Assembly (NCBI GenBank): GCA_964016885.1
Contig: OZ024741.1
Location: 140,058,001-140,122,000, forward strand
From: Eledone cirrhosa
Taxonomy: Eukaryota
Direction of reading: 5' to 3'
DNA: 64,000 bases
Positions 1-64,000 of this stretch are shown here, one piece after another; position 1 is the stretch's first letter, and each line of letters begins with the position of its first letter. The notes below the pieces were generated by a model that made no database searches, was not told the origin of the DNA, and saw only the letters and a list, made by a program, of their open reading frames with translations. The translations under genes were made by a program, and so were the position numbers.

Positions 1-794
1 TATATATATATATATATATATATAGGAAAATGAGGTTTTTCTCTGTATATATATATATATATATATATGAAAAAGTTTGTCCTCATCAGTGGCCTTCCAA
101 CCGTCGTAGGCATTTCGTCGCATTAAAGGCCATATACCTCAGGTTGGTGCGAGCAACGGCTAAACAAAGTCGTTGGGACACATAAATAAAGGGGACGCTA
201 GGGTAAACAAACAAAATGGTTTAAGCAACAGAAAGTGATGAAGAAGAAAGAAACAAGTCCCAGATTTCTCTGAATATAAATTCGGTGGAATCGTGAACGA
301 GAGAATAAAGACCATCAAACCTGGTTGAAATGTGAGCAAGGAAAGAATTTCGCACAGGTCTAACGGGAAGAAGAAGGAGTTTGGTCTGCGAATTCGGTAA
401 ACATAAGTTCTGTGAAGTCGCAGACGAGTGAGAGAGAAGAAAAATTAATACCGGCTTGGCCAAGTGCCCGCGAGAAAAGGATTACGGACAGGTCAAACGG
501 GAAGAAAGAGGAGGAGGAGAGGTAGTGACAGAGAGTGAGTGAGTGAAAGGTGAGGAAGAGGCTGACAGAGGGAGAGAGACTGCTAGATAGGTTAAAGACA
601 CAAAGAACGAAACAGACAGGTGGCAGCGGAGGAAAAAATATATGTGTAAATATGATAATAATGGAGCTGCGGCGCTGCAAATGGGTTACATACATATATA
701 CATATATTAGAAAATGAAGTTTTTTTACAAAATGAAAAGAAACGAGATATCCTACACGAGTGAAAGTATAAGGAAAAAAGATGAAATCAAAAAT

Positions 795-796
<2 letters not shown>

Positions 797-879
<83 letters not shown>

Positions 880-904
880 CACATATATATATATATATAT
901 ATGT

Positions 905-999
<95 letters not shown>

Positions 1000-1004
1000 C
1001 ACAA

Positions 1005-1071
<67 letters not shown>

Positions 1072-1102
1072 TATATATATATATATACACATATATATAT
1101 AT
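797..1102. repeat. (TA)n/(CA)n microsatellite
   Basis: Direct reading. Confidence 0.95.
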
Positions 1103-1190
1103 ATGATGGCTGCCCCCTCGTTATCGAGTATGGCCATTGCACAATAAAAAAAAAAAAAAATAAAAAATAAAAAAATAAAAAAATAAAAAA

Positions 1191-1275
<85 letters not shown>

Positions 1276-1437
1276 AAAGGGAAAAGATATATATATATAT
1301 ATATACACACATATATATACATACATATATATATACACATACACATACACACACACATACATACATATACATACATATATACACACACACATACATACAC
1401 ATACACTCACACATATATACACACATACATTAATAAC

Positions 1438-1477
<40 letters not shown>

Positions 1478-4400
1478 GCAATAATAATAATAACGACAAC
1501 AACAATAATAATATACATATTCATATATATATACACACACACGCACGCACATAAGCATATCTACACACACACACACACAAACACACGATAGCAACTAACA
1601 GTGCTGCGATCGAATGTGGCTTTTTAGCCCAGCCAATGATCTAAAATGTCTTGCACAGAGTCGGCAACCAAAACATTTACTGGGAATAGTCGGCTGTGGT
1701 TGGAGTTCGTGTACTCTTGCATGTCGCTTGAGTCCTCCTGCTGATTTACATTCTCTACCACATGTTTGGCAAGCATGATGAGTAGCATCTCCAACAGCAG
1801 CCTGGTAGTCAACCACTGGTCTTACTTTATGACTGCGAAGATGACTTTCGAGTCCAGCTTTGCTTAGGCAGAGTCTCGCACAGACGCTGCATGTCAGAAA
1901 CATAGGAGGACCCTCGCCGTCTGGAAGTGCAACAGCAATACCCTTCCTCACGTCCCGCTTTACTTTCTCGTGTGCGATTCGAGATGCCTCAAAGGCAACT
2001 TTTCCCTCATATACAGTCTTTCTCCATTTATTACGATCAGCAGCAATATTTTCCCATGTATCAGCAGAGATGTTAGCGTCTCTCAGAGAGGCTTTCAAGG
2101 AATCCTTATACCTCTTTTTTGGTTTATGTGGCGGTCGTTTTCCTTTAACCAACTCTCCATAGAAGAGTTGTTTTGGTATTCTAGAATCTTTCATCCTGGC
2201 AAGGTGACCACTCCAACGGAGTCGCTGCTTAAGCACAAGAGCTTCTATACTGTCACACATAGAGCTTTCCAAAATCTCGACATCACTGATGTGGTCCCTC
2301 CAGTGAACGCCATGTATCCGTCTGAGACACATCTGATGGAAACGCTCCAATTGCTTAAGGTGGCGTCGATATGTGACCCAGGTCTCGCAGGCATAAAGAA
2401 GACAAGAGAGTACACATGCCCTGTACACCCTTACCTTTGTCCTCCTGCATATGTCTCGCCGACCCCAGAGTCGCCTTTCTAGCTTTCCGAAAGCATCACT
2501 TGCTTTCCTAATCCTAAGTGAGATTTCACTGTCAAGGTTGCCGTATCGATTGACAGTGCTTCCCAGGTAGACAAACTGATCAACCACTCCAAGTCGTCTG
2601 CCATACACATAGATGTTTGGTTCAGTGTACTGCCTACCAGGTGCAGGTTGGTACATGACGACGGTTTTCTTGAGACTGACAGTCAAACCCAGGGCAGTGC
2701 AAGCGTCAGAAAATACATTCAAAATGTGCTGCATATCACTCTCTGTGTGCGCTACAAGATCGCAATCATCTGCATACAAGAGGTCTCTTATGACTGATGT
2801 AAATACTTTTGTCTTCGCAGCAAAGCGCCTGATGTTAAATATGCTGCCTGAGGCTCGATATCGGATGTAAACACCATGCTCGCAATTCCTGAATGCAACA
2901 CAGAAAACCATTGCAAAGTATATGGCAAACAGGGTCGGTGCTGGAATATCCCCCTGTTTCACTCCATTTTTTACTGAGATAGGCTCCGACATGTTACCTC
3001 CGACATTAACCCAAGCCTTCATGTCGTCATGGAAAGACCTAACTAAAGCAAGGAACTTATCAGGGCAACCAAGTTTCTGGAGAACCTTCCATAATGCATC
3101 TCTGTTGACAGTATCGAAAGCCTTTGTCAGATCGACAAAAACCTGATACAGATCCAAGCCCTGTTCAATGCACTTCTCCTGGAGCTGTCTAGCTGAGAAG
3201 ATCATATCAGTAGTGCCGCGTCCAACACGAAAACCAGATTGACTTTCAGGAAGGACACAATCTGCAATGTGTGTCAGCAGACGGTCCAGAAGCACCCTAC
3301 ATAAAACCTTCCCCACGACAGAAAGCAATGATATACCTCTGTAGTTCCCACAATCATTCCTGTTACCCTTTCCCTTGTACAAGACCACCATTACTGCATC
3401 TCTCCAGTCCTCAGGCACGGATTCATTAGCCCATATCCCTCCAAACAGAGAGTGAAGATGTTGCAGGAGTCTCTCACCACCATATTGTAGGAGCTCAGCA
3501 TGTATGCCATCCATACCTGGAGATCTTCCACTGTTCAGCTTCGAAATAGCCACTGCAACCTCCACAAGTGTCGGAGGTTCTGCGAGAGCCACTTTCACAG
3601 GACTTTCCGGAATGAGATTGAGGAAATCTTCACTGACGACAGACGGCTGATTCAAAAGATCATCAAAGTGCTCTCGCCACCTTCGTAGAATTCCCTGTGA
3701 GTCACGAAGAAGTTCTTTGCCATCCTTGCTGCGAATCGGTGTCACCAGAGAAGAAGACGGTCCATAAACCTCACGCAAGAGACTGTACAACAGCTTTGTG
3801 TTATTGCAATCAGACGCAGTTTGTATCTCACCAGCCTTCTCACTCCACCACTGATCCTTCATCTGAGAAAGACTCCGCCTAACACGTGATTTTACATCCC
3901 TGAGCTCCTCATGCAACGTATTCCTCTCCTGTGGTTTTGCCGTCAAGTAGCGTGACAGAGCGCGCCTCTTATCAGCCAACAAGTCATCTATATGCACATC
4001 TTTCTCATCAAACCAGTCCTGATGTTTTCTCTGCACCAATCCCAGAACACGTCTGCCTACATCATAAACCGACTTTTTAAGGGTCGGCCAATCCTCACCA
4101 AGATCTGCAGCCTGCATCTCTTCTTCCAATGTCCTCTTCACATTTTTATCCTTAAGACGAGCAGCATTCAATCTTTTGGGCAGGGTAACACCAGGAGCCC
4201 GGATTTTACGTTTGGTGATTAGATTCACTTTTGCGCGTACCAGGCGGTGGTCCGTCCAGCACTCAGCTCCACGAAGAACACGAACACACCGCACATCCTG
4301 TCTGTCACGCATCCTGACTAGGACGTAGTCCAAAAGATGCCATTCCTTAGATGCAGGATGCATCCATGTGGTCTTGAATTTGTTCTTTTGTTGGAACATG

Positions 4401-5179
4401 GTGTTGGTAACACACAGATCCAGCTCCTCACACATCTGCAGCAAGAGCATACCATTGCTGTTACACTTTCCCACCCCATGCCTTCCGATTACATTCCATG
4501 TGTTAAAATCCCTACCCACTCTAGCATTAAAGTCACCAAGCACGATGACTTTGTCTGCCTGAGGGATATTTCTTAAAACACCTTTCAAGGCATGGTAAAA
4601 GGACAGTTTTTCTTCATCGACAGAATTCATAGTTGGAGCATACACACTCACCAGGGTAGCATATCTTCCCTTGTCCAGCGGAACTCTCATGGACATAAGA
4701 CGCTCACTAATCCCCACTGGGAATTCTTCCAATTTATTCACCAGTACAGTCTTAACAGCAAATCCTACCCCAGCCTCTCTTCTGGTTCCTTCATCTCTTC
4801 CTTTCCAGAAGAATGTATATTCTCCACAAAATTCCGTAAGATGACCATCTCCAGCTAACCTCGTCTCAGACAAAGCCACGATGTCAAGATCGTAACGTCG
4901 AAGCTCCTTTGCAACAAGAGCGGTCCTTCGTTCAGGACGCTCCAAAGAATCCCCGTCAAGCAGCGTCCGTACGTTCCAGCAGCCAAGACTAAATGCCCTG
5001 TTTGGCTCTATTACAATGGCACGATGACGGGCGGGCCCAGGTTGTGATAACTTGGGGCCCCTGTCCTTATTGCCAATGATCTTTTTTGTTCCAGAACCCA
5101 AATTGGCAATCATCTCGTTTACATTGTTCTGGAACATCATTGAATTGGAAAAAAAAAAAAAAAAAAAAAAGTAATAATA

Positions 5180-5214
<35 letters not shown>

Positions 5215-5517
5215 ACACTATTAATAATTATTAATGCACTCGTGCAATGCCTGTGCGTGACGAATATTTTTAAAGTGAGGAAAGACTGTGCACTGAACCA
5301 ATCCCACTCTCTGAGCGACAGTAGCTATAACCCGAAAAGAAGAAAAGATCAACATCATCGGTAACTACTGAGCCGCAGGTTTTATATCGGAGTTAACCCA
5401 GTTTCCTGAGATGCCTTCTCCTAGAAGAATACCCTGACATGGGCTAGGGGTTCTTCACTCCCAGTGGTTTAACTGCGCGATCGGGCATCCAGCCCGATTA
5501 TTTCTATGTCCCCGCGC
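1103..5517 (-). mobile_element. Near full-length RTE-clade non-LTR retrotransposon (LINE)
   Basis: Single intact ORF. Structured 5' UTR at ~5240-5517. The 3' terminal motif ...CTCGATAACGAGGGGCAGCCATCAT (minus strand, 1142-1103) ends like the second RTE copy (GCAGCCATCAT at 13513-13523). The 5' boundary is uncertain. Confidence 0.85.
1595..5140 (-). CDS. RTE LINE polyprotein: APE endonuclease + reverse transcriptase + 3 C-terminal C2H2 zinc fingers (1181 aa)
   Basis: APE motifs GCWNVRTL, ALSETR, GDFNARVG, LLDYVL, TDHRLV. RT motifs NYRGISLLS, QSGFR, FVDLTKAFDTV, GVKQG, LYADD, YLGS. Fingers CSVC..HLRSH, CQTC..HARVH, CRLC..HIRSQH. No stops. Confidence 0.97.
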   Translation of the reverse strand: MMFQNNVNEMIANLGSGTKKIIGNKDRGPKLSQPGPARHRAIVIEPNRAFSLGCWNVRTLLDGDSLERPERRTALVAKELRRYDLDIVALSETRLAGDGHLTEFCGEYTFFWKGRDEGTRREAGVGFAVKTVLVNKLEEFPVGISERLMSMRVPLDKGRYATLVSVYAPTMNSVDEEKLSFYHALKGVLRNIPQADKVIVLGDFNARVGRDFNTWNVIGRHGVGKCNSNGMLLLQMCEELDLCVTNTMFQQKNKFKTTWMHPASKEWHLLDYVLVRMRDRQDVRCVRVLRGAECWTDHRLVRAKVNLITKRKIRAPGVTLPKRLNAARLKDKNVKRTLEEEMQAADLGEDWPTLKKSVYDVGRRVLGLVQRKHQDWFDEKDVHIDDLLADKRRALSRYLTAKPQERNTLHEELRDVKSRVRRSLSQMKDQWWSEKAGEIQTASDCNNTKLLYSLLREVYGPSSSLVTPIRSKDGKELLRDSQGILRRWREHFDDLLNQPSVVSEDFLNLIPESPVKVALAEPPTLVEVAVAISKLNSGRSPGMDGIHAELLQYGGERLLQHLHSLFGGIWANESVPEDWRDAVMVVLYKGKGNRNDCGNYRGISLLSVVGKVLCRVLLDRLLTHIADCVLPESQSGFRVGRGTTDMIFSARQLQEKCIEQGLDLYQVFVDLTKAFDTVNRDALWKVLQKLGCPDKFLALVRSFHDDMKAWVNVGGNMSEPISVKNGVKQGDIPAPTLFAIYFAMVFCVAFRNCEHGVYIRYRASGSIFNIRRFAAKTKVFTSVIRDLLYADDCDLVAHTESDMQHILNVFSDACTALGLTVSLKKTVVMYQPAPGRQYTEPNIYVYGRRLGVVDQFVYLGSTVNRYGNLDSEISLRIRKASDAFGKLERRLWGRRDICRRTKVRVYRACVLSCLLYACETWVTYRRHLKQLERFHQMCLRRIHGVHWRDHISDVEILESSMCDSIEALVLKQRLRWSGHLARMKDSRIPKQLFYGELVKGKRPPHKPKKRYKDSLKASLRDANISADTWENIAADRNKWRKTVYEGKVAFEASRIAHEKVKRDVRKGIAVALPDGEGPPMFLTCSVCARLCLSKAGLESHLRSHKVRPVVDYQAAVGDATHHACQTCGRECKSAGGLKRHARVHELQPQPTIPSKCFGCRLCARHFRSLAGLKSHIRSQHC

Positions 5518-5989
5518 AAAAAAAAAAAAAAAAAAAAAAAAAAAATTACTTATTGACACTTATACGTACGACATACACACACACGCATACTTATGCGTGC
5601 ACACAGCAACACTCATACATACAACAAACACACACACACACGCTACTCTACTCACTTACACGCACACACACACATATATATATATATATTACCGTCATTA
5701 CTGATACAAGATTACCAGATTATGTCAACTGTTGACTTTCAAGAGTTTGTATAGTTGAAGCCGATCGTATTACAGTCCAGTATTACTATAATTGCTTTAC
5801 AGCATAGAGTTATGGCTCTCCACGGAGTCAACAAAAGAGAGTACCAGTGATGCGCTGGCCAGTCGCTGGATCCGTGCCAAAAGCAGAAAAATTATTATTA
5901 AAGTTGTTCTTAAGGCCAGGTCGCTGGTGATGGTGATGGCGACGGCGGTGGCGGTGGTGGTGGTGGTGGCAGTTGATGTTGTTGTTCTG

Positions 5990-6034
<45 letters not shown>

Positions 6035-6719
6035 GTTATTTTGAGTTTTTTTTTTTTTCCTTTCTTTTTTTTTTTTTTTTTTTTTTCCCCTTCCCTTTTC
6101 TTTTTTCTTTTCCCTTCCTTTTTTTATGTTTTGATGCCGCTGTTGCTGTTGTTGTTGTAATTGTTGTAAATGTTCATTTCAGTTCATTCTGAAGCTGTTG
6201 TTGCTGTAAACATTAGTGCCGGTGTTGTTGTTGTTGTAGATGTTGGGGTTGAAATCTGGTTGTTTGACTGAGTGATGTATATACACACATATACATACAC
6301 ACACATATATATATATACATTCATCAGAGAGTAGAGAGTTTGACAACAGGTCGATGACTTTAGTCTCGATAGGGTATGGTATGGTAATGACATGTGATGG
6401 TGGGGAGAGAGTGTAGACGTTATTGTGGTGGTGTGGACAGTGAGATGTATCTAGTTCATTTGACCGTTTTCTTCTCTTAGCAAAATTTGAATTCTAGCCA
6501 TGTTATATTGAGATGTAAGTAAATGTAAAATATAAATAAGGATTGCTCTGCTAAAATATACTAAAATATTTGTGTAACTTCCACAAACTTCTGTCGTGAC
6601 ATTCCCGAGTCCAGTAACAAACAAATTGTTGTATTTTGATGTTTCAGAATACAAAAATTAATTAAAAACTTACCCCACGAAGAGACAGCGTGTGTTGTCC
6701 TATCTATAAGCTCCCTCAT

Positions 6720-7368
<649 letters not shown>

Positions 7369-8062
7369 TAATATCATTTTTATTTTATATGCGTATATAT
7401 ATATATACGCATATAAAATAAAAATGATATTAACACATAAAATGTGTCAAACTACATAATTTATTTACGGCCATAACCGGATATGTCAGAACATATATAT
7501 TTATATTTCAACGTTAATTTTCCTTCACCAGAATCTTATGTGTTCTTTGTTGCAGTTTATGATTTGATTTGATTTCTAAATATCCATGCGAAGAAATATT
7601 GTCATATTTCTAAATGTTTAATTATTTTATATAATAGAGAGTATTACGTCCAAAGTTTGACTTTTGTTTGGGAGAATGGTGTAGAAAAGGCACTGCAGTT
7701 GGGGCATGCAGGAGGAGATTTGTTGATGATGATGCAGGTTGGTATATTTTAGAAACTACAGGTGTTGTGTTTAGCAGAGTCGACCGGAGTACAGACAGCT
7801 AAAACAACTGGGAAGCAGCAGAGAGCACCTCAATAATGTACCCCTGCAAAGAACGGAGGTAACTAGTGTTTATTATATTGTATGACTGCTGGCTGAGATA
7901 TGAACCACGTTGGCCGAAACAACTGGATTATAGTGTGTGTTGCAAGCCCCCCTGAAATACCCATGTCTACAGAATTGAACACTTATGATATATCCATGAA
8001 CATGCATCTGTGCATGCATATATATACATTCATACATATATAGTATATAGTATATATATATG

Positions 8063-8155
<93 letters not shown>

Positions 8156-8519
8156 TGATGAGCAGAACAAACAAACATTAAACAATCCTTTAAATAAATT
8201 AAAAAATAATTTAAAAAATAATTTAAATATTTACAATGCTATTACCGGCGGTTTCCATCCACAAAAGATTGGAAATTCGGAGAATTTCCAACGGAAAGTA
8301 GATTTCTTCAGATAGCTATTTCCATTCTATAGGACATTTGTCCCACGGTCAGCAAATATAATGCTAACTACCAGCACGTATGGGCTATAGCCGTTAAAGT
8401 GACCCGTACGTGACCTGGCCACTAGAGCAAGCGGGAATATTATAGACTTGTTGATGGCTTGGCTGCTAAAAAAATAGCAGTAAGCAACAACGAATTTTTT
8501 CTCTACATAGATTGGAGAA

Positions 8520-8867
8520 TATATAAAAATGAGGTAAATATCTCATTGAGCACTAAGTACACACTGAGATATATAGGGTGTCTACAATATAATTGTTGTT
8601 CTATGGTACTAATTCGAGATACCAGTACTATAAAAATTGATGAGCAGAACAAACAAACATTAAACAATCCGCCGGTAATAGCATTATGAACAGGTAAATA
8701 TTTAAATTATTTTTTAATTTATTTAAAGGATTGTTTAATGTTTGTTTGTTCTGCTCATCAATGTTTATAGTTCTGGTATCTCGAATTAGTACCATAGAAC
8801 AACAATTATATTGTAGACACCCTATATATCTCAGTGTGTACTTAGTGCTCAATGAGATATTTACCTC

Positions 8868-8878
<11 letters not shown>
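8520..8878. repeat. ~150-bp inverted repeat with a third partial copy at 8151-8251
   Basis: 8520-8670 is the reverse complement of 8728-8878. The spacer 8671-8727 largely matches the reverse complement of 8189-8249. Confidence 0.9.
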
Positions 8879-8905
<27 letters not shown>

Positions 8906-10001
8906 GTATGGGGTTAACCGAACAGGGATGTGGTCTCTCGGTTGTTAAGCAGATAAAAAGAAGCGCTCAACGACCCGTATAAATGCTGCACGTCGGAGTG
9001 TTATATATTATAAAAAAATCTGAGGCCATAATCAGTTGATTCAGATTTATTTAAAACTCTGTTATACATATTTCACTGAGTACTATCAGTTTTTTCAGAA
9101 CTGTCGAAAAATTCTATGTATCACATTCGCATGACAATCTGTTCTACATTCTAAAATATTCACCGCGATGATATTTTATTCAGTTGACTGGGAAAACATC
9201 GAATCTGATATAACATTGAAAATACGGGAGTGAAACTGAACATATATAAATAGCACAAGACAATGATCTCAAGGCACAGCGGAAGACTTAATCATAGAGA
9301 ATAATATAAAAATCTCAAAAAATAGTTATATATCGTGTCAGATTTTCAGCAAATAACAACAATTTAAAGAAAAACATATATTGACATTTCATCGTGGAAT
9401 TAAACAGTATTCACTGACATGTTACAGAATGCATGCCATATTTCGTAACGGCTCACCTTATTTAGCAGCCATTATCTTAATAGAAACCAGAGTCAAAACT
9501 CACATATCACTATGCCTCGTTCTTAATTCCTTATGAGATTATTCTCTTATAGATCTCGACGCACCCTCGTGGACTAACATTGTATATAATTGTTTTATTT
9601 TATTGTGAATATTTATCACCTCTGAATACTTTCATTAGGAAGATCCGAGTGAATCAACCTATAATCTTGGATGTAAAATATTCTCCCTTCTATATGTTTC
9701 ACATAACGACAAGCAAACACACTCAAAAAGATATAACGGGACTGAATGTACATTTTCGGATTGCAACCACTCCATAACGACTATATTTTAATAGTTAATT
9801 TATATATTAAATAATTTAAAATAAATTCACATTTTTAGGGCTCCATCAGGGTTTTAGGGTTACAAATAAAGGAAAAGAATATTCATATACTTTCTTCTAG
9901 TTAGAAAATTACCATAGAAAGTTAACATATCTAAGTTTCTTATTCATATATGTATATATAACTGTGTACAATTGTCTCCCGTGTTTTGATTGTTCATTTT
10001 C

Positions 10002-10041
<40 letters not shown>

Positions 10042-10399
10042 CGTTTCTGAATTTGTTTAGCAATATTCTTTATCTGAAAACGTGTGTTGAAACCGATATT
10101 TTTATATAAACGTTTGAATATGTATAATAAAGCCAAAACAATGCAGGTATGGACATAGAAAAAGAATGCAATTGCAAAAGATATTGTTGACAAATTGTCT
10201 TTTACCTTAGATTTATTTAAATGTCCTTAATTTTCGAGATAATATCTCTTCTTGAGAGGGAAATAAAGGTCTCAAACCAGCCTTCTAAATATCTTGCCAA
10301 GCCATGCTGACAGGAAATAGTATAGAGTATCTGTTCTATCTCTAATGTCAAAGAGTTAAAATTAGATGGATAAAGAGTAGTCTCCCTTTAAAAGGGGTT

Positions 10400-11330
10400 T
10401 GTTTAGTTTTTTTTTATATACATGCCTGTTTAAGTGTGTGGGAGAATGCATGAAGGTGTAAGTATGTGAGTGTGTGTGTGTGTGTGAGTGTGAGAAGATA
10501 AGTCTATTCGTAAATGTGGGGGATAGGTGTTATTTGGTGTTAGAACTGGTTTCGTGTGTGTATGTGTCAGAGAGAATAAGTGGAGGTGTAAGCGCGTGTG
10601 TGGGGTGTGTAAATATGGGGCTAGAAGCCCTATCAGGTTATAAATTGGGTGTTGAGTTCTAGTCTATTATTGATTGATGGTTGTGTTTTATCTATAATTA
10701 GAGCTTCCTTAATTCAAAGATTGCCGAGGTTTCTTTCCTTAGTTTCTATCCTAACTGTTATGGTTTTGTCGGTGTTTTTGCATTTAACTAGGTGTTTCTT
10801 AAATGAGGAAGCGTTAGTATTGAGGTGTTCTTTCATTCTTATGTGGAGTGGTCTGGTGGTGCTACCTACGTAGAAGTTGTTGCATTTGTCACACTCTAGT
10901 CTGTATACGACGTGCTTTGGGAGGGTCATGTTACCAATAAAAAACACACGCACCAGTTGCTTTCACTTCAATTTATTATAAATTAAATTCATAAATTTAG
11001 GAATTTATAAATTTCCGGTTGGCTGGTTGGTTCCACAACCAGACGATTGTTCATATATTGTCAAAGTTCTTTCGTCACACATTTTGTAACCTCTTCAGTG
11101 ACTTGAATTATTTTCTTTGTTTTTGCGCCTCTCTTTGTTCTGTCCTACGCCATCTTGTTTTTGTGTGTGTTGTGTGCTTAGTTTGCGCATGTATATATAT
11201 ATTAAAATACAGATTAAAGTTTAAGCAAAGAATCGCTGCTTTCACTCTTAACGGGATCTGAAACTAAAAATATATATTTATCCTTTTCGAGCCCTCTTTG
11301 GATTTTAGTCTTCAAATTCATTATTATTAC
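10400..11330 (-). mobile_element. Penelope-like element fragment: GIY-YIG endonuclease C-terminus plus pseudo-LTR
   Basis: ORF 10714-10953 reads VVYRLECDKCNNFYVGSTTRPLHIRMKEH...KKH (GIY-YIG with CCHH). The adjacent pLTR carries a hammerhead motif and matches ~47690-47850. Confidence 0.8.
11060..11102 (-). ncRNA. Type I minimal hammerhead ribozyme motif (family A)
   Basis: GUCA-CUGAAGA-G-GUUACA aaaug UGUGAC-GAAA-GAAC-UU-UGAC. One extra G precedes stem II, and stem III is very short. Confidence 0.6.
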
Positions 11331-11642
11331 TATATATATATATATATTTATATATATAAAAGAAAATTTCGCTATACATGGCTGAATACAATCTGAGTTT
11401 TTCGAATATTAATAATAACATTCGATTCGTTTGCAATTAAGCAAACAAGCCTCAATTGTATAGCCATGTCAGTAGAATGAACACTTCATTATTGCTCACA
11501 TGTTGGCATGCAAACAGAACTGCAGACACTAATGTTTCTTGGTATCACCCTTCATCAGTACAGCTCACTGTTCAGCTGCCAAACTGTCAGAGCTAGTGAA
11601 AATAGAGGCTATTTTCAAAAATACACAGTGACTGATCGGCCT

Positions 11643-11737
11643 GATTTGCATATTAGCAGACTGGCTTACCAGTCAGATCTGCATATTAGCAGATCCACTG
11701 ATCAGCCAGATTTGCATATCAGCAGACTGGCCAGTCA
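11643..11737. repeat. 33-bp tandem repeat, ~3 copies
   Basis: GAT(T/C)TGCATAT(T/C)AGCAGA at 11643, 11676 and 11709. Confidence 0.8.
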
Positions 11738-11745
11738 GTTTCCTG

Positions 11746-11801
<56 letters not shown>

Positions 11802-11910
11802 AATAAAAATATACCCGGACCCGCTGTAAACGGTGGTAAAATCCAATATGAGGTTTTTCCAATTCAGGTATTGTGTGCTTAAACAAATCAGGTACTGTGT
11901 GCTTAAACAA

Positions 11911-12098
11911 ATAATTGTTTCTACATTTGGCACAAGGCCAGCAATTATCCCAGTGTATTACTGGTAATTTATTTTATCGACCCCATAAGGATGAAAGGCA
12001 AAGTTAATCTCGGCCGGATTTGAACTCAGTCCGTAAAGGGACGTAACTGTGCTGTAAAGCACGGCGTCCGACCCTCTACCGATACTGCCAATCCACCG
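11911..12098 (-). mobile_element. tRNA-derived SINE (family 1)
   Basis: Minus strand has A-box-like TGGCAGTATCGG and B-box GAGTTCAAATCC, ending GTAGAAACAATTAT. Five copies in the window. Confidence 0.88.
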
Positions 12099-12219
12099 AA
12101 TGTTAATCTTTTGGTATGAGGATCGAACAAGGATGTCACTTTTTCAACAGGCATTTACTTCTATGCAAAGCTAAGGAACTGACCGTTATATATATATATA
12201 TATATTTATAATATATATA

Positions 12220-13523
12220 TATGATTTGTTTTCCATGTATTTCGGAATGGTGTTCTTCATGGCCTTCAGGGTTTGTCGACACGGTATATATCTCAGATAT
12301 CGCACTTCCGGTAAGCTGTTTAACCTCAGGCGTCTCACTGCCATCACTAAGGTACTGAGTATCTTGATCACCGAATTTTTATATGCAGATGATTGTGATC
12401 TCTTTGCACACTCCCAGAATGACATGCAACACCATATGAATTATTTTTCCAATGCGTGCATTGCTTTGAGACTGACAATCAGTCTGAAGAAACTGTCGTC
12501 ATGTACCAACCGTCATGTACCAACAAGGAATACAGTTTTCAATGAACCTTCCATATATGGTCAAAAGCAGAAGGCTGCTGACACATTTGTGTATTTGGCG
12601 AGTACTCTCCGGATGCAGAAGTGGTCTACGTGTTAGAAAGGCAAGTGAGTCCTTTGTAAGGCTCAACGACCGCCTTTGGTGCAGGCGAGGTGTCACAATG
12701 AGGACCAAGGTGAGAGTGTATGCTGCTTGTGTACTGCCAGCTTTGCTGTATGCATGTGAGACATGGGTTGCCTACAAACGGCATATCCACAGACTGGAAC
12801 GGTTTCACCAGCAGTGTCTCGGAAATATGTATGTAAGTGGCAGATGCATTTGAGTGATGTTGAGGTCTTAGAGAAACGTGGGTGTCGTAGTATTGAACGT
12901 ATCATCCACCAAAAGCGTTTGCCATGGACCGGACACCTCTGCAGAATGAAGGATGATCGAATCCCAAAACAACTCTTGTATGGCAAGCTTTGTGGGGGAA
13001 AGAGACCACCTCACAAGCAAAGGCTCCGATTCAAGGATTGTGTAAAGGAATCATTGAAAAAAACTGGTTTGATGATGGCTGACTGGGAGATAGAAGCACT
13101 TGAAAGAGAAACTTGGCGTGGAATGGTGAATGATGGTGTCCATAATTTTGAGGACAGACGCGTAACACACGAGAAGATCAAACGGGATGTGCGTAAACAA
13201 TGCCCCGGTGTATCTCTCGAAACGATCGGTGTCTCCATTAAATTGAAGTGCTCTGAGTGTGGAAAGATTTGCTTGAGCAAATCTGGTCTCAGGAACCACA
13301 GTCACAGTCATGTTCAAAGAGAATCAGTGAACTATGATCTCCACGGTTTTGTGAACGTTCACGGGCAACCTGATGCAGGACCTCAAGCCAGGGGCATCCA
13401 TAGTTGTCGTCAGTGTGTGAAGGAGTGCAAGACTCTAGCAGGCTTGAAAAGCCATATCCGAGCGTCACACATCTGAATCTGACAAGCCATTGCAATACTC
13501 TTGGCACAGTTTGCAGCCATCAT
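12220..13523 (+). mobile_element. 5'-truncated, frameshifted RTE LINE related to the 1595-5140 element
   Basis: LYADDCDL, ALLYACETW, RIPKQLLYG.L..GKRPPHK, two C2H2 fingers, 3' end GCAGCCATCAT. Confidence 0.92.
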
Positions 13524-13530
13524 GTATATA

Positions 13531-14098
13531 TCTATATATATAAAACAGAGGATGTCTGTGTCTATGTTTCCCTAAAACTCGAAAAGTACCCAACAGTTGT
13601 TTTTCAAACTTTACACGTGTAATAAATATGACCCCGGAAGTGTTTTGAGCAAAAATGAATTTCAAATTATTCTGTCCTAGGGATCGAATTAGTGAAGTGA
13701 CCAATGTCTCTACATAATGAAGGAGTGAGAAGGGAGAGAAAGAAACGGTGAGGCGAAGTGACAAAGTGGCTTTTTTCTCCTCTTCCTCCTTCTCCCATTC
13801 GTCACAGCGTTTTTCGATAGAATTTAAATTACAAAGAGAGAACGAGAGAGAGTGAGAGTGAAATAAAGAGACAGACTACAAGAGGGTGATAGCGGGAGGG
13901 AGAGAGAGAGAGTGAAAGACGCTGTCTTTTGATACTGTCAAAGATACATGTCGTATAACTATTAACATGTGTGCGTGTGTGTGTGTGTGTGTGTGAGCGT
14001 TCCAATAAGAGTAAAATCTATTAACATGTGAGTGTGTGTATGTGCACATATGCGTGTGTGAGTTTGCCATATGTATATGTGTCTGTATCTGTATACAC

Positions 14099-14160
<62 letters not shown>

Positions 14161-14815
14161 TTATATACATGTGTATATGTCGCCTGCTTCCCTTATGAGT
14201 TAGCGATCTCTTTCTCTTTCTCTTAGTCTTTCTCTTTTTAGATAGATACATAGATATGACGTCGCGCCTTCATAATATCTGTCTGTATGCCTGACTGTCT
14301 GCATTACGTCATTATGACGCGATCAGTGTGTGTGTGTGTGTGTGTATATATTCTTATGCCAGGGAACGTCTTCACGAACCAAAGTATCGTCTTCCTGTTT
14401 TCCAGAGTGATTTTTTTAGTTTAAGAAGGTTGAAAGCAGCGATTCTTTGCTTAAACATTAATATGTTATTTTAATATAGATATTTGTGTACAGATATTTG
14501 TACATACACAAAAACAAAATATAAACAAACAAGGCCAAAGATTACATCAATTAGTCTTAGTGTATGTACTTCATACTGCTTTTAGGTAGAATATCCCGTT
14601 AAGGGTGAAAGCAGTGATTATTTGCTTAAACTTTAGTCTGTTATTTTAATATATATATATATATAATTATATATTTATGGACAGATATGTTTGCATACAC
14701 AATAACAAAATATAAACAAACGTATTTATTTCACGAGGTTCGATAAGGATAAATATATATCAAATATATAAGAACTCTATAGCAAATCCCGAGCAACGCC
14801 GGGCCATTCTGCTAG
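13531..14815 (+). mobile_element. Non-autonomous Helitron (~1.29 kb)
   Basis: 5' A|TCTATATATATAAAAC. 3' hairpin CCCGAGCAACGCCGGG (14788-14803) followed by ...TTCTGCTAG|T. Inserted between A and T with no TSD. Confidence 0.82.
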
Positions 14816-16198
14816 TATATATATATATTTGTATGTATGTGTTCATGCATGTCTGAGTACGATGAACTGCATTAAGTCACCAATAAATAGCTGTCTGTCT
14901 TCAGCAAATATTGGTTTCTATTGGATTCGTCCACCCTGAAGTTTATTGATGTTTATAATAACTATTTTTTTCCTAAATTTCAGAAAATTTAATTTTTCCT
15001 AAAATTCATCAGGATTTTACGAGGAGTTTCATTTTATTTCAATTGTTAAATATAATCTTGCTATTGAACCGAAGAAAACGTATTAAAACACTTCTGATCA
15101 ATGTGTGAATCAAAAAGTATAGATGGTAAATTGTTCACTGAAATACATATACTACATTAACTTTACTGATAGAAAAAAGGGAGTTCGTTAAGATTCGGTT
15201 TTGTATTTGAATTGCAAACAAAATAATTTTAAAAAATCAAGTGGTATATCATGACGGCTTAAGTGAAATACTTGAAGTCTGATTTTGACGTCTGAAGTGC
15301 AGACCGATTACAACGATTATCCATACTTTTGTTGATGCCAATTTAAATATGGATATTTCTCTTTCTAAACACTCAAATTTCAAATATCGCTTGCAATACA
15401 CAGCAATCACCGCTTAATGTAATTTTCAGAATTTATTCATTAATTTATTATAAAAACAACACATGAAATTGTCTGTAATGTTTTTAACTTGTGTATTTTT
15501 ATATGTATTTTTATGTATTTGTTACGAATTTAATTAAGTGCTTGCCCTATTAAGATATGTTATATGTGATTCACTTTATTCCGTTGCTCTCATTCTATAA
15601 ACGGGAATATTTCATTCCAGTTACAGCTTACGTGAAATCAATTATAAACCCTGCCGTGCTTCAACAGTTCGATTATATTTAAACCAAGTGGCCAAGATGT
15701 TATTAGCACTCCCATGAACGTTTGTGGTAATTAGAAAGCGCAAGAGCTATAGGCCGCTGTGAGTGATGCGCAATAGAAACATACCTTTTCAGATAGAAAC
15801 TGTATGGTTGGTTCCAAACCTAGAAAAGTAATGTTTTAAAAAAACATAATATAGAAATCTAACAAGTGCAGAGTTTCCCCTTCAATATAACACACACACA
15901 CGCACACACATAAACACAAGCACACACACACACACAAACACACGCACAAGCACACACACTCGCACCCAGACACACACACACCTATATATATATATGTATA
16001 TCGGGAGTTCTTTATAAGAATCAGGTGTACAACGAATTAAAATTTATTAAACATATTACAATCGTTTCTCTGGCGACCAGCCCGAGGCCCGATCGATGCA
16101 ATCGACATATATATACATATATATACATATATATATATAAATATATATATATATAAATATATATATATAAATATATGTATATATATATATATATATAT

Positions 16199-16274
<76 letters not shown>

Positions 16275-16460
16275 TAAGTAAGTAAGTAAAAAATTTAAAA
16301 AAAAAATTTTTTTTAAAGAAGATTTTCTTATTTTACATCTTTTATATTATTGTTCTGCATCCTCCTGCATTGAACCACCTAGGTACTATGACAAAACCTG
16401 TGTATTTGCTGGCATAGGCGTGCATCTGTGCGCTTATGTTAGTTGATATATTAAATTATC

Positions 16461-16502
<42 letters not shown>

Positions 16503-16628
16503 TAGGTCGAAACTGCTTGAGCTCAGCCGTCGGGGTCCTATTCGTTCCTATTACCCACTCTACTACCCTAAGTATTGAGTACTTTGGTGCGTTATGGTCC
16601 ACCTGGTTCCTTACCACATTTCCTTCGT

Positions 16629-16757
<129 letters not shown>

Positions 16758-16760
16758 ATA

Positions 16761-16853
<93 letters not shown>

Positions 16854-16871
16854 GTATATATATATGTATAT

Positions 16872-17730
16872 ATGTAGGAGGTGAGATTTATTGTAGCACA
16901 ATAAAGCAATGCAAATATCGGATAAGTAGCACTCAACAGTTATTGGACTGGAGTATATATAAGAGGAATTTAAAAGATGGTTAAAAAAGTTCCATGTATT
17001 TTATTATGCGCAGCATTTCAAAAACAAAAACAAATATCATCGAGGGACGATATATCTGGGATATAACTAGGACCCTATATCGTCCTCTAAGCTTATAAAT
17101 CATTGAATTTTATTTTCATTCACATTATCTTATTTCACTTTATTTTATCTTAATAATACTTTTTTAATAAATTTTTGCACATCTTAATGAATCATTCACT
17201 ATTTAATCCCTAAATAAATAGTATACTTAATTTCTATATCTGTAATCATAAGCATCATCATGCAAAAACCTCATTTACTTTTAAATTTAAAATCTTACTA
17301 ATTTATTTAATTTATTTATAAATGTACAACCGTTTTTTCAGTTATTTCTCTGTGGAGACAGCGTTTCTCAGTTTAAGTGTTTATCTCTCTTTTTTTCTCT
17401 CCTCTCTCTTTCTCTCTCCTTCCTCCTTTTTATACTCTTCCTCCGTTATCCTTTCCTTCTTTTTTCCTTTTTCTTTTTTTCTTCTTCTTCTTCCTTACTT
17501 TTCACCCCTTACTTTCCTTTTTTCCATTCTCCTATATCCTTTTAAATTTATTCATCATATGTTGTTTAGACGCTATCTAGCTCACAAGTGTTTTTTTTAA
17601 GCTTCATATCATGTCTCCCTATTTTATCTGATGAGAACGCAAATATCGTCCCTGCATGATATTTGTTTTTGAAATGCGCATAATAAAATACATGGAACAT
17701 TTTTAACCATCTTTTACTTTCTTCTTATAT
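16872..17730. mobile_element. ORF-less Penelope-like pLTR structure (family B) with inverted partial copies
   Basis: ~16975-17060 is the reverse complement of ~17645-17715. 16872-17040 matches 24681-24845. Flanked by (TA)n. Confidence 0.7.
17621..17689 (+). ncRNA. Type I minimal hammerhead ribozyme (family B)
   Basis: AUUUUAU-CUGAUGA-GAACGCAAAUAUC...GAUAUUUGUUUUU-GAAA-UGCGCA-UA-AUAAAAU, with palindromic stem III AUGCGCAU. Confidence 0.8.
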
Positions 17731-17773
17731 ATGTATATATATTTATATATATGTATATATATATATGTATATG

Positions 17774-17838
<65 letters not shown>

Positions 17839-17857
17839 GTATATATATATGTATATA

Positions 17858-17952
<95 letters not shown>

Positions 17953-17962
17953 GTATAATTAG

Positions 17963-19638
17963 TAAAATAACAGATTAAAGTTTAAGCAAAGAATCGCTGC
18001 TTTCACCCTTAACGGGATCTTTTGAAACTAACAAAGTCAATCTGTAAACGCAGAACTGGATATTTCAAAAAACGTTGCAACCGGAGGAAGACAGGAAGAC
18101 GATACTTTGGTTCGTGGAAACGTTCGCTGGCAAAGAACGGGAAAAAACGAATAATACGTCATTAAAAGGAGCGGTGAAAAACAATTACGCGCAAAGACAG
18201 AACCACGCTTAGGTGTAAAAGAGGTCGTAGACTAATGTTCCCTTAGGTGGTGCATAGAGACGTTCTCTGGCAATGAACGAAAAAACGAAGATAATAAGTC
18301 ATATGTGGAGGGTGGAGAACAATAGCACGCAAAGACAAAACCACGTAAATGGTATAGCAGAAGTCGTAGACTAAAATTCTAACTAGGAGACCAAATGAAT
18401 CTCCGCTACAGAGGAAAGAACAAAGTAAATAAATACAATACAGAAGTAATAGAAATAAATGAATACATACACGCAAACAAATACGTACATACACAAGCAT
18501 ACGCAAAACCTTACCATAGGTATACAACCACGCACATATAAATATATGTGTGTATGTGTACGCTTGTGTACAAATAAATAAATAATTATATAAACGTATA
18601 TAAGTAAATAAATACGTATATAACAAGCGCACACACATACCTACATATAAATACACGAATGTTCGGAGACGTAAGTCAACTAAAACAAGAAGTACACATA
18701 TACACACACCCACCATACGTACGAACCTGCATACTCAAGCAGACGCAAAACTCCCGTATACACATAGCCAAACCCCAAATACCAGAATATATAAAAAATA
18801 TACGCCATAACAATCAAATATACGTACGAGAAGGTATACAACCTTCACAAAACATACAGGTAATATATATGTTTTGTTTATTCCTTTACTTATTTGCATA
18901 GGTAAATATATATTACCTGTATGTTTTGTGAAGGTTGTATACCTTCTCGTACGTATATTTGATTGTTATGGCGTATATTTTTTATATATTCTGGTATTTA
19001 GGGTTTGGCTATGTGTATACGGGAGTTTTGCGTCTGCGTGAGTATGCAGGTTCGTACGTATGGTGAGTGTGTGTATATGTGTACTTCTTGTTTTAGTTGA
19101 CTTACGTCTCCGAACATTCGTGTATTTATATGTAGGTGTGTGTGTGCGCTTGTTATATACGTATTTATTTACTTACATACGTTTATATAATTATTTATTT
19201 GTTTGTACACAAACATACACACACACACACATATTTGTATGTGCGTGGTTGTATACCTAAGGTAAGGTTTTGCGTATGCTTGTGTATGTACGTATTTGTT
19301 TGCGTGTATGTATTTATTTATTTCTATTACTTCTGTATTGTATTTATTTACTTTGTTCTTAACTCTGTAGCGGAGATTCATTTCGTCTCCTAGTTAGAAT
19401 TTTAGTCTACGACTTCTGCTATACCATTTACGTGGTTTTGTCTTTGCGTGCTATTGTTCTCCACCCTCCACATATGACTTATTATCTTCGTTTTTTCGTT
19501 CATTGCCAGAGAACGTCTCTATGCACCACCTAAGGGAACATTAGTCTACGACCTCTTTTATACCTAAACGTGGTTCTGTCTTTGCGCGTTAAGGGTGAAA
19601 GCAGCGATTCTTTGCTTAAACTTTAATCTGTTATTTTA
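17963..19638. repeat. Large non-coding inverted duplication (~680-bp arms plus 50-bp outer arms)
   Basis: 18187-18870 is the reverse complement of 18906-19589. 17963-18012 is the reverse complement of 19587-19638. Confidence 0.93.
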
Positions 19639-19777
19639 ATAAATATTTGCTCTACGGTTCTTATATATTTGATATATATTTATCCTTATCGAGCCCTCTT
19701 TGAATTTTAGTCTTCAATTTTATTATTATTACTATATATATGTATATATATATGTATATATATATGAATATATATAT

Positions 19778-19827
<50 letters not shown>

Positions 19828-19866
19828 GATATTAATAAATGGAAACTATATTTATAAAACCATATT

Positions 19867-19931
19867 TATTTCATTATACATATTTCAGGGATACCACATT
19901 AAATTATGGTATGCCTTCATCAGACAAAATA
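19867..19931 (-). ncRNA. Type I hammerhead ribozyme (family C, 3' pLTR)
   Basis: UAUUUUGU-CUGAUGA-AGGCAUACCAUA..UGUGGUAUCCCU-GAAA-UAUGUA-UA-AUGAAAUA. Confidence 0.8.
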
Positions 19932-20219
19932 CAATAAATAACAGTTTTACAAATAGCTTTGACGTACCCTTTTAAAATACAACCATTACTTTTGGAGGCT
20001 GTCTGGATAGTGATTTGTTTATATTGTTTTAATAAGTCATAGTGTTAAGCACAATTAGAAAAAGACGGAGAGAAAGAAAAAGAAAAAAGACGGAGAGAGA
20101 GAAACGAACAAAGACGGAGAGAGAGAAAGAAAAAGAGAGAGAAAGAAAGAAAACCTGGAGAAATGTCGGAGAGAAAGAGAAATGTATGGAGAAAAGAAAG
20201 AGATAAATAAAGATAGGAG

Positions 20220-20385
20220 AAAAGAAAAAAGAAAAAAGAAAAAAGAAAAAAGAAAAAAGAAAAAAGAAAAAAGAAAAAAAGAAAAAAGAAAAAAGAAAAA
20301 AGAAAAAAGAAAAAAGAAAAAAGAAAAAAGAAAAAAGAAAAAAGAAAAAAGAAAAACGAAAAACGAAAAAAGAAAGAAAAGGAAG
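20220..20385. repeat. (GAAAAAA)n 7-bp tandem repeat in the PLE 3' region
   Basis: Direct reading. Confidence 0.9.
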
Positions 20386-21649
20386 AAATAAGAAAAACAA
20401 AGGAAAGCAACAGAGTGGTATCAAGTCATCATACAGAAAGAAAAACTCAAGAGAGAGAAATATTATATAGAGAGAGGTGGGACAATGAAAACTTTACGTC
20501 ATGTCGTATTAGGTTGAGTTACCAATTTATATGAAATGAATAATAAAAATATAAGTATCAATATTCATGAATGGGACATAGATATATAATATGAGAAATT
20601 AAACATTGTTCAATAATGACTATATGTTTAGTTTAGAAACTTGAGATCAATATACCAAAATCTGAGTTCAAAATGTACCCTTGCTATAGAGATCAGTATT
20701 TTATGCAAAGACATACCAATATATATGTATATATATATATATATAGATACGCACGTCCTGAAAATAGAAATTATGTTTACTGAAGCCATACAAAACGTAA
20801 ATGATTTCTCTTAATCACTGCTATACATTCCTTGTGTTATAAAAATGTCATAGTATATATATACAAATATATACGATCAACATTCATGTCCTCATATATA
20901 CGATTACCATTCATGTGTTTAATATTATGCATATCTGCAACATACCTCTCAACGACATAGATATATACGCATACATATATACACATACATATGTATAAAT
21001 AAATATTTGCGTGCGTCCTCACGCATCACTCATGTATATATGCAGACATATATAGACACAAAAAAACCTATAACATTTTTATGCATGTTAATACACACAT
21101 ATGCATTTGTATCGAGATAATCAAATATCAATATATTACTAAAGGATTATAACTTGTAAATATAACCATAACAATATAAATTTAAAATACCAAAGGAATA
21201 TATTTTGGAAATGCAACTATATCAGTATAGTCCAAAGAAATCTAAAAATATCAAAGCATTAAATATCTTTAGAACACTATAGAGTATCTTAAGTTAAAAT
21301 AATATGTTTTATATATTTAGTATAGAAATGTATCCTACGTATATCTCAATCAAGATATTGAAATCGTAGACTTATGAAAGTTATGAGAAGCTATCATAAT
21401 CATAACAAATAAATAAAAATAATTTAAAAGATTTAAAAAACCCAATGATTCTACAGATAACCTTATATTTAGTATAGAAATTTACCTTACGTAAATTGTA
21501 TTTAATACATTGGAAGTATAGACATTTTAGAGTAGTTTATTATATCCTTGTTTATATTTAGGAAGAAAGTTTAAAAAGAAAAAGGTGAAGGAATCTAATG
21601 ATTTATCGACAGGTTCCATATATTAACTAAAATTACATAATTAATTATA

Positions 21650-23772
21650 CTACTTTTTAAATTTATATTTATGTTTAAACGTTGAGTTCAATCTATGTCT
21701 GCAGCAACTGAATAAATTGTTCCTTAGATTAAGGGAATTTTTGGACTTTAATATAAAGAATATTTCTTCAATACAAAGATCACAATTCTCTGAAGAGGAA
21801 TTAAAAGGAGTAGCTTATGAAATAATATTCCAATTCATCGAATATTTAATATTATCTTGTTTTAGGTCCCATAGTAGGCTAGATAGCGAAGTTGAAGATT
21901 TTTTGTTTGGATCTGTGAAAGAAGTCTTATGATTATTGAAGCGAAATTTAAATTCTGTAGAGGTGGAACCAACATAGTTAAATGAATTTAAATTAGTTTT
22001 AACATTACAATTGTACACTACATGTTTAGCTAAGCAGTTGTTATTTAACGGACAGTTAGATTTATTTCTACAGTTACAGTTATTTAATTGAATATTGTTT
22101 GGGTTATTACTGGTATTTTGGTTAGGTTTTAAATTCTTATTATTAATTCTATTAATATTTTGTGCTAAATTTTTGGTGGACGAGTAAGTTAATTTTATAC
22201 TGTGTCTATTAAAAATTGAGTAAGATTTATGTGTTCTAGGGAAGCGTGTGTCAAGAGCTTTAAAGAATAGTTTAGCAATATTTAGTGAGAAAGGGGAGCA
22301 AACCATAATATATTTCTAGTTCTATTTCTTTTTCGGCTTTTGGAATTATTGTAATGTTTTCTATTATAGTTGTTAAAGCTGTTACCGTAATTGAAATTCT
22401 TATTATTTTGGTTAGTTTGCTTATTATTATTATTATCGATGTATTTAATTTTATTTCTATATCCAGCTCTACCTAACGCTTCGTTGTAATACTGCGCTTT
22501 TTCATCAAATATATTTTTATTAGATGAAATTCTTGAAATTCGTTCTTGAACAGAGTTCACTATAGTATTTTTAACATATCTGGGGTGATTAGAGTTAAAG
22601 TTGAGATAATTCAAGTTCTCATTTAGTTTGTGAAATGGATAGTGAAGACATGTGTTGAGATTTAGTGTTACATCAAGAAAATTGACTATTCTATGGTTAT
22701 TCTCTATTTCTATTTTTAGATTAAGGTAATTAAAAAATTGTATAATTTGTTTTCTTTTTCTATTTAGTTCACAGCTATTATTTTCTATAAGTAAAAGCAT
22801 GTCGTCACGATATAAGCCTTCGGTTACATCTGGTATTTTTCTATGTAGAGAATTAATCATAAATAGGCCCACAAGGTCCGTTACCTGAGCTGAGTCTGAT
22901 GATCCCATAGTTATGTCGAAATTATTATTTCTATCTGCCCTAGTCCAGAGTTGGTAATTAAATTATATCAATGTTTTCCTTGCCGATAATATAATGTGCA
23001 TTTTATTGCTAGTTAGGTCAGTATGTTTAAATGCGTAATTTAGTGCCTTATTCAGTAGATTAGGAGTGATAGATGAATAGTAGTTAGCAATATCCAGCTG
23101 AATAAACTTATTATTACAGTTATATTTAATTTCTTTAAACCAATCAATAACCTCACTAGTCGCTTTCCATAATTTTAAGTAAAATAAATTAGGTAAGTTT
23201 ATAATTTGTTGTATTAACCTGTCTAGAATATTTTTGCTAAGTTTTCCCAGGTCAGATTTGGATGGTGCAATTAATCTCACTGGTAAATCATTTTCAAAGT
23301 TTCTTTTGTGATCCTTCATATTGATCTTGGGTTTCCTAGGCATGAAGGGTTGTGTTTTATTCTCAATGTCTAATTCATGCATTATACAAGATGCATCTGT
23401 ATTCAGTTTTTCAAGTTCGTCCTTACTTGCTACCTTGTACTTTTTCCTTAGTTCTTTCAATATAAGGTCGTTATACATTTCCTTTTGTACTCCATAAAGG
23501 TTATTAGTTTTGTCCGACTTCACTAAAATTTTCTCTGTTTTCTCCAGGTTTTCAATATTATCCTTAATACGTCTAAGTAGTCCTGGCCTTTGAAGTTTCT
23601 CTTGAATTTGATGCATTGGATGATAGATACTATATCGTTTTCAAAATCCATTAGTAGTTTGTTGGGGGGTGGATTTTTTTTAGATTTGAACATTTTATCT
23701 AGATTTGATACATTTTCATTTAGATTAGATTTATCAAAGTGGAAAGCACGCCACCTGATTCTTCTTATAAAA
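21650..23772 (-). pseudogene. PLE reverse transcriptase + GIY-YIG endonuclease, disrupted
   Basis: RRIRWRA, LDIANYYSSI, MGSSDSAQVTDLVG, YRDD, NFLDVTL, SNHP, CNCRNKSNCPLNNNC, VVY..YVG, CDLC, CCRH. In-frame TAA at 22963 and 21815, frameshifts near 23590 and 22295. Confidence 0.9.
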
Positions 23773-23951
23773 GAGTCTCTCTCCGTCTTTTTTTTTCTTT
23801 CTTTTTCTTTCTATCCGTCTTTTTCTAATTGTGCTTAACACTATGACTTATTAAAACAATATAAACAAATCACTATCCAGACAGCCTCCAAAAGTAATGG
23901 TTGTATTTTAAAAGGGTACGTCAAAGCTATTTGTAAAACTGTTATATATTG

Positions 23952-24016
23952 TATTTTGTCTGATGAAGGCATACCATAATTTAATATGGTATCCCTGAAA
24001 TATGTATAATGAAATA
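23952..24016 (+). ncRNA. Type I hammerhead ribozyme (family C, inverted 5' pLTR)
   Basis: UAUUUUGU-CUGAUGA-AGGCAUACCAUA auuuaa UAUGGUAUCCCU-GAAA-UAUGUA-UA-AUGAAAUA. Confidence 0.82.
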
Positions 24017-24144
24017 AATATGGTTTTATAAATATAGTTTCCATTTATTAATATCGTATTTCTACTCCGAAAACTTGTCGAGTGTTTTATATCAGTTATA
24101 AAAATATTTACTTGTTGTATCCCAACAACTTTAAATAGAACTTT

Positions 24145-24211
<67 letters not shown>

Positions 24212-24234
24212 AGATATATATATATATATTTGTA

Positions 24235-24269
<35 letters not shown>

Positions 24270-24478
24270 GGATATATATGGATATATATGTATATATAAA
24301 TATATGTATATATGTATATATATATATATGTGTATATATATATATATGTGTGTGTATATATATATATGTATATATGTGTATATATATATGTATATGTATA
24401 TATATATGTATATATATGTATATATATATATATGTATATAAGTATAAATATATATGTATATATATATGTATATATATG

Positions 24479-24509
<31 letters not shown>

Positions 24510-24544
24510 GTATATATGTATATATATATATATATATAAATATG

Positions 24545-24577
<33 letters not shown>

Positions 24578-24810
24578 GTATATATGTATATATATATATG
24601 TATATATATATGTGTATATGTATATATATATATGTATATATATATATGTGTATATGTATATATATATATATATATATATAATGTAGGAGGTGAGTTTTAT
24701 TATAGTACAATAAAGCAATGCAGATATAGGATAAGAAGCACTCTACAGTTTGTAGGACTGGAGTATACATAATATATAAGCACAAAAGATGGTTAAAAGA
24801 GTTCCATGTA

Positions 24811-24877
24811 TTTTATTATGCGCATTTCAAAAACAAATATCATCATGCAATAATATTTGTGTTTTCATCAGATAAAA
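24811..24877 (-). ncRNA. Type I hammerhead ribozyme (family B, left arm)
   Basis: Reverse complement of the 25010-25076 motif: CUGAUGA...GAAA-UGCGCA-UA. Confidence 0.78.
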
Positions 24878-25009
24878 CAGGAAGACATGATATGAAGGTT
24901 AAAAAACACTTGTGGATAGTGCAGTTTTCAATCAACATATATATTGATATGTTGATTTAAAACTGCACTATCCACAAGTGTTTTTTAACCTTCATATCAT
25001 GTCTTCCTG

Positions 25010-25076
25010 TTTTATCTGATGAAAACACAAATATTATTGCATGTTGATATTTGTTTTTGAAATGCGCATAATAAAA
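25010..25076 (+). ncRNA. Type I hammerhead ribozyme (family B, right arm)
   Basis: UUUUAU-CUGAUGA-AAACACAAAUAUUA...UGAUAUUUGUUUUU-GAAA-UGCGCA-UA-AUAAAA. Confidence 0.78.
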
Positions 25077-25135
25077 TACATGGAACTCTTTTAACCATCT
25101 TTTGTTCTTATATATTATATATTTATATATATATG

Positions 25136-25272
<137 letters not shown>

Positions 25273-25286
25273 TTATGTATATATAT

Positions 25287-26246
25287 GGAAGGGACTGCCT
25301 AACGCAACTCCTGCATCACTTTCACGATGTTTTGAGAGCCTTGGGAGAGGGCTCCAACACTGATGTCATCTACCTTGACTTCAGCAAGGCCTTCGACAGG
25401 GTTGATCATAAGACTCTACTGAAAAAACTATCTAATGTCAGTGTCTCTGGAAGGTTACTACAGTGGATCAAATGTTTCCTGACAGGCAGAACAAAGCATG
25501 TTGTAGTCGAAGGAGTAAAATCAAGTCCTGCCAAAATCACCAGTGGCGTCTCACAAGGCAATGTGTTGGGACCACTTCCTTTCATCATCTACATTAATGA
25601 CATTATAGGCATCATCAAGCACAGCTACATCAGAATCTTTGCAGATGATTCCAAGCTCCAAAGGGTCATCGATGAGGTGGGTGACCGTACTTGCCTTCAT
25701 TCGGACCTACTGCCTGTTATCCAAGGGGCAGAAATGAATAATATGGCATGACTGGCCTTCACTATTGGAGTCGATTAGAAATGCTTAAACTTTATTCTCT
25801 CCAGCGTCGCCGTGAGCGCTATATTATCTGTATGATGTGGAAATTACTCCATCAGCTTTGCCCAAATGATGTTGGCACCACCTTTAGTGTACAACCAAGG
25901 CTTGGGCCCTGTGCTATCCGCCCACGACAGAAGTCTCACTCGCATTAAATAACAACAATACGGCACAATTATTTCACCTCAATTGGCCCTGCACTCTTTA
26001 ATATTACACCAAGACACATCAAAGCAGAGACAGATCCCATCAAGTTCAAGAAGTATTTGGATAAATTCCTTCAAGAAATCCCGGATAAGCCTCCTACACA
26101 AGGATATGCCTCCGTAAACAATAACTCCCTGCTCGAGTGGGCCATGGTGCCCAAACACTGATTTGTAAGACTTCGCCAGGTGGTGCTATTAAGTTAGACC
26201 TGGCCTGGGCCAATACTAGCCGAAACCTATCAAAGTTATCAAGTTT
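25287..26246 (+). mobile_element. 5'-truncated CR1-like LINE with internal deletion
   Basis: [38 protein letters not shown], then a jump at ~25748 to YWSRLEMLKLYSLQRRRERY. Confidence 0.88.
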
Positions 26247-26255
26247 ATATTTATT

Positions 26256-26344
<89 letters not shown>

Positions 26345-26451
26345 ATATATATATATTTATATATATATGTATGTATATACATGTATATATATATGAGAGT
26401 ATATCTATATATATATATATATATGTGAGGGTCATGTTGCCAATATATGTT

Positions 26452-26488
<37 letters not shown>

Positions 26489-26651
26489 GTATATATATAT
26501 ATCTATGTATATATATTATATATATATATATGTATATGCATATATATATATGTATATATATATATGTATATATAGGTATATATATATATATATATATGTA
26601 CAGTATATATATGTATATATATATGTATATACATATGTGTATGTATATATA

Positions 26652-27031
26652 CATTAGTTAAGCAAAACAAGACCACACATTTCACAAGAAAGACATTGTT
26701 ATATGATTGTTAACATAGTTTTAGTTTAATGTAAGGAATGTAAAGAATAATAATAATAAGACTAATAATGTCCGTTTACAATTGTTTCGCTCCCCCATAT
26801 ACTGTTTCTAGATCAAATGATTATAGATCATTATTGATCTGGTTCAGTTGAAGATAATTAATCATTTGATCCAGAAACATTATATGGAGTAGCGAAACAA
26901 TTGTAAACGGATATTATTAGTATTATTATTATTATACTTTACATTCCTTACATTAAACTAAAAACTATGTTGACAATCTTTTAATAATGTCTTCCTTGTG
27001 AAATTTGTGGTCTTGTTTTGCTTAACTAATG
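26652..27031. repeat. ~380-bp diverged palindrome (pLTR-like)
   Basis: 26652-26823 is the reverse complement of 26859-27031. The arms carry the hammerhead 3'-half signature GAAA-CAATTG-TA. Confidence 0.9.
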
Positions 27032-27209
27032 AATATTTCCAGTTCTGTGCACCTAACCTCTGCATGAACCTTGCTACCTAGCTTCCTTCCACTGCATATT
27101 GCACATTGAGCACATGCCTTTACACTTTGGCCTCTCACTAATTCACCAATCTCTCTTCTCCTCTCCATTCTCCATCTCTCTCTTTAAGATTGGTTACTCT
27201 TGAACTGTG

Positions 27210-28568
<1,359 letters not shown>

Positions 28569-28670
28569 ATAATCGATCATGGCTAAACGATCGATCTAAC
28601 CCTTATTTAAACATATGTCGTGATTAAAATGATTGGAAATGTATACTATGCCTCCGGGTTTTATTTTGAT

Positions 28671-28742
<72 letters not shown>

Positions 28743-28840
28743 AAATAAAATCCGAAGGCATGGTATTAATTTCCAATCATTTTAATCACGACACATGTAT
28801 CAATAAGAGATAGATCGATCGTTTAGCCATGATTGATTAT
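28569..28840. repeat. ~104-bp inverted repeat around a (TA)n spacer, with a third copy at 30335-30413
   Basis: 28569-28672 is the reverse complement of 28737-28840. Confidence 0.9.
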
Positions 28841-30544
28841 TACTGAACTCGTCAGGTGAAAATGAATTGTCTTCAAATCCTTGATATGAGGGAGAAAAAT
28901 TAACGGTGTTCACTCCCAGAGTTTAGTCACTCATATGAAGATCAAGCAGTCAAAACACGGCGACTGCTATCGTCCTCAGTCAGGGTCATAAAACTATTAA
29001 GTCTCTATTTCCCAATAGCTGTAAAAGACGCTGGACATCAATCAAATCTTTAGAATTAGAGTCGGCCACAGTTAATGTGAATGGGTACACACACACTCAC
29101 ACACACATGACGCGAGGTCAAAGAATAAATATATATATTTATACATATTCCAACATAGTATCAAATCTGCAGAACTATAGAGGGTCACAGTTAGTGTGAG
29201 TGAGTACACACACACTCACATACACCGACGTGAGGTCAAAGAAAAAATATAAATATATCAACATAGTATTCACCGAAAGTTAGTTTACAAAACAACAAAT
29301 GTTATATTGGTCAAATCACAATTTGACGATGTAAATTGGAAAAGTTGGGTCAACCGCAACCCTATACACACGCAAGTAAGTTCAGTTCAATGTTCTGATA
29401 TACGTGTATAGATTGAATTGTAACATCCGTATCTCCACATAGTGTATGTTATGGTATATACACATCCGTATCATCCAAAAAAGTGTGTTTAGGTATATAC
29501 ACATCCATGTGAAGAGCAAGTAATCAGCTCATATCGAACTCAGTATGTGCCGGTGTCCCATTGAGAATCTGAGTCACCAAATCTCTGCGTGCAAGCAACC
29601 GCTATGTAGGCCACCAACGGGCTATGTGTAGGGTTGGGTACTTGGGTTAAGGTGTCAGTATGTGCGATTTCCGGTCATATGGGTCCTTGAGCTTTTAAGA
29701 TAGGTGTTTGAGTGGTGGAGGTGTGTATCCAACACAAAAGGCAAAATAAAATAACAAAGAATAGCAAAACCCAGAGAATATGTGTAGGCCCATTAATGGT
29801 GTGTAAGTATTATTGTCCAACCTGTAACCGTGAGCACTCCATGGTTAGATGATCACGGATCAAAACCTAGTGTAGTGTTCAATTGATAGGAACGTGACCA
29901 GTAATAACTGTGGGAACACAGTGTCTAAAGAAACCGGGTATTGTGTGTAGAGTTATGTATAGAGAGCGTAAATAGTCTTAACTGTGTGTGTAATGCGTCT
30001 AGCTATATCCTAACCAAGAGAACTCAATGGTTAGGATATCCTAAAGTAATGGTGAATGCGCGTAATCGGTCTTACCTGAGTGTGTAATCATTCTAACTAT
30101 TTACTAACTAGGTGTTCTAATGTGCACTCAGCTGTGAGAACTCTGTAGAAACAGGCCCAGTACCGTTTGAAAGTGCGCAAACGATCTTAGCTGTCTAACT
30201 ACCTGAGTGTGTGATTGTCTGTTTTTTGCTAATTGAGGGAACTCTATGGCTAAGGTAGAGAGGGAGGAGTTAGTTGTAGGTTACTTTCCAAAAATCCTGC
30301 GGAAGGTTTTCGAGGTTCTATGTTGTCTGTTGCTGATCTATCACTTATTGAAACATGTGTCGTGATTAAAATGATTGGAAATTTATACCATGCCTTCGGA
30401 TCTTTATTTTGATTCAAATACTCCGTTTTACATCATCTAGCTGTTCCCATAAATGGAATTGGAGATATACAAAAGCGGGGAAAACTTAATATTCCTAACA
30501 AAAATGTATTGGACCGTTTGACACAACCAATAATGCACCTTACT

Positions 30545-31850
<1,306 letters not shown>

Positions 31851-31998
31851 TACGTATGGATTCACCGAACATTTATTATAATGCTCGGCGTGTTTGTAAA
31901 CAAATATCCCGTATTAAGCCGTAGTGTCTAGCAAGCATCGTTGCTCGTTTGTTCAACACTGACAAAGGAACGGGATGTTTGTTTATACGGGATGTATA

Positions 31999-34900
31999 GG
32001 CCAGGTGTCATACCGACAGCCATTGCCGGCATCCCAAAAGTCACACCAGTGCTGTTGCTGAATGTCAGAGGCCTGTTGAAACACACTACCATGTGTAAAA
32101 CTTCCTACCTTGCAGACTCACCCATAAGCAATCAAGCATTATGCATGGCACTAACCGAAACGCACCTGACAAGCAGTATAGCAGATGCAGAGATACATAT
32201 ACCGAAATATACTGTATTTCGTTCGGACAGGAAGGAGAGAACTCATGGTGTGGTTCCTTTGTATATCCGTGAAGATGTCACAGCAATTGTACTGTTGACA
32301 CATTCAAACTCAGTCTGTGACACACTGATAGTACACGTGAAGCAACTAAAGACAGTAATTTGTGTCACATATCGGCTGCCCGATGCCCGCAGTCATGAGG
32401 GTAAATTTGAGGATAGCCTCAGTAGGATAGAAGATGTTCTTGACAAACTGGACCAAGGTCTCAACATTCTACTGCTGGGAGACTTCAACCTGCCAAAGGT
32501 CAAATGGCCTAAAGGTCACCTCCTCCCTGGATTGATGTCAATAGAACAGAGACAGACGGAGTCCCTGCTGGCCCTCACACACACAGGCTGTTCATGGAAC
32601 AAGCAGTACTCCTCCCAACAAGAGGCGAACATGTCCTTGACCTCTGTTTTACAAACAATGAAGTGCTCGTCCACAATGTAAAGGTGACACCAACAATTTT
32701 TTCGGATCATAACTTAGTAGAACTAATGATCTGTGGTCCGAGAGAACCAACAGAGAAGCACCAGGACCTTATCCAGCCTTAACTTCTACAAGGCTAACTG
32801 GAAAAAGATTAAGAGAGAAATCCGGAAGCAAATATGGAGCGAAAACGCCGCCACACAAGACACCAACACACAATTTCAACATTTCATGACGACGATACAC
32901 ACTATATGGAAAAAATTTGTCCCGGAGAAAAAGGAAAACAGACTCAACAATCTTATTCCCAGAGATAGGAAAATCCTTGAGTCCAAGAACCAAGCTCTCA
33001 AACCAGTTGAATGCACAAAGAGAAAACAAAAACAAGAAAGAATCCTATTTGAAACGTGCACTACTTGACACCGAGATCGCACTCAAACTTTCCCATGAAA
33101 TTGAGAGGGCAAAGAAAGAAAGCAGGGCCAAAGAAAATATTAAAACAAACCCTAAGGCCTTCTTTAAATTTGCTAAAGAAACTGCCTCGGTACACTGCAA
33201 GATTGGGCTACTCTTCTATACAGACAGTTCATTAACTGAGAATCCCAAAGAGATAAGTGAAATACTGAACGAACAGTACAAAAGTGTGTTCACATGTCCA
33301 CTGATTCACATGCAAATAACAAAGCCAGAGGAGGTATCTGATGCCACAACACTACATGAAGAAATGGCGACCATCAACCACATAGACATAACGGAGGAAG
33401 ATGTGGTATACGCCATAGATGAAATTAGAACACACTCAGCTGCTGGACCTGATGGATTCCCAGCAGTTCTCTTAAAAACATGTAAGCGGGCCTTAGCAAC
33501 TCAACTGAAGACGCTCTTCAGAAGCTCCTTGTCTAGCAGTACACTACCCAGGGAGCTGAAAGAAGGCACAATATACCCTATCGATAAAGGAGGTTGCAGA
33601 GCGGAGGCCAAAACCTATAGCCCAGTCTCCCTGACGTCACATATCATTAAGGTCATGGAGCGAGTCATCAGAAAGAAATTGATCACTTTCCTCGAGGAAA
33701 ATGACCGCCTGACTAGCACTCAGCATGGCTTTCGCCCAGGAAGAAGCTGCCTTACACAACTGCTACATCACTACAACTGGGTACTGAAACAACTGCTAGA
33801 CAGCTCACATGTGGACGTGATATATATTGACTTTGTGAAGGCCTTTGACAACGTCGAACACGGAATGATATGTCACAAACTACACGGACTCGGCATAACT
33901 GGAAATGTAGGTGAGTGGCTGCACTACTTCTTAAAGGACAAAAGCCATACAGTCGCAGCAAACAAGGCCCTCTCAAAGGAAACATCAATAACAAGTGGGG
34001 TGCCCCAAGGCACAGTCCTGGGACCACTACTGTTTTTGGTGGCTCTCTCGTACATGCCCTCTGTAGTACATACAACAACATCCCTCACTAGCTATGCTGA
34101 TAACACTAAAGTAGCACAGGCAATAAAAAACCCGGCTGACGCTGCCCTTTTACAACAGATCTGGATGTCATATACAAATGGGCGGAAGACAACAACATGC
34201 AGATTAATGCTGGCAAATTCCAAGCCCTACAATACAAACCTGCAAACACAAATACAGTACAACAGAGTTACGCAGGACCAGGAGAGACCGATATCCCCGT
34301 GTCAAAATCGATACGAGACCTGGGTATAGACATGAGCGACGATGAATCATTTTCTTCACACATCTTGAAAGTGGCGATAATGTGCAGACGACTCGCTGGC
34401 TGGATCTTGAGGACTTAACGGACAAGAGACCGAGACACCATGTTGACACTATGGAGGACATTTGTCCTAAGCCGCCTGTACTATTGCTCCCATAGTCACC
34501 CCATAGTATCAGACTAACGGAGCTTGAGGCAATCCAGCGAAGCTACACCAAGAGGATTGCCACGATGAAGGAGATAAGCTACTGGGAGAGGCTACAAGAA
34601 CTGAACCTCTACTCCTTGGAACGAAGACAGGAGAGATACATAGTGATCTACATGTGGAGAATCCTGGAGGGACTAGCACCAAATTTTGGCATTGGGAGCT
34701 GGACCAACCGTCGAACTGGATGTCACTGTGTGGTGCCAAAGGTCCCGTCTCCCACAGCTAGAATAAGGAGCAGATATTGCAATAGCCTGAGGTTCAGGGG
34801 CCCTTAAATCTTCAAAAAGCTGCCGAGAGATCTCAGAGATCTGCATGGTGTGGATTTGGATGTCTTCAACAACATCTCGACAACTTTCTATCCAGGATCC

Positions 34901-35070
34901 CGGATGAGCCCACAGCTCGGCACAAGGGAAACCTAAGGGCAGCAGAAACAAATTCCATCTTGTACCAGTGGCCAACCAATACAGGCTAGAGATAAAATGT
35001 GTAGCAAAAGGGGCGGTGCGCCAGCATGGCCTCAGCCGGATGGCTGAAACAGGTAATAGTGTAAAAGAGT
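31999..35070 (+). mobile_element. CR1-like LINE ORF2 (APE + RT), frameshifted, with 3' end
   Basis: LNVRGL, ALTETHL, LLGDFNLP, SDHNLV, AAGPDG, QHGFRPGRSCLTQLL, GVPQGTVLGPLLF, YADN, SYWERLQELNLYSLERR. Confidence 0.92.
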
Positions 35071-35131
35071 AAATATATATATACATATATATATACATAT
35101 AAATATATATACATATATATATACATATATA

Positions 35132-35167
<36 letters not shown>

Positions 35168-35662
35168 AATATATACATATATATATATATACATATATAT
35201 ATACATATATATATACATACATATATATATATACATACATATATATATACATACATATATATATACATACATATATATATACATACATATATATATACAT
35301 ACATATATATATACATCCATATATATATATATACTTAGATATATACATATATAGGATATATATACATACATAGATATATACATACATACATATATATATA
35401 CATCCATATATATATATATACTTAGATATATACATATATAGGATATATACATACATAGATATATACATACATAGATATATACATACATAGATATATACAT
35501 ACATACATATATACATACATACATATATACATACATAGATATATATATACATAGATATATATATACATACATATATACATACATATATAGATACATACAT
35601 ATATATATACATACATACATACATACATACATACATACATACATACATACATAATACATACA

Positions 35663-35698
<36 letters not shown>

Positions 35699-35713
35699 TA
35701 CATACATACATAC

Positions 35714-38700
35714 TGACAGACAAAGAGAATGGCCAGCTAAATCTAACAGTGAACAGCTCATCAACAATTTGCTGAAATCCATCCCACTTCCTCTGAAGAA
35801 CAGCGAGAAAGGTCAGCTAACTCTAGTAGTAATTGTCACCACATCAACAACGAAGCTGAAATTCATGACTCTACTTAACAAACAGAGCACCAAAAACGTG
35901 TGGGCTCCCTACAAGTGATATGGAACAATATGTTTCAAGAGATACACAGCCTTAATGTGAGTGACAGACCATACAACACTAGAGGCAGTAAAGAAACCAC
36001 TAAATTGGAATTGGAAGCGGTGAACGAAATAGCTGGCAGTTATCTGAAGGCGATACGATCTAAAGGTGTAGAAACGACATTTGAAACGCTTAATGTTTTG
36101 TTATACGTTTCAGCTGTCACATTGCTATCATATAACACACATCTAAAACCACGCAATCAAGATACAAGCAGAAAGCCTGAACCAGCGTGGATGCGAAATT
36201 TAAAATCCAAAATGTTGTCCCTGAGACGAAGTATCTCACACATCGCAGTCGTTATGAAATGCAACATAGAGAGCAACTTCACACGACACCAGGAAGACCC
36301 AAAGAAAAAGTTAGAGAGACGATTTGGAGATACACAATTTAAAACTTTGAACTCCAAATTACACCAGTTGAAACAACGACTCACAGCTACAACAGAAAGA
36401 CTGAAATATAAGTCAACAGCACATAAACGACAAGTGCTAAATAGATTGTTTGCCAGAGATCCTAAATCAGTTTATCGCAGCTTCGGTGGCAAAAGCTCAA
36501 TCTCTGTAAATGACACCCCTTCAAAAGAACAGGTTGAGAGCTACTGGAGATATGTATGGGAAACGGATGACGGATTCAACAGACAAGCTAATTGGCTAAA
36601 AGAACTGGAACAGGACTACTGCCAACATGTCCAGACAAAACAATATGACATAGATGGGTCAATACTGGAAACAGCTCTACAGAAAATGTCGAATAGGAAA
36701 TCGCCAGGCCCAGACCTCATTACAGGATACTGGTTGAAGAATTTCACTTTCTATCGGCAAGATCTCATACGGCTGTTTACAGAAACCATTAAGGGCACAC
36801 AACAACTGCCCAGATGGTTATCAACTGCCTCTACTCTCCTCATTCCCCAAAATAGCCAAACCACCCTTGCTAAAAATTACCGCCCAATTGCCTGCCAAAA
36901 CATCATGTATAAATTATATACTGGGTGCCTTTACCTGTTCTTACAGGATCACTGTGCTACCAACAACATCATAACACCTGAGCAAGCTGGTGGAAAGAGG
37001 GAGGTGTGGGGTTGCATAGATCACCTACTAACTAACAAAATGATTCAGGAAAAAACAACAAAGAATCGCAGAAACATGATGTCGTGTGGCTGGACTATCA
37101 AAAGCATTTGATAGTGTACCTCATGGGTGGATTGTTAAGGCTTTTCAGTTAGCTAAAGTCCCACAACCATTGGTAGCTGCTGTTGAACGCCTGACCAAGA
37201 ACTGGTACACCAGTTTGATCCTTAGAGGTGAGAAGGAGCAGGTTAAGACTGATAAGATACATTACCAGAAGGGCATCTTTCAGGGTGATAGCTTGTCAGT
37301 GCTACTCTTCGTTCTCTTACTGAATCCACTATCTTACCTACTCAGGAAACAAGGTGGACAAAGAAGTGGGCCCAGAAGTATCTCCCATCTTTTCTTTGTT
37401 GATGACCTGAAGTTGTATGGGCCAAATATCAATGACATCAAGAAACAATTGGACCTCATTACACAATTTTCAACCGACATCAAAATGAAATTTGGTGAGT
37501 CCAAGTGTGCATATTTGGCAGTAAAACGTGGAAGAGCTGTGCCCTCCTCTAGAAATCTAGAGATGAACGGCCTGACAATACAACCGCTGCAGTCAGGTGA
37601 CAACTACAGATATCTTGGACAGGATGAGAATGTCAGATATGATGGACCCATAAATAAGGAGAGAACCAGAACTGAATACCTCAGAAGAGTAAAGAAAATA
37701 TGGTCATCAGAACTGTCAGCATACAACAAATACATTGCCAACAATACTTATGCTGTGCCAATTCTAACGCCAACATTTGGCCTACTGAACTGGTCATTGC
37801 AAGAACTAAGTGAGATGGATGTTAGAACTCGAAAACTTCTCAGTGTTACTGGGAACTTTAACACCAATGGTGATGTGGATAGGCTATACTTCTCACGCAA
37901 GGAAGGTGGCCGGGGTCTAAAATCAATATTAACAACATATGAGACCCGGATAGTAACACTGAAGCAACACCTTCAGCAGAGGAAAAAGGTTGGCAACCAT
38001 CTTGCCCAGGTTTATGACCATGAAAAAAGAAATATCATTAGAATAGCGACTGATCTGGAGGAGAGATATGGAATAAAGCCTGATATAAATCTCTCACCCA
38101 GAGAAATCGGAAGATCCTATTTAATGTTCAAACAAGATAAAAAAATTGACCAATTTACAGAAAAAGTTGTGCATGGATACTTGAGGCGTAAAACACAGAC
38201 CATAGAGGGGATAAACCACTCAAAAAGCCTGGCATGGAGTTCCGACAAATTTATAACATCACACCTTGAGGGATATCTCTATGCAATACAGGAACAAGAA
38301 CTCCCTACCAAATACCTGCTGCACAAAAGAGGAGGGCCAGCAGCTGACAATAAATTTAGGCTATGTAAAACAAAGATCGAGGATGTAAGCCACATTGTTG
38401 CCAGCTGCGAAAGAATGTCATCTCGCTACTACCTCCCCATGAGACACGATGGGATAGCTAGAACCATCTGGAACGCACTTCGGAAAACAAAATTAACAAC
38501 AAACGAGGAAGAATATATTGAGACAGATGGCACTAAGGAATACTGGTGGAACCTGAAGATAAAAACTGCCACCAAATTAAAGCACAACCGGCCTGATATT
38601 GTAGTTTGGGACCACGCATTGAAAACGTGTTCTGTTGTGGAGATCAGCTGCCCACTTGATGTAAACGTTGTCAGAAAAATACAGGAGAAGGAGGACATCT

Positions 38701-38780
38701 ACGGACCATTGATGAGGAGTTTACAAATCCAGTATCCAAGATACACCTTTAGCTTCATACCCATCATTATTGGTGCTACG
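35714..38780 (+). mobile_element. R4/Dong-like non-LTR retrotransposon (RT + CCHC + restriction-like endonuclease), one frameshift, 3' end replaced
   Basis: KSPGPD, NYRPIAC, KAFDSVPH, GIFQGDSLS, FVDD, YLG, GGRGL, (F)RLC..H....C, RHD, RPDIV, VEISCP. Frameshift at ~37085. Confidence 0.88.
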
Positions 38781-38854
38781 GAGATGAAATCGAAAATGCA
38801 ACTGGAGTCTTATTTTTTAATTTTTTTTTTTTTAAATATATATATTTATTTGGT

Positions 38855-38894
38855 TCCATTACCGGTTTCGCAGTTCTTGTGCTTTTCAAAAGTA
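38855..38894 (-). ncRNA. Variant hammerhead motif, UUGAAAA core (family D, left arm)
   Basis: CUU-UUGAAAA-GCAC aagaa CUGC-GAAA-CCGG-UA-AUG; stems weakened by mismatches. Confidence 0.5.
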
Positions 38895-38966
38895 GAGTTG
38901 AGATGGAGGGTCTGTGGTTTTCTCACATCTGGTGTGAGAAAAACCACTGACCCTCCATCTCAACTC

Positions 38967-39006
38967 TACTTTTGAAAAGCAGAAGAACTGCGAAACCGGT
39001 AAAGGA
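38967..39006 (+). ncRNA. Variant hammerhead motif, UUGAAAA core (family D, right arm)
   Basis: CUU-UUGAAAA-GCAG aagaa CUGC-GAAA-CCGG-UA-AAG, with palindromic stem III ACCGGU. Confidence 0.62.
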
Positions 39007-39085
39007 ACCAAATAAATATATATATTTAAAAAAAAATATATATATATATAAGACTCCAGTTGCATTTTCGATTTCATCTCTTTTT

Positions 39086-40110
<1,025 letters not shown>

Positions 40111-40901
40111 CACATATAGCATTGTTTGTCCTGTGACTCTAAATAAATTATAGTTCAGTTTCCAATTAGACTAACTAAGTACTTATTGCTTTTTGCTCAC
40201 CTACTCAAATGTATATGATTGTGTTAAAGCAATATATTGTGATAAGTAAGTTGTTTGTAGTCAATCAAATTATAGAGTAGACAAGTTACAGTTTCATATC
40301 ATAAAACAAAAACAATAAATATAATTTGTCTATGCAAATGCCATAAATATATAGCGAAACAAATTGGTTGCTTTTCTTTTGGGCGTTTAGAACGTGGTTT
40401 TGGAGATAAAATAGAATGTTAAGTAATACCGCTGTAGAATTTCAAAATAGAATTTATATCACATTATTTGCATATTATGGTGTTAGTGAATAACAATCAA
40501 AGCATTCTTTGTCTTAAAGAACAGAAGAAAGAAACAAAATGTATTCGTTATCTGTTCTCGTAATAGATTGGTTTTAGAACATTCAGTTTTTGTGCAACCT
40601 GAGGTTCCTGGTATATCCAAACAACAAACGTATACATATTTTATAATTGAATACACATTCGCTTGCTGACATAATTTTCGAATTTGGGAGGTGAATTGGT
40701 GCATAGGTAAAGCTTGGAACCAAATTTCTTTGTACATTACGTTCTAAATTCAAGTTATAACAATGTCCTTTTTGGATTTCAGATTTTCTGTGTCAACAAA
40801 ATAGTGTACCAAGCGAAAACTGGGATTGATATAATTAATTTTATCCTACCTCTAAAAATACTGGCCGAGTGCCTGTATGAACAATATTTCGACTGACAAA
40901 A

Positions 40902-41087
40902 CGGTGGATTGGCAGTATCGGTAGAGGGTCAGGCACGATGCTTTCAAGCATAGAGTTACGTCCCTTTATGGTCTGAGTTCAATCCCGTCGAGGTTAACTT
41001 TTCCTTTCATCCTTACGGGGTCGATACATAAAGTACCAGTAATTACTGGGTAATTGCTGGCCTTGTGCCAAAAGTAGAAACAATTAT
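40902..41087 (+). mobile_element. tRNA-derived SINE (family 1)
   Basis: TGGCAGTATCGG...GAGTTCAATCCC...GTAGAAACAATTAT. Confidence 0.88.
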
Positions 41088-42495
41088 CTGTTTATGAAAT
41101 CTCAATATATATATATATATATATATTTGGCAGAACACGCCTTTGTAGATTTAGGTGAATGTTTTAACGACAGGGGCTGTCTCCCCATGTCATGAAATGC
41201 AACGTAAAATGAAGCGTGTTGCTGCAGAGCATGACGCATCTCCCAGATTAGGAATAGAACCTACGACCTAATGATCATAAACTTCGAACCGCAATCACTA
41301 GTCGACTCTATTTCATAAAGTAACAAATGTTTACTACGAGCGGATCCAAACATGTCATGAGTTATACATGAAAATACTTTTATGCGTGTTCGCTAAAACA
41401 CATATATTCGAAGGATTAGCCATGAATATATCTGCACCAGTGATAAAAAGATATATTTCACACGCAATATGTCGATAGAAAATATTGTTTCAGATCCAAG
41501 ATATACAGAAAACTTTAAACAGTATCATTCAGCTTTATGAGAAGATGATTATTTCAAATGGCCCCACTCATCCATAACTGTGGTGATTGAGGATTGAGAC
41601 TAACAGAATTAACCGATATACTAATAAAACAATACAGAAAGAACCACATCCAATGATTCCTAAATTTACAATGCACCACACGACAGTATGACAAATACAT
41701 AGTATAATTCCACGAATGTAAAGATATTGTGCAAGTACTGAGCTATTATAAATCATTGACAGTAGAACCTCGAAGATATATTGTCACGAATAATGGATAG
41801 CTAACACAAATAGATACCAAACATAAGTGAAACGAATAAATACGGAATCACCATATATATGGCTGTAGCTGAAATCCCATTTACGGTGAAAATAACGTAG
41901 AAAGAACGACAACAATCTAAGAGAAGAAATTTGCTATGATAAAGCAGTGTCAGGAATATCCCCCACATGTCAGATACAAGAAAAAAATGAATAGCAAAAG
42001 AGATAAAGAAAATTACCAAGACTAGCTGAGAAGCGCAAACCTCAACAGTGATTTATCAAGATATTAAATATCAGAAGTGTTGTGTATTATTATTATTGAT
42101 AAATGATTTTTCAAGTACTGTTTCTTCCCTCTATTTACATATCTGTATGATTGAACATAGCAATGGTTCTCTTTCGTATATCATATTTGTTAAGATAATT
42201 GTATAGTCACCAAATAATGATGTTTCTCCTTTAACGATTCTTGTCTTTCTGTTTTCGTAATTTTTATTTATTTTTGTTACATCTTTTATTCGTGAACAAT
42301 ATATCTCTTAGCGGTGAAAGTTACAGATAGTTCATCACAGGCTTTTGTTAAGATGCTGTATTTTGGAAATAGAAAATATTGCTAAACAGAAAATAAACAT
42401 TTTCCTTCTTTCATAATCTATACCTCGAGAGAAAAGTAATAAAAGACAACAGTGAAATATTTCCAGTTTTTATTTTGTGAATACTACAATAGATA

Positions 42496-42560
42496 AGGCG
42501 TGTGGTTTAGTAGTTAAAATGATCGGGTTACAACAATAGAGACGTGAGTTCGATTCCGCT
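42496..42560 (+). mobile_element. Degenerate tRNA-like SINE head
   Basis: TGGTTTAGTAGTT (A-box-like) and GAGTTCGATTCC (B-box); no proper cloverleaf. Confidence 0.5.
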
Positions 42561-43255
42561 GTTCTATTCCATGCTGGTACGAAAACCATGTTGTAATTCA
42601 GAGTCCCAGTAACTTCATGCACAATTCGTGATATAGAATCTTCTTGGGATTTTCGTTATGGGAGCACGTGTTAATGAAATGATTAGTCAATATCATGAGT
42701 AAGCTGTTGCATTGAACGAGAAAATGCAGCACATAACGTCGGGACCTACAGATGTAAAAGGAATATTTTTGATTTACACATAAAGAAGTTGATAAAAAAG
42801 ACTACCATCCAATTTTTATTTTCGCTTTAAATATGTATATTAGAGATTACACATCAGTCTCTCAATAAAACGAAATGTTTAAGAAATCAATATATAAAAA
42901 TATGTATACACTTGGGTATCGCGTATACAACTATAATTGATGATATAATTAAACGTGACATAACTTTACAAATCATTCGATTACACTCATTATTTTCAGT
43001 AGACGTTAGTTTTCAACTGTCTATAGTAGATGCGTAGGAAAGGGGTGGTTGAGTTGTTTGAAGGTCACTAAGATGGTTTTGTGGGATATGTTTCACCTGT
43101 CGGGACTCTAACTACAGAAAATCACATCTACATCAACTTTCTCGCTTGTCGGTCAATAAATATAGGACCAATCAATACACGGGTCGTTTCTTATGTTGTC
43201 GATTTTTCTGACATTCTCTCTCTTCCTCTATACCTCTCTCTACCTCTATACCTCT

Positions 43256-43325
<70 letters not shown>

Positions 43326-45072
43326 TCTTACGCTCTATTTCTAGCTGGAGAGAAATAGAATCTGGCAAGTTCAAATAGCCAATGTGACGACGGCCCCACA
43401 ATAACTCGAGCAGGAGCTAACGTCCCCTGAAGTGCATAGCATAGATAGTAGTATTTAGTATTATAGAAATTCATATTTGCATTTTATCTTCTGCACGATT
43501 TGTGTATTTGGACAATTTGATTCTATGGTATGAATGTATATCAATTGCTGTAGTAACAAATTTACATTAACGACTTTAAATCCCCGTGAGAAAAAGCAGC
43601 GTAAGACAGTTGGATTTATCCAGGAAAATAAATATATTTGAACAGCGTAAATTGTATTTACCGAATGAATGTCTGTTCTCATGAATATACCTTTGTCTAA
43701 GTCCACATTCTCCTGATATTGCTTTTACTCATCACATCTACAGGCAACAAGACGTCGTATTATACAATAATCTTCCCCTGCTTAATTATCTCTCTCACGA
43801 TATGTGGGGTGATATCTCCTTCTATGTTGTCATCTAAGTCTAAATTCTCCTGATAGTATATCGTATCACACATAACATCTCGCGTGCTTACGTATCAGAC
43901 CCTAAATAAGTAGCGTCACATCTCTGAGGATTTCTTATTCGAAGAAATTACCTGCAAACTCGTTTAAAATACTGGATTATCTTTGGATTGTTTCTTCTTA
44001 ATTTTCACGACATATATGAGACCATGTTTTGCCCATCAATCACGGCGAATGATATTAAATATTTCAGTCACAATATAATGTACACACACGCGCGCGCACC
44101 CCCCCCCCACACACACACAAATACATATATATATGTGTATGTGTGTTTGTGTGTGTATCTCTGTGTGTGAACTGACCTATAATAAAGCAAATAAGATATT
44201 TTTTGATACTTTCAAATTCCATTGTAATCCATCAAAATCAATGATATTCTAAACCAACATTTCTTTCTACGTAACAACACTCTTGCAGTTATATACTGTA
44301 AATTAAAGGGTCAAAATACATTTCCGGTTGATTAGCTTAGTAGTTTATTTTTCTAAGACATGAAACTGTTTACTATGTTCAGCTATCGGACGTGACATAC
44401 TATTGTAAAAACAAAAAGGTTTCTCTAGTAACTTCATCAAGCGTGTTGTCCATATAACTTTTCATAAATAATATTCAAATAAGTACAAATTATTTTTTTA
44501 TTGTTATTGAGGAAATGCTCACTCCCTAATACACATATGAATATAAATCTCGCAATAAACAATTCAAAAGTATTTCTGTTTATTGAATTGGAAAAGATCG
44601 GATTATTACATTCCGTTACGCGTTTATTTACTGTATTTTCAATTGCAAGTTATATGTATGTGTGTGAGAGAGAGAGTTTGTGTGTGTGTAAATGGCTGTG
44701 TGTGTGTGCAGGTATATGTGTGAGAGCGCACGTGTGTGTACTTGGGTGAAAGTGTGCGTGTGAGTATATGTGGTTGTAATTAAAACTAAGACGAATCCTT
44801 AGCATGTAAGTTCGAAGTGTATAGGTTTATGGTATTCTAACGCGGTCATAACTCACACAGAATTACGCATGGCCTCTCTTGTACCTTAAGCTCGTTAATT
44901 CAACAATGAAGAAGTAATCCTTCAGCCTTCTTTTCCCCACGAGAACTAGTATCTATAGATGCAAGCATAGGTTATGTTTCTCTTCTGTGTTTCAGATCAT
45001 GGTTGCAATAAATGAGGAATTTATATTGTACGAAATTGTCTATGTTATTATATGCTACTTATTATAGGCCAT

Positions 45073-45191
45073 TCTGAGTTCAAATCCCGCCGAGGTTAAC
45101 TTTGCCTTTCATCCTTACGGGGTCGATAAAATAAAGTACCAGTAATACACTGGGTATTTGCTGGCCTTGTGCCTAAAGTAGAAACAGTTAT
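45073..45191 (+). mobile_element. 5'-truncated SINE (family 1) with 8-bp TSD TTATAGGC
   Basis: Matches the 3' two-thirds of the other copies. TSD at 45062-45069 and 45188-45195. Confidence 0.85.
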
Positions 45192-47619
45192 AGGCTACTT
45201 TCTTGCTGATTGTCATCTCTTTTCCATCGCTCAGTTAATCACAATGCGACTTCAATAAACATAGCCTATCTCTTTCATTAAAATCAAATCCATATCCAAT
45301 GCTGGCAATGTTAACATGTACTGCTACATACTACCTAAACCCAATGAATCCTTTTACTCAATGAGGTAAAACATGTTTCCATATAGCTTACACCTTACCT
45401 ATTGTTACAAGCTGCCTGAACTTGCAAATATTTTCAACTGCATTAAATATAAGTTTTTAGAGGAAATTCACTAATGGAATTTGCTTATCACTTATAGTCT
45501 CTTGTATTACGTGTTCAAAGATGGTAATTTTTAGGTAATTGATTTTACATCTTACAATAACACAAAGACCAATGGGTATAAAGTTGTTTCTCAAAAGGCA
45601 AAAACGTGACTTGTAATGTTCAGGCATTCATCGCATGAGGATTGACAGGGGTATTATCATATAATAATGTATTTTAAATATAACTCTATTTTGTTCATAG
45701 TGCTTTTCTGATTGACAAAAATAGGCCTTGAACTCATCTTCATAAAACTATTTTGTTTACACCCGAATTTGTATTTCAGTGACAGAGAGATAGTATTACT
45801 CGGTGGTTTTAACTGAGATGTCTAGGATTTTGAATAAGGTTTACATTGTTTTCGATTAAAATAATTTCAGTGTTTCCTCCCATTAAAGTTGGGCTTTTCT
45901 CTTTCTAATGACATGTTATTATCGCCAATCACGTCCAAAATCTAACGGTTTTGAAAAGATTAACACCATCATATTTCTTTTATTATTTTCCTTTTACAAT
46001 TTTTCAAAATGTCTGTATACACCTGTTACAGTTTCTTGATCTGCACTCCCCAGCTTATCTTTTAATGTTAACAGCTCCCTATAAAATCCCTATTGCCTGT
46101 CATTTCAGTGTTTCCTGTTAAAAGTGGAGTGTATATACTGAGTTAAATGCTGGTCTAAGGCAGAGAACGATACATATTAATAAGCAGCTTTCTGTGTCGA
46201 TCATACTTACTCTTCCGTTTCTAGTAGAATCTATTGCAGTTAAAATTGTCAACATCTGCCCATTATTCTTATAACCATCAGCTAGTCTCAAAATGGTTCA
46301 TATTTCTAATTCGTTCATTCCAAATGATGCCACAATATTCGTCGCTCACGTTCGTGTCTTTCGATTGTTTCAACTGTTTGCTCGAAAAATGATAACTTCA
46401 ATCTTTTGTTTGCATCCACTCTGTAATTCTTCCACTCGTTTAAAAGTTTTAAATATTTCAAATTTAGAAATTCTTTCACTACAAATTGATTCTACCTTGA
46501 GAGGTGATAAGGGTGCATGTCAAATGAATTGTCTCTCCTTTTGAGACTCATTTGGTTGGAAGGTGTCATGCTCCTCAACCCCCGCTTCCTAAGGTGACAT
46601 CCTCGATAAAGCGCCGCCGGCAGTTGCTTGAACAGGTGAAATTCACACCATATAGAATATAAAGTTAATACATACAGTGTTAACTCAAAATAATGAGCTA
46701 GCATAAACTACAGCAACATCTATGTTGTCTGATATACATGTCAGAATACGCATGTGAAATATATTAGGCAATTCGAATATCAATATAAACGTCAATTTGC
46801 TGTAAAAACAGCCATTAAGTGTAAGGTATTTGAACTCCTTATTACAAAAAAACAACAGCAAACACGTCAGCTTACTAGTACATAGACATCAGTAACTTTC
46901 ATATATTATACACAGAAATTACATGACTTTAAATTCATAGTCTAGCATATAAATAAATATGGTCATTTTCTAGTTTTTCTTGACAGGCAGTAGATTCAAA
47001 AAAATGACAGGAAGAATATAAAGATTAGTAATCCATGCATAAAATGAAGAAAGAACGTTATATACGGAAAAGCAATATACTGATGAATGCGTGATCATCC
47101 TGATCAAAATATTCAACATCCCACAACAAAGAACGACTGACCAGATACGCGTGAAGCGATAACTACTAAAGCAAATACAATAATTTTCGATTATTTCCTA
47201 GGCTGCCGTAATATATCAAAACCATTGATCTTCCTTCCACCATGATACACTCTCTTTTAAGTAACCCTCTTGCAGTTGCATGAAGACATAAAAGAAATAA
47301 TAATATTTACGCTGGTCAGCTCCAGAACGTGACTTACTGAGATAAAAACAATGCCATATCTTGTGTAATTTCACCAGGCGTGTCGCTCATGAAACATTTC
47401 ATAAATAATATTTAAGTGCGCACAAGTTCTTTTTATTCTATTACTGGTGGCATTTTCTATCCATAACAAAGTTATGAATGCAAATATTTCCATAAATAAT
47501 TCTCAGCTATTTCCATTAATTTCATCAAACGTGGATTGAATTTCCTATGGTTATAAGATTTCGTGTAGTTTCAATTGCAAAATATATTCGATCGAAATAC
47601 TCTTGTATATATATATATA

Positions 47620-47890
47620 CTTCGTTTTTGAAATTGTTTTGCAAGACTTCTTATCTGAAAACGTGTGTTGAAACAGATATTGTAATAATTTGGGAGGGTC
47701 ATGCTGCCAATTAAAACAGACGCACCTGTTGGTTTTCACTTAAATTCACTATACATTTCCGGATGGCGGTTCAATAACCGGGAGGTTGTTTATATATTGT
47801 CAAAGCTCTTTTGTCAGGCATTCTGTTACCTCCTCAGTGACAGATGTCTTATTTAGTGTCTCTCCTTTGTTCTACACTATCTTATCTATG
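47620..47890 (-). mobile_element. Solo Penelope-like pLTR (family A) with degenerate hammerhead at 47798-47842
   Basis: Matches 10918-11105 and 10040-10100. UGUCA-CUGAGGA-G...GAC-AAAA-GAGC-UU-UGACA (GAAA mutated). Confidence 0.65.
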
Positions 47891-47891
47891 T

Positions 47892-48230
47892 GCATGGCTT
47901 AGTGTTTAGATCATTGGGCTTGCAAACGGAAGGTTGTGATTTCTATTCTCGAACCGGCTGATACGTTGTCTCCTTGAGCAAGACACCTTATTTCACGCTT
48001 CACCAGTTTACTCAGCTATAGGAATGAGTTGCAACGTCCCTAGTGTCAAGCTGTATCAGCTTTTGCCTTTCCCTTGGACTTCAGCGATGGCGCGGAGAAG
48101 GGAGACTGGTGTTCATGGGCGACTTCTGGTCTTCCACAAACACCCACGACCGGACTTATACCTCGGAGCGAAACTTTCTAAATGCAAATCCCATAGTCAT
48201 TCATGACTGAACGGGGTCTTTACCCTTTTT
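47892..48230 (+). mobile_element. tRNA-derived SINE (family 2)
   Basis: TGGCTTAGTG A-box, degenerate B-box, central TCCTTGAGCAAGACAC motif typical of conserved SINE body domains. Confidence 0.65.
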
Positions 48231-48346
48231 TTCTACTCTCCCTCAAGTCTCAAGTATAGAATATAGACACACACACACACAGACGCACGCGCACACACAC
48301 ACACAGACACAAACACACACACACACACACATACATATATATATAG

Positions 48347-48960
48347 GGCGGGTAATATTCCCGAGATGAGTTCTCTCCAGCGGTCTCAGTCCCTCATATT
48401 CACTGACATGTCCTGCGTCTCCAAGAGACTAGTGTCTGTCCTTAGGGCATCAACATATGTTAACCACGGCCTTCCTCTTCTAGTGTGTCCATGCAGAGGC
48501 TCCCACAGGAGCACTGAGTGCAGTGTCCACTCCGGATGTCGTGAGCATGTCCAGCTAACATCAGTCTTCTCTCTACTACTTTCTAGCTGACATTTGGGAG
48601 GCTCCCGAACAGCTATGAGATGTTTATCCTCGGTATATACTGATTAATGTTCAGAGCCATCCTCAGCATTCTCGTGTAGCACCCATCCACCATCTGAGTG
48701 ATTTTACTGGTCAGTGTTCAAGTCTCAGCCCCGTACAGCAGCACAGACTCCACTACACCAACGATGAGACAGATCTACAGGTCTTTACGAAGTTCCAACT
48801 TCCACACCGATCTCAAACTGAGGCACGCCACCCAGGCTTTGCTCTTCCTCTCGACTACATCATCTTCTGTATTCCCAATATTTGCTCCCAGATACAGGAA
48901 GTCCTCAACCAATTCTAGCGGCTTTCCGCCTACAACAGTAACCTTCTTTGGCTTCTTAAT
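48347..48960 (-). mobile_element. Decayed 3' fragment of an RTE-group LINE
   Basis: Homologous to 57978-58265. Minus strand encodes DFLYLG and LLWEPLHGHTRRGRP-like peptides. Confidence 0.75.
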
Positions 48961-49056
48961 ATTCTCTACCAGATATATATTATAAACATGAATTCTACAA
49001 GACTAGGGCTGCTGTTTTTAACTGTGAACACCCTCGATATAGATTGGGAATCCAGC

Positions 49057-49097
<41 letters not shown>

Positions 49098-49329
49098 TTG
49101 TGTGTCTGTGTGTGTGTGCGTGTATGTGTGTGTGTGTGTGTGTGTGTGCGTGTGTCTGTCTGTGCGTGTGTGCGCGTGTGTGCACGTGTGCGTGTATGTA
49201 TGTTTGTTTGTGGCGTGTATTTACATATATATATATACATACATATATATGTTACTGTTATAAAATATATACGCCCTACATTCGTGCTTAAATGGTTACC
49301 AGTTTGAGCTTGAATCACAAAGATTAAAG

Positions 49330-51115
49330 ATTGTCTCACTTAGTAACAATTTACCCCTGCGTATGTATGTCATAATGATCTAAAAGACAACATGGATACA
49401 CCCGATGTCGAAACGTGGACACATCTTCCATTATATCATTACCAGGCAGACAGACCTCCAGATTTGCTCTGTATGAGTAATGCAGAATGAGCGTGGCAAG
49501 ATGAAGGTGCAGCTCAGAAGAAAACTGAGGGCAGCAGGGTTTCAAGTGCCTTAACGTATAGATGTAGCCAAACTGCAAAATGTCGAAATGCGAGATGTTC
49601 ATTAAAATGCACTTGACAATGTCATCTTTGATGGATATTGGGAAGAGTTTAAAACACAGGTTTAAAGTGTTGAGGTTGATGCACTTAGTCTTAAGAAGAC
49701 AAAACAGGAGACTGGTTTGATGACAATGATGTTGCAATCACCACGCTCATTGAAGAGACGAAAAGCTATATGAGAAGTGTCTTGATACAGAGGGTCCAAT
49801 GAGCTCCTCGTTTGAGAAAGCCTTCAAAGAAGCAAAATCAAAACACCAATGTAAAACACGAAAGATAAAGAACAACTGGTAGTCTGAAGTTTCAGTGGTG
49901 ATGCAGAGGGCTTATAACTGCATAGATTTGAAAGCATTATACAACACAATAAGGCATGTTAACAGAAATGTTAAATGATCCAAATCCTGATGAAAGAAGG
50001 TCAACTAAGATATAAATATAGGGAAATGTCTGTTGAGCTGAATCGCTTTGGAGGAAACAATGTTTCTATGGCTTTTCATGGGCTAGTTTTATTTTATGTC
50101 GTGGTGGCCTGTCGCGCAAGACTTGGAAGATGCAATTTTGCCCTCGATTTAAATGCAACGATTCCAAGTCAGAATTCGGTGATTACTGTGGTATAGGTCT
50201 GCTCAAATCGGTAGGAAACGTCTTATCAAAGGTCTTGCTATATCATCTAGTAAAATAGATCTGTAATTGTGCCAACCCTGAGACCCTGTGTAGATTCAGA
50301 GCTGGGCGGGGTACTATGGACATGATTCTCTCAGCCCGTAATGTTGTTGGGAGTGTTTTGAGCAACAAGTTCCAATATACATTGTATTTATGGACTTTAC
50401 TGATACCTTCAATATTGTTAAATGTAGTGCATTGTGGAAACGTGGTTGCTTTGGCCTCATGAGTTTGTTGTAATATTCATAAACTTCCATCAAATTATGA
50501 GAGCAAAAGTGAACTTCAATGTGACACTTTCAGATCCAATTTCAATGGAAAATGGCGTCAAGCAACGCGACATACCTGCCCCCCACCCAGTTCTCCATCT
50601 ACTTTGCCATGCTGCTGACACATGTCTTCCAAGGCTTCGAAGTCGGCGTATAATTGCGAATTAAAACCTCTGGCAAAAATCTTTAATCTAAGACGGTTTA
50701 CCACCAAAACCAGCACATTTGGTACTCTTGTGAGTTCCTGTATGCTGATGATGCAGACTTTGTCGCACACGTAGAGGACATGCAGTTGATATTGGATACC
50801 TTCTCCAATTCATGCACTGTGTCTGGGCTAATTATTAGTATAAAAAAGAAAAAGATCCAGTACACTCTACCAGTTGGAAACGTGTATGTAGAGCCAGGCA
50901 TTTCGTGTGAGAAAAAAGCCTTGAGGTAGTGGCCAGCTTTATGTATCTCGAAAGTACACATAGTCGAGATATTACCGTCTATGATGAAATAGGTGAAAGG
51001 ATTGCGAAATTGAGTCTTGCCTTAGGGAAGATGGAGAAGCGAGTCTGGTCAAATGAGGGTATCACGAGAAACACGAAGATCTCTGTGTATGCAGCATGTG
51101 TTAATAAATGCCCTA
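49330..51115 (+). mobile_element. Highly decayed RTE LINE (APE end + RT)
   Basis: Remnants TWIHP, GRGTMDMILSAR, NGVKQRDIPAP, LYADDADF, KISVYAACV, which parallel the 1595-5140 protein. Confidence 0.78.
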
Positions 51116-51121
51116 CTATAA

Positions 51122-52420
51122 GGATATTCCTGATGTGATAGACTTCGATGACGGCAGCCACCTCAACGTATTCGTTGAAGGTAGAAGGCCAAGGTGTGTC
51201 GTTCGTGGCGATGGAAGCCATCTAAAGACCTGCCCTCAAGGGAAGGCTAACAAATTTAGGCCACCTCTCCTGCCTATCCCACCGGCTCAAGCAGAAGACA
51301 CAGCAGCAACAACGGCAGCAGCAACGGCAGCAGCAACTGTAGCAACAACGATAGTATGACCACCACCACCTTCCAAAAGCGTCGTCGATTGCTGGATTGA
51401 CGGACTGGTTAAAGTGCCAGGAGTCTGGTTCGGTCCGGACCTCCAGACGGACAAGAACTGGGACGAGGTGACGAGCAGGGAGGCCTCTCTTACCCAGAAA
51501 TGGGCCGGGAAGAAGCTGTCCCTAAAAGGTCGAGCGGGGGTGGCGTCTGTCATCTACTACCGCCTGGCCGTTGTGCCTATACTAAACCTCACCTGACGGC
51601 GATGGAGACTTTGCTCTTTCGCTTTTTGTGGAAGGGACACGTTCCAATGGTCAGGCGCTTCATCTGCTGTCAACATCCGCTACGTTGAGGGCTGGGCATA
51701 CCGTGGATGATGATGTGTAGACATGCGCTCAGGCTACGGCATCTCCACCTTTTCTTCGGCGGTGAAGAGATGTGGTTGCAGTTCGCTAGATTCGTATTTC
51801 CCCAGCTCATCTCCTTGACGGAGTTGCAGTACTGGGTCAAGCCAAGACCGAGAGGGACCGCTTGGAGATTGGAATGTCTTCAAGCGCTCACAGCCCTCGA
51901 CCAGTTGGGCGAAGCGATAGGTGGAAACTCCAACTTGACGTTCTATAGAGGGTTAGTGGAATGAAAGAGCTACGACGTCCAAGGGAAGAGTCTTGGCGTC
52001 GACGAAAAATCAACTAGCCAATGTCTTTGGGAGAACTTTCGGGCCGGGCCCATGGACATATTCCAGAAATCCCTGACATGGCCGTGATACCGGGGAGCTT
52101 TGCTAGTTCGGGATAAACTCTACAGGCATGGAAGTGCCGTCAGCCGGGCCTGTTCAAAATACGTGCCTGGTGACGATACCGCCCTGCACGCACTCATCCA
52201 TTGTCTGAGCATTGCTGACTTGTGGGTTCATGTCGAACCTCGCGTATCGCGTGTAGGACGGATCTGGATATCAGTTGAGTCCATCGTGAGGATTGTCCCG
52301 CCGCCTACCTTTATCCGGGAAGAGCAGGCTATTTTATTCGCCTGGTGGCCATGGTGAAAGATGTCGTGGGTTTGACGAGCACTTAAATTTCGGCGATGCG
52401 ACACATGTGCGTTCAACAAC
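51122..52420 (+). mobile_element. Decayed L1/Tx1-like LINE fragments (ORF1 zinc-knuckle remnant + post-RT ORF2)
   Basis: VFVEGRRPRC..HLKTCP; PGVWFGPDL..NWDEV..W..KKLSLKGRA..YRL; FLWKG; H..IHC remnant. Confidence 0.65.
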
Positions 52421-52747
52421 ACATTTCTCTCAGTCTTCTTAAGTATTTTGAAGTGAAACTTACCAATTTCTGGATACCTGCAGAAGAGCACAGGAATAGG
52501 AACTTTGACTTAATTGTTGCGAAACAAATTTAAAATTTAAAATTTGAAATGTGTCCAGGTATCAAGGCTATTGCCAATATAGTTTTGTTTTCATTGATTT
52601 ATTATTTTAAATCGAGACAGGCAAACCGTATTATTTTAATTAGTATTATTCAATCTAGCTAACTTGGTCATTTGCGATGCAAACACATGTATACTTGTAT
52701 CAGTGTTTATCCCTAGCATATATTCATTTGTATATATATATATATAT

Positions 52748-57683
<4,936 letters not shown>

Positions 57684-57794
57684 GTATATATACATATATG
57701 TTATATATATACATATATATATGATATATACATATACATATATATATATATATGAAGTATATATACATATATGTTATATATATACATATATAAG

Positions 57795-57826
<32 letters not shown>

Positions 57827-57977
57827 GAAGTATATATACATATATGTTATATATATACATATATAAGATACATATATATACATATATAATATATATATAT
57901 GTATATATATATATATATGATATATATACATATATATATATAATATATATATATGATATATATATACATCTATCTAA

Positions 57978-58265
57978 GGCGGGTAAAATTCCCGAGATCC
58001 ATGGACGAGTTCTCTCCAGCGGTCTCTGTCCCTCATTATCGCTGCCATATCCTGCATCTCCAACAGACCAGTGTCTGTCCTTAGGGCATCAACATATGTT
58101 AACCTTGGTCTTCCTCTTCTAGTGTGTCCATGTAGGGGCTCCCAAAGGAGCACTGAGTGCAATGTCAACTCTGGATGTCGGTGAGCATGTCCAGCCAACC
58201 TCAGTCTTCTCTGTGTCACTTTTGAGCTGACTTTTGGGATGCTCCCATACAGCTCTGAGTTTTTC
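57978..58265 (-). mobile_element. 3' fragment of an RTE-group LINE
   Basis: RRLRLAGHAHRHPE..VLLWEP..G..RGRPRLTYVD.L..D. Confidence 0.8.
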
Positions 58266-58271
58266 ATCCCA

Positions 58272-58304
<33 letters not shown>

Positions 58305-58804
58305 GTGATTATATATGTATATATATATATGTGATATATATATGTATATATATATATTATATATATATGATATATATATATGATATAAGTAATATATATA
58401 ATATATATGATATATATATAAGATATATATGATATATATATATATGATACATATATATATGACATATATATTTGACAAATATATGTGACATGTATATGAT
58501 ATATATATATATGATATATATATGACATATATATATATATATGATATATATATGACATATATATATATATGATATATATGTATATGATATATATATATGA
58601 TATATATATGACATATATATATATATATATAATATATATATATATGATATATATATATATATATAATAAATATATATATAATAAATATATATGATATATA
58701 TAAATGTATCTAAACTATAATAAAGGAAGGTCTGCGGGATTGCATACGGGGTATTTTTTTTTATCCCGTTTGTAAAATAAGCTGGATTACTTTGAATAAA
58801 TAAT

Positions 58805-58984
58805 TGTTTCTACTTTAGGCACAAGGCCAGCAATTAACCAGTACATTACTGGTATTTATTTTATCGACCCCGTAAGGATGAAGGCAAAGTCAACCTCGGC
58901 GGGATTTGAACTCAGATCGTAAAGGGACGTAACTATGCTGGAAAGCATGGCGTCCGACCCTCTACCGATACTGCCAATCCCTTA
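58805..58984 (-). mobile_element. SINE (family 1) with 11-bp TSD GAATAAATAAT
   Basis: TSD at 58794-58804 and 58985-58995. The empty site is visible in the duplicated 5' region at ~59600. Confidence 0.92.
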
Positions 58985-60970
58985 GAATAAATAATGAATG
59001 AATATTACATAATTTATGTACTCAATTTTGTAAACAAAAATAATTTCGTAAAATAAATAATTTCAAATTGACTTCTTTTCAAAGTTGCACTTCCGATATA
59101 TCGTCGCCACCACCTCTCCTTCAACTACTATATATATAGAAAGAGAGAGTTTGTGATGAGAGAGATAGAGAGATTATGATTTTCTACACCTGACGCGTAT
59201 GATTGTGCGCATACATACATCTATATATATAAGTATATAACTATTATGATTATATAACTATAATCGCGCAAGCACAAACTTATAAAAATTCACTCTCGCG
59301 GACATAATTCACACAAATATACATACATTCACACATACTTTCACACAATTATACATACATTCACACAAATATACATACATTCACACATATACTTTCTCAC
59401 AAACATACATACATTCACACATATACATTTACACAAACACACGTACAGTCATGCTAGCGTTCGGTTTAATTGAATATGGGGGGGGGGTATAATAAGTATA
59501 ACGTTTTATTTATGTAATAACTCTTTTTTTAAACTTATCTAAACTATAATACGGTTTCTTTTTGTGTTATCCTGTTTGTAAAGTAAGTTGGACTACTTTG
59601 AATAAATAATAAATGAATATTACATAATTTATCTACTCAATTCCGTAAACAAAAATAATTTCGTAAAAATAAATAATTTTAAATTGATTTCTTTTCAAAG
59701 TTTCACTTCCGGTATTTTGTCGCCACCACCACCACTTCAACTACCATATATACAGAAAGAGATAGTTTGTGATGAGAGAATTAGATAGATTATGATTTTC
59801 TACACCTGACGCGTATGAGAGTGCACATACATACACCTATATGTATGTATGTGTATAACTATTATGATTATATAACTATAATCGCGCAGACACAAATTTA
59901 TAAAAATACACTCTCACGGACATACTTCACATAAATACACATACTTCACACAAATATACATAGATTCACACAAACTTTCACACAAACATACATACTTTCA
60001 CACAAATATACATACATTCACACATATACTTTCACACAAACATACATACTTTCTCACAAATATACATACTTTCACACATACTTTCACACAAATATACATA
60101 CATTCACACAAATATACATACACTCACACAAACATACAGTGAGTGCTTTCAGAATTCGATGACTGTGGTTCGACACATGGGAAAGCCATCTTATTTCATC
60201 ACGGTAACCACTAACCCTAACTAGGATGAAATAAAAAATAGTTTGCATCCTAGTGAAGAACCTAGAGACCCTCCTGATATTTGTGCAAGATCAAGTATGA
60301 CAGCCTCATGGATGACATACTGAAAAAAAATGTCCTAGGAAAAGTTGTGGCTCATTCTGCTACAAAAGAGTGGCAGAAACGAGGCCTCACTCATGCTCAT
60401 ATTCTGCTGATAATAGCTGAAGATAGCAAACCCAAAACTGCTGATGTCATTGATCAGGTAGTGTACTGTGAGATTCCTGAGAAAGAGACGAATCCAATTC
60501 TGCATAAGATCATCACATCCTGCAACATTCATGGCGCATGCGGACAAGCTAATATGATGTGCCCATGTATGGAAGGGCTAGGACAGCAACGCCATTGCTC
60601 AAAAAGTTATCCTAAGGCATTCAAACAAATCACATTTGTTGCCGAAAATTCCTTTCCGGAGTATAGAAGAAGGGATAGACAGCAGTGGTCACACCCAAAC
60701 AATCCAACTTAAAAGTCAAGAATTTACTGTTGATAATCGTTGGATTGTTCCATACAACCCTTTCCTCTCATTGAGATATCAGTGCCACATCAATTGTGAG
60801 GTTGTCCAAAGTGTCAAGGCTGTTAAGTACTTATTATATAAATACATCACGAAAGGTTAAGACAAGATCACTTTCACTATTAAGGATGATCAAGGAAATT
60901 GTGTCAATGCCCAATATGAGATTGAGACCTATATCAATGCACGGTACAACTCAGGCAGTGAAGCATTCTG

Positions 60971-61358
60971 TTAAATCTATAGATTTCCATTACATCATCG
61001 AAAACCGCCAGTTGAAAAGTTGCTTTGCCATTTACCTGGGGAACAAATGGTCGTGTATGAGCGAGGGCAGGAAGAAAGTGTTGTTTCTCGGGGACAGCCC
61101 AATGACTAATTTGACGGAATATTTTCAACTGAATATTAGCGACCCACTGGCACAAAACATATTTAAATCTATAGATTTCCATTACATCATCGAAAACCGC
61201 CAGTTGAAATGTTGCTTTGCCATTTACCTGGGGAACAAATGGTCGTGTATGAGCGAGGGCAGGAAGAAAGTGTTGTTTCTAGGGGACAGCCCAATGACTA
61301 ATTTGACGGAATATTTTCAACTGAATATTAGCGACCCACTGGCACAAAACATATTTAA
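60971..61358. repeat. 192-bp tandem duplication inside the Helitron ORF
   Basis: Units start at 60971 and 61163 and are nearly identical. Confidence 0.93.
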
Positions 61359-62824
61359 GTTTGACAAACAAAAAGTGGCAAAGTAGAAAAAAGGGACATC
61401 TGGATGGTGATCAACAATTTATGAGTGAATCTCTTGGACGCATTCCAATAGTATGTCTCAGTAGATATCAATCTGTATTATATTACCTCAGAATGATCCC
61501 ACATCACAAGGCTGGGTCTACTTCATACAAAGATTTGAGGACAATTGAAGGAGTTGAATTTCCAACATTCCTAAAAGCATGCAGGTAACTTGGTCTGTTA
61601 GATGAAGATGGAGAAAAAGACGAAGCTATGGAAGAAGCCTCATCCATTATGCTTGGTCCTCAGCTGCGAGAGATCTTCTGCACCATTTTATTGTACTACC
61701 TGCCAAATGACCCTCTGCAGTTCTGGAAGAAATGGAAGAATTGTCTTGCAGAGGATATAATGCATGAATGTTATGAGCAAGTCATGTCCATGCAAACCGT
61801 GCAGATTATTCTACAGAAGATCCAACAAAGACTTCAACATGATGGCTTGGATATTCATTCCAACTATGGACTTCCTCGGGCAGACCCAACTATTGTTGTT
61901 ATACCAGAAATCAACAGGGTTCTTATGGCAGAAACTGATTTCAATACACACAAACTGCAAGCAAACATAAATGAACTTCTGCCAACATTGAATCCTGAGC
62001 AACTGGTTACTTTTCACAAAGTAATCAACTCTGTAAATGAAAATGAAGGCAGAATGTTCTGCTTGAATGCAAATGCAGGTACAAGAAAGACCTATGTCAA
62101 ATAACCTATTGGATTACCTCCGATCTAAGGAAAAATTGCACTTACCACTGCCATATCTGGAATAGCAGCCACTTTGCTTCACAAAGGTAGAACTCTTCAT
62201 TCCAAATGCAAGATTCCTCTCAATGTAACTCAGGTAAACCTATGCAGCAAGCTGACCTGCTATTCATTGATGAGATAATTATGGAACATAAGCATATCTT
62301 TGAATGCCTTGACAGGAGCTTCAAAGATGTTCGAGATTGCAAAAAGCCATTTGGTGGTCTAACAGTATTACTATATGGTGACTGGAAGCAAATTCTTCCA
62401 GTTATACGTCATGGTGCTAGACCACAAATAGTTGAGGCAACCATCAAGAGATCCTATCTCTGGGACTATGTGGAAACCATGGAGATGACAACCAATCAAC
62501 GGTTAATTAATAGAGGATTCTGATGAAAGACAGTTTGCAAACTACCTTCTTGGTGTGGGAAATGGTAACATTCCAACTGTTCCAACTGTAGGTGCATTCA
62601 CAATTCTTCTGCCAAATGAACTTTGTCTGGAATATGGCAATGTGTCTGGACTGTGTGATTTTGTGTATACAAATCTTCCAGGAAACTACACACACCCACT
62701 ATGGCTTGCAAATAGAGCCATTATCACTCCAACAAATGATGCAGCAAGATTGGTGAATGAGTTCATGGTCAACAAGTTCCCTAGTCATGAAATAATCTAC
62801 AGAAGCTCTGATACAGTAGATAAT

Positions 62825-63004
62825 TGTTTCTACTGTTTGGCACAAGGCCAGCAATTACCCAGTGCATTACTGGTACTTTATTTTATCGACCCCGTAAGGA
62901 TGAAAGGCAAAGTTAACCTCAGCGGGATTTGAATTCAGAATGACAAGGGCCGTAACTCTATGCGTCAAAGCATGGCGTCCGGCCATCTACCGATACTGCC
63001 AATC
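62825..63004 (-). mobile_element. SINE (family 1) interrupting the PIF1 domain, 11-bp TSD CAGTAGATAAT
   Basis: TSD at 62814-62824 and 63005-63015. Removing it restores SDTVDN-ELQYPIEFINKL. Confidence 0.93.
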
Positions 63005-64000
63005 CAGTAGATAATGAACTGCAATATCCAATTGAGTTCATCAACAAACTTACCCCATCAGGTTTCCCACATACTTAAACTGAAGCAAAGCAGTTGCATC
63101 ATACTTCTGAGAAATCTGGATCCTCTAAACGAGCATTGCAATGGTACGCGCTACATTATCACCAGCTTACATAATCATGTAATTGAAGCTGAAGTGGGTC
63201 CCAATGCTGGAACAAGGTTGCTAATCCCAAGGATACCACATGTATCTCAAAAGCTTGAGTTCCCTTTTACCTTTACTCGCAAGCAATTTCCTCTCAAACC
63301 AACCTTTGCCATTACATGCAACAAGGCACAAGGGCAGACATTTGAAAAGATAGTTGTATATCTACCAACATAATTCTTTTCACATGGTCAGATGTATGTT
63401 GCATTATCACGAGTTACAGAAAAAAAAGAAATATATAAAAATATTAAATGAAAGGGGTGTTTGCTGACAACTGTGTCTACAAAGAAATTCTACAGTGATG
63501 TGAAACAGCTATCACTCTCTTTTAGTTGAAATGCATTTCAGTTTCTTTGTAACTGCTAGAAAAGGGACACTACAAAATCTTAAGAAGTATATATGTGAAT
63601 ACAGTAAAACAACAATATAGCGAAGGTCAACGCTTCATATTGGTAAATGTAATTCATTCATTCATACCAGCAGTATCTATGTTCAAATTCACTGCTTGAA
63701 GCTTCCCATCGACGTTCTCAAGATTCATGAACATTTTACGTCAACGGTTTCATCGCTTTTCCATCTCCGTTATTGGTTTTTTTTAATGTATCATGGATTA
63801 CTTTACTGATTACAGAAGTAAGTGTAACACAGTCTTTGTTCAGTTTATGTGCATATTGTCTATTTATGTATCATATCTATGGGCATATATATTTGCGTAT
63901 ATCAATATGCACACTATATACGCTAGCAGAAAACCTCCCGGGGCGGTTCTTCTGCTAGTATATATATATATATAATTAAATATATATGACATATATAAAT

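What the first reader, a model, noticed from the sequence alone, without database searches (positions are those of the whole stretch)
38781..39080. Second palindromic ribozyme dimer with a non-canonical U3-A8 hammerhead core
Seen: a 300-bp palindrome whose arms read UUGAAAA-stem II-GAAA-CCGG-UA instead of CUGANGA. Known: positions 3 and 8 form a tertiary Watson-Crick pair (C3-G8), and rare covarying natural variants exist. Inference: U3-A8 is a compensatory double change that motif searches for CUGANGA would miss. The architecture matches 24769-25118 but the sequence is unrelated, so the design recurs. Stem I is only ~3 bp, so activity is uncertain.
Basis: partly seen in the sequence, partly recalled or inferred. 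Interest (0 to 1): 0.75.

Follow-up and report, generated by a model that had tools for sequence, protein, structure and literature searches.

The report
Penelope stub with U3-A8 hammerhead
This palindrome is two short, back-to-back end pieces of a very common Penelope-type jumping gene, likely left by one insertion event; each piece carries a predicted self-cutting RNA motif in a variant form already published for such elements, so it is an ordinary new example, and the palindrome itself is predicted to block the motif rather than pair it up.

Summary
The 300-bp palindrome and the UUGAAAA...GAA-ACCGGU-A motif are real. The motif pattern has 17,841 genomic matches against 11 for the control. 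It lies in the pseudo-LTR of a Neptune/Nematis-type Penelope-like retroelement (RT + GIY-YIG) and is a minimal type I hammerhead with U3-A8, a variant published for Schistosoma elements (same UUGAAAA core, 3-bp stem I). Across sister families stem I covaries and position 7 is free, so the fold is likely selected. The palindrome is not a ribozyme dimer: one arm is antisense, and it folds into one hairpin with no hammerhead helices. It is a head-to-head pair of short copies. Of 101 copies sampled, 50 start in one 13-base zone about 30 bases below a TATA-like box (likely the transcription start) and 1 starts at the cut site, so uncut RNA is likely the usual template. The 24769 palindrome is the same by-product of another Penelope clade. 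Side finding: a sister family (12,204 matches) has fixed C13 in the core. No RNA data; cleavage untested. The scan has reported this kind of structure before on other DNA.

The parts
38781..38932 (-). Inverted, truncated copy of the element's pseudo-LTR end (positions -74 to +68 relative to the cut site)
   Evidence: Alignment to a natural 3' pLTR from L044
38860..38889 (-). Damaged hammerhead motif of the left arm (U3 38889, A17 38860); C-C mismatch in stem II, U-U in stem I
38930..38933 (.). Fold-back point; matches the family's 5'-end hot spot (-72 to -68), likely the transcription start
   Evidence: 42 of 101 copies start at -72..-68; TATAAAA lies at -101 in the parent pLTR
38933..39087 (+). 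Sense copy of the pseudo-LTR end, from -68 to the 'short' 3' end
38969..39004 (+). Minimal type I hammerhead motif, U3-A8 core (UUGAAAA), 4-bp stem II, palindromic ACCGGU in place of stem III, 3-bp stem I, predicted cut after 39001
   Evidence: activity not tested
39088..40100 (.). (TA)n tract, the likely insertion target (right end approximate)
   Evidence: 3' ends of the 40 copies printed nearly all run into (TA)n
35879..38782 (+). Unrelated RT-encoding non-LTR retrotransposon (C-terminal CCHC and restriction-like motif; clade R4/Dong-like from recall), missing its last ~225 bases; shares GA (38781-82) with the left arm
   Evidence: Pfam RVT_1 E 7.8e-15; all 11 other matches end at 38782; normal 3' end read in 10 of them

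Best explanation
The palindrome is a head-to-head pair of ~150-base end fragments of an abundant Penelope-like retroelement whose pseudo-LTR carries a U3-A8 minimal hammerhead motif, and it likely arose as a by-product of one insertion at a (TA)n tract. Shown: the motif sits in both pseudo-LTRs of RT + GIY-YIG elements; copies have two fixed 3' ends and one fixed 5' start; neighbouring copies are almost always head-to-head. Inferred: the element's protein nicks both DNA strands, primes reverse transcription at two internal RNA sites about 63 bases apart, runs each cDNA through the uncut hammerhead to the RNA 5' end about 70 bases upstream, and the two cDNAs are joined there. The left arm then lost its end in a deletion that also removed the neighbouring LINE's 3' end. 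Inferred: in the parent, the hammerhead works, if at all, slowly and as a same-sense dimer through ACCGGU (the two pLTR copies 5.1-5.3 kb apart, or two RNAs), probably with help from the element's protein. At this locus it would be locked in a long hairpin and inactive.
For: Parent: L045 = inverted arm + pLTR + RT/EN frames + pLTR (motifs 5,145 apart); L046 has the same palindrome at the 5' end of a long copy; L047 similar. GIY-YIG above the Pfam cut-off in L047 and L046 (E 3.4e-6, 7.2e-6); Cx4CxxC linker and CxxC inside GIY-YIG, the Neptune/Nematis marks in PMC8557442. Orientation: of 25 neighbour pairs within 7 kb among the first 100 matches, 23 head-to-head, 1 tail-to-tail, 1 same-strand at 5,157 (p 2.5e-12 against 0.25). 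5' ends: 50 of 101 at -74..-62, 1 of 101 at the cut site; summed contig depth in three public runs of one sample falls about 3.5-fold across that zone. 3' ends: 65 long, 36 short. Of 36 head-to-head pairs, 25 could be classed: 20 long+short, 4 long+long, 1 short+short (p 5e-4). Fold selected: stem I reads CG/UA/AU, UA/AU, UA/AU across 8 subfamilies, 95.8% of 48 cells paired, score 0.80 against at most 0.41 for slid partners; N7 is A, U or C while 3-6, 8, 9 and ACCGGU-A are invariant in 16 rows. Hairpin. Literature: PMC4209133, PMC3088659, PMC8557442, PMC11167929 (both-strand nicking and extension, two internal RT starts, protein-assisted hammerhead, uncut RNA as main template).
Against: No RNA data, so the transcription start and any cleavage are untested. 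Stem I has pair probability at most 0.001 in pLTR context, and adding it to the dimer costs 3.6 kcal/mol (-15.5 against -19.1). A sister family with 12,204 matches has lost the invariant A13, which argues that catalysis is dispensable. None of the long copies translated has an unbroken ORF. The 16 rows of the covariation test were chosen by me, two per subfamily, with patterns that included the stem I flanks, so they are not independent, and the stem II 'covariation' is partly a register shift. The tail (about 63 bases) is longer than the published 30-40. 11 of 36 pairs were unclassifiable and some loci gave several pairs. Fold-back copying of a single cDNA is not excluded.
Confidence: 0.85

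Rival explanations
1. The palindrome is a purpose-built ribozyme dimer in which the two arms form a double hammerhead.
For: Both arms carry the motif with a self-complementary ACCGGU; two same-sense units are predicted to dimerise weakly, -19.1 against 2 x -6.6 kcal/mol; the layout recurs in an unrelated family with 19,064 matches.
Against: The arms are on opposite strands, so one RNA holds motif plus antisense; hairpin -215.6 kcal/mol with hammerhead pairs at probability 0.0; sense-antisense duplex -78.9. The left arm has two helix-breaking changes. Arm spacing varies from 50 to 5,695 bases.
Confidence: 0.03
2. Same element, but the inversion comes from fold-back self-priming of one cDNA at the RNA 5' end, or from later DNA rearrangement, and not from two priming events.
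For: Junctions show short inverted microhomologies and small duplications; both arms of a pair often share a subfamily variant; both window arms share an 11-base expansion.
Against: The long+short pairing (20 of 25) needs two defined 3' ends, each followed by (TA)n, and both ends also occur in single copies. The related PAc protein extends both strands in vitro (PMC11167929).
Confidence: 0.2
3. The motif in this clade no longer cuts; the fold is kept for RNA-RNA pairing through ACCGGU or for binding the element's protein. This concerns function and is compatible with the insertion model.
For: 1 of 101 copies starts at the cut site and 91 run across it; stem I is not predicted to form; family B fixed C13 and still reached 12,204 matches with stems and palindrome intact; catalytic mutants did not affect PAc insertion in vitro.
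Against: Families A and C keep all catalytic positions at about 44% endonuclease identity while N7 drifts; U3-A8 cores are reported active in vitro (passage in PMC3088659); cut RNA may simply not be a template.
Confidence: 0.35
4. A miniature inverted-repeat DNA transposon or a retrozyme-like self-spreading hairpin.
For: Many near-identical short palindromes between (TA)n tracts.
Against: Arms are continuous with an RT + GIY-YIG element, show a series of 5' truncations and unequal outer ends, and about half of the matches have no inverted partner within 7 kb; no short tandem arrays among the first 100 matches.
Confidence: 0.03

Closest known systems
U3-A8 minimal hammerheads in pLTRs of Schistosoma mansoni Cercyon Penelope-like elements (Cervera and de la Pena 2014, PMC4209133; parts 1-2 of 4 read, one supplement searched, one not available)
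   Same: Type I minimal motif in pLTRs, U3-A8 core, palindromic replacement of stem III, duals on opposite strands; the supplement row S. mansoni(4), marked as PLE-associated, has UUGAAAA and a 3-bp stem I.
   Different: Another host and PLE lineage; 6-nt palindrome ACCGGU; 4-bp stem II with no bulged base after A9 in families A and B; over ten times more copies; a sister family with C13.
Neptune/Nematis-type Penelope-like elements with C-terminal GIY-YIG endonuclease (Craig et al. 2021, PMC8557442; passages read)
   Same: RT then GIY-YIG, CX2-5CxxC linker, CxxC within GIY-YIG, pLTRs, adjacent inverted 5'-truncated copy, tail at one end, (TA)n targets.
   Different: Tail about 63 bases instead of 30-40; Neptune against Nematis not resolved (no reference proteins on hand).
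PAc (Poseidon) of Anolis, in vitro mechanism (PMC11167929; passages and second half of the main text read)
   Same: Two fixed 3' ends, AT-rich targets, copies that run through the uncut hammerhead.
   Different: PAc has C3-G8 and its ORF starts in stem II; here the first ATG of the long frame lies about 170 bases past the cut site, beyond the tail.
Natural U3-A8 hammerheads (Perreault et al. 2011, PMC3088659; passages read)
   Same: Same covariation; also the U10.1-U11.1 mismatch seen here in family C.
   Different: The passages read describe no C13 variant.

Membership tests
Type I minimal hammerhead (PLE min-HHR) | Core U4 G5 A6 N7, A9, G12 A13 A14, A15.1-U16.1, H17 | tested here: met
   family A keeps all (family B fails at A13)
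Type I minimal hammerhead (PLE min-HHR) | Watson-Crick pair at 3-8 | tested here: met
   U3-A8 in 155 of 161 classified copies (sample partly drawn with U3-A8 patterns); in the open-position search U3 in 98 and A8 in 98 of the 100 listed, no C3-G8
Type I minimal hammerhead (PLE min-HHR) | Stems I and II kept with compensatory change | tested here: met
   Stem I: 3 of 3 pairs change on both sides, 46 of 48 cells paired (rows hand-picked). Stem II: fourth pair G-C in A, U-A in B
Type I minimal hammerhead (PLE min-HHR) | Palindromic stem III region for same-sense dimers | tested here: met
   ACCGGU in all subfamilies (but it was part of the search patterns); predicted homodimer -19.1 kcal/mol
Type I minimal hammerhead (PLE min-HHR) | Self-cleavage after H17 | not testable with these tools
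   No RNA holder listed; genomic 5' ends show no pile-up at the site (1 of 101)
Neptune/Nematis-type PLE | PLE-type RT followed by C-terminal GIY-YIG endonuclease | tested here: met
   RT motifs GxKF, DKG, YLDD read from translations; Pfam RVT_1 did not hit the RT fragments
Neptune/Nematis-type PLE | CX2-5CxxC linker and CxxC inside GIY-YIG | tested here: met
   CxxxxCxxC and CKGC in L043, L046; definition
Neptune/Nematis-type PLE | pLTRs, inverted 5'-truncated copy, one-sided tail, (TA)n targets | tested here: met
Neptune/Nematis-type PLE | RT phylogeny placing it in Neptune or in Nematis | not tested
   No reference proteins available; the tree holds only this genome's endonuclease fragments
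Double (dimeric) hammerhead formed by the palindrome | Two motifs in the same sense on one RNA | tested here: not met
   Opposite strands; single long hairpin
Non-LTR retrozyme | Short non-coding tandem monomers with hammerheads | tested here: not met
   No same-strand neighbours under 5 kb among the first 100 matches; motif tied to a coding element

The most novel reading that the evidence does not exclude
The U3-A8 swap opened a new path in the hammerhead core: a derived sister family with over 12,000 copies (one in this window, at 52904 and 57425) fixed C at the otherwise invariant position 13 while keeping stems, palindrome and cut triplet, and this U3-A8-C13 core still cleaves, as a dimer or with the element's protein. 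That would be a natural three-change core I found no description of, and families A, B and C would form a ready-made allelic series for asking what Penelope hammerheads are for.
Probability: 0.15. Interest if true: 0.55.

Novelty: new member of a known kind. Interest (0 to 1): 0.24.

Why it matters
As a ribozyme variant it adds little: U3-A8 Penelope hammerheads are in print since 2014. Its use is as a record of mechanism. About 32,000 pattern matches in three related families (17,841 + 12,204 + 1,580) would be missed by CUGANGA searches. The short palindromes likely mark the RNA start and the two reverse-transcription starts of the element to within a few bases. The near absence of copies starting at the cut site, together with a successful C13 family, bears on the open question of whether Penelope hammerheads must cut for the element to move.

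Tried and rejected
Rfam scan of the window at E up to 5: no hammerhead family among the 150 of 307 rows shown, which were microRNA-hairpin and similar chance matches, all below gathering score. The repeat finder was swamped by (TA)n. The RT frame that runs into the palindrome was considered as the parent and rejected: its other copies end differently and carry no such motif. Within-clade C3-G8 copies (L113, L114, L117, L118) were considered as ancestral forms; they are a handful among thousands and 0 of 100 in the open search, so more likely chance changes or junction products. A splice acceptor at CAG|ATG was considered for the 5' hot spot and disfavoured because upstream junctions share no common exon. 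RNA search: no RNA holder listed; three contig runs of one sample were laid, may be the source sample, and cannot show expression or ends. The 'noHH' labels of family C rows are misses of my filter; those loci were fetched by their motif. In one search, many of the 27 ends beyond -200 are alignment stops at an internal microsatellite or at region edges, not true ends. Papers not held: Lunse et al. 2017, Przybilski and Hammann 2007, Martick and Scott 2006; they are known to me only from recall or from citing passages, and Lunse et al. may hold C13 or cephalopod variants. Searches for print: hammerhead + U3-A8 gave 1 paper; C3U + G8A gave 1 listing, not read; hammerhead ribozyme + A13C gave 0; hammerhead + Penelope-like + Octopus gave 1.

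Full report
Observation. The stretch 38781-39080 is 92.4% self-complementary and folds as one hairpin of -215.6 kcal/mol, z = -36. The plus-strand arm reads CTT-TTGAAAA-GCAG AAGAA CTGC-GAA-ACCGGT-A-AAG: a type I hammerhead layout with U3-A8, a 4-bp stem II, a 6-base palindrome in place of stem III, a 3-bp stem I and H17 at 39001. The minus-strand arm has the same motif (U3 38889, A17 38860) with two private changes that break a pair in stem II and a pair in stem I. The window lies in a 3.0-Gb animal genome; I did not test which. The pattern TTGAAAA-N9-18-GAAACCGGT has 17,841 matches against 11 for the reversed control; the C3-G8 form with the same 3' half has 103 against 14, mostly an unrelated family.

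What it belongs to. Thirty related loci share the motif and up to about 1 kb upstream. Of ten loci extended to 10 kb, five hold RT and/or GIY-YIG frames of one family next to the motif. L045 shows inverted arm, pLTR, coding frames, pLTR, with the two same-sense motifs 5,145 bases apart. L046 has a palindrome like the window's at the 5' end of a long copy. The endonuclease passes the Pfam GIY-YIG cut-off in L047 and L046 and has the Cx4CxxC linker and inner CxxC that PMC8557442 gives for Neptune and Nematis (passages). That paper also describes the adjacent inverted 5'-truncated copy, the one-sided tail and (TA)n targeting. None of the long copies had an unbroken frame. The RT frame that runs into the palindrome from the left (35879-38782; Pfam RVT_1) is another element: all 11 other matches stop at 38782, and 10 of them could be read on through about 225 more bases to a (CATA)n-type end. 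The two elements share two bases at the junction, which suggests a deletion (inference).

How the palindrome arises. Among the first 100 matches, 25 neighbour pairs lie within 7 kb: 23 head-to-head, 1 tail-to-tail, 1 same-strand at unit length. I then anchored on a 27-mer 40 bases downstream of the cut site (10,949 matches), fetched the first 100 places and mapped 101 occurrences on a natural pLTR. Fifty start at -74..-62 (42 at -72..-68), 4 inside the motif, 1 at the cut site, 9 downstream of it and 37 further upstream. TATAAAA lies at -101 and CCAAT at -151 in the reference, so the hot spot is about 30 bases below a TATA-like box; family B shows the same spacing by eye. I infer a transcription start. 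The 3' ends fall in two classes, 65 long and 36 short, about 63 bases apart. Of 36 head-to-head pairs, 25 could be classed and 20 are long+short (some loci give several pairs). The window's right arm runs from -68 to the short end and the left from -74 to +68. PMC11167929 shows for the Anolis element that the protein nicks and extends both strands, starts reverse transcription at two internal sites that define the tail, uses mainly uncut RNA, and is needed for its hammerhead to cut. The simplest reading is two short cDNAs of the RNA's 5' end joined head-to-head. Fold-back copying of one cDNA remains possible. I had seen this two-ended reading in the scan's notes before testing it here.

Is it a dimer? 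Not as a palindrome. One transcript holds one sense and one antisense arm; stem I and stem II pairs have probability 0.0 on both strands, and the sense-antisense duplex of a 48-base unit is -78.9 kcal/mol. Two same-sense units are predicted to pair through ACCGGU at -19.1 against 2 x -6.6; the full double hammerhead with stem I scores -15.5 and the monomer +2.4. In pLTR context stem II forms (0.74-0.87) and stem I does not (at most 0.001). So any activity belongs to the parent transcript, and would be weak or protein-aided.

Is the fold selected? Two sister families were found. Family B (10,909 matches; 12,204 with the C13 pattern) has endonuclease identity of about 48% to A; family C (1,580 matches) about 44%. 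All keep U3-A8. Position 7 is A in A and B and U, C or A in C. Stem I reads CUU/AAG, CCUU/AAGG, UUU/AAA, AAU/AUU and GCAA/UUGU in different subfamilies, with one subfamily at only 2 clean pairs. On 16 hand-picked natural rows, 46 of 48 stem I cells pair and all three pairs change on both sides, score 0.80 against at most 0.41 when partners are slid; the rows are related and were chosen with the flanks in the pattern, so this is support, not a probability. Within the clade 3-8 does not covary: in an open-position search of one subfamily U3 and A8 each stood in 98 of 100 listed rows and C3-G8 in none. Against continued catalysis: family B has fixed C13. The endonuclease tree groups B with C (98/95) apart from A, and both A and C have A13, so C13 is likely derived (midpoint root, 25 fragments). 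From recall, not from a call: G8 and A13 pair in the ground-state structure, so a change at 13 after G8A could be compensatory.

The other palindrome. The 24769-25118 motif has 19,064 matches. In L305 it flanks an 821-aa frame with DKT and a CxCX5C linker, the marks PMC8557442 gives for the Hydra clade. The design recurs because two Penelope clades leave the same insertion by-product.

Comparison and verdict. PMC4209133 reports U3-A8 minimal hammerheads from Cercyon elements (about 1,300 hits), duals on opposite strands 100-700 bp apart, no monomer activity and low dimer activity; its supplement lists a PLE-linked motif with UUGAAAA and a 3-bp stem I (one supplementary file could not be searched). 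PMC3088659 reports natural U3-A8 cores and cites in vitro activity. The scan's own notes describe the same structure in at least three genomes. The finding is a new member of a known kind. What I did not find in print is the C13 family, with the caveat that Lunse et al. 2017 was not available. RNA evidence was not obtainable. Interest 0.24.

Noticed in passing
window 52743-57586 (motif at 52904 minus and 57425 plus; RT and endonuclease frames 56271-53959 minus): A copy of sister family B in the window: U3-A8 core with C at the normally invariant position 13 (GCA for GAA), 12,204 genomic matches against 5 for the control.
   Followed up: partly
window 24769-25118 and 17628; L305 2129-4592: The canonical CUGAUGA family (19,064 matches) belongs to a Penelope-like element with DKT and CxCX5C motifs, the Hydra-clade marks; an 821-aa open stretch was seen in L305.
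   Followed up: partly
L161-L190, L311-L330: Family C: U3-A8 with N7 = U, C or A and an extra U-U or A-U pair at the base of stem II.
   Followed up: partly
window 35879-38782; G000:C2:248455479-248464918: RT plus restriction-like endonuclease LINE ending in (CATA)n; four head-to-tail copies about 3.09 kb apart elsewhere on the same contig.
   Followed up: partly
window 38966-38985: In family A, CUUUUG can pair with CAGAAG and trap U3-G5 in an alternative hairpin (seen in the folds); it could keep the monomer off.
   Followed up: no
window 38812-38835 and 39026-39050: Both arms carry an 11-base expansion at the same place with different letters (A/T run against TA run), which suggests slippage or repair within the hairpin.
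   Followed up: no
window 18187-19589, 8519-8879, 26647-27036, 28569-28840: Further long palindromes in the window, not examined.
   Followed up: no
window 31932-34329: Degraded apurinic-endonuclease plus RT LINE (Pfam Exo_endo_phos_2, RVT_1).
   Followed up: no
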